From NCBI GenBank assembly GCA_964580495.1, contig CAZOKE010000002.1, positions 1-53,134 of the forward strand: a stretch of 53,134 bases of DNA, written 5' to 3'. Below, in pieces: positions 1 through 53,134 of the stretch. The stretch is from an uncultured Candidatus Saccharibacteria bacterium. GTDB lineage: Bacteria > Patescibacteriota > Doudnabacteria > UBA920 > O2-02-FULL-48-8. Numbering within the stretch: the stretch's first letter is position 1; the number at the start of each line of letters is the position of its first letter. The translations under genes were made by a program, and so were the position numbers. The notes under the pieces were generated by a model that saw only the letters and a list, made by a program, of their open reading frames with translations, ran no database searches and had not been told where the DNA came from.

Positions 1-120
1 TACTGTCCCAATGTTCGGCGAAATAGATACAGAAGTAGCGTTAGAAGTAGACCAGGTCAGGGTTGAAGATGAACCAGAGGTGATGGAAGTTGGGTTAGCA
101 GAAATGGTCGCAGTTGGCAG
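1..120. repeat. Third copy of the Ig-like coding repeat, at the contig edge. Positions 1-55 are identical to 1978-2032.
   Basis: tactgtcccaatgttcggcgaaatagatacagaagtagcgttagaagtagaccag is present at both places. Downstream sequence is mosaic with the 1789-1850 copy. Confidence 0.9.
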
Positions 121-3100
121 TGTGGGAGTGGATGAAGAAATTGCCATTTTGGAACCCCAAATCTGGCTTGTGCCGCTGGTGGCATCCAGCCAAATCGCAT
201 TAACATAATTGGCAGTGGCAGCCAAATAAGGCACCTGGGAATCACCAGGATTGTTTGTGACTTGCTGTTCGGGTCCCCAAGTCAAACCTCCATCTGTAGA
301 GCTGCGGGCATAAATATCCCAGTTGCCATTGCGATCATCGCCCCAAGCCATATAAAGATTGTTGCCCTGCGAAATTAGATAGCTATGGCTGGAATTGGAG
401 CTGTTGGGAACCATTTCCAGCGGAGTGGACCAAGTGGTGCCGCCATCTGTGGAGCGAGAGAAGAAAATAACCGTGTAGTTATTTGGTCCCAAAATTTCTT
501 GTTCCCAGGTCAAATCCAGGACTCCCGGTGAAGGAATGGTCACAATTGGACGACCGGCATAAGCGTTATTTGGGACAATGTGGGTATCAGCTCCCCAGCT
601 GTTGCCGCCGTCAGCGGATTTTTTCATGTAAACCTGGTCGCAGCCGACTTGGTTATAACAGTTGGCAGGAAGGATGCTGGCGTCGCGTCCATCCGCCCAG
701 AACACATAGACATTGCTGCCGGAGATGGCCACATCCGGACGATTTGCTCCGGTATTGTTGATTCCTGAAACTAATTTAACTTCCGGCTGCCAAGTATTGC
801 CAGCGTCAGTAGACCGTCTCATGTAAAGATCCCAAGTCGTGCCCGAACGATAATCCGACCAGACCAAGACGACATTCGATCCTGACGCAGCCATGCCGAC
901 CCGGTAGGCTTTAGCCGAGGTGGTGAGTTGAGCTTCTGGACCCCAGGTGTTGCCACCATCTGCTGATTTGCGATAGAAAATATCACCAACATCCCGCTGA
1001 CAGCATGAATCCACAAAAGAGTTCTGATTCTTCATATAAGTCGCATAGAGATTGGAACCATCAGCATAAATCGGACGGTCGAGATGCACATCAGCTCCGG
1101 GAGCTAAATTAAGTGGGGTGCTCCAAGTGCTCCCTTGATCAGTGGACCGCTGATAATATGCATTGCCCAATCCATACAAAAGGTGCAGCACACCATTGGA
1201 ACTATCAAAACCATACATGCTGTCTCCATTGGCATCATTGGTAAGTTGTTGAGGAGTGGACCAAGCATTGCTGGTTGTGCCGCCTACCGTAAACGTCTTG
1301 GGTGAACCAGTAAGTAGAGTTGATTTGGTGGAATCATTAAGATCTATACCATAAGCATAATAGCTGTGGGCTGTGCCATCCCGCAGGTTGCTTGGAATTG
1401 CGAACTGGAAGCCGTGGTTGCCGGTAATGTTGTAAGCGGTATTAACATCAGGCCGTAGGACACTGGTTAAGACTGTGCCAATGAGAGTCCCGGTTCCTAC
1501 TGGACCGCCGGTGAAGATCTGGACCGAGTTGGATTGGCTGGATAGGTCTGGATCAAAGGACCAGCCATAGAGAGTCACGCCATCACTCATTAATCCGTCA
1601 AAGTTGCCCAAAGGAAGGTTATTGGTTGCTGAAGACACTGTGACCGTAGCAGTGGCTGTGGTCGATCCGGCAGAGTTGGTGGCAGTGATGGTGTAGGTGG
1701 TCGTGGCTGTGGGAGAGACTGTGGTAGACCCTGAGGCGGCAACAGTGCCAACGGTCGGGCTTATCGATACCGAAGTAGCATTAGAAGTAGACCAAGTCAG
1801 GGTTGAAGATTGTCCAGATGAAATAGAAGTTGGAGATGCGGAGATGGTTGCGGTTGGTTTTGAAACCGTACCAACGGTGACCGTAGCCGTGGCTGTGGTT
1901 GATCCGGCAGAATTGGTAGCAGTGATAGTGTAGGTGGTGGTGGCTGTGGGAGAAACAGACAGGGAACCGGATGAGGCTACTGTCCCAATGTTCGGCGAAA
2001 TAGATACAGAAGTAGCGTTAGAAGTAGACCAGCTAAGAGTAGCAGAACCGCCTGATGTAATAGAACTAGGAGAAGCGGAAATGGAAGCAGTGGGCAGACC
2101 GGAGCTGTTGGAATTAATGGCAAAAACATAAATGGCATTAGAGCTCGAATTCGTAGAGTTGGGGCTCATAGCTCCCTGGATTGATATCATAAATTGCTTG
2201 GCAGACGGATCAACCATGGTGCTGACCGGAGTATTGCCAGCGCCAACTCCGCTTCCGCAAGCTGGACAACCGAAAGCCTGGATCATGGAGTTCAAATCCA
2301 TTTCCTGACTTGGGGTGACGTTATAGCTAGCCCTGGTGCCTGCTATGACCTGGGCGTACTGGGCCGGATCATAAATCTGCAGTCTATAAGTCGATCGAGA
2401 ACATCCTGGGCTGCCATGGGCATAGATACAGCCGAAGTACACCGGACCGCCTGGTATTGGCTTGTGGCTGTTGTTACTGAAATCTGGGCTCCAAACATGG
2501 AATTTGACAAAACCCGTGGAGTTATTAACCGAATCAATTACTGCAATGGATTTATCATCGTTGTTGGGAGCGGAACAACCCGCGTCAACTCCAGCGGTGC
2601 AACTCTGATACCAGATCGTGTCACCTGGATTCATATGCAAACCATCATTGGTGCTGGTTGAACCGATGTACATCGTGCCATTGAGACTGGCGTCGATTGT
2701 CGGAGCCGGACTTGCCAGAATCTTGGTGTTGGCCCAACCTTCAGAGGTGAGCATTGAAGTTAAAATGCCATTTTTCGCACCATCGTCATACCAGTTAGAT
2801 GTAAAGTATGTACCAAACCCTACAAACCCTTGACCATTGTAGGGCTCCCAGTCAGTACCATAGATATCTTTGGAGTAATTGGTCATGTTTAAACGGCCGG
2901 GATAAGGAGCGCTTGGAACACCGACCGGGGTACAACCCAAGCCCAAGCCGGCGCAAGATGGCCCAGTATCATTGTAAGGATAGTTGGCCATGATCGTGCC
3001 GTTTACCGGGTTATCCGTATTGGCAGCGCAAGAATTGGAAGTCGGATTGACTGCCACCATGCTCGGACCATAGGACATTTCTCCGGAGACCGAAGCGATG

Positions 3101-3804
3101 TTGCCGCCAAAACCTAATCCTATGTGCTGACCGGCTGGAAGGTTGGAGGCAAACGAAGATGGGATGTTGACCATGCCGCTGCCGGTTACAGATTGGCCCA
3201 AACCGTTGACACCCCAGCAGCCAGTAGTGCTTAAAGTGTGATTGGAATAATTTAAACTAGCTTCCGCAAAGGAGTTATGGCTTAAACCCACAGTCGCGTA
3301 CGTATTGGCCCAGTTCAGCATCAAATTATTGGTCGTGGTGTCATAGCCCAATCCAAAAGCAAAAACATCAGCATTGCCCGGGACTACAGAATAACCCTTT
3401 TCAACACTGACACCCGCATTGACTTTTATCTGGCCCCAATCCCCGCCCCAGCTTTCAAAGCTGGCCCGAGGCATGGAGGTTTGCGGAGAGCTGCAAGGCG
3501 CTAAGGTTGAAGGTTCCGGAAACTCCCAGGCATGATCATTGCCATCAAGCATAAAATAATGCCGTTTACCATCGCTTTCATATTTAAATGTAGTAGCGCC
3601 ATTGGTGTTGTCGGATCCCCAACCTACTCCGGGAGTTAAAAAAGCTCCAACACAGGTGATGTCGGAGGGGCTAATTAGACTGGTCGCCGCTTGTGCAACC
3701 GCAGGTTGCACAGTCAAAAAACTCACTGGCAAGAACGGGAAACCTAGTGAAACTATATATAAAACCACCGCAATCTTACGAAAAGATTGTCTGAACATGG
3801 ACAT
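1..3804 (-). CDS. Giant secreted multidomain surface protein with its 3' end cut by the window edge (at least 1268 aa). Order: signal peptide, ~540-aa Gly/Asn/Cys-rich domain of unknown fold, two tandem 79-aa Ig-like repeats, a ~115-aa module (GNFDG...GWSFDP...RPDV...HGF), a six-Asp-box (BNR, sialidase-type) propeller, then a third Ig-like repeat.
   Basis: Not in the supplied ORF track. Reading plus-strand triplets from position 1, no in-frame tta/cta/tca occurs up to 3804. The ATG is the reverse complement of cat at 3802-3804 and is preceded by an in-frame stop (tta 3814-3816). N-terminus is MSMFRQSFRKIAVVLYIVSLGFPFLPVSFLTVQPAVAQA. Asp-boxes (S-x-D-x-G-x-T/S-W) are encoded at 1120-1148, 942-968, 787-813, 592-618, 427-453 and 274-300. 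Confidence 0.85.
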   Translation of the reverse strand, partial: MSMFRQSFRKIAVVLYIVSLGFPFLPVSFLTVQPAVAQAATSLISPSDITCVGAFLTPGVGWGSDNTNGATTFKYESDGKRHYFMLDGNDHAWEFPEPSTLAPCSSPQTSMPRASFESWGGDWGQIKVNAGVSVEKGYSVVPGNADVFAFGLGYDTTTNNLMLNWANTYATVGLSHNSFAEASLNYSNHTLSTTGCWGVNGLGQSVTGSGMVNIPSSFASNLPAGQHIGLGFGGNIASVSGEMSYGPSMVAVNPTSNSCAANTDNPVNGTIMANYPYNDTGPSCAGLGLGCTPVGVPSAPYPGRLNMTNYSKDIYGTDWEPYNGQGFVGFGTYFTSNWYDDGAKNGILTSMLTSEGWANTKILASPAPTIDASLNGTMYIGSTSTNDGLHMNPGDTIWYQSCTAGVDAGCSAPNNDDKSIAVIDSVNNSTGFVKFHVWSPDFSNNSHKPIPGGPVYFGCIYAHGSPGCSRSTYRLQIYDPAQYAQVIAGTRASYNVTPSQEMDLNSMIQAFGCPACGSGVGAGNTPVSTMVDPSAKQFMISIQGAMSPNSTNSSSNAIYVFAINSNSSGLPTASISASPSSITSGGSATLSWSTSNATSVSISPNIGTVASSGSLSVSPTATTTYTITATNSAGSTTATATVTVGTVSKPTATISASPTSISSGQSSTLTWSTSNATSVSISPTVGTVAASGSTTVSPTATTTYTITATNSAGSTTATATVTVSSATNNLPLGNFDGLMSDGVTLYGWSFDPDLSSQSNSVQIFTGGPVGTGTLIGTVLTSVLRPDVNTAYNITGNHGFQFAIPSNLRDGTAHSYYAYGIDLNDSTKSTLLTGSPKTFTVGGTTSNAWSTPQQLTNDANGDSMYGFDSSNGVLHLLYGLGNAYYQRSTDQGSTWSTPLNLAPGADVHLDRPIYADGSNLYATYMKNQNSFVDSCCQRDVGDIFYRKSADGGNTWGPEAQLTTSAKAYRVGMAASGSNVVLVWSDYRSGTTWDLYMRRSTDAGNTWQPEVKLVSGINNTGANRPDVAISGSNVYVFWADGRDASILPANCYNQVGCDQVYMKKSADGGNSWGADTHIVPNNAYAGRPIVTIPSPGVLDLTWEQEILGPNNYTVIFFSRSTDGGTTWSTPLEMVPNSSNSSHSYLISQGNNLYMAWGDDRNGNWDIYARSSTDGGLTWGPEQQVTNNPGDSQVPYLAATANYVNAIWLDATSGTSQIWGSKMAISSSTPTLPTATISANPTSITSGSSSTLTWSTSNATSVSISPNIGTV
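1627..2097. repeat. Two tandem ~237-bp coding repeats (79-aa Ig-like modules, consensus ...ISASP.SI.SG.S.TL.WSTSNATSVSISP..GTVA.SGS..VSPTATTTYTITATNSAGSTTATATVTV).
   Basis: Period 237 bp. It also shows as the paired antisense track ORFs 1697..1933 and 1934..2131, which have near-identical peptides. Confidence 0.9.
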
Positions 3805-3869
3805 ATTTTTAATTTAATTTTATTTTTGTTTCTAGCTTCTCTATTAACTTATCTATATTATAGCATAAT

Positions 3870-4928
3870 TTAAAAAATCTGTCTAGAGAGGTCAATGGTT
3901 TTTATGTTATTCGTAAACGTAGGCAAGTGGTGTTCTTCGGTTGTGGTGATAAATATTTGGTGCCCTTTCAAACCTTCAATCAATTTAGAACGGCGCATTT
4001 CATCTAACTCTGAAAACACATCATCTAAAAGAACCACGACCCCTAGCTTTTGCTTTGACAGATACTTGGCTTGAAGTAATTTTAGAGCCAAAATTTGAGA
4101 GCGCAATTCACCCCGCGAAGAATTATCCGTGTTGAGCTGTCCGTCCTTTGTCAAAATAAAATCATCTCTGTGAGGACCATATAAATTTAAGCCTGATTTG
4201 ATTTCCGCTGATTCATAAATTTTTAATTTCTCTAAAAAAGCAACTTCACTTTCTGCATCAATCGATTTATACTCGAGTCCAATTTTAGAATCAAACCCTG
4301 TTAGGCCCAGGTATAACTCGGTAACTTCTCGCTTCAGGAAATCAACAAACTTTTGGCGTTGCAAAAAAATATCAAGACTCACCTGCGCCAGTTCTTGGTT
4401 CCAAACTTCCAAATCAGATAAACCTGCTTGTTTTTCCAAAATCATTTGGAACAAAGCGGCTCTATGTTTCAAAACATGCTCCAAGCTTTGTAAATCAAGC
4501 GAGTAGATTTTGCTTGTTTGTGATAAAGTTTGGTCCAGGAATTTTCGCCGCAGGCTTGGACCAAGCTCAAACAAGTTTAGGTCTTGCGGGATAAACAAAA
4601 CATTGGCAAAACTTTTGAAGTTATAACGCGGGGTTTTTTGCCCGTCAATTTTGTACTGACGCGTAAATTTTGGGTTGAGTTGTACCAGGGCTTCCAGGTC
4701 GCTGCCGCCGAATTTGCCCGCAATTTTAAAATAATCTTCTTGCGCTTTGACAAGAAGATTATCGGAGGTGCGGAAAGATTTAAGCCGAGACAGATAGTAA
4801 ACACTTTCTAAAAGGTTGGTTTTGCCGGAAGCGTTCGGGCCTGTGATTAAAACTATCTCGGCATTGGTTTCTGTTTCAAATTTTCCGTAGTTGCGAAAAT
4901 TAACCAATGAAATTTTGTCCAAAAGCAT
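3870..4928 (-). CDS. recF: DNA replication and repair protein RecF
   Basis: Track ORF of 352 aa. N-terminal Walker A is GPNASGKTN. Lies in the conserved dnaA-dnaN-recF order and abuts the dnaN stop. Confidence 0.9.
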   Translation of the reverse strand: MLLDKISLVNFRNYGKFETETNAEIVLITGPNASGKTNLLESVYYLSRLKSFRTSDNLLVKAQEDYFKIAGKFGGSDLEALVQLNPKFTRQYKIDGQKTPRYNFKSFANVLFIPQDLNLFELGPSLRRKFLDQTLSQTSKIYSLDLQSLEHVLKHRAALFQMILEKQAGLSDLEVWNQELAQVSLDIFLQRQKFVDFLKREVTELYLGLTGFDSKIGLEYKSIDAESEVAFLEKLKIYESAEIKSGLNLYGPHRDDFILTKDGQLNTDNSSRGELRSQILALKLLQAKYLSKQKLGVVVLLDDVFSELDEMRRSKLIEGLKGHQIFITTTEEHHLPTFTNNIKTIDLSRQIF

Positions 4929-6029
4929 TTAGATTTTGATGGGCATGACAATATAAATGTAGTTGTCGCGTTTTTCAGGCACGACCATGGTTGCCGTGGC
5001 GTCATTAATCATCTTCATTACAACATTATTTTCGGTCAGGTTGTTCAAACAGTCTAAGAGATAGCGGTAATTAAACACAGCTTGGTTGGCGATGCCGGAA
5101 ATTTTTGCCGGGACTACGGTTTCGTTTTCACCGGCTCCGGCCGATGAAGCGCTGACTTTAATTCCGCCCAAACTCTCGGAAATTTCCAACTGGACATTGT
5201 TGGTATCCGGCGCAAATAAAGCGGTCGCTTTCAAGGCGTGGATGAGTTCGTCTTTATTGATTGTGGCTAAGGTTTTAAAATCTTTTGGAATAATCTGGAG
5301 ATAATCGGGATATTGGCCGTCAATTAACCTTGAGATGATTTCAGTTTCATCAAATTTAAACAAAACTTGGCTTTCCGAGAAAAATATTTCCACCAAGCCC
5401 TTGCTGGTTCCCAAAATTTTGTTTAACTCTGAAATAGTCCTGGCGGGAATTATTACTTCTTTTGTTCCCTGTGCCGGCTCTGTCAGGGTTGCTGTTCGCT
5501 CTGCCAACCGATAGCGGTCTGTGGCGGCAATCACCAATTTGTCTGATTCAAAAGCCATGTGAATACCTGAAATTTCCGGCTGGGTTTCATTCACCGCAGC
5601 AGCCCAGGTTGTCTCGGATAAAGCATTTTTCAGCTCGGCTGAGTCAATTTTTGCAAATGGTTCATCCGCGACCTGGGGAATCAACGGAAAGTCCTCGGAC
5701 GACAAACCTCTGATATTAGTGTGATAGTTTTCAGACTCAACATTTAAAGTTGTGTCTTTGGCTGTTAAAACAACTTTATCAGTTGGAAGGTTGTTAATAT
5801 ATTCATTAATTAACCTGGCCGGCACTGTTAACGACCCTTCTTCTTCGATTTTTCCACCAACCCACGTATTTACCCCGATTTCCAAATTTGTAGAAGAAAG
5901 TTTGATCCGTCCCTGATCGGTTTTAACTAAAATATTATTTAAAACTTGCAATGGATTTCCAACACCTACAACCCGGCTCACTACAAACAACCCTTTCTTT
6001 AAGTTATCTTTAGTACATACTAATTTCAT
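4929..6029 (-). CDS. dnaN: DNA polymerase III beta sliding clamp
   Basis: 366 aa, the typical clamp length, located between dnaA and recF. Confidence 0.9.
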   Translation of the reverse strand: MKLVCTKDNLKKGLFVVSRVVGVGNPLQVLNNILVKTDQGRIKLSSTNLEIGVNTWVGGKIEEEGSLTVPARLINEYINNLPTDKVVLTAKDTTLNVESENYHTNIRGLSSEDFPLIPQVADEPFAKIDSAELKNALSETTWAAAVNETQPEISGIHMAFESDKLVIAATDRYRLAERTATLTEPAQGTKEVIIPARTISELNKILGTSKGLVEIFFSESQVLFKFDETEIISRLIDGQYPDYLQIIPKDFKTLATINKDELIHALKATALFAPDTNNVQLEISESLGGIKVSASSAGAGENETVVPAKISGIANQAVFNYRYLLDCLNNLTENNVVMKMINDATATMVVPEKRDNYIYIVMPIKI

Positions 6030-6252
6030 AAGCTTTTATAAAAACAATAATAATGATAATTGAAGTGAATTTGTGTAAAAGTTTTTTATTTGTTTGTGGT
6101 TAGCCAAGAATTGATTAGATATTTATCTAAACTTTTGTATGTAAGTTGTGAATAAAAATCGGATAAAAATTAATTTCTAAAAATATTTATTTTTTTTACA
6201 CAAGCAATTTATATTTGAGTGACAACTTCCCAACAACTTACAAACAAATTTT
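6030..6252. other. AT-rich dnaA-dnaN spacer with degenerate DnaA-box-like 9-mers
   Basis: tgtgaataa at 6147-6155 has 1 mismatch to TGTGGATAA. Four 2-mismatch sites: tgtgtaaaa 6072-6080, tgtggttag 6095-6103, ttatctaaa 6122-6130, ttttacaca 6194-6202. Confidence 0.4.
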
Positions 6253-7590
6253 TTAAGTTAAATAAAGTCGATCTTTAATTAACTCAATTTCCTGTTTTAC
6301 ATTATTTCGTTCTTTTATAACCCGTTCAATCTTATCTATAGCGTGAATTACGGTGGTGTGGTCGCGACCGCCGAAAAATTCACCAATCGACGGCAATGAG
6401 GTTTCAAGCTCTTTTCTGATGATAAACATGGCAATTTGGCGGGGATTTACATATTCTTTCTTGCGCGACTGTTTGAGGAGGTCTTCCGGTGAAACATTGT
6501 AGAAATCCGCAACCACTTCAATTATTTTTTTGGCGGAAACCCCGCGTTTTCTGGGCGGAGTTATGACATTAACCAGAATACTTTTGACTTGTTCGATTGA
6601 GGGCCGGGTGTTGTTGAGCTGGCAATATACCATCAGCCGGTTTAAAGCGCCTTCCAATTCCCGGATATTGCTTTGGATGGTTTCAGCAATATATGTGAGG
6701 ATTTCAGGCTCTATGTTGTAATTTTTTTCCCGAGCTTTGGTGCGTAAAATTGCCAGGCGGGTTTCCAGATCCGGAGCTTGAATGTCGGCAACCATCCCCC
6801 ATTCAAACCTGGAGACCAAACGCTCTTCGATAGCAGGGATCTCTTTGGGCAAACGGTCGGAAGTCATCACCACTTGCTTGTTGTTTTGGTGCAAGGCGTT
6901 GAAAGTATGGAAAAACTCCTCCTGGGTTCCTTCTCGGCCTGCCAAAAATTGGATGTCGTCCACCAGAAGCACATCGACATTTCGATAAAGAGATTTGAAT
7001 TGGTCGGTTCGGCCTTGTTGCAGGGCAGAAACAAATTCGTTGGTGAATTTTTCGGAAGTGGTATATAAAATTTTGGCGTTAGGGTCTTTTTTCAGGACTT
7101 CCGCCCCAACAGCTTGCATCAAATGGGTCTTGCCCAACCCCACTCCGCCATAAATAAACAAAGGATTATAAACCGATCCAGACTTTTTGGCCACGGCCAA
7201 GGCAGCGGCGTGAGCCAGCTGGTTGTTTGATCCGACGATAAAGGTGCTAAAGGTGTATTTGGGGTTAAGAGTCTGGTTTTCAGCCGGCCTTGGAGCTGTT
7301 GCTGTGCGGGCCATTTCTTTGTTGATCTGCGGCTGGATAAAATTTGGTGAAACTATTTGGTATTTAACTTCCTTGGTTTCCGGTGAGACCTGCTTTAAAG
7401 CCTTCATTATCTCCTGGTGATATTTGTTTTGCAGCCATTCTTTGGTAAAAGCATTTGGCACCCCGACAACTATCCCCACATCACTTTTTTCAATAATCGA
7501 AGTGTTTTTAAACCAAGTCGTAAAGTTGGCTTTGCTCAAGGTCAGTTCCAGATTTCCGAGTATTGCTTGCCATAATTGTTGGTTAGTCAT
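6253..7590 (-). CDS. dnaA: Chromosomal replication initiator DnaA
   Basis: 445 aa. Walker A GGVGLGKTHL, Walker B LLVDDIQF, C-terminal DNA-binding signature GGRDHTTVIHA. Confidence 0.95.
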   Translation of the reverse strand: MTNQQLWQAILGNLELTLSKANFTTWFKNTSIIEKSDVGIVVGVPNAFTKEWLQNKYHQEIMKALKQVSPETKEVKYQIVSPNFIQPQINKEMARTATAPRPAENQTLNPKYTFSTFIVGSNNQLAHAAALAVAKKSGSVYNPLFIYGGVGLGKTHLMQAVGAEVLKKDPNAKILYTTSEKFTNEFVSALQQGRTDQFKSLYRNVDVLLVDDIQFLAGREGTQEEFFHTFNALHQNNKQVVMTSDRLPKEIPAIEERLVSRFEWGMVADIQAPDLETRLAILRTKAREKNYNIEPEILTYIAETIQSNIRELEGALNRLMVYCQLNNTRPSIEQVKSILVNVITPPRKRGVSAKKIIEVVADFYNVSPEDLLKQSRKKEYVNPRQIAMFIIRKELETSLPSIGEFFGGRDHTTVIHAIDKIERVIKERNNVKQEIELIKDRLYLT

Positions 7591-7823
7591 GAGTTTATTT
7601 CAAAATTCAAAAAGCCTTTAAAAATCAGAGCTTTTGTATTCTAACAGATAAGTTATCAACATGTAAATTGTCATTTAATTGCTAACGTAAGCCAAATTTT
7701 GTGCTGGATGTTATTATCCTGTGGATATCTAGTGTAAACTATGTTAACGCTATGCTTTGAGGTGACAAAAATGCAATTTTAAGGTATACTTAGCAAGCAA
7801 TATTGATTAATTTTCGTAAGAAT
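7591..7823. other. Putative oriC / divergent promoter region between dnaA (minus) and rpmH (plus)
   Basis: DnaA-box-like ttatcaaca at 7653-7661 (1 mismatch). tgtggatat at 7720-7728 is the reverse complement of ATATCCACA (1 mismatch) and overlaps ttatcctgt at 7714-7722. Gene orientation switches here. Confidence 0.5.
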
Positions 7824-7958
7824 ATGCAACCTACATATCACCCAAAGAAGCTCCACCGCAAACGCGTTCATGGCTTTTTGCGCCGAATGCGAACCCGCAA
7901 CGGCCGCAAGGTTCTGGCCAGCCGGCGAGCTAAGGGCCGCAAACGTTTAACGGTTTAG
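7824..7958 (+). CDS. rpmH: 50S ribosomal protein L34
   Basis: 44-aa ORF below the track cutoff: [44 protein letters not shown]. Directly precedes rnpA. Confidence 0.9.
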
Positions 7959-7959
7959 A

Positions 7960-8292
7960 ATGAGCCCAATCCTACTTAAATCCGAGGAAGATTTTTCTCA
8001 CAAACGGTTCACAAGATCGGCAGCGTCCCAGGCTTTGCGCCTCCGCTCCGCTTTGAGAAACCAAACACAGCCACGTTTTGGCTTTATTATTCCCAAAAAG
8101 GTCTTGCCAAAAGTCACTGACCGCAACAAGATCAAACGCCGCCTGAAAACTTTGGTCCAAACACACCAAAATCAAATCAAACCGGCTGATATTCTAATCT
8201 TTCCTTATGCTTCCAGTTTGAAAAAAACCTATAAGGATTTGGAATCTGAACTCATCCAAAATCTCAAGCGCTTAAATTTATGGAAATCTTAA
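7960..8292 (+). CDS. rnpA: RNase P protein component
   Basis: 110-aa basic protein. Lies in the rpmH-rnpA-yidD-yidC order. Confidence 0.85.
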   Translation: MSPILLKSEEDFSHKRFTRSAASQALRLRSALRNQTQPRFGFIIPKKVLPKVTDRNKIKRRLKTLVQTHQNQIKPADILIFPYASSLKKTYKDLESELIQNLKRLNLWKS

Positions 8293-8537
8293 ACTTTATA
8301 AACTTAGGATTGGCTTGGCCGCTTGTAGGTCTGCTCTGGGTCTACCAGCACACTCTTTCTCCAGACCACGGACCATTGAAATTTTTTAATCCTTATGGGT
8401 ACTGCAAGTTCTATCCTACTTGTTCCGAATATGCCAAGCAGGTTTTGGTTAAACAAGGAATTATAGGTTTGCCAAAGGTTTTCCGCCGGGTGGCCAGCTG
8501 CACACCGGCCAGTTTGGGTGGGATTGATTTACCTTAA
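8280..8537 (+). CDS. yidD: Membrane protein insertion efficiency factor YidD
   Basis: YQHTLSP....CKFYPTCSEYA motif. Overlaps the rnpA end. Confidence 0.85.
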   Translation: MEILNFINLGLAWPLVGLLWVYQHTLSPDHGPLKFFNPYGYCKFYPTCSEYAKQVLVKQGIIGLPKVFRRVASCTPASLGGIDLP

Positions 8538-8545
8538 GCAATTTC

Positions 8546-9292
8546 ATGAACGCACTTACCTCAATTTTTAGCCCTATCGTAAGAATTCTCAAGCCGATAA
8601 TTTATTTGCCATTATTAAACCTAATGGTATTTGGTTATCACTACATTCCGGACATAGGAATAGTCATAATTCTTTTAACGATCCTCTCTCGATTGGTATT
8701 GCTTCCATCTTTCCATCGCTCTATCAAAAATCAAAAGTTGATGCAAGAAATGCAGCCTAAAATGGATGCGATCAAAGCCAAATACAAGGACGACAAAGAA
8801 GGCGAGATGAAAGCATTGATGGAGCTGTACAAGGAACACGAATTTAATCCTTTGAGTCCATGTTTGCCACTGCTGCTGCAACTCCCTATTTTAGTGGCTT
8901 TATACCAGGTTTTTATCCGGGGATTGAATGGCCAAAACTTAGTGGGGTTGTATAGTTTTGTGCCCAATCCCGGCCATATCAACCCAATGTTTTTGCACTT
9001 TTTGGACCTGTCCAAACCCAGCTGGATGATTTCTTTGGCAGCTGCGGTTTTCCAATACATCCAAAGCCGCATGCTGCAGCCAAAAGTTAAAAGTGCGGAC
9101 CCAACCGCCAGAATGCTGCAGCTTCAGACCCTTTATTTTTTCCCGGTATTGTATTTCTTCTTGGGCTTAAAGGTTCCGGCAGGGTTAACCCTCTATTGGG
9201 CAGTTGGTATACTGTTTATGATCGCTCAACAGTATTACATTATTCGCAAGGATGCTACGGAAGCGGAACTTAAACTAGAAGGAAAGAAATAA
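8546..9292 (+). CDS. yidC: YidC/Oxa1-family membrane insertase (short form)
   Basis: 248 aa with multiple hydrophobic segments. Conserved position after yidD. Confidence 0.85.
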   Translation: MNALTSIFSPIVRILKPIIYLPLLNLMVFGYHYIPDIGIVIILLTILSRLVLLPSFHRSIKNQKLMQEMQPKMDAIKAKYKDDKEGEMKALMELYKEHEFNPLSPCLPLLLQLPILVALYQVFIRGLNGQNLVGLYSFVPNPGHINPMFLHFLDLSKPSWMISLAAAVFQYIQSRMLQPKVKSADPTARMLQLQTLYFFPVLYFFLGLKVPAGLTLYWAVGILFMIAQQYYIIRKDATEAELKLEGKK

Positions 9293-9293
9293 T

Positions 9294-9779
9294 ATGGCTG
9301 ATAATTTAGAACATGTTAAATCAAAAATCCAGGAACTTTTTTCGCATATGGAAATTCCAGTCGAGATTCACGAACGGCAGGAAGAAGGCCGGACGGTTTT
9401 GAATTTGAAAACTCCAGAAGCTCAAATCTTGATCGGCAAACAAGGAGCAAACCTGGAGGCGCTGCAGCATATCATCCGGCTTTTGGCGCGAGATGAGGAC
9501 GACAAAACTCCTTTTGCCATCGACATCGATGATTATAAAGAGAAACGACAGATTTATTTGAAAGAAATTGCCAGAAAGGCCGCGCATCAGGCGCGCAGTT
9601 CCGGCCGTTCCGTCGCACTCTTCCCCATGACTGCTTCCGAACGCCGAGTAGTGCATAATTATCTCTCGCTGTTTTCCGACCTTTCATCTGAATCGCAAGG
9701 CAAAGACCCAAATCGCCGGATCGTGATCAGGCTCAATAAGAAAACCAAAGACGACTTTAACTTTATCGAGAATATGTAA
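9294..9779 (+). CDS. jag: Jag/KhpB-type RNA-binding protein (KH plus R3H)
   Basis: 161 aa. GKQGANLEALQHI (KH-like) and ERRVVHNYL (R3H-like). Follows yidC. Confidence 0.75.
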   Translation: MADNLEHVKSKIQELFSHMEIPVEIHERQEEGRTVLNLKTPEAQILIGKQGANLEALQHIIRLLARDEDDKTPFAIDIDDYKEKRQIYLKEIARKAAHQARSSGRSVALFPMTASERRVVHNYLSLFSDLSSESQGKDPNRRIVIRLNKKTKDDFNFIENM

Positions 9780-9783
9780 ATTT

Positions 9784-9810
9784 AAAAAACCTCCTCTTGG
9801 AGGTTTTTTT
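9784..9810. terminator. Bidirectional intrinsic terminator
   Basis: aaaaaacctcc-tctt-ggaggtttttt between the convergent jag and the 9821..11011 gene. Confidence 0.8.
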
Positions 9811-9820
9811 GTAGGCAGAA

Positions 9821-11011
9821 TTATTTGATGTAGAAAACTGAAACCATAAACCAAAACAGAACAGATAAATCGTTTTTGAAGTAAGGAACGTCGACTAATC
9901 CATGGACCACGACCGCGACCAGGAAAGCGCTCGCCGCAAACCGATACCAGTTGGGGCTGATCCGATACTCTTTTAGTGTCACAATGATTATTCCCAAGAA
10001 GCTTAAGAGTCCCAAAATTCCCATCTCGACCCAAAAGTTTAGGAAGATGTTATGAGGATAATTGAGAATCTCGCCTTGGAAATTTTGTTGGGCCAATGTC
10101 GTCCGAAATCCGTACAATCCATTGCCAAATAAGGGGTTTTGAATGATTTTATTTACCGCCGCGGACATGAGTTTGGAATGCGCGGTTGAAGACGGATCAT
10201 GCAGGATTAGGCTTATCCTGTCCCTGGTTTGGGGCACCGCAACGAAGATTAAAAGCGCAATCGCGCCGATGCCAAAAACTTGCTTCCAGGGGTAGCGTAT
10301 GAGCAAAAGCAGCAGTGCTGTAAAAGTTACAGCCAGCCACGCTCCTCGAGAGAACGTCAGCATCAATGCAAATAATATTATAATCAAGCCAACCGCTAAA
10401 TTTTTGCCGTTCACAACCTTGTCGCTAGCCAAAAGCATAGCAAAAAAGAATGTTGCCAAGGGTGCTAAGTATAAAGCTAAAGCATTGGGATAATCGAAAA
10501 ACGAAGTGATGCGCTCGACTTCGACTCCGGTGCCCCAGAACCGCATGGGCAAATTCCAGAGAGTGAAATATTGAATGATGCCGAAGATGCTGATTATGAC
10601 TGCTGATAAAAACAACAGATTCAGCGGGGGCTTAAGGTCATTTGGCTTTTTAATTACCAAACGCACGGCATAGAAAAACAGGGTCGGCTCCAGAATAAAA
10701 GCTTTGAATTCTCCCAAGGCTTTGGCTTTTTCCGGAGAAACTAAAACCGAGATTGCGCCCGCCGCAAGAAAGGCCACAACCATCCAATTTATTGTCTTGA
10801 ACTGTTTCAGCTGGCCCAGATGGTTGAGGTTGGTTAAAAAAGTTATGGCCAAAAAAACCAGGACTAGCAATTCCAAGAAAGTTGTGGGGATTCCCTGGAA
10901 CTCATAGCGGATTAGGTAAGTCGGCAACAGGGCCAAAATTAAACCAACTGCAAAAGTTGGTTTTTGGTGGGCAACGAGCGCAAAAATTATCAGTAATATT
11001 CCAAGGACCAT
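9821..11011 (-). CDS. O-antigen ligase-like (Wzy_C-type) polytopic membrane protein
   Basis: 396 aa, about 10 hydrophobic segments, loop FSRGAWLAV. Starts 4 nt after the PBP1A stop. Confidence 0.6.
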   Translation of the reverse strand: MVLGILLIIFALVAHQKPTFAVGLILALLPTYLIRYEFQGIPTTFLELLVLVFLAITFLTNLNHLGQLKQFKTINWMVVAFLAAGAISVLVSPEKAKALGEFKAFILEPTLFFYAVRLVIKKPNDLKPPLNLLFLSAVIISIFGIIQYFTLWNLPMRFWGTGVEVERITSFFDYPNALALYLAPLATFFFAMLLASDKVVNGKNLAVGLIIILFALMLTFSRGAWLAVTFTALLLLLIRYPWKQVFGIGAIALLIFVAVPQTRDRISLILHDPSSTAHSKLMSAAVNKIIQNPLFGNGLYGFRTTLAQQNFQGEILNYPHNIFLNFWVEMGILGLLSFLGIIIVTLKEYRISPNWYRFAASAFLVAVVVHGLVDVPYFKNDLSVLFWFMVSVFYIK

Positions 11012-11014
11012 TTT

Positions 11015-13561
11015 TTATTTGACGTTAATGTTGACGCGGATGCTGTTGGTGATTGAAGTGCCGTTTGAAAGCTTGGCAGTAGCGCTAAGCGTCTGCCAGC
11101 CGTTCTTTGCCGTGGTCACAGTGAAAGTGTAAGGGTTGGTAGTAACCTCCCCCATCGGTATGCCATCGAGGTTTAAATCGACGGCGGTAACCGGATTGTT
11201 CCCAACACTAATTTGGACTGTAAATGGCAGCGAATTTATTTCTTGGCTGTCCTGTGGAGTCAAGAATTGGATTTGGCTTTGCGTGAAGGCTGGATTTACC
11301 GAACCATTGTCGGATTGTGTCGGAGGATAGCTGTATCCGTTTAACGAAGCCCAGGCTTGCACCGGAACTTCCCATGACGGGTCGTTTGGTCTTTCAGAAT
11401 GGATCACAGTATAGACTCTGGTTTCGACCAAATCGGGTGGTGTTTGATCAGTTGCCAAAAGTCCGTTGAGCTTGTTTATTTTGACGGCTACATGGACATC
11501 ATCATAATCTTGCGGGATAGCAAAGCTGGCAAAGACTTCTTCTTTAGTGGAAGGGGTATACTGGGTTGGCAGTTTTCCGGAAATTGAGTCAACTAAAACA
11601 TGCTGGATTCCCGGTGGTTCCTGGAATTGTTCCGGGGGTGTGCCTTTGAGCGCGTTTAACATAAATTGGTGCCAAATCGGCCCGGCAGTCACGACGCCGT
11701 CAGCGCCGGCGCGCATTGGCGAGCCATCGGTGTTGCCGGTCCAGACTCCGGCTACCAGCGAAGGAGTAAAACCCATGGTCCAACCGTCTTTCCAAGACTG
11801 CGTAGTTCCGGTTTTAGCTGCCACAACTCGGTCCGGGAGAATTAAGGGCGAGTTGGCGCCGAAGATAAATGTTCGAGCGTCGTTATCGGTCATAATAGAA
11901 TCGATTTCATAAGCGACTTGCGGGTCCAAGGCTTCTGTTCCTGAATCCGGCTGCCATTCGGAAAGGGTTTGGCCTTTCGAATCAGTAACTTTGAGAATGT
12001 CGACAGGATCATGTTTGACTCCCATGTTGGCAAACACGCCCATGGCTGCGGTGTGGTCAAAAAGTTCAATTTCGCATCCGCCAAGCACCAAAGACAGCCC
12101 GCATTTATCCGCGCTGATATCGGAACTAATACCCATATCTTTCATGGTATCAATGGCGTTTTGCACACCCACCAAGGACAAAGTTTTGACCGCAGGTACG
12201 TTTAGGGATCCGGCCAAGGCCTTGCGCATGTTGAGCACGCCGTGGTCTTTGCCGTCATAGTTGTGCGGGATGTAATCTTTGCCCTGATAAGTTCCAAAAT
12301 TGGTAGCCACATCCACTAGCATGGTCGCCGGAGACATCCCCTGCTTGAAAGCGGTGGCGTAGATGTAGGGTTTGATCGATGAACCTGGCTGCAGGGGCCG
12401 CAATGTGACATTCACTTGGCCATCGATTGCTTCGTTGAAATAATCTACGGACCCAACCATGGCCAAAACCTGGCCGGTCTTCGGGTCCATGGCAACCAAA
12501 CCGGCGTTATTGGCTTTGTTATACTTGATGTTTCGAGCGACTCCGTCTTTCACGGCTTGGTCAGCAATTTGCTGCAGGTTCCAATCCAAACTTGTGACGA
12601 CATTCAGCCCGCCGGCTTCCAAAGTTTGTTCGCCGTATTTTTCTGCCAGCTGCTGCTCGACGTATTGGATAAAGTGTCCGGCAATGGCAAAGTTTGCGCC
12701 GGTATCTTTGGTTTTGCTAAACGTCACTTTCTCGGCTTTAGCGCTGTCGCGCTGATCTTTGGTGATGTAACCTTGATCATACATCGCGTCCAAAACAATG
12801 TTTTTGCGGGCGTTGAGTTTATCCCGGTTGGGCCCGTTGGGGTTGTACAGACTTGGGGCTTGCGGCAAGCTGGCCAAATACGCGGCCTGGGCGAGGTCGA
12901 GATCTTTTGCGTCTTTATTGAAGTAAGTTTGGGCCGCAGCTTGGATGCCGTAAGCATTCTGCCCGTAAGGAATTTCGTTTAGGTAGAGCTTGAGGATGTC
13001 GTCTTTCGAGAATTTTTGGCCTATTTCTATTGCCAAAACCAGTTCTTTAATTTTCCTGGTTAAGGTTTTTTCCCTGGTTAAAATAGCGTTGCGTACGAAT
13101 TGCTGGGTAATTGTCGATCCGCCCTGAGACGCGCTGCCGTGCAAAATGTCTACATAGATTGAGCGCAAAATTCCGCGCCAGTCCACGCCGGGATTTTTAT
13201 AGAAATTTTTGTCTTCAATGGCGATCGTTGCCTGTGCCACATAAGGCGGCAAGTTTTTGGGGTCCACCAGGGTTCGCTTAACTTCGCCATGCACCTCATA
13301 AAGCAAAGTCGTGCCGTCTCGCGCATAAATTTTGGTTGATTGCGGGATCACTCGGGTGTTTAGTTTATTTGGGTCCGGCAGTGAGAGGGCCACTACTGCA
13401 AAAGTCAGGCTTCCTGCAATAAGAATCAAAGCAAAAAAATACAAGACGATCTTGATTATGGTCGTCCTTCGTTGTTTTGCATTACCTCGAATCAGATTCT
13501 CCCAAGTTTTTTGGAGGTTTTGAACAGCTATTTGTAAATATTTCTTGATTGTGTTGATCAT
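11015..13561 (-). CDS. Bifunctional class A penicillin-binding protein (glycosyltransferase plus transpeptidase) with a C-terminal beta-rich extension
   Basis: GT51 motifs EDKNFYKNPGVD and GGSTITQQ. Transpeptidase motifs SSIKP and KTGTT. N-terminal membrane anchor. Confidence 0.9.
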   Translation of the reverse strand: MINTIKKYLQIAVQNLQKTWENLIRGNAKQRRTTIIKIVLYFFALILIAGSLTFAVVALSLPDPNKLNTRVIPQSTKIYARDGTTLLYEVHGEVKRTLVDPKNLPPYVAQATIAIEDKNFYKNPGVDWRGILRSIYVDILHGSASQGGSTITQQFVRNAILTREKTLTRKIKELVLAIEIGQKFSKDDILKLYLNEIPYGQNAYGIQAAAQTYFNKDAKDLDLAQAAYLASLPQAPSLYNPNGPNRDKLNARKNIVLDAMYDQGYITKDQRDSAKAEKVTFSKTKDTGANFAIAGHFIQYVEQQLAEKYGEQTLEAGGLNVVTSLDWNLQQIADQAVKDGVARNIKYNKANNAGLVAMDPKTGQVLAMVGSVDYFNEAIDGQVNVTLRPLQPGSSIKPYIYATAFKQGMSPATMLVDVATNFGTYQGKDYIPHNYDGKDHGVLNMRKALAGSLNVPAVKTLSLVGVQNAIDTMKDMGISSDISADKCGLSLVLGGCEIELFDHTAAMGVFANMGVKHDPVDILKVTDSKGQTLSEWQPDSGTEALDPQVAYEIDSIMTDNDARTFIFGANSPLILPDRVVAAKTGTTQSWKDGWTMGFTPSLVAGVWTGNTDGSPMRAGADGVVTAGPIWHQFMLNALKGTPPEQFQEPPGIQHVLVDSISGKLPTQYTPSTKEEVFASFAIPQDYDDVHVAVKINKLNGLLATDQTPPDLVETRVYTVIHSERPNDPSWEVPVQAWASLNGYSYPPTQSDNGSVNPAFTQSQIQFLTPQDSQEINSLPFTVQISVGNNPVTAVDLNLDGIPMGEVTTNPYTFTVTTAKNGWQTLSATAKLSNGTSITNSIRVNINVK

Positions 13562-13606
13562 ATCAATTGCCTACTAATTGTACCAAAAAACTGGTATAAT
13601 TGGAAT

Positions 13607-13634
13607 GAATTAGGAATTATGAATTAGGAATTAT
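13607..13634. repeat. Tandem 2 x 14-nt duplication (gaattaggaattat) spanning the tyrS start
   Basis: 13607-13620 equals 13621-13634. The second copy supplies the first two bases of the tyrS ATG (13633-13635). Confidence 0.9.
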
Positions 13635-14805
13635 GAATCAAAACCAAATTGATGATATATTGAACCGCGGCGTGGAAGAAATTATAGACCGCAAGCACCT
13701 GGAAGAGAAACTGAAAACAAAATCCAAATTGCGGGTAAAACTTGGCATTGATCCGACTTCGCCGAACATTCACATCGGCCGCGCGGTGGTGCTCTGGAAA
13801 CTTCGAGCATTTCAAGAGCTGGGACACCAAGTGGTTTTGATTGTCGGAGATTTTACCGGTTTGGTTGGTGACACTTCCGATAAAGATGCCGAACGCCCCA
13901 TGCTGACGGAGCAAGAAATTGAAAAAAACCAGAAGAGTTATTTCGACCAGGCCTTTAAAATCCTTGATAAATCCAAAACTGAAACCGAATACAACTCCAA
14001 GTGGCTTAAAAAATTGGGTTTTGTTGAAATTGCCAAGATGGCCGACCTTTTCGGTTTGCATGAGTTCTCTGCCCGTGAAAATATTGCCAAAAGGCTGAAT
14101 GCCGGGAAGAGGGTGGGCTTGCGTGAGCTGATGTATCCGCTGATGCAGGGTTACGATTCTGTAGCAGTAAAAGCAGATGTCGAACTCGGTGGCACTGACC
14201 AGCGATTTAACCTGCTGGCCGGACGCACTATCCAACCTTTATACAATCAAGAGCCCCAAGATATTTTAATGACTACACTTATGGAAGGAACAGACGGACG
14301 GAAAATGAGCTCTTCGTGGGGCAATGTCATCAATATTACTGATGAGCCAAATGACATGTTCGGCAAAGTCATGTCGATCAAAGATGATTTGATCATAAAA
14401 TATTTTACGCTTGCTACTCGCGTGCCTTTGGCCGAAATTGAAGAGATTAAGAAGGAATTGGCAAAAGCCAATCCTCGCGATATCAAAATACGACTCGCTA
14501 CCGAAATAGTTACGCTTTATTATAGCCAGACTCAAGCCTTGGAAGCAGCGAATGAATTTGAGAAAGTTTTCAGCAAAAAAGAAAAACCGACCGATATCGA
14601 GGAAGTAGTATTAAATGTTAGAGTCGCAGATGAGGTGCTGGTTCAATCTGGTTTGGCGGTTAGCAAGAGCGAAGCTAAACGGTTAATCGAACAAGGCGGT
14701 GTGCGGGTGGATGATGTCAAAGTCACTGATCCTAAAGAAGAGTTGGAACTGAAATCTGGAAGCATTATCCAAGTTGGTCCCAGGAAATTTAAAAAAATAA
14801 AATAG
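13633..14805 (+). CDS. tyrS: Tyrosyl-tRNA synthetase
   Basis: Class I motifs PNIHIGR (HIGH-like) and KMSSS. C-terminal S4-like domain (KSEAKRLIEQGGVRVD). Confidence 0.85.
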   Translation: MNQNQIDDILNRGVEEIIDRKHLEEKLKTKSKLRVKLGIDPTSPNIHIGRAVVLWKLRAFQELGHQVVLIVGDFTGLVGDTSDKDAERPMLTEQEIEKNQKSYFDQAFKILDKSKTETEYNSKWLKKLGFVEIAKMADLFGLHEFSARENIAKRLNAGKRVGLRELMYPLMQGYDSVAVKADVELGGTDQRFNLLAGRTIQPLYNQEPQDILMTTLMEGTDGRKMSSSWGNVINITDEPNDMFGKVMSIKDDLIIKYFTLATRVPLAEIEEIKKELAKANPRDIKIRLATEIVTLYYSQTQALEAANEFEKVFSKKEKPTDIEEVVLNVRVADEVLVQSGLAVSKSEAKRLIEQGGVRVDDVKVTDPKEELELKSGSIIQVGPRKFKKIK

Positions 14806-14828
14806 ACCTCCGAAAGAGGTCTTTTTTA
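14804..14828. terminator. Bidirectional intrinsic terminator between tyrS and ruvC
   Basis: agacctc-cgaaa-gaggtct followed by a T-run. Overlaps both stop codons. Confidence 0.8.
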
Positions 14829-15293
14829 TTTCCGTCCAATCCCTGCCCAAGCTATGGCCACAGCGTCTGCTGCGTCATCCGGCTTGGGTATTTTTTTTAG
14901 GTTCAAAAGCTTGACGATCATGGTTTCCACTTGCTTCTTATCCGCTTTGCCATAGCCTGTGACAGACATTTTTACTTGCAGAGGCGTGATATCAATTATT
15001 TTTAGTCCGTGATTTGCTGCCGTGACCAGAATTGCGCCTCGAGCTTGGGCCACGCTGATCGCGGTTTTTTGGTTAGAGATAAAATACAGTGACTCGATCG
15101 CCATGATTTCCGGCTTCCATTTTTGTATGATGTCAGATAAGTCATCTTGAATTTCCAAAAGCCGGCCTGAATCAGGCTGGCCGGCATTGGTGACAATACA
15201 GCCGGCCTGCAGCAGTTTGATGCTTTTTTTGTCTTGCTCCAGCACGGCAAATCCGCACCGGCCAATGCCTGGGTCTATTCCTAATATCTTCAT
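14826..15293 (-). CDS. ruvC: Holliday junction resolvase RuvC
   Basis: MKILGIDPGIGRCGFAV... The track ORF starts at a TTG at 15302. The ATG at 15293 gives the canonical N-terminus. Confidence 0.85.
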   Translation of the reverse strand: MKILGIDPGIGRCGFAVLEQDKKSIKLLQAGCIVTNAGQPDSGRLLEIQDDLSDIIQKWKPEIMAIESLYFISNQKTAISVAQARGAILVTAANHGLKIIDITPLQVKMSVTGYGKADKKQVETMIVKLLNLKKIPKPDDAADAVAIAWAGIGRK

Positions 15294-15311
15294 AAAGTTC
15301 AAATTTCAAAA

Positions 15312-15387
15312 CCCAAAGCTCAAATATGTTTGGATATTAAAATAATAAAAATTAAAATATTTTGAATTTTGGATTTTGAGCTTTGGG
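15312..15387. repeat. Long intergenic hairpin built from short repeated words
   Basis: cccaaagctcaaa (15312-15324) pairs perfectly with tttgagctttggg (15375-15387). The 12-mer ttttggattttg (15367-15378) recurs at 39800-39811. Confidence 0.8.
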
Positions 15388-15389
15388 AT

Positions 15390-16112
15390 TTAAAGATTAG
15401 CGCTTGTGTGCACGGCGATGACATCATCATTGTTTTCCAAATCAGCAAACAAAGCATCGACTTTGGGTTTTTGGTCTTCTGTAAGGTCAACGCCTTGGCT
15501 GGATTCTTGGATAACATCGGCTTTGGCGATTTTTGCCCCGGCTTTGGCCAGCGCGTCTTTGATTTTCTGCAAATTCAAAGGGAGGGTGTATACTTCCAGG
15601 CCGTCAGCAGATTCCCTCACATCTTCTGCTCCGGCATCAATTGCCGCCAGCTCCAAATCAGACAAATCAGAGCAATTGTCGCGCTCAACTAGAATCTGGC
15701 CTTTGGTTGAGAACTGCCAAGCCACGCTTCCCTGCGCTCCCAGATTCCCCTGGTGCTTGGCGAAAATATGTTTGATGTTATTGACGGTGCGATTCGGATT
15801 ATCCGTTACCGCTTCGACGATAAAAGCAGTGCCATATGGGCCGTAGCCTTCGTAAGTGACTTCTTCAATAGCATCTTTGCCTTCGCCGGCTCCCCTTTTG
15901 ATAGCCCGATCAATGTTGTCGTTGGGCATGGATGCGGCTTTGGCGCGATCCACTGCCATGCGCAATTGGAAATTAAATGCAGGATCTGCTCCGCCGCCTG
16001 TGCGCACCGCCACAGAAATTGTTTTTGCCAATTTCGTAAACAGCTGGCCGCGCTTTGCATCAGTTATGGCCTTGGCCCGTTTAGTTGTCGCCCATTTACT
16101 GTGTCCTGACAT
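15390..16112 (-). CDS. yebC: YebC/PmpR-family transcriptional regulator
   Basis: MSGHSKWATTKR... canonical N-terminus from the ATG at 16112. The track ORF extends to 16145. Confidence 0.9.
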   Translation of the reverse strand: MSGHSKWATTKRAKAITDAKRGQLFTKLAKTISVAVRTGGGADPAFNFQLRMAVDRAKAASMPNDNIDRAIKRGAGEGKDAIEEVTYEGYGPYGTAFIVEAVTDNPNRTVNNIKHIFAKHQGNLGAQGSVAWQFSTKGQILVERDNCSDLSDLELAAIDAGAEDVRESADGLEVYTLPLNLQKIKDALAKAGAKIAKADVIQESSQGVDLTEDQKPKVDALFADLENNDDVIAVHTSANL

Positions 16113-16178
16113 AAAATTAAAATTACGGATTGACGAATTACGCATAGCAATTCGGAATCCGTAATTCGTAATTACAAA

Positions 16179-18635
16179 CTAGATAATCGTTGTTGTAGCG
16201 ACCTTGTCTCCAGAATCCAAAGTCATGACTCGCACGCCTTGGGTGGCGCGGCCTAAGGTTGAGATTTTACCAATAGGTGTGCGCAGAGTCTGGCCGAGTT
16301 TGGAGATGATGACCAGGTCGTGCTCTTCGGATTTGTCGATGACGTGCAAGGATACTATGGGGCCGGTCTTGGGAGTGACTTTTACTGTTTTGATTCCGCT
16401 TCCTCCCCGATGCTGGATTTTGTATTGATTCAAGTCCGTTTTTTTGCCCAGACCATTCTCGGTTACGATCAAGATTTGCAAATTATCGACTTTGTCTTTT
16501 TTCCAAATCAAATCCATGCTCATCAGATAATCGCCCTTTCGAATCCGGATACCTCGGACACCCGCAGCGGTCCGGCCCATGGGCCGGACATCTTTTTCTT
16601 GGAACCTAATGGCTTGTCCAAGTGAGGTAGAGAGGATAATGTCGTCGTTGCCGGTGGAGTATTTAACCCAGCGCAATTCATCGCCGGTATGGAGCTTGAT
16701 CGCAATCAAGCCAGAGCGTCGGACTTTAGCGAATTCTTCAATCGGGGTTTTCTTTATTAACCCTTGTTTAGTGCAAAGCACGAGGAATTTGGCTTGGGTC
16801 TTCTTGGATATTGTCAGTACCGATGACACCATTTCGCCGTTTGGCAAATCCAGGAAATTGACCAAGGCTTGTCCCCTCGCTGTGCGCGAGCCTTCGGGCA
16901 ATTCGTAAACTTTGGTCTGGAATACGCGGCCTTTGTTGGAGAAGAATAGGATATCATCGTGGGTATTGGTAGTCTGCAGCCATTCCACCACGTCTTCTTC
17001 TTTGGTTGTCATGCCAATCACGCCCTTACCGCCGCGGCCTTGAGTCTTGTAAGTGTCTGGGGGCAGGCGTTTGACATAGCCGGATTTGGTGACGATGACC
17101 ATCGCTTGCTGTTCCGGGATCAAATCTTCGGCTTTGAATTCTCCAATGCCGGTTTTCACCAACTGTGTTCGGCGTTCATCGCCATATTTTTCTTTAATCT
17201 CGATAAGTTCTTTTTTGATGAGTTCCCGTTTCTTTTTGTCGCTCTTCAAAAGCTCTTCCAATTCCGCGATAAGTTTTTTCTTTTCTTTCAATTCATCTTC
17301 GACTTTTTTGCGTTCCAAACCGGCCAAGGCGCGGAGCTGCATCTGCAAAATGGCTGTGGCCTGCTTGTCGGAGAGCTTAAACTTTTTCATCAACGCGGCA
17401 TGTGCTTCTTCAGTGGTATCCGAGCTGCGAATAGTGGAAATTATTCGGTCAATATGATCCAGCGCGATTTTTAACCCTTCCAAGATATGTTCGCGGTCGC
17501 GGGCTTTGGTCAAATCAAATTGGGTGCGGCGAGTAATTACGACATACCGGTGCTCGATGTAATATTCCAAAATATTTTTCAAATTCAGAACTTGCGGCTC
17601 GATGCCGTCAACCAAAGCCAGCATGTTGACGTGGAAAGTTTCTTGCAAACTGGAGTATTTGAACAGTTGATTGAGAATCTTGTTTGGCAGGCCGTCTTTT
17701 TTTAAATCAATGACAATCCGCACCCCATCTTTGTCGGATTCGTCGCGCAAGTCGCGGATGCCTTCCACTCTTTTGTCGCGGACCAGCTCGGCGAACTGTT
17801 CGAGCAGCGTCGCTTTATTCACGCGGTAAGGGATTTCGGAAATGATGATTTGGTGGTTGCCTTTTTCCTCGATAATTTCGGTTTTGGCGCGCATAACTAT
17901 CGGGCCTTTCCCGGTAGCATAGGTTTGCTTGATGGCATTCCAGTCGTAAATAATGCCGCCGGTCGGAAAATCCGGGCCTTTGACGAATTCCATGAGGTCC
18001 TCGGTTGTGGCTTCTGGGTCATCAATCAGTTTGACAGTGGCATCGATGATTTCGCTGATGTTATGCGGCGGAATGTCTGTGGCCATGCCGACGGCAATGC
18101 CCAAAGTGCCGTTCAATAAAAGCTGCGGCGCTTTGGCTGGCAAAACTTTCGGTTCTTTTTCGGTAGCGTCATAGTTGTCGGCCCAGTCCACAGTGTCCTT
18201 TTCCAGGTCAGCCAGCATTTCTTCGGCAATCGCGCTCATGCGAGCTTCGGTGTAACGCATGGCGGCCGGAGAGTCGCCATCCATGGAACCGAAGTTGCCT
18301 TGGCCGTCGACAAGCATGTAGCGCATGGCAAAATTTTGAGCCAGTCGCGCCAGTGCATCATAAACCGACAAGTCTCCATGAGGGTGGTATTTACCCAAAA
18401 CTTCTCCGACGATCTTGGCGGATTTTGTGGTTTTGACATTGTGCCGCAAGCCCATGTTGCTCATGGCATACAAAATGCGCCGAGCAACTGGTTTAAGGCC
18501 GTCGCGTACGTCGGGCAAGGCGCGGGCAACAATCACACTCATCGCGTAGTCGAGGTAAGACTCTTCCATTTCGCGCTCAATTGCGCGGGCGTTTATGGTG
18601 CCGATATCGAATTTTTTTGGTTCTTCTTTGGCCAT
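16179..18635 (-). CDS. gyrA: DNA gyrase subunit A
   Basis: 818 aa. [12 protein letters not shown] and [10 protein letters not shown] (active-site Tyr region). C-terminal beta-pinwheel repeats. No gyrB in the window. Confidence 0.95.
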
Positions 18636-18636
18636 G

Positions 18637-19197
18637 CTAGTTCCTTATGTCTTTAGGTTGAGATAATTTGCTTAAATCGACGTTAACTTGCTCCTTAAAA
18701 GTACTTTGCGGGTTGTTTTCGAATGATAAATTATCGAAAGTCAAGAGACCTGACTTAAATTGGCTGATATCAAATGCAGCAATCCCGAAATTTTGTGTGT
18801 GCGACAGAATTTTTTGGACATAAGGTTGGTTTTGCCGGTCGGTAATTTTCGAAGGATTGTTGTCTTTTCCATTTACGGTTAGCTTAACATCGGCCGGTTT
18901 GGAAAAATTCAAAATGTCACCGGTGTCGTTTTTAACAGAAAAATAAATCAAGAGCTGGTTGTTGGCAATTTCTGCGCCGTCAATTTGGGTGTAGTGCTGG
19001 GCGCTGATTGTGGAAACTTGGGTGTTTGAACCCAACACGCTTTGTTTGTCGAGATTGCCAAATTCCGAACGCAGTCCCAAGATCCAGAGCCCGATTAAGA
19101 TTAAGGTGGAAGCGATGACAGTCCCCCACAGAATTTTTACGCGGGTCTGATACGGCTTATTTTGCAAATTATTGATAAAGCTTTGGATATTGTTCAT
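18637..19197 (-). CDS. Membrane-anchored protein of unknown function
   Basis: 186 aa, single N-terminal TM segment ([21 protein letters not shown]). Its stop lies 1 nt before the gyrA start. Confidence 0.6.
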
Positions 19198-19212
19198 CCC
19201 TTTGGAGATTAT

Positions 19213-19845
19213 TTATCTCTGTGGCGTGAGGACTACGATACTGGTGCTCTCGCCAACCAGGTCCTTTTTTTTGATCGTCAATTTGTCTTGTTCCACCGGT
19301 TTGCCGCCCATTTCCTGCAGGAATTTATCGGGTTTCTCCAGATTAAGTTCCAACCCCGGAATTTTATAGGAGTGCGGAATGATTATAAACGGTTCCAGTC
19401 CGGTGGAAATTTTGGCTGCGTCATCAAAGTTTAAAACTTGTTTACCGCCCACAGGGATAAGCACGATATCGGCCCCTTCGAACAAGGCTTTTTGTTCATC
19501 AGTCAGGTTGGGCTGTTTTATTTGACCCATAAACGCAACCCGGATGTCTTCGGCTTCAATCGAATAAATTGTATTTGGTCCGAGTTCTTTGTTTTCGGCA
19601 GCTGCCCCCATGATGAAAATGCCTTTGATATCGTATTCGCCGGGGCCGGTGATCACGAACGGTTCACCTTGCATCGACGCAAAATTGTTGGATGAATCGG
19701 ATTTCGGGTTGGATGAGATAACTATATCTGCCGTGCCGCGGACTGGAGAGAGCCCGGTGCTTTTGCTGCCGAACGGGTCGGTGATTATAGTCACATCTTT
19801 GCTGACAATTTTGAAGCTAGAAAGCCCGTACCAGGAGATAGTCAT
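19213..19845 (-). CDS. Metallo-beta-lactamase-fold hydrolase (UPF0173-like)
   Basis: 210 aa. N-terminus MTISWYGLSSFKI...ITDPF is typical of this family. Confidence 0.6.
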   Translation of the reverse strand: MTISWYGLSSFKIVSKDVTIITDPFGSKSTGLSPVRGTADIVISSNPKSDSSNNFASMQGEPFVITGPGEYDIKGIFIMGAAAENKELGPNTIYSIEAEDIRVAFMGQIKQPNLTDEQKALFEGADIVLIPVGGKQVLNFDDAAKISTGLEPFIIIPHSYKIPGLELNLEKPDKFLQEMGGKPVEQDKLTIKKKDLVGESTSIVVLTPQR

Positions 19846-20099
19846 AAGTCATGTATCATGAAACACGAATCATAACCGAGGTCTTTTAAGCCTTGGTACA
19901 TGATACATGTTACATGCTTTAAGTACACTTTATTCTATCAAATTTCACCCTTTTTGGAAAGGCTTTTTACTCTTGATTTCCGCGCAAAAAAAGCGTATAC
20001 TTTGGAAGATCATGATCCGCCTTTGGCAATGCGCTTTTGGCGGGCAGGAAGGAGTTGGAAAGTCGCAGCGTCGAACATTCCAATAAATATTTCTAAAAC

Positions 20100-21251
20100 A
20101 TGACACAAGTTAAAACCATGGCCGAAGCCAAAACCATGCAGGAATTGCTGGCTTCGGAAGGCGTGGACATAAAGGTCCCCAAGACCGGGGACGTTCTGGA
20201 AGGTACCATTCTCTCTGTCGGGAAAAACGAAGTTTACATCGACATCGAGGGTTATGGGTTGGGCGTGGTCCGAGGGCGAGAGCTGTACGACGAAACGGTC
20301 CGGTTGGATTCTTTGAAGATCGGAGACAAAGTTTTTGCTTCCGTGCTGGAACCGGAAAACAAGGAAGGCAACATTGAATTGTCTTTCCGCGCTGCCGGCC
20401 AGGAGCGCGTTTGGCAGACCTTGCAGGACCGCATGCGCTCACGCGAAATTATCAAAACCAAGATTTTGGACGCCAACAAAGGCGGGCTTATGGTCGAAGT
20501 CAATGGGGTTATCGGGTTCTTGCCGGTGTCCCAGCTTTCAACCGAGCATTATCCGCGCGTCGAAGACGGCGACAAGAACAAAATCCTGGAAGTGCTGAAA
20601 GGTTATGTCGGCACTATCTTCAACGTTCAAATTATCACTGCTGATGCGGAAGAAGAAAAATTGATTGTTTCCGAAAAAGCCGTGGGTGAAGAAGCCTTGC
20701 GCGCCAAAATCTCCAAACTCAAAATTGGCGATGTGGTGGAAGGCGAAGTTTCCGGAATCGTGGATTTCGGCATCTTTATCAAATTCGGCGAAGGCCTGGA
20801 AGGATTAGTACACATTTCTGAATTGGCCTGGTCTCGGATTGAACACCCCAAAGACCTGTATAAAGTCGGCCAAAAATTGCAGGCTCAAGTCATCACCATT
20901 GATCGCGACCGCATTTCTTTGTCAGTCAAACGGCTGCAGGCCGATCCTTGGCTCGAATCCATAAAGAAATACGAAGTCGGGCAGGTCGTCAAAGGCAAAG
21001 TTACCAAAGTCATGCCGTTTGGCGCATTCGTGGAACTGGATCCCGACATCTATGGTTTGGTTCACTCCGTGGAATTGTCTTCGGAAGAAGCCAAAGACCC
21101 GTCGGAAGTCGTTTCTGTGGGCGACGAGAAAGAATTTAAAATTATTTCCATCGAGCCGCAAGAGCACCGCTTGGGCCTCTCGCTTCGAGCCCTGACTCAA
21201 CCACAATCTGCGGCAAAAGTTGACGCGAAACCAGAAGAGCCAAAAGTTTAA
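20100..21251 (+). CDS. rpsA: 30S ribosomal protein S1 (four S1 domains)
   Basis: 383 aa with repeated S1-domain pattern (G..v.G.V....gg..V...g..GflP/H.SE). Confidence 0.85.
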   Translation: MTQVKTMAEAKTMQELLASEGVDIKVPKTGDVLEGTILSVGKNEVYIDIEGYGLGVVRGRELYDETVRLDSLKIGDKVFASVLEPENKEGNIELSFRAAGQERVWQTLQDRMRSREIIKTKILDANKGGLMVEVNGVIGFLPVSQLSTEHYPRVEDGDKNKILEVLKGYVGTIFNVQIITADAEEEKLIVSEKAVGEEALRAKISKLKIGDVVEGEVSGIVDFGIFIKFGEGLEGLVHISELAWSRIEHPKDLYKVGQKLQAQVITIDRDRISLSVKRLQADPWLESIKKYEVGQVVKGKVTKVMPFGAFVELDPDIYGLVHSVELSSEEAKDPSEVVSVGDEKEFKIISIEPQEHRLGLSLRALTQPQSAAKVDAKPEEPKV

Positions 21252-21256
21252 ATAAA

Positions 21257-21284
21257 AAAAACCGCCTCGAACGAGGCGGTTTTT
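21257..21284. terminator. Bidirectional intrinsic terminator after rpsA
   Basis: aaaaccgcctcg-aa-cgaggcggtttt. Confidence 0.85.
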
Positions 21285-21295
21285 ATTTCAATCGG

Positions 21296-21955
21296 TTAGA
21301 GGCTATTTTCTATTTTAACCAAATCATTGTAAACGGATTGGTTGTTCTGGACCCAATGGTCTTTGGGCGGCTGTTTGTAAACTCCGTTCATCTGTTTGAA
21401 AGTCATGTCTGAGTATTTCAGCAGGGAATTGTTCGGGTAAGCGTTTAGAAAATTATTCATCGTAATAATGCCTTCCCCGAGGTTGGATCCCATATACCAC
21501 AAATCGCTTCCGCCTATCCCCCAGCAATTGGCTTTGTCAGCAGGATAATGTTTGCAAAACGAGCTTTCGGCATTGGATAGCGCGATTATTTTTTTCCAAT
21601 TGTTGAGCTGGATTAGAGTTGAAGCGTAATTTGCCAAAGGCGAACCCTGCGCGCGCAAGTAGTTTCTGACCCTGGCCGCAAGCAGCAGCTGCCTGTCCAA
21701 ATCTTTCTGCATCTGTTTGCGTTCAAAGTACTTGGTCAACTGCAAGTTCAAATTATTCAGATAAGTGACCTGGTCGCCAATGACAAAGATCATAGAACCG
21801 CTGGTTCGCCCGTCCGGTATTGACGAAGCAAACGTTTCGTGCGGCAGCAGAAAAGTTATGAGGCTAAGCAGAGTGATTATGATTCCAAATTTGTGTTTCA
21901 GTGACAGGCTTAAGTAAGTTGCCTTAAGCGGCCGGATTTTTTTGATAATATCCAT
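21296..21955 (-). CDS. Membrane-anchored protein with a possible lysozyme-like domain (paralogue A)
   Basis: 219 aa, N-terminal TM segment. Conserved core GSPLANYA...NWKKIIALSNAESSFCKH...NCWGIGG is shared with the 22568..23209 protein. TTGACC-N17-TAAAAT promoter upstream. Confidence 0.55.
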   Translation of the reverse strand: MDIIKKIRPLKATYLSLSLKHKFGIIITLLSLITFLLPHETFASSIPDGRTSGSMIFVIGDQVTYLNNLNLQLTKYFERKQMQKDLDRQLLLAARVRNYLRAQGSPLANYASTLIQLNNWKKIIALSNAESSFCKHYPADKANCWGIGGSDLWYMGSNLGEGIITMNNFLNAYPNNSLLKYSDMTFKQMNGVYKQPPKDHWVQNNQSVYNDLVKIENSL

Positions 21956-22077
21956 TATTCAGTGGGAAATAATGTTTATTTGATTTCGACAAAATTTTAT
22001 CAGGAACTGACAATTGGGTCAACGCTGATATGTGGATTGCTTGTGGGAGAATAAAAAAACACCATTGGTGTTTTAAT

Positions 22078-22167
22078 TGGTGCCTGGGGAGGGAATCGGT
22101 CACAACTCGCTTCGCGGTTGCGACCCCGCCTCATCCGCCTGCTGGCGGATTCCGGCTTTCGATTCCC
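22078..22167 (-). pseudogene. tRNA-Leu 3'-end copy (21 nt including CCA) closing a ~90-nt three-helix unit. Either a tRNA-derived small RNA gene or an att-like scar.
   Basis: 22078-22098 is identical to 22213-22233 (tggtgcctggggagggaatcg). Helices: gggaatcg/cgattccc (22091-98/22160-67), atccgcc/ggcggat (22133-39/22144-50), gtcacaac/gttgcgac (22099-106/22117-24). The last has a G-U pair only on the minus strand. A terminator hairpin (22055-22075) follows the CCA. Confidence 0.5.
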
Positions 22168-22212
22168 ACAAAACTGCCACTGGCAGTTTTGCAAGTACCT
22201 TTTTGTAATTCT

Positions 22213-22299
22213 TGGTGCCTGGGGAGGGAATCGAACCCTCAATCCCTTGCGGGCCTGGGATTTTAAGTCCCATGCGTATGCCAGTTCCGCCACCCAGGC
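22213..22299 (-). tRNA. tRNA-Leu (anticodon UAA)
   Basis: Reverse complement folds as a cloverleaf with a long variable arm. Anticodon loop CTTAAAA. CCA is encoded. Confidence 0.9.
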
Positions 22300-22303
22300 A
22301 TTG

Positions 22304-22377
22304 TGGAGGCGTCAACCGGAGTTGAACCGGTGTAAAAGGTTTTGCAGACCTCTGCCTAACCGCTCGGCCATGACGCC
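22304..22377 (-). tRNA. tRNA-Cys (anticodon GCA)
   Basis: GGCGTCA/TGACGCC acceptor stem, anticodon loop CTGCAAA, T-arm ACCGG-TTCAACT-CCGGT, CCA encoded. Confidence 0.85.
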
Positions 22378-22567
22378 ATCGTCGCAGCTGGTCGAACTCC
22401 GCAAATCGCTTTCGGCGATTGTGTTCCGGTCGACTTGCTGCTCCTCTCAATTTAAAATGCTCTAGAAGGTCTTTTAATCAGCTGTGCATTTTAAATTGTA
22501 GAAGGTCTCCAATATTATACTTTTGTTTTAAGAAATTTTAAAGCCCTCCGCTAAGGAGGGCTTTATT

Positions 22568-23209
22568 TTAGTCGACCATTGGTAATTGGTTGACTTGATT
22601 CAAAGTTTGAGAAACCGCGGCAACCCATGATGGTGAATAGGAACCCACATAGCGGTTTACAATTTCCTTCGGAGTATCAGCACCGCGGGCGACATATTTG
22701 TTGGTAATCAAATTGTCGACATCCACGATTCCTTCATCCAAAGAAGAGTAACGCTTCATGTTCCAGGCTCCGCCAATGCCCCAACAGTTGTTGTACATTT
22801 GATGTTTGCACATCGTGGATTCACCGTTGGAAATGGCTAAGACCAGCTTCCAGTTTTGGCTTTTCAGCAAAGTGTCGGCATGGTCAGCCAGAGGAGAACC
22901 TTTCTGTGAAAGGTAGGCCTGGAGGATCGCGACGTTTTGATCAAAATTCGCTTGTTCGATTTGGGCTTGCTGGGCAGCTATTTCTTCCGCAGTCGGAGTA
23001 TCATTCTGGTCGGTATAGTTAGTCGGGATTTTTATTGTTGAAAGATTTTTTATTTCAAAGACGATTGCTGTTTGTTTGCCAGCCACTGGGGCTGGTAAAT
23101 CGGTTGAAGCAGCTGCTCTGTATGGGAGCAAGACTAAGCTTGTCGCGGCAATCAGGATTATCAGTAAGGCCTGATCGATTACGCTTAACCGATTGAAACG
23201 GCTTGTCAT
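22568..23209 (-). CDS. Membrane-anchored protein with a possible lysozyme-like domain (paralogue B)
   Basis: Core GSPLADHA...NWKLVLAISNGESTMCKH...NCWGIGG. The ATG at 23209 has an aaggaa Shine-Dalgarno-like sequence. The track ORF starts at a TTG at 23227. Confidence 0.55.
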   Translation of the reverse strand: MTSRFNRLSVIDQALLIILIAATSLVLLPYRAAASTDLPAPVAGKQTAIVFEIKNLSTIKIPTNYTDQNDTPTAEEIAAQQAQIEQANFDQNVAILQAYLSQKGSPLADHADTLLKSQNWKLVLAISNGESTMCKHQMYNNCWGIGGAWNMKRYSSLDEGIVDVDNLITNKYVARGADTPKEIVNRYVGSYSPSWVAAVSQTLNQVNQLPMVD

Positions 23210-23330
23210 CTTGAATTCCTTGCTCAATATTCATCCTTATGAATCCCGGCCAGCGGAATTTTGGCTCCACCAGCTGATGGGTAAGGACAAATAATGGGTT
23301 TGGTATGACCTTTATTAATTAATAAAGAAC

Positions 23331-23451
23331 AGTTGCGGGGTTAAGCCTCAAAAAGCTCGAATTTGCGAAGCTTTTTGTTGCCAACCCCACCCTCCGGAGA
23401 GGGATGGGGTACGCAACTATAGATATTAGCACAAAACTGGCATTTTGTCAA
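23331..23451 (-). promoter_or_regulatory. Near-consensus promoter plus a structured ~90-nt 5' leader for the 22568..23209 gene
   Basis: Minus strand TTGACA (23446-51), 17-nt spacer, TAATAT (23423-28). Leader helices: agttgcg/cgcaact (23331-37/23412-18) enclosing ccccaccctc-cgga-gagggatgggg and aaaaagct...agcttttt. Confidence 0.5.
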
Positions 23452-23521
23452 TGCCTAGGGTTAGGCCGGAATTTTCAATTTTCCGCAAAGAAAAAACCCC
23501 AAAAAATGGGGTTCTTTCTTC

Positions 23522-23595
23522 TGGAGCAGGTAGCGGGAATCGAACCCGCGCATCGTCCTTGGCAAGGACGTGTTCTACCACTAAACCATACCTGC
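23522..23595 (-). tRNA. tRNA-Gly (anticodon GCC)
   Basis: Cloverleaf fold, anticodon loop TTGCCAA, CCA encoded. Confidence 0.9.
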
Positions 23596-23604
23596 ATTCT
23601 TTCT

Positions 23605-23679
23605 TGGTGCCGCGGGTCAGAATCGAACTGACTACGCTCGCCTCTTCAGGGCGACGCTCTACCAATGAGCTACCGCGGC
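23605..23679 (-). tRNA. tRNA-Phe (anticodon GAA)
   Basis: GCCGCGG/CCGCGGC acceptor stem, anticodon loop CTGAAGA, CCA encoded. Confidence 0.9.
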
Positions 23680-23699
23680 GGGATTACATTATAGCATTC

Positions 23700-23776
23700 T
23701 GGTGGACGCTTGAGGACTCGAACCTCAGACCTTCTCGGTGTAAACGAGACGCTCTAACCATCTGAGCTAAGCGTCC
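23700..23776 (-). tRNA. tRNA-Val (anticodon UAC)
   Basis: GGACGCT/AGCGTCC acceptor stem, anticodon loop TTTACAC, CCA encoded. Confidence 0.9.
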
Positions 23777-23777
23777 A

Positions 23778-23862
23778 TGGTGGGCACGGAGAGACTCGAA
23801 CTCTCAAGCCATAAGGCATACGCACCTCAAGCGTACGTGTATACCAGTTCCACCACGTGCCC
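23778..23862 (-). tRNA. tRNA-Leu (anticodon GAG)
   Basis: Long variable arm, anticodon loop TTGAGGT, CCA encoded. TTGACT-N17-TATACT promoter upstream on the minus strand. Confidence 0.9.
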
Positions 23863-23960
23863 AATTTGAAAATCTCCAAAAGTATACGAAAAAAACAGCA
23901 TTAAGTCAATGCTGCATAAAAAAATAAGATTTCATAAAACCCGACCTGAGGGGCCGGGTT

Positions 23961-24353
23961 TTATGTTTCCATCTGCATTGTGGAGCCTGCCATGGAACTG
24001 GTGAGGGATGAAATCGCCAAAATGATGCCGAGAATGACTTCATTTGAAACAACGGTTCCAACAGAGCCGTGGCCCATTGCAAACGGAGCAATGATCATCC
24101 ATAGGCCCAATAAGAAATTAATCCAACCCGCCCAATTGGCTTCGTAATTTGCTAATTTAATCAGAGCTAAAATTGCCACGACAATGCCGACAATTACCGC
24201 ATTAGATGAAGAAATTCCGAAACTCGAATAATTAAGTATATATGGAGAAATAATTAGCCAAATACCGATCAATAAACTAATGATGCTGGCGGTATTGGAA
24301 GTTCGACGTGTAGCCATAAAATTATCACCCCCTCTCTCCTGCATCATAGCCAA
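23961..24353 (-). CDS. SPW-repeat-like small membrane protein
   Basis: 130 aa with four hydrophobic segments. Repeated W(L/M)II(S/A)P(Y/F) motif. Confidence 0.5.
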   Translation of the reverse strand: MAMMQERGGDNFMATRRTSNTASIISLLIGIWLIISPYILNYSSFGISSSNAVIVGIVVAILALIKLANYEANWAGWINFLLGLWMIIAPFAMGHGSVGTVVSNEVILGIILAISSLTSSMAGSTMQMET

Positions 24354-24407
24354 TTGGTTTAGAAGAGCTATTGGAAAAAGTTACAAGATTCTGAATACTG
24401 GCGCGAT

Positions 24408-25265
24408 TTAGAATGTGCGATTCCGTCCGACGATGATTTTAAGGGCTTTGGGTTTAATACTGATGGTAGCTGGAACTTCTGTTAGTTCCTGGGAACCCAG
24501 GCGAATGCGCATGTTCAATGGAGCTATCATTTCCAATTTTTGGAAATGAATTACGGAAGCATTGGGAATTTTTTCAAACTCACCTTTGAGAATTTGATTT
24601 TTATGGGTAAAGGCGCTGCTTTGGCTGACTTTAGGGAGGAGCAGCAGATCCAAAACCCCGTCCGAGGGGTTGCCGATTTCTTTGGACGAAGTGGCTCCCC
24701 TGGTATTTAGAATCAACCCTGACCAGATTTCCGAGCTGGCCTGGTAATTATTATCGACTCGAAATCGCGTTTCCAATGTTGGAGTTTTGGCTAATTTTTT
24801 TGCAAAGTTCAACCCGAAGAAATCAAAGCCTGTTTTTTGTTTGACATCCAATCCAAATTCCAGTTTGGATAAGAATTGTTTTCCGTTGATTAATCCCAAA
24901 TCGATTTCTTCCACTCGCCTTACAGCCAGGAATTTGCAGGCTTGGGCAATATCCGGAATTCCCAAGACGTAAGACAAGTCTGTTTGAACCAAAGGAATAA
25001 ATCCCAGAGTTATATCGCGATCTCCGGCCACGTTCACGATTTCATCCAAAGTTTCATCGGTTCCGACCGCCACGATTGTTTTGGCTTGGTGGAAAAACGC
25101 GGTCTCCACCAATTGCCGGATGGTGCGGATCCCGGTTACCCGTACGATTTCCCCGCTGATATGGTACTCAGATATAGAAGAGTACAGATTGGCCTGTACT
25201 CTTTCGAAATCGCGCTGGTTTACTTTGTTGGCATCGACAATGTAATAGTACATTTGAATAAACAA
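24408..25265 (-). CDS. Diacylglycerol/lipid kinase-family protein (YegS/BmrU-like) with a divergent catalytic loop
   Basis: 285 aa. IVAVGTDETLDEIVN sits where the family has GGDGT. Confidence 0.55.
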   Translation of the reverse strand: MFIQMYYYIVDANKVNQRDFERVQANLYSSISEYHISGEIVRVTGIRTIRQLVETAFFHQAKTIVAVGTDETLDEIVNVAGDRDITLGFIPLVQTDLSYVLGIPDIAQACKFLAVRRVEEIDLGLINGKQFLSKLEFGLDVKQKTGFDFFGLNFAKKLAKTPTLETRFRVDNNYQASSEIWSGLILNTRGATSSKEIGNPSDGVLDLLLLPKVSQSSAFTHKNQILKGEFEKIPNASVIHFQKLEMIAPLNMRIRLGSQELTEVPATISIKPKALKIIVGRNRTF

Positions 25266-25268
25266 ATT

Positions 25269-25649
25269 CTAATTCATTATTCCTGATTCCTTATTCAAGT
25301 CTTGGGGTTTGCCACTCTTAGCTTCTTGCATTCGACAGTTGCCGGAAAATACTCCCCCTTCGCGGATGGAAATCTGCGCGCAAGCAATATTGCCGATGAT
25401 TTTTCCCGTCTCCAGGATGCTGAGTGAATTTTTTATGGTAACATTCCCCTTCACTGTCCCGGCGATGACTGCGTTTTGGGCTATCACGTCGGCATCGATC
25501 TGGGCGCTGGGCCCGATCATGAGATCTTGAGAGGTGGCGACCTTTCCCGAAACCAGGCCGTCGATGCGAATATTGCCAGAGGATTTTAATTCGCCTTCAA
25601 TTCGCATACCGGTCGAAACAATAGTCTCGGGGATTTCATTGCGTGCCAT
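25269..25649 (-). CDS. Bactofilin-family cytoskeletal protein
   Basis: 126 aa. Repetitive beta-helix pattern (GNIRIDGLVSGKV, VIAGTVKGNVTIKNSLSILETGKIIGNI). Confidence 0.75.
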   Translation of the reverse strand: MARNEIPETIVSTGMRIEGELKSSGNIRIDGLVSGKVATSQDLMIGPSAQIDADVIAQNAVIAGTVKGNVTIKNSLSILETGKIIGNIACAQISIREGGVFSGNCRMQEAKSGKPQDLNKESGIMN

Positions 25650-25650
25650 A

Positions 25651-26130
25651 TTATTCTTTTGTGGGATTAATTGCTTGTTCTAACGCCTGCTTTTCTTCTT
25701 CCGTAAGTTTGGCTTTCGTTTTCCCGTTTTTTATGTCTTTGGCGTAAACTCTCGTGCCTTCTCGTCCATGAAACGATTGCAGAATTACTCCGTTATTGCG
25801 ATCGTCCAACAATGCCAGCCCAAAACTTAAGTTGCCTGCTTCACCAAATGGGCTAAACTTAACAAAGCCCATTTTTTGGTAGTTGTTTTTGTTGTTTTCA
25901 GTAAGTGCGGCAATCAGTCCAGCAATGTGGTCAAGGTTTTCATTGATTTTGCGGATTGATTGGTCCTGTTCGATAACGATCTGCTCAAGATTCTTCTTTA
26001 GTCCCTGCGAATAAAAATGGCGGCGGATTTCATTGAGCCTCTTGATGCGGAAAAATTGCCAGCCGACCAGGGCTAGCAGCAGGATTGCCAAACTTAAATT
26101 GATGTAGGTCAGATTGAAAAGCATCTTCAC
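25651..26130 (-). CDS. DUF4446-like membrane-anchored protein
   Basis: 159 aa, N-terminal TM segment. FSPFGEAGNLSFGLALLDDRNNGVILQSFHGREGTRVYAK resembles the DUF4446 core as I recall it. Confidence 0.55.
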   Translation of the reverse strand: MKMLFNLTYINLSLAILLLALVGWQFFRIKRLNEIRRHFYSQGLKKNLEQIVIEQDQSIRKINENLDHIAGLIAALTENNKNNYQKMGFVKFSPFGEAGNLSFGLALLDDRNNGVILQSFHGREGTRVYAKDIKNGKTKAKLTEEEKQALEQAINPTKE

Positions 26131-26190
26131 CTCAAGTATATATGCTTTGTTTGAGTTTGAAAAATCCCCAACCGAATGCTAATATATGAA

Positions 26191-26267
26191 GCGATCCGAA
26201 TGATCCGAATTGTGATCCGAATCTACAAATATTCGTAGCATTCGGATGATTCGTGGATTAGGATCGC
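26191..26267. repeat. Array of three direct GATCCGAAT words plus inverted partners (imperfect ~77-nt palindrome) in a divergent promoter region
   Basis: gatccgaat at 26193-201, 26202-210 and 26214-222. attcggat at 26240-247. gcgatcc (26191-97) pairs with ggatcgc (26261-67). Confidence 0.85.
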
Positions 26268-26287
26268 AAAATAGAAAGGGTAATATT

Positions 26288-26470
26288 ATGTCTAAATTAA
26301 ACCAGGTTTCGGTCCAAAACGACGAGCAAGAATATCACCAAGTCCGCAAAGATCTGATTTTTGTCATTACCATGAACTTAATTTTCCTTGCAATCGTCTT
26401 AGGCCTCTTCTTCGTAAATCGTTCAACAGGAAAAGTTGACCAGTTCTTTGCCCAGTTGCTGAAGTTCTAA
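26288..26470 (+). CDS. Small single-pass membrane protein (60 aa)
   Basis: MSKLNQ... start preceded by gaaaggg. One TM segment (LIFVITMNLIFLAIVLGLFFV). The track ORF begins upstream at 26246 inside the palindrome. Confidence 0.5.
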   Translation: MSKLNQVSVQNDEQEYHQVRKDLIFVITMNLIFLAIVLGLFFVNRSTGKVDQFFAQLLKF

Positions 26471-26477
26471 AATTTAT

Positions 26478-26519
26478 GGCCCGGTCGTGCTGTGGTATTA
26501 CGCGGCATTCGCCCTGACC
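26478..26519 (+). pseudogene. Degenerate copy of the 5' half of the adjacent tRNA-Ala
   Basis: ggcccggtcgtgctgtggtattacgcggcattcgccctgacc aligns with tRNA positions 1-42 (shared tcgt.c.gtggta.tac.c.gcattcgc). It has no 3' half. Confidence 0.5.
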
Positions 26520-26527
26520 AATTTTAC

Positions 26528-26601
26528 GGGCTTATCGTACAGTGGTAGTACACCGCATTCGCATTGCGGGGACGGCAGTTCGATTCTGCCTAAGTCCACC
26601 A
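26528..26601 (+). tRNA. tRNA-Ala (anticodon CGC)
   Basis: G3-U70 pair in the GGGCTTA/TAAGTCC acceptor stem. Anticodon loop TTCGCAT. CCA encoded. Confidence 0.9.
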
Positions 26602-26631
26602 GAGAACTCGTGAATAAATATAATAAAAAAT

Positions 26632-26656
26632 AAAACCGCCGGTTAGGCGGTTTTTT
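26632..26656. terminator. Bidirectional intrinsic terminator
   Basis: aaaaccgcc-ggtta-ggcggtttt overlapping the murE stop. Confidence 0.8.
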
Positions 26657-27974
26657 GTTGAACTAATTTTCTCAATTCTTCTTTTACCACAATCCTGTCG
26701 TCCCAAGGGATCGTTTTGCCGTCTTTAATCATGGTCTGCTCTGCACCTTTGCCGGTGATAATAACTATATCGCCTGGTTGAGCCAAGGACAAAGCTTTAT
26801 CAATCCCCTCTCGCCTATCCAGAATTACAAATAGATTTTGATCGCGGATTTTGCCGTGTTTTTCGGCTTCAATGGCAATATCATTGGCAATCGGAAACGG
26901 ATCGTCTTCATAGGGATCCACATCGGAACAGATGACAAAATCCGCCTTTTTTCCAGCGGCTTCGCCCATGTGCTGCCGTTTGGCTTTGTCGCGTCCCCCG
27001 CCCTCGGCTCCAAGCAGGACAATGACTTTGTTGCTGCCTGCCATCTTGCGCCCGGTGTCTAAAACCGCATTCATGCTCACCTTTTCGTGTGCATAATCCA
27101 CGATCACCGTGAAGTTTTGTCCTGCCTCAATCTTCTGCATCCGGCCCTCGATCACTTTTAAATTGCTCAATCCTTTTCGAATATCATCACCGTTCAGGTG
27201 CAAGGCCGTTGCAGCTAGAGCCATGGCCGGCAGTGCGTTATAAACATTAAATCCTCCAAGCACGGAGATATGGCAATCCTGATTTTTTACCACGAAATCA
27301 ACTCCCTCGGGAGTTTCTTTAATATTTTCAGCAACCCAGTCCGCTCCCGGTCTCAAGCCGTAGGTAATTTTTAGATCAGCAGGAAAATTCAAAAAGAATT
27401 GTTTGTGTTCGTCGTCGTTGTTGGCAATAATTACCCTCGGCACGTATTTGCCATTCAGTTTTTTGACGTGTTCCATGAGGGATGCAAACAATTTTCCTTT
27501 GGCCTGTTTGTATTTTTCAAAACTGCCGCCATGGCTGGGCAGATGCTCGGGTGTTAAATTCGTAAAAATAGCGCAATCAAAAACTATCCCAATATGCCGG
27601 AACAATTTAATCCCCTCACTTGTAACTTCCATCACACAATGCGAGCAGCCGGAGTCCACCATTTGTCTCAGCATTTTTTGAAGTACAAAAGGCCCGGGCA
27701 TAGTCATGTGAAATTCGTTTAGCATTTCTCTATCCCCCAGCCGGATGTTTGCTGTCCCGATTTGCCCGGTTTTGATTCCAGCCGCATCCAATACCGACCA
27801 GACGAAATTTGCAGTGGAGGTTTTGCCTTTGGTTCCGGTTATGCCAATCATGTAAAGCTGCTTCGAAGGATAGCCGTACATCGACGCGGCAAAACGAGCC
27901 AACGTATAATGGTAGGATTTTATTATAGGTTCAGGAGTAAATTTTCTTATAACATTTTTAATTTTGTTCAACAT
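26643..27974 (-). CDS. murE: Mur ligase, MurE-like (UDP-MurNAc-tripeptide synthetase)
   Basis: 443 aa. P-loop GITGTKGKTST. C-terminal GAEGGGRDKAKR...ADFVICSDVDPYEDDP corresponds to the MurE GGDRDKGKR...DNPR region (DVDPY in place of DNPR). Short N-terminal domain. Confidence 0.65.
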   Translation of the reverse strand: MLNKIKNVIRKFTPEPIIKSYHYTLARFAASMYGYPSKQLYMIGITGTKGKTSTANFVWSVLDAAGIKTGQIGTANIRLGDREMLNEFHMTMPGPFVLQKMLRQMVDSGCSHCVMEVTSEGIKLFRHIGIVFDCAIFTNLTPEHLPSHGGSFEKYKQAKGKLFASLMEHVKKLNGKYVPRVIIANNDDEHKQFFLNFPADLKITYGLRPGADWVAENIKETPEGVDFVVKNQDCHISVLGGFNVYNALPAMALAATALHLNGDDIRKGLSNLKVIEGRMQKIEAGQNFTVIVDYAHEKVSMNAVLDTGRKMAGSNKVIVLLGAEGGGRDKAKRQHMGEAAGKKADFVICSDVDPYEDDPFPIANDIAIEAEKHGKIRDQNLFVILDRREGIDKALSLAQPGDIVIITGKGAEQTMIKDGKTIPWDDRIVVKEELRKLVQQKTA

Positions 27975-29289
27975 CCGGTTTCTTTAAATTGTTCGATGCC
28001 GCCATCAGCCCCAAGCTTGTAAAAAATAATAGTTGTCCTTGCTGAATTGTAACAAGAAAATGATCAAACATCGACATAAACAAAAGCGAAAATCCCAAGA
28101 GCAATAACGCAAACCTATAATCAGACGGTCTGGTGTTCCATGTGGAACGAAAAATCGTCAATAAAAACCAGACGAAGAGAACCAATCCGATCAAACCTAA
28201 ACTGGCACCTATATAAATGAAAATATTATGGGGTGGCTGATATTCCCATGGTTGCAGGTGAAACATTTTCTCAATCGCAGGAATGTAGTTTCCTGGTCCG
28301 GTTCCAAAAAATGGATGCGATTTAATCACTTGGATGCCAAAGTAGTCAAAAGTGCCTCTATCTGTTAGGGCTTTCGATCCTGATAAGCTTTGAACTCTGG
28401 TAAAAAGAAGATTGTGCCACAGAAGCAAGATTGTTCCACATGAAACAAATGCTATAACTAAGATTTTTAAGGATGTTTTCCAATTATCCCTTAAATAGAT
28501 ACGAACTAACCATAAAACTGTGATCAATCCAGCCAAAACCCATGAAACACGTGAAAAAGTGACAAACAGTCCTATATACAATGAAAAAAGGCCAAAATAT
28601 GAAAATAGTTTCACGGAATTAAATGTTGCACGTGAAGCAATATAAAAACCCGTTATTAAAGAAATTATTAGAAAGCCAGATAATACATTTGGGTGTGGAA
28701 ATGTGCCGTATGCTCGTAATAACTTGGATCCTACATCAATTGTAGCTGCACCGGGAGTTAGAGCATCTGGTACATATTCACCCAGAAGTCTTAGTCCAAC
28801 TGAATGTTGCACGTGAAACTGTAAAATTCCCAGAATTGATTGAAAAATACCAGAAATGAACAATATCCAGCCACTTATCTTAAATATTCTGGGGTTCGAT
28901 ATCGCAGCAACAAACACAACAATAAGAATGAATTCGATCCATTTAAATGCTTGAAATAACCCTAGTCCTAAATGTTTCACATGGAACAAATCAATAATAA
29001 CCCAAATAATCATTAATATTGATAAAATATATAATGTTTTAAGTTGTGAAACATATTTTTTCCTCGAAAATACAATGTATGAAACTATCGCGGTAAACAG
29101 CAAAATATCTGATGCATAAACTAGAAAAGCTAGAGGGTAGGAAAAATATGAGTTTATGTAGGCCGATGACGGGGAAAAAATGATTCTGATCTGAGTAGGG
29201 AGAAATATAAGAAAAAGATAGAAAGCTAGTTCCCAGATAGGCAGTTGTCGGAAATTTAGAAAATATTGTTTCATGTGTAACATTGACAA
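27958..29289 (-). CDS. O-antigen ligase-like (Wzy_C-type) polytopic membrane protein, second paralogue
   Basis: 443 aa, more than 10 hydrophobic segments, FSRVSWVLAG loop. Its 3' end overlaps the murE start by 17 nt. Confidence 0.6.
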   Translation of the reverse strand: MSMLHMKQYFLNFRQLPIWELAFYLFLIFLPTQIRIIFSPSSAYINSYFSYPLAFLVYASDILLFTAIVSYIVFSRKKYVSQLKTLYILSILMIIWVIIDLFHVKHLGLGLFQAFKWIEFILIVVFVAAISNPRIFKISGWILFISGIFQSILGILQFHVQHSVGLRLLGEYVPDALTPGAATIDVGSKLLRAYGTFPHPNVLSGFLIISLITGFYIASRATFNSVKLFSYFGLFSLYIGLFVTFSRVSWVLAGLITVLWLVRIYLRDNWKTSLKILVIAFVSCGTILLLWHNLLFTRVQSLSGSKALTDRGTFDYFGIQVIKSHPFFGTGPGNYIPAIEKMFHLQPWEYQPPHNIFIYIGASLGLIGLVLFVWFLLTIFRSTWNTRPSDYRFALLLLGFSLLFMSMFDHFLVTIQQGQLLFFTSLGLMAASNNLKKPDVEQN

Positions 29290-29412
29290 ATTAAGTAAAA
29301 TATTGTGTAAATTGGTTTAGTCTTTTTAACACTTTGATCTAGACAGTTGTAAAATGTCTTTTTTAGTTGTATGATTAGATGCTTACTTCCAAGGAGGGAG
29401 GTGATATAGGTC

Positions 29413-29652
29413 ATGGATGAGTTCCAGCGGATAGAGCAGAAGAACAAAGGCGCCTTACTGTGCGCCAGTGCTATTCCCGCAAACAAAGAGGCACGGGACC
29501 GATTAAAGGAGCAGATCGACAGATGGATTGCCGCTAATTCGAACGGCAATTCCCACGAAGGCCGCCACAGCGAAGCCATCCGGTCTTTGGTGGCTCAGCT
29601 GCGGAACCGACTCGAGCAGATCAACCAAATGCCTTCGGAGGACGACGTATGA
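29413..29652 (+). CDS. Small helical protein of unknown function (79 aa), G+C-rich
   Basis: Strong Shine-Dalgarno sequence ggagggagg 8 nt upstream of the ATG. Composition is visibly richer in G+C than the flanks. Confidence 0.55.
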   Translation: MDEFQRIEQKNKGALLCASAIPANKEARDRLKEQIDRWIAANSNGNSHEGRHSEAIRSLVAQLRNRLEQINQMPSEDDV

Positions 29653-29777
29653 CCCACCATCGGCCACCCGACGTTTATATTTGCTGTCCCACATGTATCA
29701 GCAGTATAAGCGTCTTTCTTTTTGTTTACAAAAAAGCTATAATTTTCTCTGTATTTATAATACACGAATTAACTAAT

Positions 29778-29851
29778 CGGGGTGGAGTATGCCGGTAGTA
29801 CGCACGCTTCGGGTGCGTGTAGACTGGGTTCAATTCCCAGCACCCCGACCA
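29778..29851 (+). tRNA. tRNA-Pro (anticodon CGG)
   Basis: CGGGGTG/CACCCCG acceptor stem, anticodon loop TTCGGGT, CCA encoded. TATAAT at 29738-43. Confidence 0.9.
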
Positions 29852-29861
29852 GAGGACGCTC

Positions 29862-29984
29862 GGGCATGTGTTTCATTTGAATACGGGTCCTGTCACGATT
29901 TTTACCCCGCCAGTGCTCGCTTACGCTGCGCGCTGTCAGGGTCCCCAAAATCGTGCCACCCGCTTTGAGATGAAACACATGCCC
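29862..29984. repeat. Nested inverted repeat (~123 nt) immediately 3' of tRNA-Pro
   Basis: gggcatgtgtttcat (29862-76) pairs perfectly with atgaaacacatgccc (29970-84). Inner pair is cacgatttt (29894-902) with aaaatcgtg (29947-55). The core gtgctcgcttacgctgc (29913-29) recurs as gtgctcgcttatgctgc (30080-96). Confidence 0.85.
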
Positions 29985-30194
29985 TCGCTAGAAAAAAGAA
30001 GAGCTCGCGAGGTTGTCCTCAAAAAACAGCTATCCTTCGCTAAAGAGAATTTATGGCTCCTGACGCAATTTTCCTCACCGTGCTCGCTTATGCTGCATGC
30101 GAGTGGGGCCCCAATGAGCTTTTGAAACATTATTTATATAAGCGTGAGGTGAAACCAACTGATCTAATTAAAATTATTAAATTTAAACTTAAAT

Positions 30195-30258
30195 AAAAAA
30201 ACCGCCAGTTGTAGATCCTGAAACAAGTTCAGGATGGACAAAGCTAGGCGGTTTTTTT
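30195..30258. terminator. Compound bidirectional terminator
   Basis: aaaaaaaccgcc...ggcggttttttt enclosing atcctgaa-acaag-ttcaggat. Confidence 0.7.
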
Positions 30259-30266
30259 GTATGAAA

Positions 30267-30785
30267 CTATTTGATTAAGTAGTAAAGGCAGGGGAGCACG
30301 AGAACCAATTGCGTAATAATTCCCAGCAGCCAGTATTTTTGCTCGGGAAAATATTGACGCCAGTTGTTGTGAATCCATTTATGAAACTCGTGGAATTGTT
30401 TGAAGAATGGGACCTTATGAATTTGGTTGCGCCAAAGCGGGAAATTGTCGACCAAATCGACTAAATAGCCACCGAAAGCGCCCCACGCAAACATAGAAAT
30501 CAAAGACAATTTAAATTTAAGGTACCAGATACCAAGAGTGGAGAAGAATGCGATTAGGGAATCAAGGATTGCAAAATAAAGAAACCCTTTGTTTTTCCAA
30601 ATATTTTTTTCAAATTCTTCCGGAGAGACCAGGTCTGGCCGGATAGGGCCGTCAAGATGGGGGAGAGCGTCACAAATTAAATGTGAAACTACACCAGCAG
30701 CAAGCCCAGCCAGAGGATTGTGGGTTAAGCTACCTACGGCCAGAGCAGCCGCCCCACCAATAATAACGTGCGATGTCGCAATCAT
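30267..30785 (-). CDS. YdjM/YbcI-like membrane-bound metal-dependent hydrolase (DUF457-like)
   Basis: 172 aa. N-terminal SHVIIGG... and SHLICDALPHLD His/Asp motif. Several TM segments. Confidence 0.5.
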   Translation of the reverse strand: MIATSHVIIGGAAALAVGSLTHNPLAGLAAGVVSHLICDALPHLDGPIRPDLVSPEEFEKNIWKNKGFLYFAILDSLIAFFSTLGIWYLKFKLSLISMFAWGAFGGYLVDLVDNFPLWRNQIHKVPFFKQFHEFHKWIHNNWRQYFPEQKYWLLGIITQLVLVLPCLYYLIK

Positions 30786-30871
30786 GAGTTAAATAGTAAA
30801 TAGTAATAAGGAATTAGTAAATAGAAAGAAAAAGGCTGCGTACTCATTTGGGCACGCAAGCCTTGGAAAGA

Positions 30872-31066
30872 TTATTCTTCGCGGCGAAGTTCGTTTCGCC
30901 CGCCGCAGATCAGGGCCAGCAATACCGCCATCATCAGGATGTTCACGACGAGTTTGATGAAGAACGGCAACTTTGCAAGTGTTGCGTCGATGCCAATTGC
31001 TTCTGCTAGCAGAAGCATAACTACAAGATACAATCCCGCTTCCAAAAGTTTTCGGCTATTGATCAT
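30872..31066 (-). CDS. Small hydrophobic protein (64 aa)
   Basis: Minus-strand TTGTAA (31117-22), 17-nt spacer, TATAAT (31094-99), and a ggagggg Shine-Dalgarno sequence. Two hydrophobic segments. Confidence 0.55.
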   Translation of the reverse strand: MINSRKLLEAGLYLVVMLLLAEAIGIDATLAKLPFFIKLVVNILMMAVLLALICGGRNELRREE

Positions 31067-31199
31067 GGGTTCCCCTCCGTTTACGAAAAAGGAATTATAA
31101 CGCTACGGGAAAGCAATTACAAGTTTCGTTAGAATTTGTAGGCAAAAAAGAAAACCGCAGGCGTGGAACTTGTTTAAGGTTCACACGCACTGCGGCCGA

Positions 31200-31688
31200 C
31201 TACTCCGAATATTCGGGTGGTGGGCGGTAGCCGAAGAACACCTGGCGGATCGTGTAGAAGACCATCCGGAAGGGGTCACGGGTCCATGGTTGGGCCGAAA
31301 GCCAGTCGAAACCGATCCAGCCGATCAGCCACATCAGCTTGAGGAACGAAGGTGTTTTGAACCCCGCTATTCTGACGAGACCAACACACTTCCAGAGCTG
31401 CAGCGGGGTGTGGGCTATTGGGATTACTTCCATAATACCTGCGCGCCGGAACGCTTCTGCTGCTTGTTCCGTGGGCTGTTCCGAGCCTTCGTAGCCGGGG
31501 GTCTTCTTGATTGCGTTGCAGTCGACTCCGCGCTCCTTGAGCACTGCGGCGGTTGGCCGCTGCGCGAATATCATCATTTCTTCGTTGTAGTACTTGAGAG
31601 CTCGGATCGCGGCTTCGGCCAGTCGGACGTTGCAGGGACTATGCCCCTGCTTGCGCCAGGCAAACGAGTAGACAATCATGCCCTTCAC
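31200..31688 (-). CDS. G+C-rich protein, possibly DUF218 (YdcF/ElyC-like)
   Basis: Minus-strand TTGACA (31766-71), 17-nt spacer, TATAGT (31743-48). AGGAGG lies 6 nt before the GTG start. GSEQPTEQAAEAF...VIPIAHTPLQLWKCV resembles the DUF218 s.nT.eNa...lVT..fHm.Ra pattern. Terminator at 31150-31195. Confidence 0.45.
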   Translation of the reverse strand: MKGMIVYSFAWRKQGHSPCNVRLAEAAIRALKYYNEEMMIFAQRPTAAVLKERGVDCNAIKKTPGYEGSEQPTEQAAEAFRRAGIMEVIPIAHTPLQLWKCVGLVRIAGFKTPSFLKLMWLIGWIGFDWLSAQPWTRDPFRMVFYTIRQVFFGYRPPPEYSE

Positions 31689-31831
31689 GGCAATCCTCCT
31701 ATTCAGTTGTGAAGGAACCTAATCACAAGTCTGTGACCGAATACTATAGCCCAAAATGGGCCAAATGTCAATGGTTTACAGGAAAGCAAATTTTCAGTAA
31801 AATATTGAAGTTAAACTTCGGTATGTATTGA

Positions 31832-31852
31832 GCCCTCGTAGCTCAATGGATA
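31832..31852 (+). pseudogene. Partial copy of the tRNA-Arg 5' end (acceptor and D-arm)
   Basis: cgtagctcaatggata at 31837-52 is identical to 31873-88 inside tRNA-Arg. Confidence 0.6.
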
Positions 31853-31867
31853 CCCGCCCGACCGCCT

Positions 31868-31942
31868 GACTCCGTAGCTCAATGGATAGAGCAGCGCCGT
31901 CCTAAGGCGTTGATGTTGGTTCAACTCCAGCCGGGGTCACCA
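31868..31942 (+). tRNA. tRNA-Arg (anticodon CCU)
   Basis: GACTCCG/CGGGGTC acceptor stem, anticodon loop GTCCTAA, CCA encoded. Flanked by the 9-bp inverted repeat ccgcctgac (31862-70) / gtcaggcgg (31948-56). Confidence 0.85.
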
Positions 31943-31972
31943 ATAAATGTCAGGCGGGCAGGGAGCAGGCGC

Positions 31973-32048
31973 GGGCCCTTAGCTCATTTGGTAGAGCGCT
32001 TCCATGGCATGGAAGAGGTGACCGGTTCGAGCCCGGTAGGGTCCACCA
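31973..32048 (+). tRNA. tRNA-Ala (anticodon GGC)
   Basis: G3-U70 pair in the GGGCCCT/AGGGTCC acceptor stem. Anticodon loop ATGGCAT. CCA encoded. Confidence 0.9.
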
Positions 32049-32065
32049 GAAAAGACTTCAGGATA

Positions 32066-32124
32066 AAACACCCTCTCTGTCCGACTTTGTCGGACATCTC
32101 TCCCGCTTTGCGGGCGAGAATAAT
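32066..32124 (+). ncRNA. Copy 1 of a conserved two-hairpin RNA motif (unknown family)
   Basis: acaccctctctg, then hairpin gtccgac-ttt-gtcggac, then catctctccc, then hairpin closing on tgcgggcgagaataa. Followed by AGGAGG and a T-run (32148-32160). Confidence 0.45.
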
Positions 32125-32205
32125 AGGAGGTGGCAATCGCGGGGTCTTTTTTGTTTTTTTACAATAGGCATGTTAAGCTTAGGTTAAACATTAAATTTCT
32201 TTTTT

Positions 32206-32640
32206 ATGTGGAAAACATTTTTGATTGTGGTTGTAATCCTGGTTGTCGCTTTTGTAGCTTATGATCTATTTTTAAGCTCCAAGGTCACACCCAGCAGTTT
32301 AGAAAAAAACCCTCAAGTAACCTCAACTCTAGATAAGGCCAGTTTGACTCAACGGGACGCAAAGCGGCTGAGTGATGTCAGACAATTTAAAGTCCAGTTG
32401 GATCTTTATAAACAAGCAAAAGGTCAGTACCCACAAACGCTGCAACAGTTAGCTTCGTATTTCTCTACTACCACTCCTCAAGCGCCTCAACCTGCAGACA
32501 GTCCTTGCAATAGCGCAAACAATAATTATGTTTACACCCCGACTAGCTCTTCGTATGCGCTAAAGTTTTGTTTAGGGACGAGTGGGGAAGAAAATTACAG
32601 TTCAGGAGTCCACACATTGACTCCAGGCGGAATTCAGTAA
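32206..32640 (+). CDS. Pilin-like secreted/anchored protein lacking a canonical prepilin cleavage motif
   Basis: 144 aa. N-terminal TM helix followed by RDAKRLSDVRQFKVQLDLYKQAKGQYP, the pattern that follows the N-terminal helix in type IV pilin-like proteins. No G/FTLIE motif. Confidence 0.5.
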   Translation: MWKTFLIVVVILVVAFVAYDLFLSSKVTPSSLEKNPQVTSTLDKASLTQRDAKRLSDVRQFKVQLDLYKQAKGQYPQTLQQLASYFSTTTPQAPQPADSPCNSANNNYVYTPTSSSYALKFCLGTSGEENYSSGVHTLTPGGIQ

Positions 32641-32738
32641 TCTGAAAAAGACCTCAGAGTGAGGTCTTTTTTGTTTCTACAATTGTCTTAGCAATTTAGT
32701 TCTTCTATAATATTAGAACTCTAATTAATAATAATATT

Positions 32739-33119
32739 ATGGACAAAGTGGTACATTTTGAAATCCCGTTCGACGATAAACAACGGGCAATGAAGTTCTA
32801 CGCCGATAATTTCGGCTGGAAGCTCAACGATCTGGGGCCGCAAATGGGGGACTATGTTTTGGCGCAAACTGCCAAGGTGGACGATCAAAACATGGTTGAG
32901 GAGAAAGGGGCTATCAATGGAGCGCTCAATCAGCGCGGAAAAAACACGCAAACGCCGATTGTGGTTATATATGTTGACTCAATCGAGGATGCGGTGAAAA
33001 AAGTCGAAGCTTCAGGCGGGAAACTGGTGACCGAGGCCATGCCGATTCCGAATGGGCGATACGCCCGGATTTCGGACAGTGAGGGGAATGTTGTCGGATT
33101 AATTGATATGAAAAAATAA
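32739..33119 (+). CDS. Glyoxalase/VOC-family protein
   Basis: 126 aa. MDKVVHFEIPFDDKQRAMKFYADNFGW is typical of the VOC fold. Confidence 0.65.
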   Translation: MDKVVHFEIPFDDKQRAMKFYADNFGWKLNDLGPQMGDYVLAQTAKVDDQNMVEEKGAINGALNQRGKNTQTPIVVIYVDSIEDAVKKVEASGGKLVTEAMPIPNGRYARISDSEGNVVGLIDMKK

Positions 33120-33122
33120 TTT

Positions 33123-33512
33123 ATGAAAACTATAAAGCAAACCAATACTTTCAATGTTCCTCCCGAAGAACTTTATAATTGGTTTATGGATTCAAAAAAA
33201 CACAGTGAGTTTACGGGATCCAAAGCCGTGATCGGCAAAAAAGTCGGCGATAAATTTACGGCCTGGGACGGGTATATCGAAGGCAAAAATGTGAAACTTG
33301 TGCCGGGGAAATTAATTGTCCAGTCCTGGAGAGGGGATGATTGGGAAGACGGGGTGTACTCGGAAGCGACTTTCAAATTTGCTCCGGCAGCTGAAGGCAA
33401 AACCAAATTGGAATTTATCCAAACTGGAGTGCCAGATGAACACTATGATGATATCAAGCAGGGCTGGGTGGATTATTATTGGACGCCGCTGAAGGAAACT
33501 TTAGGAAAATAG
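33123..33512 (+). CDS. SRPBCC/AHSA1-like protein
   Basis: 129 aa. ...PEELYNWFMDSKKHSEFTG... and the GK.V.L.PGKLIVQSWR pattern. Confidence 0.55.
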   Translation: MKTIKQTNTFNVPPEELYNWFMDSKKHSEFTGSKAVIGKKVGDKFTAWDGYIEGKNVKLVPGKLIVQSWRGDDWEDGVYSEATFKFAPAAEGKTKLEFIQTGVPDEHYDDIKQGWVDYYWTPLKETLGK

Positions 33513-33545
33513 AAAAGGAGAGGGGAGTTCTAAATAGAAAAACCA

Positions 33546-34244
33546 ATGAAGTTCCCGACGTTTAAATATGAAACAAAAATGTTTGAGGAAGGTTACAGTC
33601 GAGTCGCCGGCTGCGACGAAGTTGGCATTGCGCCGCTAGCCGGCCCGGTGGTGGCGGCCACAGTCATTTTGGATGCTAACTCCATTGGCCGGCAGCGCAG
33701 TAAAAATAAATGGTGGTACCGAGTCCGCGATTCGAAGACGACTAATGAAGAAGAACGGGCAGAGCTCGTCGACTTTATCAAAGATCACAGTTTGGATTTC
33801 GGTGTGGGGATTGTCTCACGTGAAATAATAGATGAAATAAATATTCACCAAGCTGGGTTGTTGTCGATGAAACGATCTATTGATTGCCTGAAACAGTCGC
33901 CTGAGTTTTTGTTTCTCGATGGCTTGCACAAAATAAAAAGTTTAAACGTTGCACAACAGGCGGTGGTGGACGGCGATGAAAAAATTTTGTCGATTTCGGC
34001 GGCCTCGATAATCGCCAAAGTTGCACGCGATAATCTTTTGAAGCAGCTGCACGAAACTTATCCGCAGTATGGGTTTGATAAGCATAAAGGGTATCCGACC
34101 AAGTTTCATCGTGAAGCTTTGATGGCGTTTGGCGTAACGCCCGAACATCGCCGCAGTTTCGGGTTTGTGCAATTATGTTTAAAAAAGTTTCACTCGCTAA
34201 AATATTTTCAAAGACAGTTTATACTCGAACCATCCCGCACTTGA
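33546..34244 (+). CDS. rnhB: Ribonuclease HII
   Basis: GCDEVGIAPLAGPVVAA catalytic motif. DGDEKILSISAASIIAKV. KGY..K.H. Confidence 0.85.
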   Translation: MKFPTFKYETKMFEEGYSRVAGCDEVGIAPLAGPVVAATVILDANSIGRQRSKNKWWYRVRDSKTTNEEERAELVDFIKDHSLDFGVGIVSREIIDEINIHQAGLLSMKRSIDCLKQSPEFLFLDGLHKIKSLNVAQQAVVDGDEKILSISAASIIAKVARDNLLKQLHETYPQYGFDKHKGYPTKFHREALMAFGVTPEHRRSFGFVQLCLKKFHSLKYFQRQFILEPSRT

Positions 34245-34290
34245 TGCGGGATCTTTATTTAAGAGTGGAAATAATTTATACTATGGGAAC

Positions 34291-34380
34291 GGAAGCGTGC
34301 CGGAGCGGTCGAACGGGCCGGTTTCGAAAACCGGTAAGGGTTAACGCCCTTCAGAGGTTCGAATCCTCTCGCTTCCGCCA
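34291..34380 (+). tRNA. tRNA-Ser (anticodon CGA)
   Basis: GGAAGCG/CGCTTCC acceptor stem, anticodon loop TTCGAAA, long variable arm, CCA encoded. Terminator atcgca...tgcgat plus T-run follows. Confidence 0.9.
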
Positions 34381-34430
34381 AATTTAAATATCCTATTTAC
34401 GATCGCATTTGCATGTGCGATTTTTTGTTT

Positions 34431-35003
34431 ATGAAAATCATAGGAATCGCCGGGCCTTCGGGAGCTGGCAAGACAACTTTGGCTGGGTATCTAGCAAACG
34501 TTTTCGGAGACGATTTCGAACATATCCGGCAGGATGACTATTTGAAGTCGCCGGAAAATTTTCCCATGAAGGGGAAGTTTAAAAATTGGGAGTTGCCCGG
34601 CAATTATAATTTTGATTTGATTTATGATCATTTGAAGAAATTACGCACTGGGGAAGAGGTCCAAAATAAAACGTTTGTTTGGCGGTCGGGAGAAGTTCCA
34701 CAAGATTACACCTTGAAGCCCAAAAAAATTATTTTAGTCGAAGGCTCTCTGATTTTGACGAATGAGGATTTGGCTTCCATGTTCGATAAAAAAATATATT
34801 TGGATTTGCCGATTAGCCTCATGGCCCAGCGCCGGGCCAAGCGTCTGGGTGACGATTATGATGAGGAGTATGAGTTGGAAGTGGTCATACCGGAGTTTGA
34901 AAGGCACGGCATGATCCAAAAAACTTTAACGGACCATATAGTGGATGCCACCAAAAGCAAAAAAGATGTTGCGGAAGAAGTCCTGAAGATAATTCAAGCC
35001 TGA
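34431..35003 (+). CDS. udk: Uridine kinase-family P-loop kinase
   Basis: MKIIGIAGPSGAGKTT... then RQDDYLK. The ATG at 34431 lies after the tRNA-Ser terminator. The track ORF starts at 34413. Confidence 0.55.
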   Translation: MKIIGIAGPSGAGKTTLAGYLANVFGDDFEHIRQDDYLKSPENFPMKGKFKNWELPGNYNFDLIYDHLKKLRTGEEVQNKTFVWRSGEVPQDYTLKPKKIILVEGSLILTNEDLASMFDKKIYLDLPISLMAQRRAKRLGDDYDEEYELEVVIPEFERHGMIQKTLTDHIVDATKSKKDVAEEVLKIIQA

Positions 35004-35063
35004 GCTTTACCTAAGCATTTTCCAAAGCTATAATTATCCCAAGTTAATTAACCTCTCAATATT

Positions 35064-35477
35064 ATGGGGAAAATGATAAGAAATTGGGTCGTAGCGTTTG
35101 TGGTCTTGGTCGTACTGACCTTGCTTTGGCACAACGTTGTGTTTGGCGGTCAATACCCGGAACACCTTAAGGGCATTGTGGTCCATGGTGCCAACGGTGC
35201 ACCCGCACCTCGCATGCTTTGGTTTATTTTGGCTCACATAATTGTGGCCGTCCCATTTGGCTTGACTCTGCCGAGATTGTCAAAAACCATGGGCGACTAT
35301 GTTTGGGGCGGGACCATGATTGGATTTACCACTTTCGGGTTCTTTGCGATTCTGGCGCACGGTTTGTTCCAGAACTGGACGGTGTGGTTGATGGGCATGG
35401 ATGTCGCGTTCTCAATAATTGCCGGCGCCATTACCGGCTGGATTATGTCATACTTGGCTCCCAAGAATCAGTTCTAA
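35064..35477 (+). CDS. Integral membrane protein of unknown function (137 aa, four TM segments)
   Basis: Track ORF. TATAAT upstream at about 35025. Confidence 0.55.
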   Translation: MGKMIRNWVVAFVVLVVLTLLWHNVVFGGQYPEHLKGIVVHGANGAPAPRMLWFILAHIIVAVPFGLTLPRLSKTMGDYVWGGTMIGFTTFGFFAILAHGLFQNWTVWLMGMDVAFSIIAGAITGWIMSYLAPKNQF

Positions 35478-35560
35478 TTATATTACCAACTAAAAAACGT
35501 CCTAAGCTTACGGCTGGGGCGTTTTTTTGTTATCATGTAGCTATAATCACTACGAACGAA

Positions 35561-36718
35561 ATGCCAAAAACAAAAGTTTTAATCTTGCATACATCGGTTG
35601 GCTACGGCATTAAAGCCACGGCTTACAACATTTACGATCAGCTGGAAAAGTCCGAAGAGTACGAGCCGAGAGTGGCTGATATCGGCGAAGTCGAAGCCGG
35701 CGCTTTTGCTACCATGATCCGCAAAGCCTATACGAATATTACAGACCACTTAGCGCCGCTTTGGGGTTTTCTTTATACTTCCAAATTTGTGATGTTTGTC
35801 ATGCTGCCGCTGCGCAAGACTATTGCTTCGTTCCAATCCAAAAAAACTTTGCAGCTGTTGCGCGAGTATCAGCCGGCCATAGTCATTTCCACCCAAGCCG
35901 CATGCACGGGCGTGCTGGCTTACCTTAAATCCAAAGGTTTGTACCGGGGCAAAGTCGTGGCAGTGTTTTCGGATTATCATTTGCATAAATTCTGGCTCTT
36001 CGATGAAGTTGATTTGTACTGCTGCAATATCGCCGACCAAGCTCGGCAGTTGGAAGCCATGGGAGTAGCCAAGAAGCGCATAGCGATCACAGGCCTGTTT
36101 GTATCGGAAAAGTTCTCGAAGATTTTGGATAAAACTGAGACCTGCCAGAGTTTAGGGCTTCTGACCACCATGCCCAAGGTTTTGCTGTTTAACGGGGCCA
36201 GGCCGCGCATGGCTTCCAAAGAGATTTTCTTGCAGCTGTTGCGTTCGAAAAAAAGTTTCCAAATTGTGGCGGTTTGCGGCAACAACGCGGAACTTAAAAA
36301 AGAACTGGAAGCGATCAGCGCGCCCAACCTGCATCCCGTAAAAATTTATGGCTACACCAACCAAGCCGACCAGCTCATGTCCGCTTCCGATGTCATGGTG
36401 GGCAAAACTGGTGGGCCGACCATGGGAGAGGCGATCATCAAAAAATTGCCGATGGTCTTAACAGACGTCCAGCCCGGCCACGAGCAGGAAAATTTGAAGT
36501 TCCTCGTCAAAAATAATATTGTGGAGCATGGCCGCGTACCGCGGGAAGTTGTATTTTTGGTGGAAGAAATTTTGGAAGGCAAGCATCGCAAAAATTGGGA
36601 GAATGCTTTCGAAAAAATTATCAAACCGCCGGGTACGATCAGCATTATTGCCGCTTTGGATTCGATAAGGCCCGGGACTAGGGTAACGCATTATCAAGAG
36701 CCCGCGTTTAAAGTTTAA
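35561..36718 (+). CDS. MGDG-synthase / GT28-family diacylglycerol glycosyltransferase
   Basis: MPKTKVLILHTSVGYGIKATA... N-terminus. C-terminal GKTGGPTMGEAI...P. Start moved to the internal ATG at 35561, since the track ORF start at 35219 overlaps the previous gene. Confidence 0.7.
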   Translation: MPKTKVLILHTSVGYGIKATAYNIYDQLEKSEEYEPRVADIGEVEAGAFATMIRKAYTNITDHLAPLWGFLYTSKFVMFVMLPLRKTIASFQSKKTLQLLREYQPAIVISTQAACTGVLAYLKSKGLYRGKVVAVFSDYHLHKFWLFDEVDLYCCNIADQARQLEAMGVAKKRIAITGLFVSEKFSKILDKTETCQSLGLLTTMPKVLLFNGARPRMASKEIFLQLLRSKKSFQIVAVCGNNAELKKELEAISAPNLHPVKIYGYTNQADQLMSASDVMVGKTGGPTMGEAIIKKLPMVLTDVQPGHEQENLKFLVKNNIVEHGRVPREVVFLVEEILEGKHRKNWENAFEKIIKPPGTISIIAALDSIRPGTRVTHYQEPAFKV

Positions 36719-36826
36719 TAAAATAATGCGAATATACGAAATTAGATGCGAATGATGCAATTGAGAATGCTTAAAAGCGCTTTTTTATTGCCAATTATTG
36801 TAAGTTAATTGTCTTTGGAAAATTAT

Positions 36827-36858
36827 TTGACACACAGCTTTCAACTAGATATAGTTGA
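36827..36858 (+). promoter_or_regulatory. hsp20 promoter with an inverted-repeat operator over the -10 element
   Basis: TTGACA (36827-32), 17-nt spacer, TATAGT (36850-55). Inverted repeat tcaacta-gata-tagttga at 36841-58. Confidence 0.6.
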
Positions 36859-36890
36859 GGTGCTAGATTTTTAATAAACATTTAAAAACA

Positions 36891-37373
36891 ATGGCTAAAG
36901 ACAAGAACCTAATCAACAAGCTCATGGGCACGCAAGCAATCAACGAAGAAGAAGACGAGATGGAAAACATGGCAGAAGACGAAGAAGAGGCTACAGACGC
37001 CGCTCCGCAGCAGCAGCAAGAAGACTGGCTTTCCGAATACGAGGGGCAACTGACAATAGATATGTATCAGACCAAGGATAACGTGATCATCAAATCCACT
37101 ATCGCCGGCGTGAAACCGGAAGACATCGATGTCACTATAGCCAATGACATGGTCACGATCCGCGGCGAGCGCAAGCGGGACTTCGAAGCTTCGTCAGAGG
37201 ATTATTTTTATCAGGAATGCTATTGGGGTTCATTTAGCCGATCAGTCGTACTGCCCGTGGATGTTGATATCGAAAATGTTTCCGCCGATTTGAAAGACGG
37301 AATTCTTACAGTGATCCTGCCGAAAGCCGCCAAAGCCAAAGCCAAGAAAGTCAGAGTTGGTTCACGAGTTTAA
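36891..37373 (+). CDS. hsp20: Small heat-shock protein (Hsp20 / alpha-crystallin family)
   Basis: 160 aa. DIDVTIANDMVTIRGERK and GILTVILPK motifs. Confidence 0.9.
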   Translation: MAKDKNLINKLMGTQAINEEEDEMENMAEDEEEATDAAPQQQQEDWLSEYEGQLTIDMYQTKDNVIIKSTIAGVKPEDIDVTIANDMVTIRGERKRDFEASSEDYFYQECYWGSFSRSVVLPVDVDIENVSADLKDGILTVILPKAAKAKAKKVRVGSRV

Positions 37374-37473
37374 TAAATATTCAAAAGCCCCGGACTCGAT
37401 TAGCGAGAGAGCGGGGCTTTTTTAGTTATTGACAACAGAGATTGGGAAGACATAAGATATTTATACATCATTT

Positions 37474-37581
37474 ATGTGCGGCAGAAAGTATGAAAATGTC
37501 AGAAATAAGAAACTGGATAAATCCTCAATAAAGAAGTCAATCGAATTGAAACGAGAGTTAAAAAAATTGAACAGCATCTAG
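37474..37581 (+). CDS. Possible 35-aa highly basic peptide. The unit could instead be a small RNA.
   Basis: MCGRKYENVRNKKLDKSSIKKSIELKRELKKLNSI. TTGACA (37429-34) with TAAGAT (37453-58). Terminator gaaaccgcc...ggcggtttc plus T-run at 37588-37615. No Shine-Dalgarno sequence. Confidence 0.25.
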   Translation: MCGRKYENVRNKKLDKSSIKKSIELKRELKKLNSI

Positions 37582-37823
37582 GAATCGAAACCGCCTAACC
37601 AGGGCGGTTTCTTTTTATAAAAAACCCAAGCACCTAGGATGTGTTTGGGTTATTGCCGCAGAATTTTTGCAAATGAAATTCTCGGTGGAATCGGGTTCGA
37701 GTCGTTTCATCAGCCATTCATAAAAATTTTGGCAGCTTACAATACCTCTAAGAATCAAACTCAGTAAATACTTGATTTTTTATACGAATCGTGGCAGAAT
37801 ATTATGTGACTTAAAAAAATACC

Positions 37824-39761
37824 ATGGATATTTCAACTCTATCGAAACAACTAAACATGTCTGTGGCCCAGCTTCGGGTGAGGATCAACCAAGCTGGTTT
37901 TCGTGTTAGCCCAAAAGCCAATAAGATAGATAATCAAATGGCAAAGCAGATACTCAACTCTTTGTCGCAGCAGCGAGCACCGGTGCAGACCGGACCCAAA
38001 GAGCCGAAGGAAGTTTCGCTGCCAGCTGTAATGAGTGTCAAAGAATTGGCGCAAATTTTGGGACTGGACGTGACAGTGGTGATTAAGAAACTTATCCAAA
38101 ATGGCGTACTGGCTTCTATTAATGAAGAAATTGATTATGACACAGCCGCTATTGTCGCCTCTGATTTGGGGTACAACGTATCTGAAACCAAAAAATCCAC
38201 GACTCGCCTGGGTTTGGGCTTTGTAAATGACGCAATTGAATCAGAACAGAAAGAAAAACCGGATGAGTTTGTGGTCCGGCCGCCGATTGTGGCAGTCATG
38301 GGTCACGTAGACCACGGCAAAACTACATTGCTTGATACCATCCGCAAAACCAAAGTCGTAGAAAAAGAATCCGGCGGAATCACGCAGCACATTGGAGCTT
38401 ATCAAGTGCCGCACAAAGATAAGTTGGTTACGTTCCTCGACACTCCGGGACATGAAGCTTTTTCTGCCATGCGTGCTCGCGGGGCAAATGTTACAGATAT
38501 TATTGTATTGGTGGTGGCAGCAGATGATGGCGTGAAACCTCAGACTGTAGAAGTGATCAATCGTGCAAAACTTACGCAAACCCCGCTGATAGTTGCTATG
38601 AATAAAGTTGATAAACCGGATGCCAACCCCGAACGGGTCAAGAAAGAATTGGCAGATTATGGAGTGTTGATTGAAGAGTGGGGCGGAACAACTCCGATTG
38701 CAAAAATTTCCGGCCTCACCGGACAAGGTGTGGACGAACTGCTGGAATTGATTCTGCTGCAGGCAGAAGTCATGGAACTTAAAGCCAATCCCAATGGCCA
38801 GGTCTTGGCAACGGTGATTGAATCCAACCTTTCGCGGACCCAAGGGCCGACAGCTACCGTTCTTGTTCAAAACGGCACGCTGAAGTTGGGCGACATCGTT
38901 GCTTTGGGCAAAGCTCACGGCAAGGTCCGATCCATGGAAGATTCTGTTGGCAAAAAAATCAAGCAAGCCAGCCCGGCCCAGCCGGTGCTCATAACCGGCC
39001 TTTCGGAAGTGCCTCAAGTCGGAGACATCCTGCGGGTTTATCCGACAGTTGATGAAGCGCGATCAGTGGCCATGGAAGTGGTTAAATCCGAACGAGCCAA
39101 GAAATTTCAAACTTCATCCAAACTCAATGTCGCCGGCAAGGAATTGAATTTGATTATCAAAGCTGACGTGCTGGGCAGCTTGGAGGCGATTGGCGATGCA
39201 CTCAATAAACTGAAAAACAACGAGGTCAAAATTAATATTCTGGAGCAGGGAGTGGGGGAGATCAATGAAAACGATATTCTCCGCGCCCAATCCGCAAACG
39301 GGATTATCATTGGATTTCACACGAGATTAAACCCGCAAGCTGCAAAATTGGCTCAAGCCCGAAAAGTCCCGGTTCAGCTCTATGACATTATTTATGAACT
39401 CGTGGAAGATTTGACCCGCCAAGTCATCGACATGCTGACACCAGAAGTCATGCGCACTGATTTGGGACGGGCCAAAATTTTGGCCGTGTTCCGAACTGAA
39501 AAAGATAAGATGATTGTGGGCGGCACAGTTGCCGAAGGCAAAATCAAAGATAAAGCCCAGGTGGAAATTAAGCGGGCGGGCAGTGATGAGATTGTGGGAC
39601 GCGGACAAATTACCGAACTCCAGCAAAATAAGATTAAGTCTAACGAAGTCTTGCGAGGCACGGAATTTGGAGTAAGTATCAAAACTACCACGAAAATTCT
39701 GGAAGGTGATGTTTTGGTAGTATACGAAGAGAGTGTCAGGAAGCGAGGATTGCAAGGATAA
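37824..39761 (+). CDS. infB: Translation initiation factor IF-2
   Basis: 645 aa. G-domain [24 protein letters not shown]. No nusA upstream. Confidence 0.95.
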
Positions 39762-39824
39762 GCTTAAAATTCAAAAATTAAATTTTAGAACATTTTGAGT
39801 TTTGGATTTTGGAACTTGGAATTT

Positions 39825-40172
39825 ATGTCTCATCGAACCGATAAAGTTGCTGCAACATTACAAGAGCAGTTGGGCCTGCAAATGCAGAAGCTGGAACTGC
39901 CGTTTTTGACGACGATTTCCAAAGTCGAGGTCACGCCGGACCTCAAACACGCGAAAGTCTGGATAACAATATTCAGTGACAAGGAAAAAGATGAGCAGGC
40001 TGTACTTGAAGCTTTGTCCCAAAATAAATACGACCTCCAAGGCGCTATGTATGAATATTTCAAAAGCAAGAACGTACCAAGGATCCATTTCGAAGTTGAC
40101 CATTCCGAGCAGTATTCTTCCCATATTAATAAATTATTAAAGAAACTGAAGATTAACCGAGCATTGACCTAA
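39825..40172 (+). CDS. rbfA: Ribosome-binding factor A
   Basis: MSHRTDKVAATLQEQL...VEVTPDLKHAKVW...VPRIHFEVD. The ATG at 39825 is internal to the track ORF. Confidence 0.8.
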   Translation: MSHRTDKVAATLQEQLGLQMQKLELPFLTTISKVEVTPDLKHAKVWITIFSDKEKDEQAVLEALSQNKYDLQGAMYEYFKSKNVPRIHFEVDHSEQYSSHINKLLKKLKINRALT

Positions 40173-40200
40173 GCTCGGTTTTTTGTTATTATTGCTAGCT

Positions 40201-41163
40201 ATGCCTATTCCCAACGATGTCAAAATGAATATGAAAAAAGCCCTGCTGTTAATCCAAAAAGTTGACAGGATTTTTATGACCACGCACGAAAATACGGACG
40301 GGGATGATTTGGGTTCTCTGCTGGCACTTAAACGAGCTTTGCAAAAAATGAACAAGCATGTGGATGCGGCTGTGCGCAAAGGGGTGCCCCAAAGCTTGAA
40401 ATTCCTGCATGGTTCAATCGAAGTCGGAGAGAAGTTGGCACAAACAAATTTTGATTTAATAATTACTTTTGGTTGCGGCACCATAGAACGCACCAATCAT
40501 CCGGAGCTTTACAATCTGTCGGTTCCAATCATCAACATCGATCATCACCCAGACAACAAAATGTTCGGGCACATCAACATTGTTGAACCCTCGACTTCCT
40601 CGGTCGCGGAGTTAATGTTCCACTTTTTTAACGTTTGTGATTTGCCGATTGATAAGGAAATCGCTGTTTGCCTTTTGACCGGGATATTTACCGATACCGG
40701 CGGGTTCAAACACGCCAACACTTCCGCGGCAGCACTGGCGTCCGCTTCCGAGCTTATGAAGAAAGGGGCCAGGGTCGACCACATCGCCAAACTGACGATG
40801 GGCAGCCAGAATGCCACTGGGGCAGTCGTCTGGGCCAAAGCTTTGGAGAACGCCAGGTTTGACGCCAAGCATAAAATAATTTATTCGGTCTTAACCGAAG
40901 ATGATTTGAAAAGCATCCAGGCTTCGGATGAGAACCTCTCGGGCATTGCCAGCTTCCTCATTAGCATGTCGCAGGCAAAATTTTCCATGTTCTTGCGCCA
41001 AGACGGCGATATTGTCCGCGGCAGTTTGCGGAGCGAGCCGGATCGGGGAGTTGATGTGAACAAGATCGCCAAAATTTTTGGCGGCGGGGGGCACAAGTTG
41101 GCTTCCGGCTTTAAAGTCAAAGGCAAATTAATACGGACAGAAAAGGGCTGGCAGATAATTTAG
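40201..41163 (+). CDS. nrnA: DHH/DHHA1 phosphoesterase (NrnA-like)
   Basis: HENTDGDDLGS, NIDHHPDN, GGGGHKLASG motifs. The ATG at 40201 lies after the rbfA terminator. Confidence 0.7.
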   Translation: MPIPNDVKMNMKKALLLIQKVDRIFMTTHENTDGDDLGSLLALKRALQKMNKHVDAAVRKGVPQSLKFLHGSIEVGEKLAQTNFDLIITFGCGTIERTNHPELYNLSVPIINIDHHPDNKMFGHINIVEPSTSSVAELMFHFFNVCDLPIDKEIAVCLLTGIFTDTGGFKHANTSAAALASASELMKKGARVDHIAKLTMGSQNATGAVVWAKALENARFDAKHKIIYSVLTEDDLKSIQASDENLSGIASFLISMSQAKFSMFLRQDGDIVRGSLRSEPDRGVDVNKIAKIFGGGGHKLASGFKVKGKLIRTEKGWQII

Positions 41164-41232
41164 ATGGCAGTAATTGTCATCTTTTTTTATTTGGGATTTT
41201 GTGGTAAAATAAATAAGCAAAATTCATTAAAA

Positions 41233-41287
41233 CACACCCTCTCTGCCCCTTCGGGGCATCTCTCCCCGCTGATGCGGGCGAGAATAA
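41233..41287 (+). ncRNA. Copy 2 of the conserved two-hairpin RNA motif, abutting the ftsK start codon
   Basis: acaccctctctg, then hairpin gcccc-ttcg-gggc (C(UUCG)G), then catctctcccc, then tgcgggcgagaataa, then aaATG (41289). Confidence 0.45.
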
Positions 41288-41288
41288 A

Positions 41289-42707
41289 ATGAAGATGACT
41301 AAGCGGAAACAAAAACCTATTGCTGAATCCAGTTATAAACGTCCGCAGCTCAACCTGAAAAAGGAAACTAGAAAAGGCGTAGCTGTGGTCTTTTTTGTCG
41401 TGCTGGCAATCTTGTTTGCCTTAAGCTTGGCCGGATCGGCCGGGCCATTTGGGGAAGTTGCCAATAAGGTCTTGAAATTGGCGTTTGGTTGGGTTGCTTA
41501 TGTTGTGCCTTTAATTTTCCTCATGGTTGCCGTGGCTTTATTCCAAACCAAAAACGAAGATGAAACCAATACTGTTTCCATGCACGCTTACGTGGGCGCT
41601 GTGCTTGTGACTTTAACTTTGACCGGGTTTTTGCATTTATTGGTGCTGAGAACCGATGTCAATCAGGCGTTTGATCTGGTAAAGCAAGGGAAAGGCGGCG
41701 GATACTTAGGAGTGCTGACGAGCTATCCGCTCATGCATTTCATGGGCTTTATCGCCAGCTTAATTGTTTTAATTGCAGGGATAGTAGTTTCGTTTTTTGT
41801 AACCTTCAACATCTCTTTTCTTGATTTATGGCGAAAAGAATCTACAGCTCTTGGTGGCAAAACCAAACCCGCACCATTGAAGATCAATAATGCGGCCTCT
41901 GCCGGATTTACCAAAGAATCTGTGGGCGAAGCTAACAAAGCCGCCAAAGAGAATTTGGTCGTGAATATGCCCGGCGACGACAAAGTCGCTTCGCTTAAAT
42001 TAAACACCAGATTGCCGGCGGCTGATAAAAATTGGAAATTCCCGCCCCTGGATCTGTTGGATGACGCAAAAAACCGCGTCGACTCTGGCAACATTGAACA
42101 AAATGTCGCTATCCTGCAAAAAACTCTGCAGGATTTCGGGATCGAAGTTGAAATGGGAGAAGTCAATGTCGGCCCAACTGTTACTCAATATACTTTGCGC
42201 CCAGCTGTGGGCGTGAAACTTTCTCAAATCGGGGCTTTGCAAAATGATTTAGCTTTGGCCTTGTCAGCTTCTTCGATCCGCATGGAGCTGCCGATTCCCG
42301 GCAAAGGATTAGTGGGGATCGAGATTCCAAACAAGAGCACGGCGACCGTGCACCTGCGGGAGATTTTGAGCAATCCGGTTTTTGCGGACAATCCATCGAA
42401 GCTGGCGTTTAGTTTGGGGCGCGATGTGGCGGGTCATCCCATAGTCGCAGATTTGGCGCGGATGCCGCATTTGCTAATTGCCGGAGCTACTGGCAGCGGC
42501 AAATCTATTTGTATGAACTCGGTATTGTTGAGTTTTTTATACCGCTCAACCCCATCGGAAGTGAAATTTATAGTGGTTGACCCCAAGCGTGTCGAGCTCT
42601 CTCTCTACAACGGGCTGCCGCATCTTTTAACCCCTGTGATTACTGATCACCAACAGGCGGTGAATGCTTTGCGCTGGACTGTGATGGAAATGGACCGCCG
42701 CTATTAA
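41289..42707 (+). CDS. ftsK: FtsK/SpoIIIE DNA translocase, N-terminal part (membrane domain, linker, Walker A), ending at an in-frame TAA
   Basis: 472 aa. AGATGSGKS Walker A. Ends ...MEMDRRY-TAA in the middle of the conserved motor domain. Confidence 0.8.
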   Translation: MKMTKRKQKPIAESSYKRPQLNLKKETRKGVAVVFFVVLAILFALSLAGSAGPFGEVANKVLKLAFGWVAYVVPLIFLMVAVALFQTKNEDETNTVSMHAYVGAVLVTLTLTGFLHLLVLRTDVNQAFDLVKQGKGGGYLGVLTSYPLMHFMGFIASLIVLIAGIVVSFFVTFNISFLDLWRKESTALGGKTKPAPLKINNAASAGFTKESVGEANKAAKENLVVNMPGDDKVASLKLNTRLPAADKNWKFPPLDLLDDAKNRVDSGNIEQNVAILQKTLQDFGIEVEMGEVNVGPTVTQYTLRPAVGVKLSQIGALQNDLALALSASSIRMELPIPGKGLVGIEIPNKSTATVHLREILSNPVFADNPSKLAFSLGRDVAGHPIVADLARMPHLLIAGATGSGKSICMNSVLLSFLYRSTPSEVKFIVVDPKRVELSLYNGLPHLLTPVITDHQQAVNALRWTVMEMDRRY

Positions 42708-43457
42708 ATGCTGCAAGAAGTGCATAAGCGGAATATTCAGGAATTCAACGATGCCAGCTTGCTCAAAATGCCTTATTTAGTTGTTGTGGTTGATGAATTG
42801 GCGGACCTGATGAGTGTGGCCCAAAACGAAGTCGAAGCCGCCGTTGTGAGATTGGCGCAAATGGCGCGCGCCGTGGGCATCCATTTGGTTTTGGCCACGC
42901 AACGGCCTTCGGTGGACGTCATCACCGGTTTGATCAAAGCCAACATCACTTCCCGCATTGCCTTTGCGGTAGCTTCGCAAGTCGACTCGCGCACCATCCT
43001 CGACATGTCCGGGGCCGAGAAACTTCTGGGGCGCGGCGACATGCTTTACATCACGTCTGACCTTCCGAAACCGATGCGCATCCAAGGCTCGTTTGTCACT
43101 GAAAAAGAAATCAAGAAAGTCATGGATTTCATCAAGGACCAAGCCGGCGAAGTTATTTACAACGAACAGATTGTCGAAAAGCCCACCAAAGCCGCGGGCA
43201 CTTCCGGTTATGAAACCGACATGGATGATGGCGGCGATGAATTATTGCCGGAGGCAACGCAAATTGTCAGGCAGGCCGGCAAAGCTTCCGCGTCATTGCT
43301 GCAGCGGCGGCTGCGAGTCGGTTATGCCCGCGCCGCGAGATTGTTGGACATCATGGAAGACCAGGGGATTGTGGGGCCGGCGGACGGCGCCAAGCCTCGC
43401 GAAGTTTATAATGAGGAAGGACAACCTGCAGAATCGACAATTGATGATTTTCAATAA
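42708..43457 (+). CDS. ftsK: FtsK/SpoIIIE DNA translocase, C-terminal part (Walker B, gamma winged helix), same frame as the N-terminal part
   Basis: The ATG immediately follows the TAA. VVVVDELADL Walker B. LATQRPSVDV. C-terminal ...LLQRRLRVGYARAARLLDIMEDQGIVGP. Confidence 0.8.
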   Translation: MLQEVHKRNIQEFNDASLLKMPYLVVVVDELADLMSVAQNEVEAAVVRLAQMARAVGIHLVLATQRPSVDVITGLIKANITSRIAFAVASQVDSRTILDMSGAEKLLGRGDMLYITSDLPKPMRIQGSFVTEKEIKKVMDFIKDQAGEVIYNEQIVEKPTKAAGTSGYETDMDDGGDELLPEATQIVRQAGKASASLLQRRLRVGYARAARLLDIMEDQGIVGPADGAKPREVYNEEGQPAESTIDDFQ

Positions 43458-43563
43458 TTTGACAAGTTAATTGCTTCCGGTTAAGATTAATTTACTGAAT
43501 AAAATATTTTTCTAAAGCGGCTACATTGCCGCTTTTTGTTTGTGGTATTATGTAGGCACGATT

Positions 43564-44508
43564 ATGAGTGACGAAACTTTATTCAAAATCAAAAGCGTAA
43601 AAATCGACACCCTCGGAGATTATCTGAAAAAGGTTCGCGGAAAATTAAATATGGACATAAAAACTGTCAGTTTGCTGTCCCAGATCAAGCCTATGTATTT
43701 AGAAAATCTGGAAGCGGGGCTTTATGATAAATTGCCGGCCGAAGTCTACATCCGAGGCTTTCTTAAAAATCTTTCCCAGCTTTATCATATCGATGAACAG
43801 GTTTTGATCGAGCAATTTGAAAAAGAACACGGGTTTGCCGCGGCGCATACGCGCCGGGCCGTGCTTAACCAGCCAAAGGTCTGGCTGACTCCGAGAATGA
43901 TTATAGTGTTGGTTTCGGTAGTGGCACTCTTGGGCGCCACCTTTTATGTCGTTTCCGAAATCCGATCGGTATTGGCCCCGCCGAAACTTTCGATTTTGGA
44001 GCCAGCTTCGGACGCTACAATTTCCGGCAACAGCATTGTGGTTTCGGGTACTGCGGAAATCGGGTCAGACGTGAGTATCAACGACCAAGCGGTTTTTTTG
44101 GATAAAAACGGGCAATTCAACGAAAACGTCATTTTGGGTCCCGGTTTGAATGTGGTGGAAATTGTGGCAAAAAATAAATTCAACAAAACTTCCAAAATTA
44201 CCCGGAAAATCAACGCCCAGCTAGCCCAATCTGCGCCCCAAACCGGACCCACTCTGCCGGTGAACATCACCGTGACTATTGGCCCTGACCCGGCCTGGGT
44301 TTCCATAGAAGCAGACGGCTTGGTGGTCCAGCGCGGCACCATGCTTGCCGGTTCGTCAAAAAGTTTTTCCGCCAAGAAAGATATCGTAATCACTTCGGCT
44401 AACGCTGGCTCGACAGACATTATTTACAACGGCAAAGATCTGGGCAAACTTGGCCGCGACAACGAAGTCATCCGCAATGTGGAATTTTCCTCGACCACCA
44501 ACCAGTAA
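43564..44508 (+). CDS. rodZ: RodZ-like cytoskeleton protein (HTH, TM segment, DUF4115-like)
   Basis: MSDET...LGDYLKKVRGKLNMDIKTVSLLSQIKPMYLENLEAG...YIRGFLKN. Central TM segment. Confidence 0.65.
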   Translation: MSDETLFKIKSVKIDTLGDYLKKVRGKLNMDIKTVSLLSQIKPMYLENLEAGLYDKLPAEVYIRGFLKNLSQLYHIDEQVLIEQFEKEHGFAAAHTRRAVLNQPKVWLTPRMIIVLVSVVALLGATFYVVSEIRSVLAPPKLSILEPASDATISGNSIVVSGTAEIGSDVSINDQAVFLDKNGQFNENVILGPGLNVVEIVAKNKFNKTSKITRKINAQLAQSAPQTGPTLPVNITVTIGPDPAWVSIEADGLVVQRGTMLAGSSKSFSAKKDIVITSANAGSTDIIYNGKDLGKLGRDNEVIRNVEFSSTTNQ

Positions 44509-44697
44509 ATCCAGCACCTTGTTCGTTTGATTATTGTAGTGCAAAAACTTCTTAACAATCCCATAGTTTGCTGTAATATAGGAATGTTGCAGGAAGGTGC
44601 TGGATAAACTTGACTGGTTCCAAAACTTAGCTACACTAAATTTATCAATTAATGCGCGGCGCCTGTTTTACACCACAGGCAAAAAGAAAGAAAGCAT

Positions 44698-45726
44698 ATG
44701 GCAAAAGGAAGCAACAAAATTGAATCTGCCGGAAACCTGGAAGAGACCCTGGCCTCGATTCGAGACAAGTTTGGCGAGGGTTCGATCATGACTCTGCAAA
44801 AAGCCAAGACCATGAATGTCGAAACAATTTCGACGGGATCGATCTCGCTCGATCTCGCTCTGGGCGGCGGCATTCCGAAAGGGCGTATCATAGAAATTTT
44901 TGGTCCGGAAGGCAGCGGCAAAACTACGCTCGCTCTTCACATCATCGCCGAAGTCCAAAAGCATGGCGGCGTGGCGTCGTTCATCGATGCTGAACACGCA
45001 CTCGATCCGGAGCGCGCCAAGGCGGTGGGAGTGAAGGTCGACAAGCTTTTGATTTCACAACCGGACTCTGGCGAGCAAGCGCTCGACATCGTCGAAGCTT
45101 TGGTGAGATCAAATTCCATCGACGTCATCGTCATCGACTCAGTCGCAGCACTAACGCCAAGAGCGGAGCTCGAAGGGGAAATGGGAGATTCGCACATGGG
45201 CTTGCATGCCAGACTCATGTCGCAAGCGTTGCGTAAGCTCACCGGGATAATTTCCAAGTCGAAATCAACAGTAATTTTCATAAACCAGATCCGAATGAAG
45301 ATCGGAGTCATGTTTGGCAATCCGGAAACTACCCCGGGCGGCCGGGCGCTGCCGTTTTATACTTCGGTGCGCATCGACATCCGCAAGATGACCCAAATCA
45401 AGCAAGGTGAAAACATCGTCGGCAACCACGTGCGCGCCAAGGTTGTGAAAAATAAAGTTGCTCCGCCTTTTCGCTGGACTGAATTCGACATCATGTTTTC
45501 GGAAGGCGGAATTTCCTATGCCGGAGATTTGCTCGACACGGCGGCAATGCAAAACGTCATTGCCAAGTCCGGCAACACTTACAGCTTTGGCGAAACAAAA
45601 CTTGGCATAGGCCGGGAGAACGCCAAAAAGTTTCTCCTCGACAATCCCAAAGTTGCCGCAGAGATCGACAAGGCCGTACGGAAGAAAGCGAAAGAGGTCG
45701 AATTAGCCCCAGGCTCGGGTGAATAA
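44698..45726 (+). CDS. recA: Recombinase RecA
   Basis: 342 aa. [12 protein letters not shown] Walker [30 protein letters not shown]. Confidence 0.97.
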
Positions 45727-45742
45727 GCACTCGATTTTTAGC

Positions 45743-45778
45743 AATCCAGCCCCACTTCTCGAAAGGGGCTGGATTTTT
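45743..45778 (+). terminator. recA intrinsic terminator
   Basis: aatccagcccc-acttctcgaaa-ggggctggatt followed by tttt. Confidence 0.85.
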
Positions 45779-45912
45779 CGTTCAACTCGTGAAACTTGAG
45801 GATAATCCAGCTCCACTTTTTATTTTTTTCAAAAAATAAATGTGGATTGTATGCCTCTAAAATTAATTTTGTTTAATGTTTTCAACGATTTTTGTAAAAA
45901 AGTGGTGCTGGA

Positions 45913-45941
45913 TTGACAGCGGCATCTTTTTTTGCTATAAT
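45913..45941 (+). promoter_or_regulatory. Perfect-consensus sigma-70-type promoter with no ORF behind it
   Basis: TTGACA (45913-18), exact 17-nt spacer ending in tgc (extended -10 TGn), TATAAT (45936-41). Confidence 0.65.
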
Positions 45942-45947
45942 ACCTTC

Positions 45948-46436
45948 AGAACATTAAAAACCAAATAGGAAATGGCACACCTAGATGCTAGTGAAGGAGA
46001 TTTCAATCCTTAAATTCAGTTGAGGATTGGAAGTTCTTTCACTATTCGTCATAGCTGTTCTAGTCCAGCTGCTTGTAAAACAAAAATAAAAATACGTTTT
46101 ATATAAAAAAAATAAAACCAAAATAAAAAACAAAAAGTTTGTTAGGTCGAATAGACCATAAGAACAGTGATTGAACAAAAAGCTTATAAATTGACTAGAC
46201 ATATAGGCATCATTTAAAGGTTTCTGATCTAACATGTTTACCTCTGTTCTAGGCTTTGGCGCTTAAACAAAATTTGAGCCCCGCAGCCTACGAACGGAGA
46301 TAAGCTGAGAACAGAGATCTCCGGAGCGGAGACGCGCTACATTAATTTATATATATGAGCGGACTGACTCCGCTCCAAACCACTTTAATAAAAGTTTGGA
46401 GCGAAAATTGCAAGACCCGGGTAAGGTCTTTTTTTG
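45948..46436 (+). ncRNA. Candidate ~490-nt structured non-coding RNA (family not recognised)
   Basis: Runs from promoter to terminator (aagacc-cgggtaa-ggtctt plus T7, 46413-36). The longest plus-strand ATG ORF I found is 38 codons and has no Shine-Dalgarno sequence. A 21-bp hairpin at 45990-46043 has 3 G-U pairs valid only on the plus strand. Long-range helices: ctgttct/agaacag (46055-61/46161-67), ctctgttct/agaacagag (46242-50/46308-16), ggagcggag/ctccgctcc (46323-31/46368-76). Confidence 0.4.
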
Positions 46437-46481
46437 TTGCCCGGATTTTGGTATACTGCAACCAGCATTAAATAAACGATT

Positions 46482-46841
46482 ATGATTTCAAAAGAGCTGA
46501 TTGAAGAAAATAAGAAAAGGTTGCTGGAGGAACAAAAGCGATTGCAAAAAGTTTTGAACCACGAAGATATCAAAGACGGCAAAGGAGAATTTCCGGGCGA
46601 CTACAAACCCAAGTATGACGAGCTCGGGAACGAAGAAGGGGATAATGCTTCCGAGGTTGAAAATTTCAGCAATCAACTTGGCGTCACGGAAGACCTCGAA
46701 TCGCAATTGAAAAAAATTGAATGGGCGTTGGCCCGGATCGAAAACGGGACATATGGCGTGTGCGCCGAAGGGGATGAGATAGAAGAAGATCGCTTGCGCG
46801 CTTTGCCGACTGCCGAGACTTGCATCAAGCATGCGAAATAG
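46482..46841 (+). CDS. DksA/TraR-family protein (partial zinc-finger Cys set)
   Basis: 119 aa. Coiled-coil N-terminus. C-terminal ARIENGTYGVCAEGDEIEEDRLRALPTAETCIKH. Confidence 0.65.
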   Translation: MISKELIEENKKRLLEEQKRLQKVLNHEDIKDGKGEFPGDYKPKYDELGNEEGDNASEVENFSNQLGVTEDLESQLKKIEWALARIENGTYGVCAEGDEIEEDRLRALPTAETCIKHAK

Positions 46842-47247
46842 ATTTGCTTTTTATTTTCTGTTGTTGTTAGTTGTTGATCAAATCACGAAATTTGTTTTTG
46901 CATCTCGTGATTTTTTCTTATCCGGCATTCATCTGCATTTGGTAAAGAATTATGGTTTGTCCTTCGGATTAAATTTAGGCAACCTTATCAACTTGTTAGT
47001 TGTAATTGTTTCATTCATTGTTTTTATTCTTTACGTCCCAAACTTAACGCGCGGAAATTTTAATTGGGGATTGCCAATGATTTTAGCAGGTGCAGTGTCG
47101 AATCTTTTGGACCGGCTGACCTTGGGATATGTTCGGGATTTTATTGATCTCAATTTGGGTTTTACATTTAATGTAGCCGATATCTTTATCGTTTTAGGCC
47201 TGTTGGCTTTATTTTTAATTAATAATCAAGAGCAGGCTGTGGAATGA
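46831..47247 (+). CDS. lspA: Lipoprotein signal peptidase (signal peptidase II)
   Basis: 138 aa. NYGLSFGL, VRDFIDL and FNVADIFI motifs. Overlaps the previous gene by 11 nt. Confidence 0.85.
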   Translation: MRNRFAFYFLLLLVVDQITKFVFASRDFFLSGIHLHLVKNYGLSFGLNLGNLINLLVVIVSFIVFILYVPNLTRGNFNWGLPMILAGAVSNLLDRLTLGYVRDFIDLNLGFTFNVADIFIVLGLLALFLINNQEQAVE

Positions 47248-47361
47248 TACAAAAAAATTCAAAGCAGTTACCAAAAATTAGCTATCTTAAATGATAGCTA
47301 TTTTTCTATCCAGCTTGTAGGTTATGTATGAGGCATTAAGTTTGAAAGGAGGTGGGTTTGT

Positions 47362-47481
47362 ATGGCAGAACAGAAGAAACGATCAGGACGCGGTTGGCAT
47401 GGTGATCCGGAAGGACATGCCCGGGCCGGGAGGCAGGGCGGACGGGCGCGCGGGCGCAGTCGAGGTTCAAGCAACAGCTAA
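47362..47481 (+). CDS. 39-aa KGG/stress-induced-repeat-like basic peptide
   Basis: Below the track cutoff. aaggaggtgg Shine-Dalgarno sequence. MAEQKKRSGRGWHGDPEGHARAGRQGGRARGRSRGSSNS. Terminator at 47497-47525. Confidence 0.6.
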   Translation: MAEQKKRSGRGWHGDPEGHARAGRQGGRARGRSRGSSNS

Positions 47482-47576
47482 ATAATTACAGAATGGCAAA
47501 TAAACGGCACTTTCGCCGTTTATTTGTTATGGAAATAATCTTCAAATCCCGCTATAATATGCCAGTTAGGTTATGA

Positions 47577-47653
47577 GCGCGTGTAGCTCAACTGGTTAGA
47601 GCAAGTGTCTTATACACACTAGGTTCCTGGTTCGAGTCCAGGCACGCGCACCA
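47577..47653 (+). tRNA. tRNA with anticodon UAU (reads AUA, presumed tRNA-Ile)
   Basis: GCGCGTG/CACGCGC acceptor stem, anticodon stem AGTGT/ACACT, loop CTTATAC, T-arm CCTGG-TTCGAGT-CCAGG, CCA encoded. Confidence 0.85.
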
Positions 47654-47765
47654 AAGTGTCTTTAAAGAAGATGTGGAAAACCCGAAAGGGTTTTTTGTTT
47701 TCCGCATAATTCTTTAGGATTTACAGGATCTTGACATCAGGTGAACGATCGTATACCATAAGATC

Positions 47766-48464
47766 ATGGAAGTTCAAACGAAGGAGTTGGTGGTATCGGA
47801 CAGCCGCCCCGATAACACTGATTCCTTCGAAACTCCCAAGAACTATATGAATCAAGAACTTACTCCCAAGCAAAAACAATTATTAGATCTATTATCCGAT
47901 GAAATCCAAAAGAAAGGCTTACCGCCGACCATATCTGAAATTGCTGCAAGCCTCAAACTTAAATCTAAAAACGCAGTGGCGAAATTACTCCGGGTTTTGG
48001 AAGATAAGGGTTATATCCGCCGTTCCAGCAAAGCTCGAGATATAGAAGTCCTTAATCCGGATGGAGAGCCGCTCGGCAGGGGGCTGCTTAGTGTACCGGT
48101 AATAGGCCGGGTAACCGCAGGGCTCCCGATGCTTGCCGAAGAGCAGATAGAGGATTGGCTGAACCTGCCGGCGAGTTTGATAAAAGGAAGAAAGGATGTG
48201 TTCCTGCTAAAGGTGCAGGGGATGAGCATGAAGGATGCGGGAATTCTGGATAAAGATTTGGTCATAGTTAAACAGCAGAAGATTGCAGAAATCAACGATA
48301 TCGTGGTAGCACTTCTTGACGATGAGGCCACGGTCAAGAGGCTGGTGAAGAAGGATGGAAGGTTTTATTTAAAAGCAGAAAATAAAGAGTACCCAAATAT
48401 TTACCCCGAACATGAATGGTCGATTCAGGGTAAGGTCATAGGCGTAATTAGGAGAATGGAATAA
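47766..48464 (+). CDS. lexA: LexA repressor (possibly starting at the internal ATG at 47847)
   Basis: LTPKQKQLLDLL...PPTISEIAASL (winged HTH). VIGRVTAGLPMLAEE cleavage region. VQGMSMKDAGI (Ser) and VVALLDDEATVKRL (Lys). Confidence 0.9.
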   Translation: MEVQTKELVVSDSRPDNTDSFETPKNYMNQELTPKQKQLLDLLSDEIQKKGLPPTISEIAASLKLKSKNAVAKLLRVLEDKGYIRRSSKARDIEVLNPDGEPLGRGLLSVPVIGRVTAGLPMLAEEQIEDWLNLPASLIKGRKDVFLLKVQGMSMKDAGILDKDLVIVKQQKIAEINDIVVALLDDEATVKRLVKKDGRFYLKAENKEYPNIYPEHEWSIQGKVIGVIRRME

Positions 48465-48646
48465 TGTCGGAATTTGAAAAAACAAAAGTCAATATAGCGG
48501 ATCAGTTAAGAGGTTTATGCGCACACTGTGCGAACGGGATCGAGCATTCATGTCGAATCCAAAACCTGGCTGATCAAGTTTCAAATCTGTCCGGCGTTCC
48601 ACTTATAGTTAACGATCGCTTTAACGGATTACTCTTTACCAATTAA
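48464..48646 (+). CDS. 60-aa Cys/His-rich protein translationally coupled to lexA
   Basis: Its ATG shares one base with the lexA TAA (taATG). Contains C-A-H-C-x5-H-x-C (LCAHCANGIEHSC). Confidence 0.55.
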   Translation: MSEFEKTKVNIADQLRGLCAHCANGIEHSCRIQNLADQVSNLSGVPLIVNDRFNGLLFTN

Positions 48647-48711
48647 CTTCGGCTTAAGCCGGAGCTCGGCAGTAGTATTTAACATTGTCGGGGTAAATTA
48701 TTGCTACGTTG

Positions 48712-48728
48712 CAACTACTAAATAGTTG
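48712..48728 (+). promoter_or_regulatory. Inverted repeat caacta-ctaaa-tagttg 20 nt upstream of the DUF3276-like gene
   Basis: Same half-sites as the hsp20 operator (caacta/tagttg). Contains the -10-like hexamer taaata. Confidence 0.4.
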
Positions 48729-48748
48729 GACGTACGAAAGGAATCTTT

Positions 48749-48982
48749 ATGGAATTTGCACCATCGTTATTTTCAACCAGGGTCCACAACGGCGCTAGGA
48801 CATTCTTTTTAGATGTTAAGTCGACCAAAAACAATAAGCCTTACCTTAAGATCACTGAGTCTTCCATCAGCAAGGAAGGGGAAAAGAAGAAAGCCTACAT
48901 GACTGTTTTTGAGAATGAATTAAACCAATTCAAAGAAGCGGTCGCAGAAGCTGTTGGATTTGTTGAACAACAACCTAAATAA
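48749..48982 (+). CDS. PUR-alpha-like nucleic-acid-binding protein (DUF3276-like)
   Basis: 77 aa. ...RTFFLDVKSTKNNKPYLKITES... pattern as I recall it for bacterial Pur-alpha-like proteins. Confidence 0.55.
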   Translation: MEFAPSLFSTRVHNGARTFFLDVKSTKNNKPYLKITESSISKEGEKKKAYMTVFENELNQFKEAVAEAVGFVEQQPK

Positions 48983-49056
48983 TAGAAAACTCCGATTACA
49001 TCCAGCCTACTTATGCAGGATAAGTTTGGCTGGAAGTTCGGAGTTTATTTTAACAT

Positions 49057-50640
49057 ATGAAAGTTCAAGAAAAAGTTATTGAATCAGAGGTCGAACAATT
49101 AGAAGCCGTTGGTAACCCCAGGGCACCGAGGAAAGTTTTCTCCGCTTCTTTGATGGGTTTAGATGCAGCCTTAGTTGAAGTTGAGGTAGATATCTCGGGT
49201 GGATTGCCCAAAACTATTGTCGTTGGTTTACCTGATGCAGCGGTCCAAGAAGCACGCGAACGAGTCAAGTCAGCCATCCGGAATTCAAACGGAATTTATC
49301 CTCGATCTCATGTAGCCATTAACCTGGCACCGGCAGATCTGCCAAAAAATGGCACCCACTATGATCTGCCAATTGCATTGTCCACTCTGATAAATTCCGG
49401 GCAAATATTTTTTGACCCAAATGACAAAATGTTTTTGGGGGAGTTAGCGTTGGACGGCACGATTCGGGCTGTGTCCGGAGTTTTGCCAATGGTGATTTTG
49501 GCTAAACAGTTGGGTATGGGTGCTGTTTATATCCCAAAAGAAAACTGTACCGAAGCCAGTTTAGTTTCGGGTATCAAAATTTTTGCGGTGGATAGTTTGT
49601 TGCAGGTGATTGGCGTATTGCAAGGTTTGATTAAATTAGACCCGGTTCCGCCAACTGATTGGGAGACCTTATTGAGTAAACCCGAGATCAGTTTTGATAT
49701 GAAATTGGTAAAAGGGCAGGAATCTGCTAAAAGAGCCTTGGAGATTGCTGCTGCAGGCGGACACAATATCCTTTTGTCAGGCCCTCCGGGTACTGGCAAA
49801 ACTTTATTGGCCAGATCTCTTCCAAGCATTCTGCCTAAGCCTACAGTGGAGGAGGTTTTGGAAATTACCAAAATCTATAGTGTTTCGGGATTGCTGAATC
49901 TTAATAAAAACTTAATCACGACTCGGCCGTTCCGGAGTCCGCATCACACGACATCCGGCGTGGCTTTGGTTGGCGGCGGTTCCACGCCCAAACCGGGCGA
50001 AATTTCTTTATCACACCGAGGAGTATTGTTTTTGGACGAATTTCCGGAATTCTCACGGACTGTTTTGGAAAATTTGCGGCAACCCTTGGAAGACGGAGTG
50101 GTGACTGTGGCCAGGGCTTCGGGCACGGTAACTTTTCCCGCCCAATTTACATTGGTCGGGGCGCAGAATCCTTGCCCTTGCGGATATTACTCGGATCCAA
50201 CAAAGGCCTGCATTTGTACGCCATCCCAAATAATGAAATATCAAAAAAAGATTTCAGGGCCATTGCTGGACCGGATCGATTTGCATGTAGAAGTTGGGCG
50301 AGTCGAATACGACAAGCTCTCTTCGGACCAAAATACTGAATCTTCGGCAGATATTCAAAAAAGGGTCCAGTTCGCGCGTGATATCCAAACTTCAAGGTTT
50401 GCAGGGACCAAAACTAAAACTAATTCTGAAATGGGCATTAAAGAAATCAAGGAGTTTTGCAAGTTAGGCGAGCAAGAGCAACAGTTCATGAAAGCTGCCG
50501 TAATCAAAATGTATCTTTCGGCGCGTTCGTACCACCGGATCCTGAAATTAGCCCGGACAATTGCGGATCTTGCAGGGAAAGAAAACTTGGAACTGGTGCA
50601 TCTGGCAGAAGCCTTGCAATACCGTCCCAAGGTCGAATAA
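49057..50640 (+). CDS. comM: Mg-chelatase-like AAA+ protein YifB/ComM
   Basis: 527 aa. GPPGTGKTLLAR Walker A. VLFLDEFPEF Walker B. C-terminal ...SARSYHRILKLARTIADL. Confidence 0.85.
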   Translation: MKVQEKVIESEVEQLEAVGNPRAPRKVFSASLMGLDAALVEVEVDISGGLPKTIVVGLPDAAVQEARERVKSAIRNSNGIYPRSHVAINLAPADLPKNGTHYDLPIALSTLINSGQIFFDPNDKMFLGELALDGTIRAVSGVLPMVILAKQLGMGAVYIPKENCTEASLVSGIKIFAVDSLLQVIGVLQGLIKLDPVPPTDWETLLSKPEISFDMKLVKGQESAKRALEIAAAGGHNILLSGPPGTGKTLLARSLPSILPKPTVEEVLEITKIYSVSGLLNLNKNLITTRPFRSPHHTTSGVALVGGGSTPKPGEISLSHRGVLFLDEFPEFSRTVLENLRQPLEDGVVTVARASGTVTFPAQFTLVGAQNPCPCGYYSDPTKACICTPSQIMKYQKKISGPLLDRIDLHVEVGRVEYDKLSSDQNTESSADIQKRVQFARDIQTSRFAGTKTKTNSEMGIKEIKEFCKLGEQEQQFMKAAVIKMYLSARSYHRILKLARTIADLAGKENLELVHLAEALQYRPKVE

Positions 50641-50726
50641 AGGTTGGTAAATATTTTGGTTCCAGTAACCAATTGTTTTTTGCTGTGTATGAATTACTAT
50701 CAATTGGTAAAATTAGCAATAATCAT

Positions 50727-51617
50727 ATGAAAAAGATCAGAAAAGCGATCATCCCAGCAGCCGGCTATGGCACCAGATTTTTGCCTGCCACCAAGGCTCA
50801 ACCCAAAGAAATGTTACCGGTCGTGGATAAACCGATTATCCAATATGTAGTCGAGGATGCGGTTTCCGCAGGTATTGAAGATATAATAATCGTCACTGGC
50901 TGGCACAAACGGACAATTGAGGACCACTTCGACTACCCATTTGAGCTAGAAAAAAGACTGGAGGAATCGGGAAAATATGAAGAGTTGGAAAAAATCCGGA
51001 AGATTGCAGATATGGCTAACTTTTATTATGTCAGGCAGAAAGGCCCTTTGGGCAACGCGACCCCTATCTGGAACGCCCGTGAAATAGTAGGCGATGAACC
51101 ATTTGCGGTTTTTTGGGGGGACGAATTTATAGAAGCGTCACCGACCCGGGCTCAGCAAATGATTTCAGCTTATGAAAAATTAGGCGGGAGCGCGGTTCTA
51201 GCAAGCATGCGTAAAAACAAGCCGGAAGATTTTAAGCGGTATGGATATGCCGCGGGAAAAGAGCTGGAGCCAGGAGTTATAAAAATAGAACAGATCGTGG
51301 AGAAACCAGGAAAAGAGGTTTCGCCTTATGCCGTAGTTTCCGCATCTCTGTATGATCCTGAAATGTTTAATGCCATCGAGGAGGCTATGCATCGAATTGA
51401 AAAAGAAAATACACCTCGGGAATTGGTTTATGTGGACGCAGTAAACATTTTATTGGAAAAAGAAAAAGCCTGTTGGGCTGTGGAAATTAAGGACGGGACT
51501 TATTATGATTGCGGAAACAAACTAGAGTATTTGAAAACGGTGGTTGAGTTCGGATTGAAACACGACGAAATCAAAGATGACTTCCGTGAATATCTGAACA
51601 ACTTGAAAAATAAATAG
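50727..51617 (+). CDS. galU: UTP--glucose-1-phosphate uridylyltransferase
   Basis: MKKIRKAIIPAAGYGTRFLPATKAQPKEMLPVVDKP. The ATG at 50727 is internal to the track ORF. Confidence 0.9.
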   Translation: MKKIRKAIIPAAGYGTRFLPATKAQPKEMLPVVDKPIIQYVVEDAVSAGIEDIIIVTGWHKRTIEDHFDYPFELEKRLEESGKYEELEKIRKIADMANFYYVRQKGPLGNATPIWNAREIVGDEPFAVFWGDEFIEASPTRAQQMISAYEKLGGSAVLASMRKNKPEDFKRYGYAAGKELEPGVIKIEQIVEKPGKEVSPYAVVSASLYDPEMFNAIEEAMHRIEKENTPRELVYVDAVNILLEKEKACWAVEIKDGTYYDCGNKLEYLKTVVEFGLKHDEIKDDFREYLNNLKNK

Positions 51618-51668
51618 GCTTATTGTAAAATACGTTTGTAACAAAACATCGGTTTTTGAAACAAACGT

Positions 51669-51765
51669 GCCCCGTTACAACCAATAAAACCAACCGAATT
51701 GTAACGAGTCACTGAAAATCTGCAAAATAAAACTCAATTAAAAACAAAGAAAGTTGTAACGGGGC
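51669..51765 (+). promoter_or_regulatory. 13-bp perfect inverted repeat and TGTAAC/GTTACA word cluster abutting the start of the sugar-binding protein gene
   Basis: gccccgttacaac (51669-81) pairs with gttgtaacggggc (51753-65). tgtaac also occurs at 51637-42 and 51700-05. Confidence 0.5.
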
Positions 51766-53076
51766 GTGTCAAAAAAATACTACATTATAGGGGGCATTAT
51801 TGTTATATTACTTATCGCTTTGGTAGGGCTTTTGCTGCTGTCCGGCAAGACCAATAATAACGTTCCGGCGGGTAATGTCGAACTTACTTGGTGGAAAACA
51901 TTTGAAGATCCAGATAATGTCCAGCAGCTGATTGCAGATTATGAGAGCTCGCATAAAAACGTCACTATTAATTATGTGAAAAAGGACGTCACGACCTATC
52001 AAAACGATTTAGTCCAGGCTTTTGCCTCGGGTAATGGCCCGGATATTTTTTCTATCCATAATGATTGGCTGCCCAGCGAATTAGATAAAATGGCTCCGAT
52101 GCCAAATAGCTCTAATAACATTCGAACTTACAAAGCGGCCTTTGCGGATGTGGCCAGCGGGGATTTTATTAAAGACAATCAGATTTATGCGGTCCCAATG
52201 AATCTCGATGTTTTAGCCTTATACTATAACAAAGATCTACTAGGATCAGCCGGAATCTCCACGCCTCCGACAACTTGGAATGAATTTGAAAGCGATGTCG
52301 AAAAAATAACTAAACAAGACCGCCCAGGAAACTTTGTCCATTCCGGCACAGCTATGGGCGTGGCTTCCAATGTCAACCGCGCGGTGGATATTCTGTCTTT
52401 GCTTATGCTGCAAAACGGCACCCAAATGTATAATTCCGATTTTACCTCGGCCATGTTTGACCAAACTGCACAAGACGGAAGCAATACCAATCCCGGAGCT
52501 ACGGCTTTGCAATTTTTCACTCAATTTGCCGATCCTACCAAGAGAAGCTACACCTGGAACGCCAAAGCCGACAACAGCGTAGATGCTTTCACCCAAAACA
52601 AAGTCGGTATGATGCTTTCCTACTATTATATGAAACCTCAAATCCAAGCCAAGGGGCCAAATATAAATTGGGATGTGGCTGCCGCACCTCAAATCTCCTC
52701 TGATCCGTCTTTGGTCAAAGTTAATTTCGCGAATTACTGGGGGGAGGGAGTTTACAAAAATTCCAAGAGTACGGCTGTAGCCTGGGATTTTCTGAATTTT
52801 ATTACGAGCAAAGATGAACTCAACAAATATTACACCCAACACAAACTTATAGCGTCCCGCAAAGATATTCTGAGCACTCAAATCTCCGACCCGGAAATTG
52901 GAGTATATGCCGAATCCGCTTTGACCGCAAAGAGCGTGTACAAAAAAGACGCTGGCAATTTCGAGGCCGTGTTTAGTAAGATGATTGACGACGTAAGTGT
53001 CCGGAGCTTGAGTGTGGAGGAATCAATCAGCAATGCCGCCCAGCAAATTAACTTGCAGCTACAAGGACAAGGATAA
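51766..53076 (+). CDS. ABC transporter extracellular solute-binding protein (carbohydrate type)
   Basis: 436 aa, GTG start, N-terminal anchor. ...LTWWKTFEDP... and GNGPDIF motifs typical of family-1 sugar-binding proteins. Confidence 0.75.
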   Translation: MSKKYYIIGGIIVILLIALVGLLLLSGKTNNNVPAGNVELTWWKTFEDPDNVQQLIADYESSHKNVTINYVKKDVTTYQNDLVQAFASGNGPDIFSIHNDWLPSELDKMAPMPNSSNNIRTYKAAFADVASGDFIKDNQIYAVPMNLDVLALYYNKDLLGSAGISTPPTTWNEFESDVEKITKQDRPGNFVHSGTAMGVASNVNRAVDILSLLMLQNGTQMYNSDFTSAMFDQTAQDGSNTNPGATALQFFTQFADPTKRSYTWNAKADNSVDAFTQNKVGMMLSYYYMKPQIQAKGPNINWDVAAAPQISSDPSLVKVNFANYWGEGVYKNSKSTAVAWDFLNFITSKDELNKYYTQHKLIASRKDILSTQISDPEIGVYAESALTAKSVYKKDAGNFEAVFSKMIDDVSVRSLSVEESISNAAQQINLQLQGQG

Positions 53077-53134
53077 AACCAAAGACAAAATATAGTTCTA
53101 TTGCCGTTCTTGCATTGGTATTTATTAATAGTTC

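Follow-up and report, generated by a model that had tools for sequence, protein, structure and literature searches.

We found that the minus strand of positions 22078-22212 of the window, that is, of the whole 53,134-nt stretch of DNA analysed here, most likely holds an intact copy of a structured element without genes that is of the tRNA-linked-repeat (TLR), RtT-like type, a persistent and semi-selfish passenger of tRNA operons; we put the probability of this reading at about 60%. The window copy has the full class-1 make-up, consisting of a hairpin P1, an antisense arm (antiT), a core GCCGGA...GAGGCGGGGUCG...GUGAC and a tRNA tail that starts at C56, and it is located behind a tRNA gene. With a covariance model, R1, over 100 further copies were detected across Patescibacteria and Elusimicrobia, nearly all of them close behind a tRNA or tmRNA gene and with arms that fit that gene.

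The window contains exactly two copies of the 21-mer TGGTGCCTGGGGAGGGAATCG, one at 22078-22098 and one at 22213-22233, and two matches of it were obtained in 0 of 100 shuffles. The copies start 135 nt apart and leave 114 nt in between, in agreement with a first-pass annotation of this DNA, which had reported a 21-nt duplicate of the tRNA-Leu(UAA) 3' end at this offset; together with a common flanking base the repeat amounts to 22 nt (22077-22098 and 22212-22233). Since ARAGORN and Rfam (58 bits) both place tRNA-Leu(UAA) with an encoded CCA at 22213-22299 on the minus strand, the repeat corresponds to tRNA nucleotides 56-76, from C56 of the T loop to the encoded CCA, with 21 of 21 nucleotides identical. 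The proximal copy (22213-22233), an exact 21-mer that reads CGAUUCCCUCCCCAGGCACCA on the minus strand, is these nucleotides of the tRNA gene itself. The first gene of the transcription unit, on the same strand, is tRNA-Cys(GCA) (22304-22377; ARAGORN and Rfam, 62.8 bits), separated from tRNA-Leu(UAA) by a gap of 4 nt, and a consensus scan placed a putative sigma-70-like promoter of this tRNA-Cys/tRNA-Leu unit (TTTAAA-17-TATAAT, 10 of 12 matches) at 22514-22542 on the minus strand. At the other end, a terminator scan detected an intrinsic terminator-like hairpin, AAAACACC-AAU-GGUGUUUU, followed by a U run (22056-22074, minus strand). The element begins 1 nt past the CCA of tRNA-Leu on the same strand and is bracketed by this promoter and this terminator; no promoter-like site was found on the minus strand between tRNA-Leu and the element, which lies inside the tRNA-Cys/tRNA-Leu transcription unit. 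The hairpin with its T-run had been described as the element's own terminator. The hairpin is present, but it is most simply read as the original terminator of the tRNA operon, and probably is, because at the empty sites of relatives tRNA-Leu is directly followed by a terminator.

The 163 nt that follow the tRNA (22050-22212, minus strand) fold with -72.2 kcal/mol, compared with -44.2 ± 4.0 kcal/mol for shuffles (z = -7.0). Read in the direction of the tRNA, the element opens with a spacer of 21 nt, AGAAUUACAAAAAGGUACUUG (22192-22212), which is A+U-rich by sequence and composition (29% G+C), and continues with the hairpin P1, CAAAACUGCC-AGU-GGCAGUUUUG, which has 10 bp in the minimum free energy fold (22169-22191). 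Next in the sequence comes the antiT arm GGGAAUCGAA (22158-22167), the 5' strand of the closing helix P2 and the exact reverse complement of tRNA-Leu nucleotides 54-63. A retained T stem and loop, the sense form of which would be GGGUUCGA, was ruled out as an interpretation of this arm. The conserved core (22099-22157), as defined by folds, RNAalifold, R1 and pair counts, is composed of J2/3 AG, P3 GCC/GGC, P3a AUCCGCC/GGCGGAU, J3/4 GG, P4 GGUCGCAACCGC.../...GCGAGUUGUGAC(C) and the end GUGAC, and it is followed by the distal copy of tRNA-Leu nucleotides 56-76 (22078-22098; exact 21-mer, structure), all of these parts being on the minus strand. The G+C content is 68% in the core and 61% in the unit, compared with 45.6% in the genome. 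In the distal copy, C56 pairs into P4, nucleotides 57-63 are the 3' strand of P2, and nucleotides 64-76 (UCCCCAGGCACCA, 13 nt) are an unpaired tail ending in CCA. The pairing of antiT with nucleotides 56/57-63 of the distal copy (GGGAAUCG with CGAUUCCC in the window) forms the closing helix P2, and since C56 stacks into P4, the helices P2, P3 and P4 meet in a three-way junction with zero unpaired bases from P4 to P2. P2 has 7-8 bp (22161-22167 with 22091-22097), P3 3 bp, P3a 7 bp and P4 12 bp, two of them G.U. In the first-pass annotation, three minus-strand helices of 8, 7 and 8 bp had been proposed in a unit of ~90 nt; a strong fold of this strand is borne out, whereas the helix sizes differ slightly and P1 lies outside that unit. 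An acceptor-like pairing of the tail, which is possible in the window between GGUACUUG and CAGGCACC, was rejected as it is not conserved in the relatives G018 and G013.

The antiT arm is a true inverted copy of the T arm of the neighbouring tRNA. T loops with the sequences UUCAAAU, UUCAAGU and UUCGAGU are accompanied by antiT arms ending in ..AUUUGAA, ..ACUUGAA and ..ACUCGAA, respectively, and the odd T loop UGCAAAU of tRNA-Tyr in the window's genome (G000), next to a unit of a sister class, is accompanied by the antiT arm AGGAUUUGCA, with AUUUGCA. Arms in G013 are perfect over 11-13 nt, while those in other genomes extend over 7-12 nt with occasional G.U pairs or mismatches, and one subtype has GAGAA in place of UCGAA beside the core. 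We know of no mechanism that writes a target-specific antisense arm inside an element, and this counts against our best explanation. Conceivable routes by which an arm could be seeded are template switching at the universal UUCGA microhomology with subsequent hairpin-templated correction, selection for P2, or a dedicated trans-acting activity.

The first further copies came from a DNA search of 40 relatives. This search revealed a unit, probably orthologous, behind tRNA-Leu(UAA) in G018, which belongs to a different genus, and a core of ~75 nt also behind tRNA-Asn, tRNA-Ser, tRNA-Lys, tRNA-Tyr and tRNA-Val in G013, behind tRNA-Lys(CUU) in G002 and behind tRNA-Arg in G018, with tRNA-Glu added in relatives; in each copy from this search the arms match the adjacent tRNA. 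RNAalifold recovered P1-P4 from nine units, with compensatory changes in 16 of the 38 pairs. The model R1, in which the window copy, scoring 115 bits, is itself part of the seed alignment, detected units in 5 of 25 genomes of the family, in 6 of 146 genomes of the order and in 8 of 151 genomes of an even sample of the phylum. The phylum sample, with at most 6 units per genome, yielded 29 further units; 27 of the 29 have a tRNA upstream on the same strand, and 15 have a repeat of exactly 21 nt (C56-A76). At least 120 contigs of public genomes carry a match to the core pattern, and on the 80 loci listed, 78 units were confirmed with R1. Hosts among the loci listed are Saccharibacteria, Parcu-/Paceibacteria, Kaiser-, Morani- and Berkelbacteria, WWE3 and Elusimicrobia. 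The window's own host is a Candidatus Doudnabacteria bacterium, with a GyrA that is 80-88% identical to that of MAGs so named. The highest-scoring Elusimicrobia unit among the matches listed, which is not in the seed, reaches 83.6 bits and is located behind tRNA-Arg with a 21-nt repeat, and one unit among the matches listed is located behind a tmRNA gene. A position within 100 nt behind a tRNA or tmRNA on the same strand was observed for 49 of the 78 listed units (~0.3% by chance), and over 20 tRNA species are followed by units, the arms of which match the tRNA species in question. In IMG/VR, the strict core pattern gave 0 matches; a looser pattern combined with the model led to a single viral-labelled contig, which has two units; no tRNA could be recognised in the part of it that was examined. 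A literature search found no account of a class-1 family in Patescibacteria; a preprint on bacterial tRNA mimics deals with other motifs. The patchiness of the units, which are absent in 20 of the 25 family genomes including the same genus, and their multi-copy bursts on several tRNAs within single genomes are accounted for by an active mobile element at least as well as by vertical descent with loss.

Covariation indicates which strand folds. In the 78-unit alignment, which was fitted to the model so that pairing percentages are somewhat inflated, 94% of the cells hold standard pairs compared with 36-42% when the partners are slid by 1-3 columns, and P1, helix 1 of the family, is 92.6% paired with both-side changes in all 9 modelled pairs. 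Both-side changes were observed in 35 of the 38 pairs of the 78-unit alignment, and shuffles reach none of the measures. One G.U pair in P4 is retained in 73 of 76 rows. The ratio of G.U to A.C is 297:44 over both model alignments, and in the variable helices it is 54:12 (P1), 27:14 (P2) and 34:9 (P3a). Neutral decay of DNA palindromes would give equal numbers of G.U and A.C, and folding of the opposite strand would give the reverse ratio. The large excess of G.U over A.C therefore indicates that the tRNA-sense strand folds, and this asymmetry, together with the slid controls, is hard to explain without selection on that strand. These results point to RNA as the folding molecule, or less likely to one single-stranded DNA form. 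A random, unconserved spacer, which the first-pass annotation had set against its own reading, is not what this segment is: the unit is conserved and covarying.

Two origins had been offered for the duplicated tRNA end, an att scar left after an element was lost and a tRNA-derived small RNA gene. As an att scar, the two copies would be attL and attR of a tyrosine-integrase element that had entered the T loop of tRNA-Leu and whose interior was lost. T-loop integration does leave the stretch between T loop and 3' end in two direct copies (Islander, PMC4383910; Ms6, PMC1762012), and the repeat does start in the loop, at C56. However, the 114-nt interior is a conserved, covarying fold that recurs behind more than 20 tRNA species with tRNA-specific arms, integrase recombination does not produce an antisense arm, and the GUGAC to the left of the distal T-loop copy does not recreate the T-stem core site. 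Moreover, there is no island content, only 114 nt between the repeats, and neither an integrase nor a remnant of one: ORFs in the inter-repeat region overlap the tRNA genes, no integrase was found on the contig, and the genome has just two Phage_integrase matches, located on contigs C10 and C11, consistent with the earlier remark that none is nearby. The att scar is thus contradicted by the conserved fold, the antisense arm, the many tRNA species and the absent integrase, and we consider it highly improbable. The small RNA gene holds in part, as the unit is RNA-like and has tRNA-derived arms, but the core is not tRNA-derived and the unit has no promoter of its own. Rfam 15, at the gathering score and at E <= 10, gave nothing on 22050-22212 (no tRNA, tmRNA, Y RNA, RtT or ribozyme family at that sensitivity), so that the tRNA-, tmRNA- or Y-RNA-like match envisaged earlier did not appear in a covariance scan of the unit, and ARAGORN calls nothing on the same segment.

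In lineages without CCA in their tRNA genes, the distal copy is mostly without CCA too, and the repeat often extends into the trailer, reaching 19-61 nt in total. These CCA-less distal copies and trailer extensions indicate that the copy was made from genomic DNA and not from mature tRNA. A retro-copy of mature tRNA was accordingly rejected, with RVT_1 absent in the carriers G002, G013 and G018 and CCA missing where the gene lacks CCA. The tRNA-Leu(UAA) site is empty in eight relatives, namely G001, which is of the same genus, and G003, G004, G005, G007, G009, G012 and G016, and a terminator there comes directly after the tRNA. In G023, the tRNA-Leu site holds two tandem units of a second class with the core GGGCAGAAGUGA...CUGCCCCGGACAG, each with its own antiT arm GGAAUCGAA and a 19-nt tail copy. 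A sister class is present in the window's genome, where its tail copies have decayed. The Leu unit of G018 has a P1 identical to that of the window at 22 of 23 positions and a related spacer, and because of this common P1 and related spacer the two Leu units are probably orthologous. The tRNA-Leu of G018 carries a compensated acceptor change from G-C to A-U, and the same C-to-U is found in the distal copy, so that gene conversion or selection keeps the copy in step with the tRNA. Metagenome scans gave 0 empty alleles and 0 filled junctions for this species, the population of which is not represented there.

The cores group by genome and not by tRNA. All five G013 units are nearest to each other, with 94-98% identity, and all three G018 units have their nearest core in their own genome, the G018 Leu core being 95% identical to that of G018 Arg. 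The nearest core to the window Leu core is that of G018 Arg, and no other core is more than 81% identical. Despite the near-identical cores, P1 differs strongly among the G013 units and is common only to the Asn and Tyr units, which have the same T arms and antiT. We read this pattern as core-limited gene conversion among older, locus-specific units, and recent hops with re-targeting might be an alternative.

Such hops would be expected of an active miniature element, protein-less or trans-mobilised, that targets tRNA T loops. In this scenario, which is possible although we hold it to be unlikely, a trans-acting enzyme or the folded nucleic acid itself would join GUGAC to C56, duplicating the tail and writing the antisense arm, and the fold would serve mobility, as single-stranded DNA or RNA, and not the host. 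It would account for the patchy occurrence among close relatives, for the near-identical cores on different tRNAs in one genome (five in G013, 94-98%) and for a tRNA-Leu site that is empty, filled with class 1 or filled with two second-class units across relatives. The perfect arms of 11-13 nt in G013 exceed what a minimal stem needs, and GUGAC|C56 is an invariant junction in which C56 stacks into P4. In addition, these genomes do contain other selfish cassettes with small GIY-YIG nucleases at tRNA genes; seven such nucleases are present in G000 and many in relatives, in different cassettes that duplicate 5' parts of tRNAs. Against mobility, no enzyme is linked to the element: a reverse transcriptase does not co-occur, there is no integrase on the contig, and no unit lies beside the 12 small GIY-YIG genes examined. 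The divergence of P1 among G013 units with near-identical cores fits core-limited conversion of old copies better than recent hops, the Leu units of G000 and G018 have P1 in common and not the core, and the tolerance of G.U pairs, one of which is conserved, argues for constraint at the RNA level. A more far-reaching proposal, which we regard as doubtful, is that the family is a new mobile element without protein genes. Its core would be catalytic or would recruit an enzyme, the antisense arm would act as a guide that docks on the T loop and the T-stem 3' strand of the tRNA gene or transcript and places GUGAC beside C56 for joining, and the TLRs of E. coli would be old relatives of the same mechanism.

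Constraint on the RNA could also mean that the host benefits from it. The element would then act as an RNA in regulation or housekeeping, for instance as a sponge or by binding a protein, with the tRNA-derived helix and the CCA tail serving maturation and the core binding a conserved partner. The invariant junction nucleotides and the conserved G.U pair across phyla would suit such a role, as would the distal copy in G018 that follows the acceptor change of the tRNA, and precedents exist in E. coli in RrA, RrB and RrF, which bind Hfq and CsrA, and in the 3'ETS-leuZ sponge of glyW-cysT-leuZ (PMC8144298). Yet the element is dispensable, being absent in most close relatives with copy numbers from 0 to 6 or more, it occurs behind any tRNA with no common gene context, and the tail copies of the sister class decay in the window's genome. 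We consider a host-beneficial RNA quite improbable, and the semi-selfish passenger of tRNA operons is the reading that we prefer.

For such a passenger, the following life cycle can be proposed. Transcription of the tRNA-Cys/tRNA-Leu operon would run from the promoter at 22514-22542 to the terminator at 22056-22074 and include the unit as a 3' trailer, which could be cut out by the nucleases that release the tRNAs. P1 would then shield the 5' end and the tRNA-like closing helix the 3' end, which parallels a proposal made for RrA, RrB and RrF of E. coli. We infer transcription, release and stabilisation from the position of the unit and from the E. coli precedent. Read-through would be needed for expression in several relatives, where the tRNA and the unit are separated by a strong terminator. 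At the DNA level, the unit may be born in a duplicative event that copies genomic DNA from C56 onward, and it would be inherited thereafter, as suggested by the ortholog in another genus. Recombination between the 21-nt repeats could remove it precisely and leave the empty sites of relatives, and the same repeats would also permit tandem amplification, while gene conversion would homogenise the cores within one genome.

What the window adds is a single, intact copy whose ortholog occurs in another genus, whose site is empty in a member of its own genus and whose genome also carries a sister class. Together with it, the more than 100 further copies provide material on how the antisense arm is written and on what the RNA does, and R1 can be used to annotate such units. 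These findings also call for caution, as duplicated tRNA 3' ends in small genomes are not to be read as integration scars.

TLRs of E. coli have been known since 1978 and are still without an accepted origin or function. Their definition goes back to Egan & Landy (1978) and Rudd (1999), with a review in PMC8144298; E. coli has 22 units at ten loci, and every unit repeats at its end the last 18-19 bp of the upstream tRNA or 5S rRNA (PMC8144298). No function is established for them, apart from the binding of Hfq and CsrA by RrA, RrB and RrF; the proposed role of the repeat is to have the unit processed at its 3' end in the same way as the upstream RNA, and the processing of RrB has been described (PMC8144298). 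By its position and by its 3' identity with the upstream tRNA, the window element is a TLR, and it is not a member of the Rfam RtT family: RF00391 is absent among matches up to E = 10 on 21900-22600, and the same search gives 134-138 bits on the E. coli units. The closest parallel is nevertheless E. coli RtT (the 178-bp repeats of tyrT/tyrV, rttR, RF00391). The 178-nt unit of E. coli K-12 tyrV-rttR carries GGGGAAGGAU, which is reverse-complementary to AUCCUUCCCC of its tRNA-Tyr tail copy; this pair, a helix of Rfam's curated structure, closes a branched core and is followed by a free CACCACCA (...CCACCA tail). Both elements thus lie directly behind a tRNA in the same orientation, end in a copy of the tRNA 3' end including CCA, and have an internal antisense copy that closes a branched core and leaves the acceptor strand and CCA unpaired. 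Tandem arrays occur in both, GAGAA follows the antisense arm in E. coli and in one Patescibacteria subtype, and the function is unexplained in both. In contrast, there is no similarity in sequence or by covariance model, and the two core folds are different. The window unit has a 21-nt repeat that begins at C56, compared with 18-19 nt from A58 in RtT; it also has the extra 5' hairpin P1 and lacks a tpr-like small ORF. Its family is hosted by Patescibacteria and Elusimicrobia, as opposed to E. coli.

Other known systems have fewer features in common with the element. RrA, RrB and RrF, which lie behind 5S rRNA in E. coli rrnA, rrnB and rrnD, are likewise non-coding units between a stable-RNA gene and a terminator that end in a copy of the 3' end of that RNA (PMC8144298), but they follow 5S rRNA, carry GGA motifs and bind Hfq and CsrA, nothing comparable being seen in the sequence of the window unit. 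The attL/attR sites of islands and prophages in T loops have the direct repeat from the T loop to the 3' end and keep an intact tRNA (PMC4383910, PMC1762012), whereas the window has an interior of 114 nt without an integrase, with a conserved fold and an antisense arm, and the same core is found behind many tRNAs. REP/REPIN and MITE-type repeats are also short, gene-less, hairpin-rich, multi-copy and patchy. Unlike them, the unit has inverted arms copied from its target, a strict position and orientation at the tRNA 3' end and strand-specific G.U pairs, and it has no linked transposase. The same TLR design, built around a different core that is strongly conserved and covaries, is present in two distant bacterial groups, Patescibacteria and Elusimicrobia, and the phenomenon is therefore general and not an enterobacterial oddity.

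Downstream of four tRNA genes in the genome of the window (G000), units of a sister class of the tRNA-linked elements were found: tRNA-Ile(GAU) (contig C10, 25484-25560), tRNA-Trp and tRNA-Tyr (C1, 14316-14389 and 20221-20307, respectively), and tRNA-Glu(UUC) (C8, 20967-21041). These units share the core GGGCAGAAG.GAG...CGUCGAC-hairpin-GCGCUGCCC, and each contains an antisense arm of 8-11 nt, the part that is the reverse complement of the tRNA T loop and stem. The tail copy of the Ile unit is perfect, and those of the Trp, Tyr, and Glu units are decayed. Some covariation was detected in the fold of the sister class. The Trp and Tyr units on C1 are further accompanied, about 40 nt beyond their distal tail copies, by the orphan antisense arms TAGGAAUCGAA and TAGGAUUUGCG, with neither a core nor a tail copy following them. 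The CCA end is encoded by the gene in all 43 of the 43 tRNA genes and in the tmRNA gene across the whole genome of G000.

The sister class is also present at the tRNA-Leu(UAA) site of a relative. In the related genome G023, the orthologous tRNA-Leu(UAA) (locus L010, contig C1, about 638.6 kb) is followed by two identical sister-class units in tandem, with 19 nt of the tRNA tail repeated at the end of each unit. The gap between tRNA-Cys and tRNA-Leu is 4-10 nt in the window and in most relatives. A hairpin-rich insert of about 130 nt was observed between these two tRNAs in the relative G018 (contig C13; positions 323-455 of locus L036). Two 219-aa paralogues are encoded on the minus strand on either side of the tRNA pair in the window (21296-21955 and 22568-23227); a Pfam search of both gave no match, and relatives keep both beside the tRNA pair in different arrangements.

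Two units of class 1, the type located behind tRNA-Leu(UAA) in the window, were found in IMGVR_UViG_3300033463_005745, a contig labelled viral (locus L306, 2837-3197), with scores of 61.5 and 25.8 bits. Both carry T-arm-like tail copies, and ARAGORN detected no tRNA in the 3.3-kb part of this contig that was analysed.

The sequence directly 3' of tRNA-Pro(CGG) in the window (29852-30125) is a nested inverted repeat whose core is G+C-rich. Upstream of the same tRNA-Pro in the relative G002 (locus L069), a broken 5' copy was observed, which is accompanied by a small GIY-YIG gene and a double-hairpin insert. Besides UvrC, G000 has seven free-standing GIY-YIG ORFs of small size (about 100-146 aa). 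They are located on contigs C3, C6, C7, C11, C15, C17, and C20; the window's contig has none, and relatives have 4-11 each.

A structured leader of about 125 nt (22379-22503, minus strand) occupies the region between the predicted promoter and tRNA-Cys, abutting the 5' end of the latter, with the consensus ...GAGAGGAGCAGCA.GUCGACCG-hairpin-UUGCG.AGGUUCGACCAGCUGCGACGA. Its paralogues in G000 are located immediately 5' of tRNA-Arg(GCG) (C26), tRNA-Glu(CUC) (C28), and 5S rRNA (C31), and several relatives also have matches to it. The leader and its paralogues look like a second module family, on the 5' side of stable-RNA genes.

Follow-up and report, generated by a model that had tools for sequence, protein, structure and literature searches.

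Two structured motifs in a Doudnabacteria genome, probably insertions of a widespread interspersed repeat with a predicted intrastrand triple helix

The two copies of a conserved motif in the window (the whole 53,134-nucleotide stretch of DNA analysed here) look like regulatory RNAs and are reread here as repeat insertions. With a probability of about 0.7, we consider these sequences to be an interspersed repeat of about 45-60 bp, of the BoxC/PIT/TMECO intrastrand-triplex kind and forming a separate and far wider family, the triplex itself being predicted. From 5' to 3', the pyrimidine tract CCCTCTCT (block 1) is followed by a G-C-closed hairpin of arbitrary sequence (hairpin 1), the tract TCTCTCCC (block 2), a short loop or inner stem, and the purine tract GGGCGAGA (block 3). 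Blocks 2 and 3 would form a Watson-Crick hairpin (hairpin 2), and block 1 would fit into its major groove by sequence and polarity. The triples predicted for this pyrimidine strand are C+.G-C and T.A-T. The complementary strand, 5'-TCTCGCCC-loop-GGGAGAGA-hairpin-AGAGAGGG-3', would form G.G-C and A.A-T triples; TMECO has been shown to adopt this purine-motif (class II) fold in vitro.

Both copies lie on the + strand, at 32066-32124 and 41233-41287, and exact pattern matching confirmed the positions and the three common tracts reported in an earlier note on this DNA. The tracts ACACCCTCTCTG, CATCTCTCCC and TGCGGGCGAGAATAA are identical between the copies, and the composite CATCTCTCCC-N(3-20)-GCGGGCGAGAATAA has exactly two matches in the window and none in 100 shuffles. 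Each copy folds into two neighbouring hairpins (z-scores of -4.4 and -4.6), the RNA folds reaching -25 to -30 kcal/mol (z about -4.5). As the note had seen, hairpin 1 is wholly different in sequence between copy 1 and copy 2 and kept in position. The C(UUCG)G tetraloop that it had proposed for copy 2 is better described as a TTC triloop on a stem of 5-6 bp, according to the fold and to the loop bias of the family. The features of the two copies are as follows.

32062-32123, + strand: copy 1 (AAAACA...GAGAATAA), found by pattern matches and by the covariance model (32068-32122, 52.4 bits)
32071-32078, + strand: block 1 of copy 1, CCCTCTCT, proposed third (Hoogsteen) strand from its mirror relation and its co-variation with blocks 2 and 3
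32079-32095, + strand: hairpin 1 of copy 1, gtccgac-ttt-gtcggac, from the fold; sequence variable, pairing kept
32097-32104, + strand: block 2 of copy 1, TCTCTCCC, Watson-Crick pyrimidine strand of hairpin 2
32112-32119, + strand: block 3 of copy 1, GGGCGAGA, purine strand of hairpin 2, with a C opposite a T of block 2 as the conserved mismatch layer
41229-41287, + strand: copy 2 (AAAACACA...GAGAATAA), found by pattern matches and by the covariance model (41234-41286, 55.1 bits)
41237-41244, + strand: block 1 of copy 2, CCCTCTCT, from the sequence
41245-41257, + strand: hairpin 1 of copy 2, gcccc-ttc-ggggc, from the fold; C-G-closed TTC triloop, the complement of which is c(GAA)g
41259-41266, + strand: block 2 of copy 2, TCTCTCCC, followed by one extra C; best register 41261-41267
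41276-41283, + strand: block 3 of copy 2, GGGCGAGA, from the sequence and the fold

With the extra C in block 2 of copy 2, the best fold has C41279 of block 3 bulged and not mismatched. On the complementary strand, block 1 reads AGAGAGGG, the proposed reverse-Hoogsteen purine strand. Mismatch searches for further copies in the window gave only chance-level partial matches, at 15578, 24327 and 26750; neither the covariance model nor a generic triplex scan, which alone is not significant (about 0.9 matches in shuffles), found anything in the window beyond the two copies. The earlier view that the motif is no known riboswitch family agrees with Rfam 15, in which no match was obtained at the motif, whether for the window at the gathering threshold, for both copies at E ≤ 10 or for 18 homologous loci. 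No T-run follows block 3, in either window copy or in the family, and the motif itself was rejected as an intrinsic terminator because no U-run comes directly after its G+C-rich hairpin.

Homologues with compensatory pairing were sought and found in number. The pattern CCCTCTCT-N8-32-TCTCTCCC-N4-30-GGGCGAGA is present at at least 118 loci in one-genome-per-species contigs, and a variant pattern at at least 120 metagenome loci. Among the matches listed, the phyla are Bacteroidota, Proteobacteria, Patescibacteria, Melainabacteria, Chloroflexota, Verrucomicrobiota and others; isolates in this list include Pedobacter, Nubsella, Chitinophaga, Aureimonas and Actinobacillus, and the MAGs listed belong to Patescibacteria, Melainabacteria, Chloroflexota, Verrucomicrobiota, Rhodothermales, Myxococcota and Thiotrichales. 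The family covers at least nine phyla, including CPR bacteria. Its range, which takes in CPR bacteria, Bacteroidota and Proteobacteria, is far wider than that of BoxC/PIT/TMECO, and it is abundant in gut metagenomes. Many copies can occur in a single MAG, with at least 10 loci in one Rhodothermales MAG and at least 10 in the gut genome MGYG-HGUT-00629, and the unit repeated inside one genome measures only about 50-160 nt. Inverted pairs or tandem arrays were seen at 11 loci or more (L011, L020, L026, L033, L040, L052, L061, L068, L085, L091, L103 and L117 among them), and the window has two single copies only, with no pair or array. A small ORF in the Nubsella arrays was discarded as a candidate, as its reading frame is not kept between units. 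The canonical pattern had no match in the viral contigs of IMG/VR, and we therefore see no phage link. Literature searches by sequence returned nothing relevant, and searches by topic returned only the BoxC/TMECO paper and general triplex reviews.

The data support selection on the structure of these repeats. The two stems are 95% paired in 130 distinct homologues, with 134 double-sided changes vs. 35 ± 5 in shuffles (none of 500 shuffles reached 134) and 8-27 in slid controls, and all four modelled pairs of hairpin 1 co-vary across the family. From the earlier claim of a selected RNA structure without recent duplication, the selected structure and the absence of a recent duplication are therefore retained; for an assignment to the RNA level, the wobble pairs give no backing.

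The relations between the three tracts go beyond these two stems. Blocks 1 and 2 are mirror images of each other, not direct repeats. More than 250 homologues agree with the two window copies in that block 3 is the plain complement of block 1 (and not its reverse complement) but the reverse complement of block 2. When the purine of layer 8 was forced to G, blocks 1 and 2 both carried C in 130 of 132 matches (105 of 107 unique ones). At layer 1, three loci from Pedobacter have a (T,T,A) variant, and at layer 6 one locus (L040) has (C,C,G), while the canonical layer-8 (T,T,A) and its (C,C,G) variant coexist in bin.62, in Actinobacillus minor and in a Rhizobiaceae MAG. The mismatch layer is (T,T,C) 108 times and (T,T,A) 16 times. 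The length of the C-run of block 1 follows that of the paired C/G run of hairpin 2 (Spearman 0.69; partial correlation controlling for GC, 0.69), and C-run and G-run are equal in length in 80% of the copies vs. 54% after permutation. The hairpin separating the third-strand tract from the duplex takes up 13-17 nt in the two window copies and 9-30 nt across the family as a whole. Such coordinated changes in three tracts make it testable whether a triple helix is selected, on which strand, and as DNA or RNA.

Part of this evidence has a second reading. The layer-6 co-variation was downgraded as proof of a triplex because position 6 pairs with position 6 in the TCTC/GAGA register, so that an antiparallel helix fits equally well; the CT tracts being nearly mirror-symmetric, this event is also compatible with antiparallel pairing between blocks 1 and 3. 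Part of the layer-8 evidence likewise fits antiparallel pairing, in the GGGAGAGG subfamily and by way of a shifted register, and the sequence counts overstate the number of independent events since subfamily copies share ancestry. Moreover, at the central layer the Watson-Crick pair has changed to C-G in four copies with block 1 still T, i.e. (T,C,G), which counts against the triplex. The earlier note had also proposed that blocks 1 and 2 compete for a single GAGA partner. This competition does not explain the data, because block 1 mirrors block 2 and its 5' C-run co-varies with the G-run of block 3, whereas an antiparallel helix would set the C-run against unrelated downstream sequence.

The same observations bear on an alternative that we hold to be unlikely, namely a two-hairpin repeat without triple helix, in which some protein, for instance a REP-associated (RAYT-like) HUH transposase, a recombinase or a nucleoid protein, would recognise the conserved CT and GA tracts. 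The binding mode of this protein, or the alternating-CT composition, would then account for the mirror symmetry. The tolerance of (T,C,G) at the central layer in four copies fits such a site, as do the extreme conservation of 24 nt across phyla (typical of a protein or enzyme recognition site), the inverted doublets resembling REPINs, and the mismatched or bulged base conserved in hairpin 2 (typical of folded-ssDNA sites). However, directional reading of a single strand does not naturally require tract 1 to mirror tract 2; nor does it need tract 1 to change with the pair, as happens at layers 1 and 8, or the C-run of tract 1 to track the length of the G-run. In addition, no co-occurring gene was identified, and tblastn for a Y1/HUH transposase in 246 loci (1.9 Mb, about 8 kb per locus) found nothing, this negative, with an IS200 TnpA query, being weak and of low sensitivity. 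The repeat also offers a defined bait for a protein that recognises or spreads such elements.

Returning to the triplex reading, we tentatively propose, with more doubt than confidence, that the homologues may form an undescribed cross-phyla 'triplex-plus-hairpin' family, in which the three tracts would be kept mirror-related by selection. If true, this would be the first comparative evidence, by three-way and length co-variation, of a functional intrastrand triple helix (DNA or RNA) in bacteria. The 24 near-identical nucleotides over at least nine phyla would then imply a common partner reading the folded triplex, e.g. an enzyme that mobilises the repeat, or a universal factor of replication, repair or RNA decay.

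Several features suggest which strand is folded. The triloops of hairpin 1 are TNC in 39 cases vs. GNA in one, the tetraloops TNNC in 37 cases vs. GNNA in none, and the closing pair is C-G in 97 of 115. Read on the complementary strand, these TNC and TNNC loops become c(GNA)g and c(GNNA)g, which are classic very stable DNA mini-hairpin loops. G.T pairs are no more frequent than A.C ones, either in hairpin 1 (4 vs. 6) or in the inner pair of hairpin 2 (9 vs. 14). The flanking genes of the matches listed occur in all four orientations (+- 26, ++ 22, -- 21, -+ 13), as they do with stricter ORFs (++ 40, -- 24, +- 33, -+ 15), these gene calls being crude ORF calls that are largely spurious in GC-rich loci. 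With local GC skew as a proxy, there is no preference for a replication strand (130 vs. 113, p = 0.30). From the near-random orientation relative to genes and GC skew, the absence of a G.U-over-A.C asymmetry and the TNC/TNNC loops, we infer that selection acts on folded single-stranded DNA, the complementary strand being the most likely one. However, the pyrimidine version of both window copies lies on the strand of positive GC skew (n = 2), so that the lagging-strand template in the window is probably not the strand with the purine motif.

The orientation data also show a slight bias towards sense copies: in 28 of 194 copies, the 5' end of the motif lies within 14 nt of the end of a gene of 150 codons or more, vs. 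10 of 194 for the mirror case. Together with the excess of ++ over -- (40 vs. 24), this bias leaves room for an RNA-level role. The repeat could thus be an RNA module spread by a mobile DNA element and acting generically, with no gene-specific switch, e.g. as an exonuclease barrier at mRNA or tRNA ends in the manner of REP elements, or as a pH-sensitive structure. The pyrimidine strand would then be transcribed and adopt a two-hairpin fold, which may include a triple helix of C+.G-C and U.A-U triples. We judge this quite unlikely. It accords with the strong RNA folds, with the sense orientation, within transcription units, of both window copies and of an element in a relative (L122), and with the fact that RNA allows pyrimidine-motif triplexes and not purine-motif ones (PMC4666352). 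Nevertheless, about 40% of the copies between co-directional genes are in antisense and numerous others separate convergent genes, the TNC/TNNC loops have no known rationale for stability in RNA whereas their complements are the DNA loops named above, and downstream of the motif there is neither a consistent U-run nor a processing signal. The absence of G.U excess also speaks against it, and the pyrimidine-motif triplex would require protonated C at neutral pH in five of eight layers, three of them adjacent.

As judged by comparison with relatives, both copies are lineage-specific insertions, because eight Doudnabacteria relatives have no motif at ftsK and two have a plain terminator after tRNA-Ala. 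By this comparison, this Doudnabacteria genome acquired the element twice, once in the loop of the tRNA-Ala terminator and once in the ftsK leader, after the -10-like box and ahead of the start codon. The two copies lie on the sense strand and would therefore be carried passively in transcripts. Any effect on the tRNA-Ala and ftsK neighbours would be a side effect and not the cause of motif conservation. The annotation of the tRNA-Ala terminator and of the ftsK start codon should follow this insertion reading, and no ftsK riboswitch should be claimed. The site of copy 1 comprises two features.

31973-32048, + strand: tRNA-Ala(GGC), directly upstream of the terminator hosting copy 1
32047-32159, + strand: intrinsic terminator of the tRNA-Arg/tRNA-Ala unit, with arms at 32047-32059 and 32141-32153 and a T-run at 32147-32159, from folds and from sequence comparison with L119 and L122

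In these two relatives, a plain terminator with a loop of 12-14 nt follows tRNA-Ala. The arms are the same in the window, but the motif sits between them and expands the loop to about 81 nt. The earlier note had correctly placed copy 1 after tRNA-Ala(GGC) and before AGGAGG (32125-32130, 3' of the copy) and a T-run. This T-run is, however, part of the tRNA-Ala terminator by the same comparison, because the relatives have the terminator without the motif. Copy 1 would leave the terminator stem and the U-run intact. Downstream, the ORF at 32206-32640 has a weak T2SS-G/pseudopilin match (E = 2.9e-4), in keeping with the pilin-like gene named earlier. The site of copy 2 is made up as follows.

41162-41189, + strand: intrinsic terminator of the upstream DHH/DHHA1 (nrnA-like) gene
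41202-41210, + strand: TGGTAAAAT, extended -10-like box of ftsK by direct sequence comparison, a putative promoter element
41222-41294, + strand: inserted segment (approximate), missing from all eight orthologous ftsK leaders and holding copy 2 and an in-frame ATGAAG
41295-41297, + strand: ftsK start codon, where ATG ACT AAG CGG aligns with ATG NCN AAA CGG of the relatives

The orthologous nrnA-ftsK spacers (n = 8: L119-L122 and L243-L246), next to FtsK proteins 76-82% identical to that of the window, do not contain the motif. Their layout is TG-N-TAAAAT, 12-25 nt (64 nt in L122) and ATG, and the -10-like box is kept as TG-N-TAAAAT in seven of the eight relatives and is TAGAAT in the other; a -35/-10 scan did not call the TGGTAAAAT box at 41202-41210. 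At the corresponding place in its ftsK leader, L122 carries another kind of triplex repeat, a simple one, in sense orientation. The covariance model gave only an 8.4-bit trace there, at the element of L122 itself, and no copy in 113 kb of the seven other relatives. The longest ftsK ORF of the window begins at 41289, 1 nt after the motif, as the earlier note had it, and the ATGAAG at this point is within the inserted segment. Orthology supports ATG 41295, not 41289, as the true ftsK start, and the database gene call (470 aa) agrees with it. GCGGGCGAGA, which the earlier note had placed in the ribosome-binding position, is not a Shine-Dalgarno sequence; the ftsK leaders of the relatives are short and A-rich and have none, and the window leader has none either. 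The insertion would have lengthened the ftsK leader by about 70 nt and made it structured, with the A-rich unpaired stretch before the ATG presumably retained.

These two sites largely refute, from the sequences compared, a cis-regulatory RNA in which CUCUC tracts pair alternately with GAGA to control ftsK translation (copy 2) and termination before the pilin-like gene (copy 1). We regard it as highly improbable even though copy 2 adjoins the ftsK start, copy 1 precedes a T-run, the stems co-vary, and a helix of 4-6 bp can form between blocks 1 and 3, as it does in some of the minimum-free-energy folds. The motif is missing from 8 of 8 orthologous ftsK leaders and from 2 of 2 tRNA-Ala terminators, and the T-run and outer stem are older than the insertion. 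Across the family, the flanking genes are unrelated and in every orientation, and the repeat comes in many copies per genome and in tandem arrays; a leader or riboswitch of ftsK or of the pilin-like gene is not compatible with this distribution. In addition, the alternative helix leaves the conservation of the 5' CCC of block 1 and the length co-variation unexplained, and a Shine-Dalgarno sequence is missing in the window and in the orthologous leaders.

The interspersed-repeat reading was compared with known systems. To our knowledge, BoxC/PIT/TMECO elements have been a curiosity since the 1990s, with no in vivo evidence for the importance of the triplex. They occur in E. coli and other Proteobacteria and resemble the repeat described here in having three Y/R tracts in a double fold-back order (Y-R-R / Y-Y-R, here deduced from sequence), nearly identical tracts with variable loops, and one mismatched triplet as the commonest state. 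Both are intergenic and multi-copy, with no clear strand bias and frequent inverted pairs, and neither has an associated gene function or transposase known. For TMECO, an intergenic location, the absence of strand bias, inverted pairs and mostly one mismatched triplet were reported by Holder et al. 2015, with a class II triplex formed in vitro by CD and NMR and in vivo DMS footprinting that showed no triplex (PMC4666352). The TMECO consensus is 5'-CCCTCNCCC N3-6 GGGNGAGGG N3 GGGNGAGGG-3', with 9-nt stems (PMC4666352). In contrast, the tracts are here CCCTCTCT / TCTCTCCC / GGGCGAGA as against CCCTCNCCC / GGGNGAGGG, and those of the equivalent strand in the window, TCTCGCCC / GGGAGAGA / AGAGAGGG, do not match the TMECO consensus. 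The stems have eight layers, extendable by C/G runs, instead of nine, and the loop between third strand and duplex is a co-varying hairpin of 4-8 bp instead of 3 nt, the short unstructured TMECO loops (3-6 nt and 3 nt) not being present. This hairpin-filled loop would therefore have been missed by the ITxF (loops of 1-6 nt) and Hoyne (Hoyne et al. 2000; loops of 0-10 nt) searches. The distribution also differs, at least nine phyla including CPR bacteria vs. 262 proteobacterial genomes for TMECO. As to the known repeat family that the earlier note had set against its own reading, the motif belongs to one in kind, as a BoxC/PIT-like intrastrand-triplex repeat, and not in identity, the family being a different one.

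Natural RNA triplexes are more distant. ENE/MALAT1 triplexes and the preQ1-II/SAM-II pseudoknots share a major-groove pyrimidine strand with U.A-U and C+.G-C triples in one molecule, as predicted here. Unlike this repeat, they consist of U-rich loops clamping an A-rich tract or of ligand-dependent pseudoknots; they are transcript- and strand-specific and not interspersed orientation-free repeats, and none was found with this sequence. In a review of such RNA structures from 2026, the bacterial examples are limited to riboswitches and one group II intron (PMC13541005).

Other mobile or repeated elements show partial likeness. REP/BIME/REPIN elements (RAYT/TnpA-REP) are also short structured intergenic multi-copy palindromes, enriched between convergent genes, with frequent inverted doublets and with gain and loss among close relatives. 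However, REP sequences are species- or genus-specific whereas the 24 nt are the same here across phyla, REPs are single imperfect palindromes without the third mirror tract present here, and they are mobilised by RAYT. As with Correia/NEMIS, RUP, BOX and ERIC, insertions in leaders and terminators enter mRNAs, vary in presence between relatives and may have incidental effects on expression; those elements have terminal inverted repeats and target-site duplications and measure 100-200 bp, whereas the window copies, of about 60 bp, have neither terminal inverted repeats nor a clear target duplication. No transposase, terminal inverted repeat or target-site duplication was found for the repeat, so that its mobility is deduced solely from presence and absence. 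Insertion into hairpin loops or terminal inverted repeats was rejected as a rule for the family, the flank complementarity of 263 copies not exceeding that of permuted flanks (p = 0.15). Copy 1 nonetheless sits in a terminator loop.

The repeat studied here occurs twice in the window. Its three conserved blocks, ACACCCTCTCTG, CATCTCTCCC and TGCGGGCGAGAATAA, are identical in the two copies, and the composite pattern of the last two blocks gave 2 matches in the window and none in 100 shuffles. The features are as follows:

32066-32124, + strand: repeat copy 1 (sequence inspection)
41233-41287, + strand: repeat copy 2 (sequence inspection)
Hairpin 1 of copy 1, between blocks 1 and 2: gtccgac-ttt-gtcggac
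Hairpin 1 of copy 2, between blocks 1 and 2: gcccc-ttc-ggggc

Pattern searches and shuffles thus bear out the earlier note, which had described two copies with three shared blocks and a first hairpin kept in position but wholly different in sequence. Its placement of the copies also stands: tRNA-Ala(GGC) precedes copy 1, and the longest ftsK ORF begins 1 nt past copy 2. The second hairpin is formed by blocks 2 and 3, in which one block-3 C is mismatched or bulged, and the folding of both copies is well above shuffled controls (z about -4.5). The motif had been assigned to no recognised family; Rfam 15 gave nothing for either copy, at gathering threshold or at E <= 10, nor any match at 18 homologous repeat loci.

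The window motif is a member of a large cross-phylum repeat family. The exact pattern CCCTCTCT-N8-32-TCTCTCCC-N4-30-GGGCGAGA, run against one-genome-per-species contigs, returned at least 118 loci. The isolates among the matches listed are Pedobacter spp., Nubsella, Chitinophaga, Aureimonas glaciei and Actinobacillus minor; the MAGs listed belong to Patescibacteria (Doudna- and Moranbacteria), Melainabacteria, Chloroflexota, Verrucomicrobiota, Rhodothermales, Myxococcota, Thiotrichales/Francisella, Zoogloeaceae, Rhizobiaceae and Prevotellaceae. Among these matches, several loci come from one genome in many cases, and several loci carry two to four copies. What is repeated within any one genome spans only about 50-160 nt. 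A Thiotrichales MAG has the repeat embedded in a composite, about 500 nt long, whose 159-nt ends are inverted, and Nubsella and Pedobacter have tandem arrays (about 268 nt) in which forward and inverted copies alternate. The canonical pattern had no match in 2.9 million viral contigs. In the arrays at four loci (L052 2900-3900 on the reverse strand, L048, L085 and L068), the period is 261-268 nt, the forward copy (block 3 GGGCGAGA) alternates with the inverted one (block 3 GGGAGAGA), and each unit holds a short ORF that is not conserved. Very abundant among the metagenome loci (L123-L242) is the subfamily CCCTCTCCG-hairpin-CACCTCTCCC-loop-GGG[A/C]GAGG, most of it from the human gut and from other host-associated metagenomes; conservation extends into its 3' flanks (e.g. 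ctttggca or caagggg), a hint that the unit is longer there.

The structure of the repeat is under selection. A covariance model trained on 32 diverse copies recovered 136 copies from 93 sources, and 95% of the cells are paired among the 130 distinct sequences. We counted 134 double-sided changes; column shuffles gave 34.9 +/- 4.9 (none of 500 reached 134) and slid controls 8-27, so that the compensatory stem change noticed between the two window copies holds across the family. The co-varying pairs are all four modelled in hairpin 1 and the innermost of hairpin 2.

Then, we examined the relation between the three tracts. Block 3 (5'-GGGCGAGA) is the antiparallel pairing partner of block 2 (5'-TCTCTCCC), and block 1 (5'-CCCTCTCT) is the complement of block 3 in the same reading direction, being neither a direct nor an inverted repeat. 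Judged on its sequence, the polarity of block 1 would fit a third strand parallel to the purine strand, with C+.G-C and T.A-T triples. On the complementary strand the order is TCTCGCCC-loop-GGGAGAGA-hairpin-AGAGAGGG, and the triples of this class II purine-motif arrangement would be G.G-C and A.A-T. Numbering the stacked positions as layers 1-8 (block 1, block 2, block 3), all three tracts are altered together in the clear variants at layers 1, 6 and 8 (TCCTCTCT/TCTCTCCT/AGGAGAGA; CCCTCCCT/TCCCTCCC/GGGCGGGA; CCCTCTCC/CCTCTCCC/GGGCGAGG), with no exception in existing loci. A metagenome scan with the layer-8 purine fixed as G and both layer-8 pyrimidines left free gave at least 132 matches; as counts of sequences and not of independent events, 130 of the 132 listed (105 of 107 unique) have C in both pyrimidine tracts, and layer 6 among the matches listed is (T,T,A) in 101, (C,C,G) in 5 and mixed in 1. 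Both layer-8 states occur within one genome in bin.62, Actinobacillus minor and a Rhizobiaceae MAG. At the central layer, 108 of the 130 copies share a conserved (T,T,C) mismatch and 16 have (T,T,A); the pair is C-G, with block 1 still T, in 4.

The lengths of the tracts also vary together. The more Cs block 1 has at its 5' end, the longer is the paired C/G run of hairpin 2 (Spearman 0.69-0.70), and the two lengths are equal in 80% of copies vs. 54% after permutation (maximum 62%). Locus GC content does not account for this co-variation, which is present in every GC stratum (partial correlation 0.69). An ordinary antiparallel helix between blocks 1 and 3, competing with hairpin 2 as the earlier note had proposed, is compatible with part of these data: the CT tracts are nearly mirror-symmetric, and therefore the layer-6 event also fits it, as do the layer-8 events in the GGGAGAGG subfamily. 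The mirror register is told apart from that helix by three features: the polarity of the CCC end, the events at layer 1 and the co-variation in length.

Regarding the strand and the nucleic acid concerned, G.T and A.C mismatches are equally rare in the family, which speaks against a strand-specific RNA. In hairpin 1, the loops are strongly asymmetric (triloops: TNC 39 vs. GNA 1; tetraloops: TNNC 37 vs. GNNA 0), with a C-G closing pair in 97 of 115. On the complementary strand these loops are c(GNA)g and c(GNNA)g, reportedly exceptionally stable mini-hairpin loops in DNA (work of Hirao/Yoshizawa and of Nakano and Bevilacqua). The pyrimidine-motif triplex of the present repeat would require five protonated cytosines, three of them adjacent, and purine-motif triplexes are formed at neutral pH with Mg2+ by DNA, not by RNA (PMC4666352). 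Because of this mismatch parity, loop asymmetry and triplex chemistry, the complementary strand, folded as single-stranded DNA, is in our view the more likely selected form. A module acting at the RNA level in transcripts would better suit the mild excess of copies whose start lies no more than 14 nt from a sense-strand stop codon (28 of 194 vs. 10 of 194), a sense bias that also speaks against the complementary strand. The window GC skew is likewise unfavourable: by it, the probable lagging-strand template carries the pyrimidine version instead of the purine one (n = 2). In the window (1-53134), 7 of 8 6-kb bins have a positive GC skew on the + strand, which also carries most genes from 30 kb onward and is probably the leading-strand sequence. 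Across the family, local GC skew revealed no orientation preference (130 to 113, p = 0.30). Bacterial RNA triple helices comprise only riboswitches and a group II intron in a 2026 review (PMC13541005).

The genomic context argues for a repeat over a leader RNA. Most copies are intergenic by crude ORF calling, inverted pairs at close spacing are common among the covariance-model matches, and all four arrangements of flanking genes relative to the motif occur (+- 26, ++ 22, -- 21, -+ 13 with crude ORFs; ++ 40, -- 24, +- 33, -+ 15 with stricter ones). Together with relatives devoid of the motif, these orientations contradict the suggestion of a leader element of ftsK and the pilin-like gene.

Comparison with relatives shows that both window copies are insertions. 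The window is assigned to Candidatus Doudnabacteria on its FtsK homologues, and we compared it with eight syntenic loci (FtsK 76-82% identical). Their nrnA-ftsK spacer measures 28-91 nt in seven and 172 nt in L119, runs in the order TG-N-TAAAAT, 12-25 nt A-rich, ATG-NCN-AAA-CGG, and contains the motif in none of the eight; the covariance model found no copy in 113 kb of seven relatives (L122 apart). The window keeps the relatives' -10 box (41202-41210) and ATG ACT AAG CGG (41295), separated by about 73 extra nt that include copy 2. Concerning copy 1, the plain terminator after tRNA-Ala(GGC) in L119 and L122 is AAAAGACTTC, a 12-14 nt loop and GGGGTCTTTTTT; the window has the same arms (32047-59, 32141-53) and U-run, with a loop of about 81 nt containing copy 1, hence the long-range stem predicted around it. 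As these relatives have the arms and U-run without the motif, the AGGAGG and T-run noted after copy 1 do not form an expression platform. Such presence or absence between close relatives is what marks a repeat as mobile or unstable.

Among described elements, the BoxC / PIT / TMECO repeats come closest; their three tracts CCCTCNCCC-N3-6-GGGNGAGGG-N3-GGGNGAGGG are intergenic, lack strand bias, occur in inverted pairs, carry one mismatched triplet in most copies and form a class II DNA triplex in vitro, with no in vivo footprint or known function (Holder et al. 2015, PMC4666352). The present family resembles them in kind of architecture and genomic behaviour; however, their sequence consensus and short-loop definition both failed here, and it has an additional co-varying hairpin and a much broader taxonomic range. 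In published triplex searches, the loops considered did not exceed 6 or 10 nt, which put the present family out of their reach. Other identities were rejected: REP (no species specificity here, and an extra tract), MITE (terminal inverted repeats and target duplication not found), intrinsic terminator (no U-run after the motif) and any Rfam family (no match).

Copies 1 and 2 are sense-oriented within transcribed DNA, where the repeat would be carried passively. The tRNA-Ala terminator, its arms and U-run kept, should still terminate; the ftsK mRNA would gain a structured segment of about 70 nt and keep an unpaired A-rich stretch before ATG 41295, as in the relatives' leaders, which lack a Shine-Dalgarno sequence. 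The repeat is probably conserved for its own needs, triplex plus hairpin, as single-stranded DNA in replication, repair or mobilisation, and not for neighbouring genes. The observation in the earlier note, compensatory change included, is thus confirmed, and its interpretation is supported in part, but not as regards an ftsK/pilin regulator, the insertions being absent in relatives; cross-phylum conservation and three-way co-variation are what make the family noteworthy.

Other repeats were observed around these sites. At the point of the ftsK leader occupied by copy 2, L122 (9925-9985) has a different, simple BoxC-like triplex repeat, CCTCTCCCC-cga-CCCCTCTCC-tggaa-GGAGAGGGG, with nine perfect layers and no hairpin, which suggests that such elements favour this spot or that they replace one another. 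The L119 spacer (9880-9960) holds a small two-hairpin repeat unrelated to the triplex motif (ccctca-ttt-gaggg, then atctc-tcacttcgttc-gagat). The window ftsK has an in-frame TAA at 42705-42707 (cgc cgc tat TAA atg ctg) between ORFs 41289-42707 and 42708-43457, which share one frame where relatives encode one protein of about 720 aa; a nonsense mutation, a pseudogene or a sequencing error would explain it. In the window region 31833-31963, tRNA-Arg(CCT) is preceded directly by a partial duplicate of its 5' half, and GC-rich inverted repeats (cccgcccgaccgcctgac and gtcaggcgggcaggg) flank the tRNA; this looks like the footprint of a tRNA-targeting mobile element. In the close relative L119 (680-1065), a GIY-YIG endonuclease ORF with cccgcccg hairpins lies between duplicates of the 5' half of tRNA-Ala(GGC), which looks like an intact form of the element whose remnant may adjoin the window tRNA-Arg.

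Follow-up and report, generated by a model that had tools for sequence, protein, structure and literature searches.

A candidate class of large structured RNA encoded upstream of DksA/TraR-like genes in a Doudnabacteria-related lineage of Patescibacteria

Positions 45913-46437 on the plus strand of the window, by which we mean the whole 53,134-nt stretch of DNA analyzed here, form a single unit consisting of a consensus promoter, about 490 nt without a conserved ORF and an intrinsic terminator. Homologues of this unit occur at about 20 different loci from metagenomes or MAGs, which fall into three divergent clades within a CPR lineage related to Doudnabacteria. A non-coding unit that is conserved from promoter to terminator and shows compensatory base-pair changes in divergent lineages is, at the level of sequence comparison, a new family of non-coding RNA. 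The initial annotation had proposed a large structured RNA of unknown class at this place; promoter-to-terminator conservation at some 20 loci, a covarying fold and the failure to match any known family all support this proposal. On balance, we lean towards an undescribed, stand-alone gene for a structured RNA of about 490 nt (450-600 nt across the family), which would act in trans, likely within an RNP, would contain a conformational switch between two helices (P8 and P9 below), and would take part in transcription or stress control.

The unit lies in the 755-bp gap between recA and a DksA-like gene (45727-46481), which is indeed, as first noted, the largest stretch of the window that contains neither genes nor tRNAs. 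At the start of the window, two longer stretches without ORFs (1-2193 and 2662-3869) are gaps in appearance only, as they are part of a long minus-strand ORF that leaves the window. The promoter (45913..45941) comprises a -35 box TTGACA (45913-18), a 17-nt T-rich spacer with TG at 45933-34 (TGc at the spacer end) and a -10 box TATAAT (45936-41), that is, TTGACA-17-TGnTATAAT. It scores 12/12 against the sigma-70 consensus, a value that no other site of the window attains on either strand (the runners-up reach 11/12), which bears out its early description as the best promoter of the window. The pattern TTGAC(A/G)-17-TAnAnT is kept in all full-length homologues of the three clades.

Sequence signals place the predicted transcription start at about A45948. 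The 5' tail (AGAACAUUAAAAAC...) and a small variable hairpin that follows it occupy 45948..45988; the element GAACAUUAAAAAC is conserved in family A, the group that contains the window, and has a similar counterpart, GCACAUUAACAAA, in clade B. No pairing partner for this 5' tail was established in the comparative fold. At the other end, the intrinsic terminator (46412..46437) is formed by a stem at 46412-46430 (AAGACC-CGGGUAA-GGUCUU) and seven U residues, in agreement with the plus-oriented terminator originally placed at 46413-36. Every family A member and the divergent L001 carry a stem followed by 6-8 U, with differing stem sequences; the terminator of clade B is less clear-cut than theirs. 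Both transcript ends are thus predicted from such signals, and the quality of the promoter suggests that the RNA may be abundant. We also considered an SOS/LexA-box reading of the GAAC words in this region; a palindromic Cheo-type box was not found at the RNA promoter.

The 17 family A loci were collected by a pattern scan of metagenomes, synteny look-ups and nhmmer, and the divergent members are L001 and the loci of clade B (L008 and L112-L117). The pattern scan by itself returned 17 matches, among which L090, L094, L095, L099 and L104 are chance matches in coding DNA. RNA length varies from 450 to 600 nt in the relatives, against about 490 nt in the window. The conserved sequence runs from the -35 box, where it sets in exactly, to the U-tract; the flanks on either side are not alignable. 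Nucleotide identity between the window and its relatives is 71-83% in the RNA, 67-76% in recA, 70-79% in dksA and 18-42% in the upstream spacer; by this measure, conservation of the RNA matches or surpasses that of the coding DNA of its neighbors recA and dksA. A covariance model of a shorter core of the RNA (R1) gives scores of 94-138 bits for all family members, including L001 and clade B. Searching 100 sources with R1 produced no further members, and the matches at L028 and L034 (E = 0.12-0.45) look like A-rich noise.

A recA-based locus search in GTDB genomes suffered from the strong conservation of RecA, and among the matches listed only L001 and L008 were useful; the relevance of these two loci emerged through nhmmer. 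An exact look-up of the DksA-like protein of the window led only to a contig of 1.2 kb. DksA homologues at a greater distance (L106, with 45% identity, and the Parcubacteria sequences L107 and L108) have neither an upstream gap nor the RNA. A scan of viral contigs gave three matches, all by chance, and a phage BLAST with the RNA detected no similarity. As far as sampled, the RNA appears to be confined to the Doudnabacteria-related lineage of Patescibacteria (CPR).

Comparison of the homologues resolves a 5' domain and a 3' domain. The 5' domain contains P1 (45989..46039), a long hairpin with a variable tip whose base is AAGGAG/UUCUUU in the window and GGAGAA/UUCUCC in most members; all seven of its seven base pairs are changed on both sides across clades. 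In the window, the hairpin at 45989-46044 has 24 bp including four G-U pairs, and folds at -28.8 kcal/mol on the plus strand versus -15.5 kcal/mol on the minus strand. A hairpin whose G-U pairs form in plus-strand RNA only had been described here: the hairpin and its strand bias hold, while the reported counts of 21 bp and three G-U pairs were close but not exact. Next comes the long-range helix LR (46040..46169), in which CACUAUUC (46040-47) pairs with GAACAGUG (46162-69), closing a multiloop that holds P2, two A-rich strands, a small variable hairpin and P3. LR exists in three complementary versions, CACUAUUC/GAACAGUG in family A, UACUGUCC/GGACAGUA in L001 and AGCUCUUC/GAGGAGCU in clade B, and it is part of the unconstrained minimum free energy structure of L001 and of all clade B members. 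Within family A the helix is mostly near-invariant, and its support comes from the comparison across clades only. An outer extension of LR suggested by RNAalifold (GUU/AAC) conflicts with P1 and was not adopted.

Inside the multiloop, hairpin P2 (46052..46071, UAGCUG/CAGCUG) carries the conserved loop UUCUAGUC. It is 100% paired in 17 sequences, with the double changes UA to CG and GC to AU, and L001 shows two further compensated pairs. Flanking the small variable hairpin are the A-rich single strands AAAACAAAAAUAAAAA and AAAAUAAAACCAAAAUAAAAAACAAAAA (46077..46135), both conserved; they contain many A columns that are invariant in all three clades, and no structure is predicted in them. They correspond to an A-rich segment of about 70 nt pointed out from the window sequence, at about 46077-46135, which thus proves to be conserved. 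Hairpin P3 (46145..46157, GGUC-GAAUA-GACC) lies in the multiloop as well; its fourth pair is CG in 10 sequences, GC in seven, AU in two and GU in one, and deeper pairs covary too.

This fold assigns new partners to a set of words that had attracted attention at the start. As reported, AGAACA occurs at 45948, 46161 and 46308 and TGTTCT at 46056 and 46245; the same words occur 23 times in the 53 kb, which corresponds to about 0.24 expected in 550 nt versus the five seen in the unit. These words had been proposed to pair with one another as long-range helices of 7 and 9 bp. The complementarity is real in the window, but as helices these pairings are out-competed in the comparative analysis. Pairing of the 7-bp helix (46055-61 with 46161-67) reaches 96% in family A, yet its sequence hardly varies; the helix is disrupted in L088 and L102, a 1-nt deletion shifts its register in four members, and it is incompatible with both P2, which is 100% paired and compensated, and the cross-clade LR. 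The 9-bp helix (46242-50 with 46308-16) is only 72% paired, against about 99% for the competing pairs of P7. According to the supported fold, the partner of AGAACA at 46161 is CACUAUUC at 46040-47 and that of TGTTCT at 46245 is GAACGGAG, starting at about 46291; TGTTCT at 46056 sits in hairpin P2.

The 3' domain contains P4 (46182..46208), in which GCUUAUA/UAUAGGC encloses the conserved internal sequence AAUUGACUAGACA. In P4, 93% of cells are paired, and covariation evidence is weak because the helix is mostly invariant. The long irregular hairpin domain P5-P7 (46218..46320) has an outer helix AGGUUUCUG/CAGAGAUCU and an inner helix CCUCUGUUCUAGGC/GCCUACGAACGGAG, and is also obtained from RNAalifold. 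Its 43 pairs are formed in 86% of cells, 28 of them being changed on both sides, whereas slid controls are 38-50% paired. P8 (46323..46376) surrounds an AU-rich loop and consists of an outer helix GGAGCGGAG/CUCCGCUCC (46323-31/46368-76) and an inner helix CGCU/AGCG (46335-38/46358-61), the latter 97% paired with double changes. The best P8 duplex reaches -18 to -24 kcal/mol in each of the 16 sequences and comes in at least six sequence versions. A further helix, P9 (CGCUCCAAAC/GUUUGGAGCG, 46371..46403), is an alternative: because it reuses the 3' strand of the outer P8 helix, outer P8 and P9 are mutually exclusive. P9 is present in 14 of 16 members (it is absent from L088 and L096), with 84% of cells paired versus 23-46% in slid controls, and six of its 10 pairs are changed on both sides. 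Between clade B and family A, the 3' domain proved impossible to align.

An alignment of the spacer from related genomes, with an analysis of covariation, had been recommended as a check on the RNA, and the compensatory changes it reveals support a multi-domain fold. The core fold is 93.9% paired, compared with 86.2% in shuffled alignments (0/500 shuffles as high; this control ignores phylogeny, and the sequences are related) and 23-51% in slid controls. It contains eight pairs changed on both sides versus 3.7 after shuffling (0/500, again with shuffles that ignore phylogeny). When P1 is included, 91.3% of the fold is paired and 14 pairs are changed on both sides. The whole family A model counts 51 such pairs and has a covariation score of 0.243 versus 0.135 in shuffles (0/500), which likewise ignore phylogeny. 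For the 493-nt RNA of the window itself, the folding z-score is -8.9 on the plus strand and -6.0 on the minus strand.

We then compared the unit with described RNAs. All 4227 models of Rfam 15 were scanned, as had been advised: in the window only tRNAs pass the gathering scores and nothing meaningful appears in the RNA at E<=10 with permissive filters, and nothing is found within the RNA at E<=5 in L001, L008, L115, L100 and L088, so that three clades are covered. Full-text literature searches and word searches in candidate papers retrieved no description of the RNA. Since no known family is matched, this RNA is a candidate for a new class of large bacterial RNA. The models of OLE, ROOL, GOLLD, raiA, HEARO and other large non-coding RNAs in Rfam are also unmatched within it. 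The RNA shares with OLE, ROOL and GOLLD a size of about 0.5 kb or more, several domains with many covarying helices, invariant junction nucleotides and a narrow phylogenetic range. OLE has conserved protein-gene neighbors and forms an RNP, while ROOL and GOLLD lie near tRNA clusters or prophages; the present RNA differs from them in host and neighbors, is not located by tRNA clusters or prophages and has no phage similarity. A closer parallel in organization is the raiA motif, a large non-coding RNA of Firmicutes and Actinobacteria that is usually found upstream of raiA or comFC and, having its own promoter and terminator and a fixed place by a stress-related gene, is deemed stand-alone. Both are large structured RNAs with a promoter, a terminator and one conserved gene downstream, and in both the function is not deducible from sequence. 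The Rfam scans detect no sequence or structure match between the two; the present RNA is about twice as long, belongs to a CPR phylum, neighbors a DksA/TraR-like gene and contains long invariant A-rich strands.

A strong promoter and high conservation are also typical of housekeeping RNAs, and 6S RNAs in particular are notoriously difficult to detect from sequence. A highly diverged 6S RNA, tmRNA, RNase P RNA or SRP RNA that escapes current models therefore deserves consideration, the more so as none of the four is present elsewhere in the 53-kb window, although this means little for such a small part of a genome. We regard this explanation as very improbable. None of the four families has an Rfam match at permissive thresholds in three divergent clades, SRP models included, and a length of 450-600 nt fits none of them, which is in line with the early remark that their signatures could not be recognized. 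With ARAGORN, neither the window nor five related loci yields a tmRNA, and the RNA lacks a T-arm, a CCA end, a tRNA-like domain and a tag. A tag-like frame (..SCSNPAA-stop, as ..PAA-UGA) does occur in several members; it is lost in the window and in L087. The frame's lack of conservation and its location within P2, a covarying hairpin, led us to reject the tmRNA idea. The P4 signature of RNase P (GAGGAAAGUCC, ACAGAA..GGCUUA) is absent from the sequence, no Rfam RNase P model matches at E<=10, and a supposed resemblance of GGAGAAAGCC to GAGGAAAGUCC was dropped for want of a covariance-model match. 6S RNA is a rod of about 180-200 nt with paired ends and a large central bubble; the present RNA, 2.5-3 times longer, has a covariation-supported fold of two multi-helix domains with a multiloop, and we found no stem joining its 5' end to its 3' end. 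Rfam gives no match to 6S or Ms1. Even less credible is that the unit is a DNA-level or protein-coding feature, be it a small protein gene, a decayed pseudogene or regulatory or curved A-tract DNA. The window does contain an 84-codon minus-strand ORF (45981-46235), its A-tracts could bend DNA and an inverted repeat, GTGGnGCTGGAT, flanks the promoter. Yet this ORF has no Pfam match, and its length, position and frame vary: among 17 homologues the longest ORFs differ in length and place, those of the opposite strand measuring 25 to 130 aa at unrelated sites in 16 homologues; 1-nt indels occur in the alignment, and no ORF is conserved on either strand. On the plus strand the longest ORF within the unit has 28 aa, so that the initial statement that nothing translatable follows the promoter stands, and its reservation about the minus-strand ORF being a conserved protein is answered. 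The GTGGnGCTGGAT motif is not conserved upstream in the aligned relatives, a pseudogene would not equal recA in conservation, and compensatory changes, G-U pairs possible on one strand and the plus-strand folding bias all indicate selection on RNA.

The main rival is a role in cis. The gene downstream (46482..46841, plus strand, 119 aa) belongs to the DksA/TraR family, with a borderline Pfam score (PF01258, 25.8 bits for a cut-off of 24.9), and is followed by lspA (46831-47247, plus strand, PF01252 match). At all loci whose flanking sequence extends far enough, in all three clades, a DksA/TraR-like gene lies directly 3' of the RNA and is encoded on the same strand, despite a 5' neighbor that differs: family A has recA at this place, L001 and clade B a DEDDh exonuclease-like gene (Pfam RNase_T). 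Such strict same-strand adjacency over deep divergence is also typical of cis-regulatory leaders, and the unit might be a giant attenuator of the dksA-like/lspA operon, in which the folded RNA would sense a protein, RNA or metabolite; this input would shift the P8/P9 equilibrium and set read-through at the terminator (46412-37), thereby supplying the downstream genes with additional transcripts from the strong upstream promoter. As in attenuation leaders such as riboswitches, T-boxes and protein-binding leaders, the terminator stands 20-130 nt before the gene, and two mutually exclusive helices, both covarying, lie beside it in the manner of an expression platform. In five of 16 members (L087, L100, L091, L103 and L105) the 3' strand of P9 even overlaps the 5' strand of the terminator stem, as an antiterminator would. 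We nevertheless consider this role unlikely. Of 13 P9-bearing members, eight, the window among them, keep P9 clear of the terminator, which leaves the switch unable to control termination in these members; L088 and L096 lack P9 altogether, and in L088 a 440-nt insert with an opposite-strand ORF separates the RNA from dksA. The terminators, with their 7-8 U, look constitutive. The length of 450-600 nt, 2-4 times that of the largest known leaders, and the perfect consensus promoter are far outside the range of such elements, and no cis-regulatory Rfam model matches. Furthermore, a candidate extended -10 promoter for the DksA-like gene, TGgTATACT in the window (46449..46457, plus strand), lies outside the RNA. 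A TGnTATAaT-like element is found between terminator and dksA ATG in nearly all of 18 loci (L102 and L084 being the least clear), and in several (L100, L103, L001 and L008) its position suits a leaderless mRNA. That dksA appears to have a promoter of its own is our reason for reading the RNA as a stand-alone gene rather than as a leader.

For the stand-alone RNA, we may sketch a mechanism. The near-perfect sigma-70 promoter would fire at about 45948 and the intrinsic terminator would stop transcription at about 46437. In the predicted 5' domain, P1 would stack beside LR, whose multiloop presents P2, P3 and the two invariant A-rich strands; in the 3' domain, P4, the long P5-P7 arm and P8 would follow one another, with the outer P8 strand able to pair downstream as P9, and this exchange may act as a conformational switch. 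The RNA would accumulate as a stable stand-alone molecule acting in trans, most likely as an RNP whose protein partner could read the invariant A-rich and junction nucleotides. A role in global transcription or stress control is favored because the one constant neighbor in three clades is a DksA/TraR-like factor (YlyA-like), which we take to be an RNA-polymerase-binding, secondary-channel factor. Our best guess is thus an abundant trans-acting RNA or RNP tied to this factor, a link that we favor from conserved gene order, its only basis. Such an RNA would be analogous, not homologous, to 6S and Ms1: the likeness concerns a possible function of presumably highly expressed stand-alone RNAs, the connection with transcription being made through the DksA-like neighbor.

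To our knowledge, few bacterial RNAs exceed about 400 nt and have many conserved helices, and almost all characterized large RNAs (rRNAs, RNase P, group I and II introns, tmRNA, OLE, ROOL and GOLLD) are ribozymes, RNP cores or large assemblies. More tentatively than for the gene itself, and with somewhat more doubt than confidence, we propose that the family is a new CPR-specific class of ornate RNA of about 0.5 kb, working as an RNP or an RNA-only machine in a function not yet described for bacterial RNAs, for example control of RNA polymerase together with the DksA/YlyA-like factor. CPR/Patescibacteria have tiny genomes with few regulators and are mostly uncultured; such a function would operate in organisms with minimal regulatory repertoires. 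A non-coding gene of about 0.5 kb that is selected as strongly as recA and has the best promoter in 53 kb must matter to its host, and its fixed partnership with a DksA/TraR-type gene leads to a testable hypothesis, that of an RNA-plus-protein module acting on RNA polymerase. Mechanistic studies could take the conserved, bistable P8/P9 element as their entry point, and the alignment and covariance model could let annotators label this gene in MAGs, where it now appears as an empty spacer.

Between recA (44698-45726) and the gene of a 119-aa DksA/TraR-family protein (46482-46841), a spacer of 755 bp houses a candidate RNA gene of about 490 nt; lspA, tRNA-Ile(UAU) and lexA follow in the window. 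Its promoter, TTGACA-17-TATAAT with a TG extension (45913-45941, plus strand), is the only site to score 12/12 in our own promoter scan of both strands of the 53 kb, and an intrinsic terminator made of a stem-loop and a U7 tract lies at 46412-46437 (plus strand). The longest plus-strand ORF between promoter and terminator is 28 aa. The segment 45948-46440 folds at -150 kcal/mol on the plus strand (z = -8.9; minus strand, z = -6.0). The initial annotation, which had proposed a large structured RNA here, stands. The long hairpin it noted is present (45989-46044, 24 bp including 4 G-U pairs, with the plus strand favored by 13 kcal/mol), as are, at exactly the positions it gave, five AGAACA/TGTTCT words.

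The host is a Patescibacteria (CPR) bacterium: among the matches listed, the nearest GTDB RecA is that of a Candidatus Doudnabacteria MAG (74% identity), and homologues of the DksA-like protein carry the source labels Doudnabacteria or Patescibacteria. Contigs with DksA homologues of 58-88% identity have the order recA, a gap of 600-1050 nt, dksA-like gene, lspA and, further on, lexA. When these gaps are aligned, everything from the -35 box to the U-tract aligns, A-rich tract included, and nothing does outside either edge; indels of 1 nt occur and codon periodicity is absent. Identity to five relatives is 71-83% for the full-length RNA, 67-76% for recA DNA, 70-79% for dksA DNA and 18-42% for the spacer immediately 5' of the RNA promoter. 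A degenerate pattern built on two invariant blocks and scanned across JGI metagenomes yielded 12 additional true loci and 5 chance matches in coding DNA. An nhmmer search over recA loci found two divergent relatives, L001 (a Doudnabacteria MAG) and L008, and look-ups with the DksA-like protein of L008 added L112-L117. The homologues form three clades: family A (the window and 16 loci, 14 of the latter essentially full length), L001, and clade B. No such RNA was found in Parcubacteria with more distant DksA homologues, and the family is so far confined to a Doudnabacteria-related CPR lineage.

A DksA-like gene lies downstream of the RNA, on the same strand, in every locus with sufficient flank. 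The 5' neighbor varies: it is recA in family A, and L001 and clade B have a DEDDh exonuclease-like gene (Pfam RNase_T) there. In L001 and clade B (L112-L115), a gene of about 750-800 aa separates recA from the RNA, the clade B product having an RNase_T (DEDDh exonuclease) domain; genes for ComM-like (Mg-chelatase family), LexA, Fic and DUF3276 proteins also lie near the RNA in these loci. The RNA therefore always sits in a DNA-repair and competence-type neighborhood.

In the proposed fold, P1 is a hairpin with a variable tip, and directly after it begins a long-range helix (46040-46047 with 46162-46169, plus strand; strands 115 nt apart). This helix exists in three versions, one per clade, each mutually complementary: CACUAUUC/GAACAGUG, with an A-C mismatch, in family A, UACUGUCC/GGACAGUA in L001 and AGCUCUUC/GAGGAGCU in clade B. 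The unconstrained MFE structure of L001 and of all clade B members contains it spontaneously. Inside it lie the hairpins P2, which is 100% paired and shows compensations, and P3, in which CG, GC, AU or GU forms the fourth pair; between these are a small variable hairpin and two A-rich single strands, most A positions of which stay the same in all clades. This 5' core was tested on a MAFFT alignment made without fitting to the structure, against 500 shuffles and slid pairings. Pairing reaches 93.9% versus 86.2% in shuffles (0/500) and 23-51% in slid controls, and 8 pairs are changed on both sides versus 3.7 in shuffles (0/500); with the P1 base included, such changes affect 14 pairs. The fifth pair of the long-range helix (46044/46165) is the A-C mismatch in 16 of 17 family A members, A-U in L093, G-C in L001 and C-G in clade B. 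The mismatch may matter to function as a non-canonical pair, or it may be a protonated A+C wobble.

The 3' domain of family A consists of P4, an irregular 100-nt arm P5-P7 (28 of 43 pairs with changes on both sides) and P8. For the outer P8 helix there are at least six different sequences, all of them at -18 to -24 kcal/mol, and its 3' strand has a second complement downstream, forming P9. This helix, found in 14 of 16 members, is 84% paired (slid controls, 23-46%), with 6 of its 10 pairs changed on both sides. The alternative region spans 46371-46403 in the window and has a counterpart in L082-L105. Each of the two pairings shows covariation, with several versions of the sequence, and, because they cannot both form in full, P8/P9 is a predicted conserved bistable element directly before the RNA terminator. 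Two helices that the initial annotation had drawn between its words are perfectly complementary in the window but are outcompeted in the comparison across members: helix A (46055-46061 with 46161-46167) hardly varies, is disrupted or displaced in several members and cannot form together with P2 or the long-range helix, and helix B (46242-46250 with 46308-46316) is 72% paired versus about 99% for the competing P7 pairs. The element is real, structured and under strong selection.

We give almost no credence to non-RNA explanations. The minus-strand 84-codon ORF, which the initial annotation had raised as a possible conserved protein, is not conserved and has no Pfam match; the longest minus-strand ORFs among homologues range from 25 to 130 aa, at differing places. 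That we are dealing with a diverged housekeeping RNA is very improbable. Rfam 15 at gathering thresholds returned 12 tRNAs and nothing else from the whole window, a permissive scan of 45650-46550 (E<=10) gave only scattered miRNA-type noise, and ARAGORN detected no tmRNA in the window; both programs were likewise negative for the divergent homologues. The covariance-model check advised in the initial annotation thus connects the RNA to none of 4227 Rfam families. No similarity was found in phage genomes, and full-text searches of the literature found no description of the RNA. It is best described as a putative new family of large bacterial non-coding RNA.

That the RNA is a cis-attenuator, or leader, of the downstream dksA-like gene appears unlikely, although its position upstream of one gene never varies, a terminator is present at its 3' end, and the 3' strand of the P8/P9 alternative overlaps the terminator stem in 5 of 16 members. 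In eight members, the window among them, however, P9 makes no contact with the terminator. Moreover, a TGnTATAaT-like extended -10 element lies between terminator and dksA start in nearly all of 18 loci by consensus match (46449-46457 in the window, directly 3' of the terminator). In L088, the only locus examined where RNA and dksA are not adjacent, a 440-nt insertion with an opposite-strand ORF separates them (2563-3000; the 92-aa product has no Pfam match). Finally, the terminators have 7-8 U, and with its size of 450-600 nt and its perfect promoter the RNA looks much more like a stable RNA than like a leader. For these reasons, we somewhat favor an independent, trans-acting RNA. The dksA-like ATG lies 6-9 nt from the end of the -10 box in L100, L103, L001 and L008; this spacing implies a leaderless dksA mRNA, and hence putative leaderless translation in part of the lineage.

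A trans-acting RNA of this kind would accumulate to a high level, and its function would be linked to the DksA/TraR-like protein. The invariant A-rich and junction single-stranded nucleotides may act in recognition, whether by a protein partner or through tertiary A-minor contacts. The secondary channel of RNA polymerase is the binding site of DksA/TraR-type proteins, and the gene pair has a precedent in the ylyA-lspA arrangement of Bacillus subtilis. Such a neighbor, RNA polymerase-binding by family, suggests, by analogy only, that the RNA helps to control transcription as 6S or Ms1 RNA does, although neither the defining fold of 6S RNA nor a match to its Rfam model was found when both were tested on this RNA.

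A 12-nt motif, GTGGnGCTGGAT, occurs in five copies around recA (44509-44520, minus; 44594-44605, plus; 45744-45755, minus; 45805-45816, minus; 45902-45913, plus), and at 0-1 mismatch the rest of the window has none. The arrangement is one of inverted pairs. One pair flanks about 85 nt 5' of recA, its right arm 5 nt ahead of the recA -35 box; another flanks about 97 nt 5' of the RNA promoter, its right arm overlapping the RNA -35 box. The recA terminator stem is formed by one copy and a more diverged partner. The upstream regions of relatives do not conserve the motif, which could be an operator bound by a shared regulator or could mark where a small repeat element ends on either side.

Two larger stretches, 1-2193 and 2662-3869, are only apparently ORF-free, since a long minus-strand ORF covers them; it runs leftwards from 3803 beyond the window start, has a signal-peptide-like N-terminus and an 11/12 promoter (TAGACA-17-TGnTATAAT, 3885-3857, minus strand). 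Between lspA and lexA there is a conserved, genome-encoded tRNA-Ile with a UAU anticodon (window, 47577-47653; L082, 4243-4317; L087, 4862-4938; L088, 4163-4239). In most bacteria AUA is read instead by a lysidine-modified CAU tRNA, and this gene may be informative on AUA decoding in the lineage. A 39-aa Arg/Gly-rich ORF (MAEQKKRSGRGWHGDPEGHARAGRQGGRARGRSRGSSNS; 47362-47481, plus strand) has a strong ribosome-binding site, AAGGAGGTG; it probably encodes a real small basic protein, because gene calls of 40-44 aa occur at the matching place in four relatives (L084, L085, L087 and L088).
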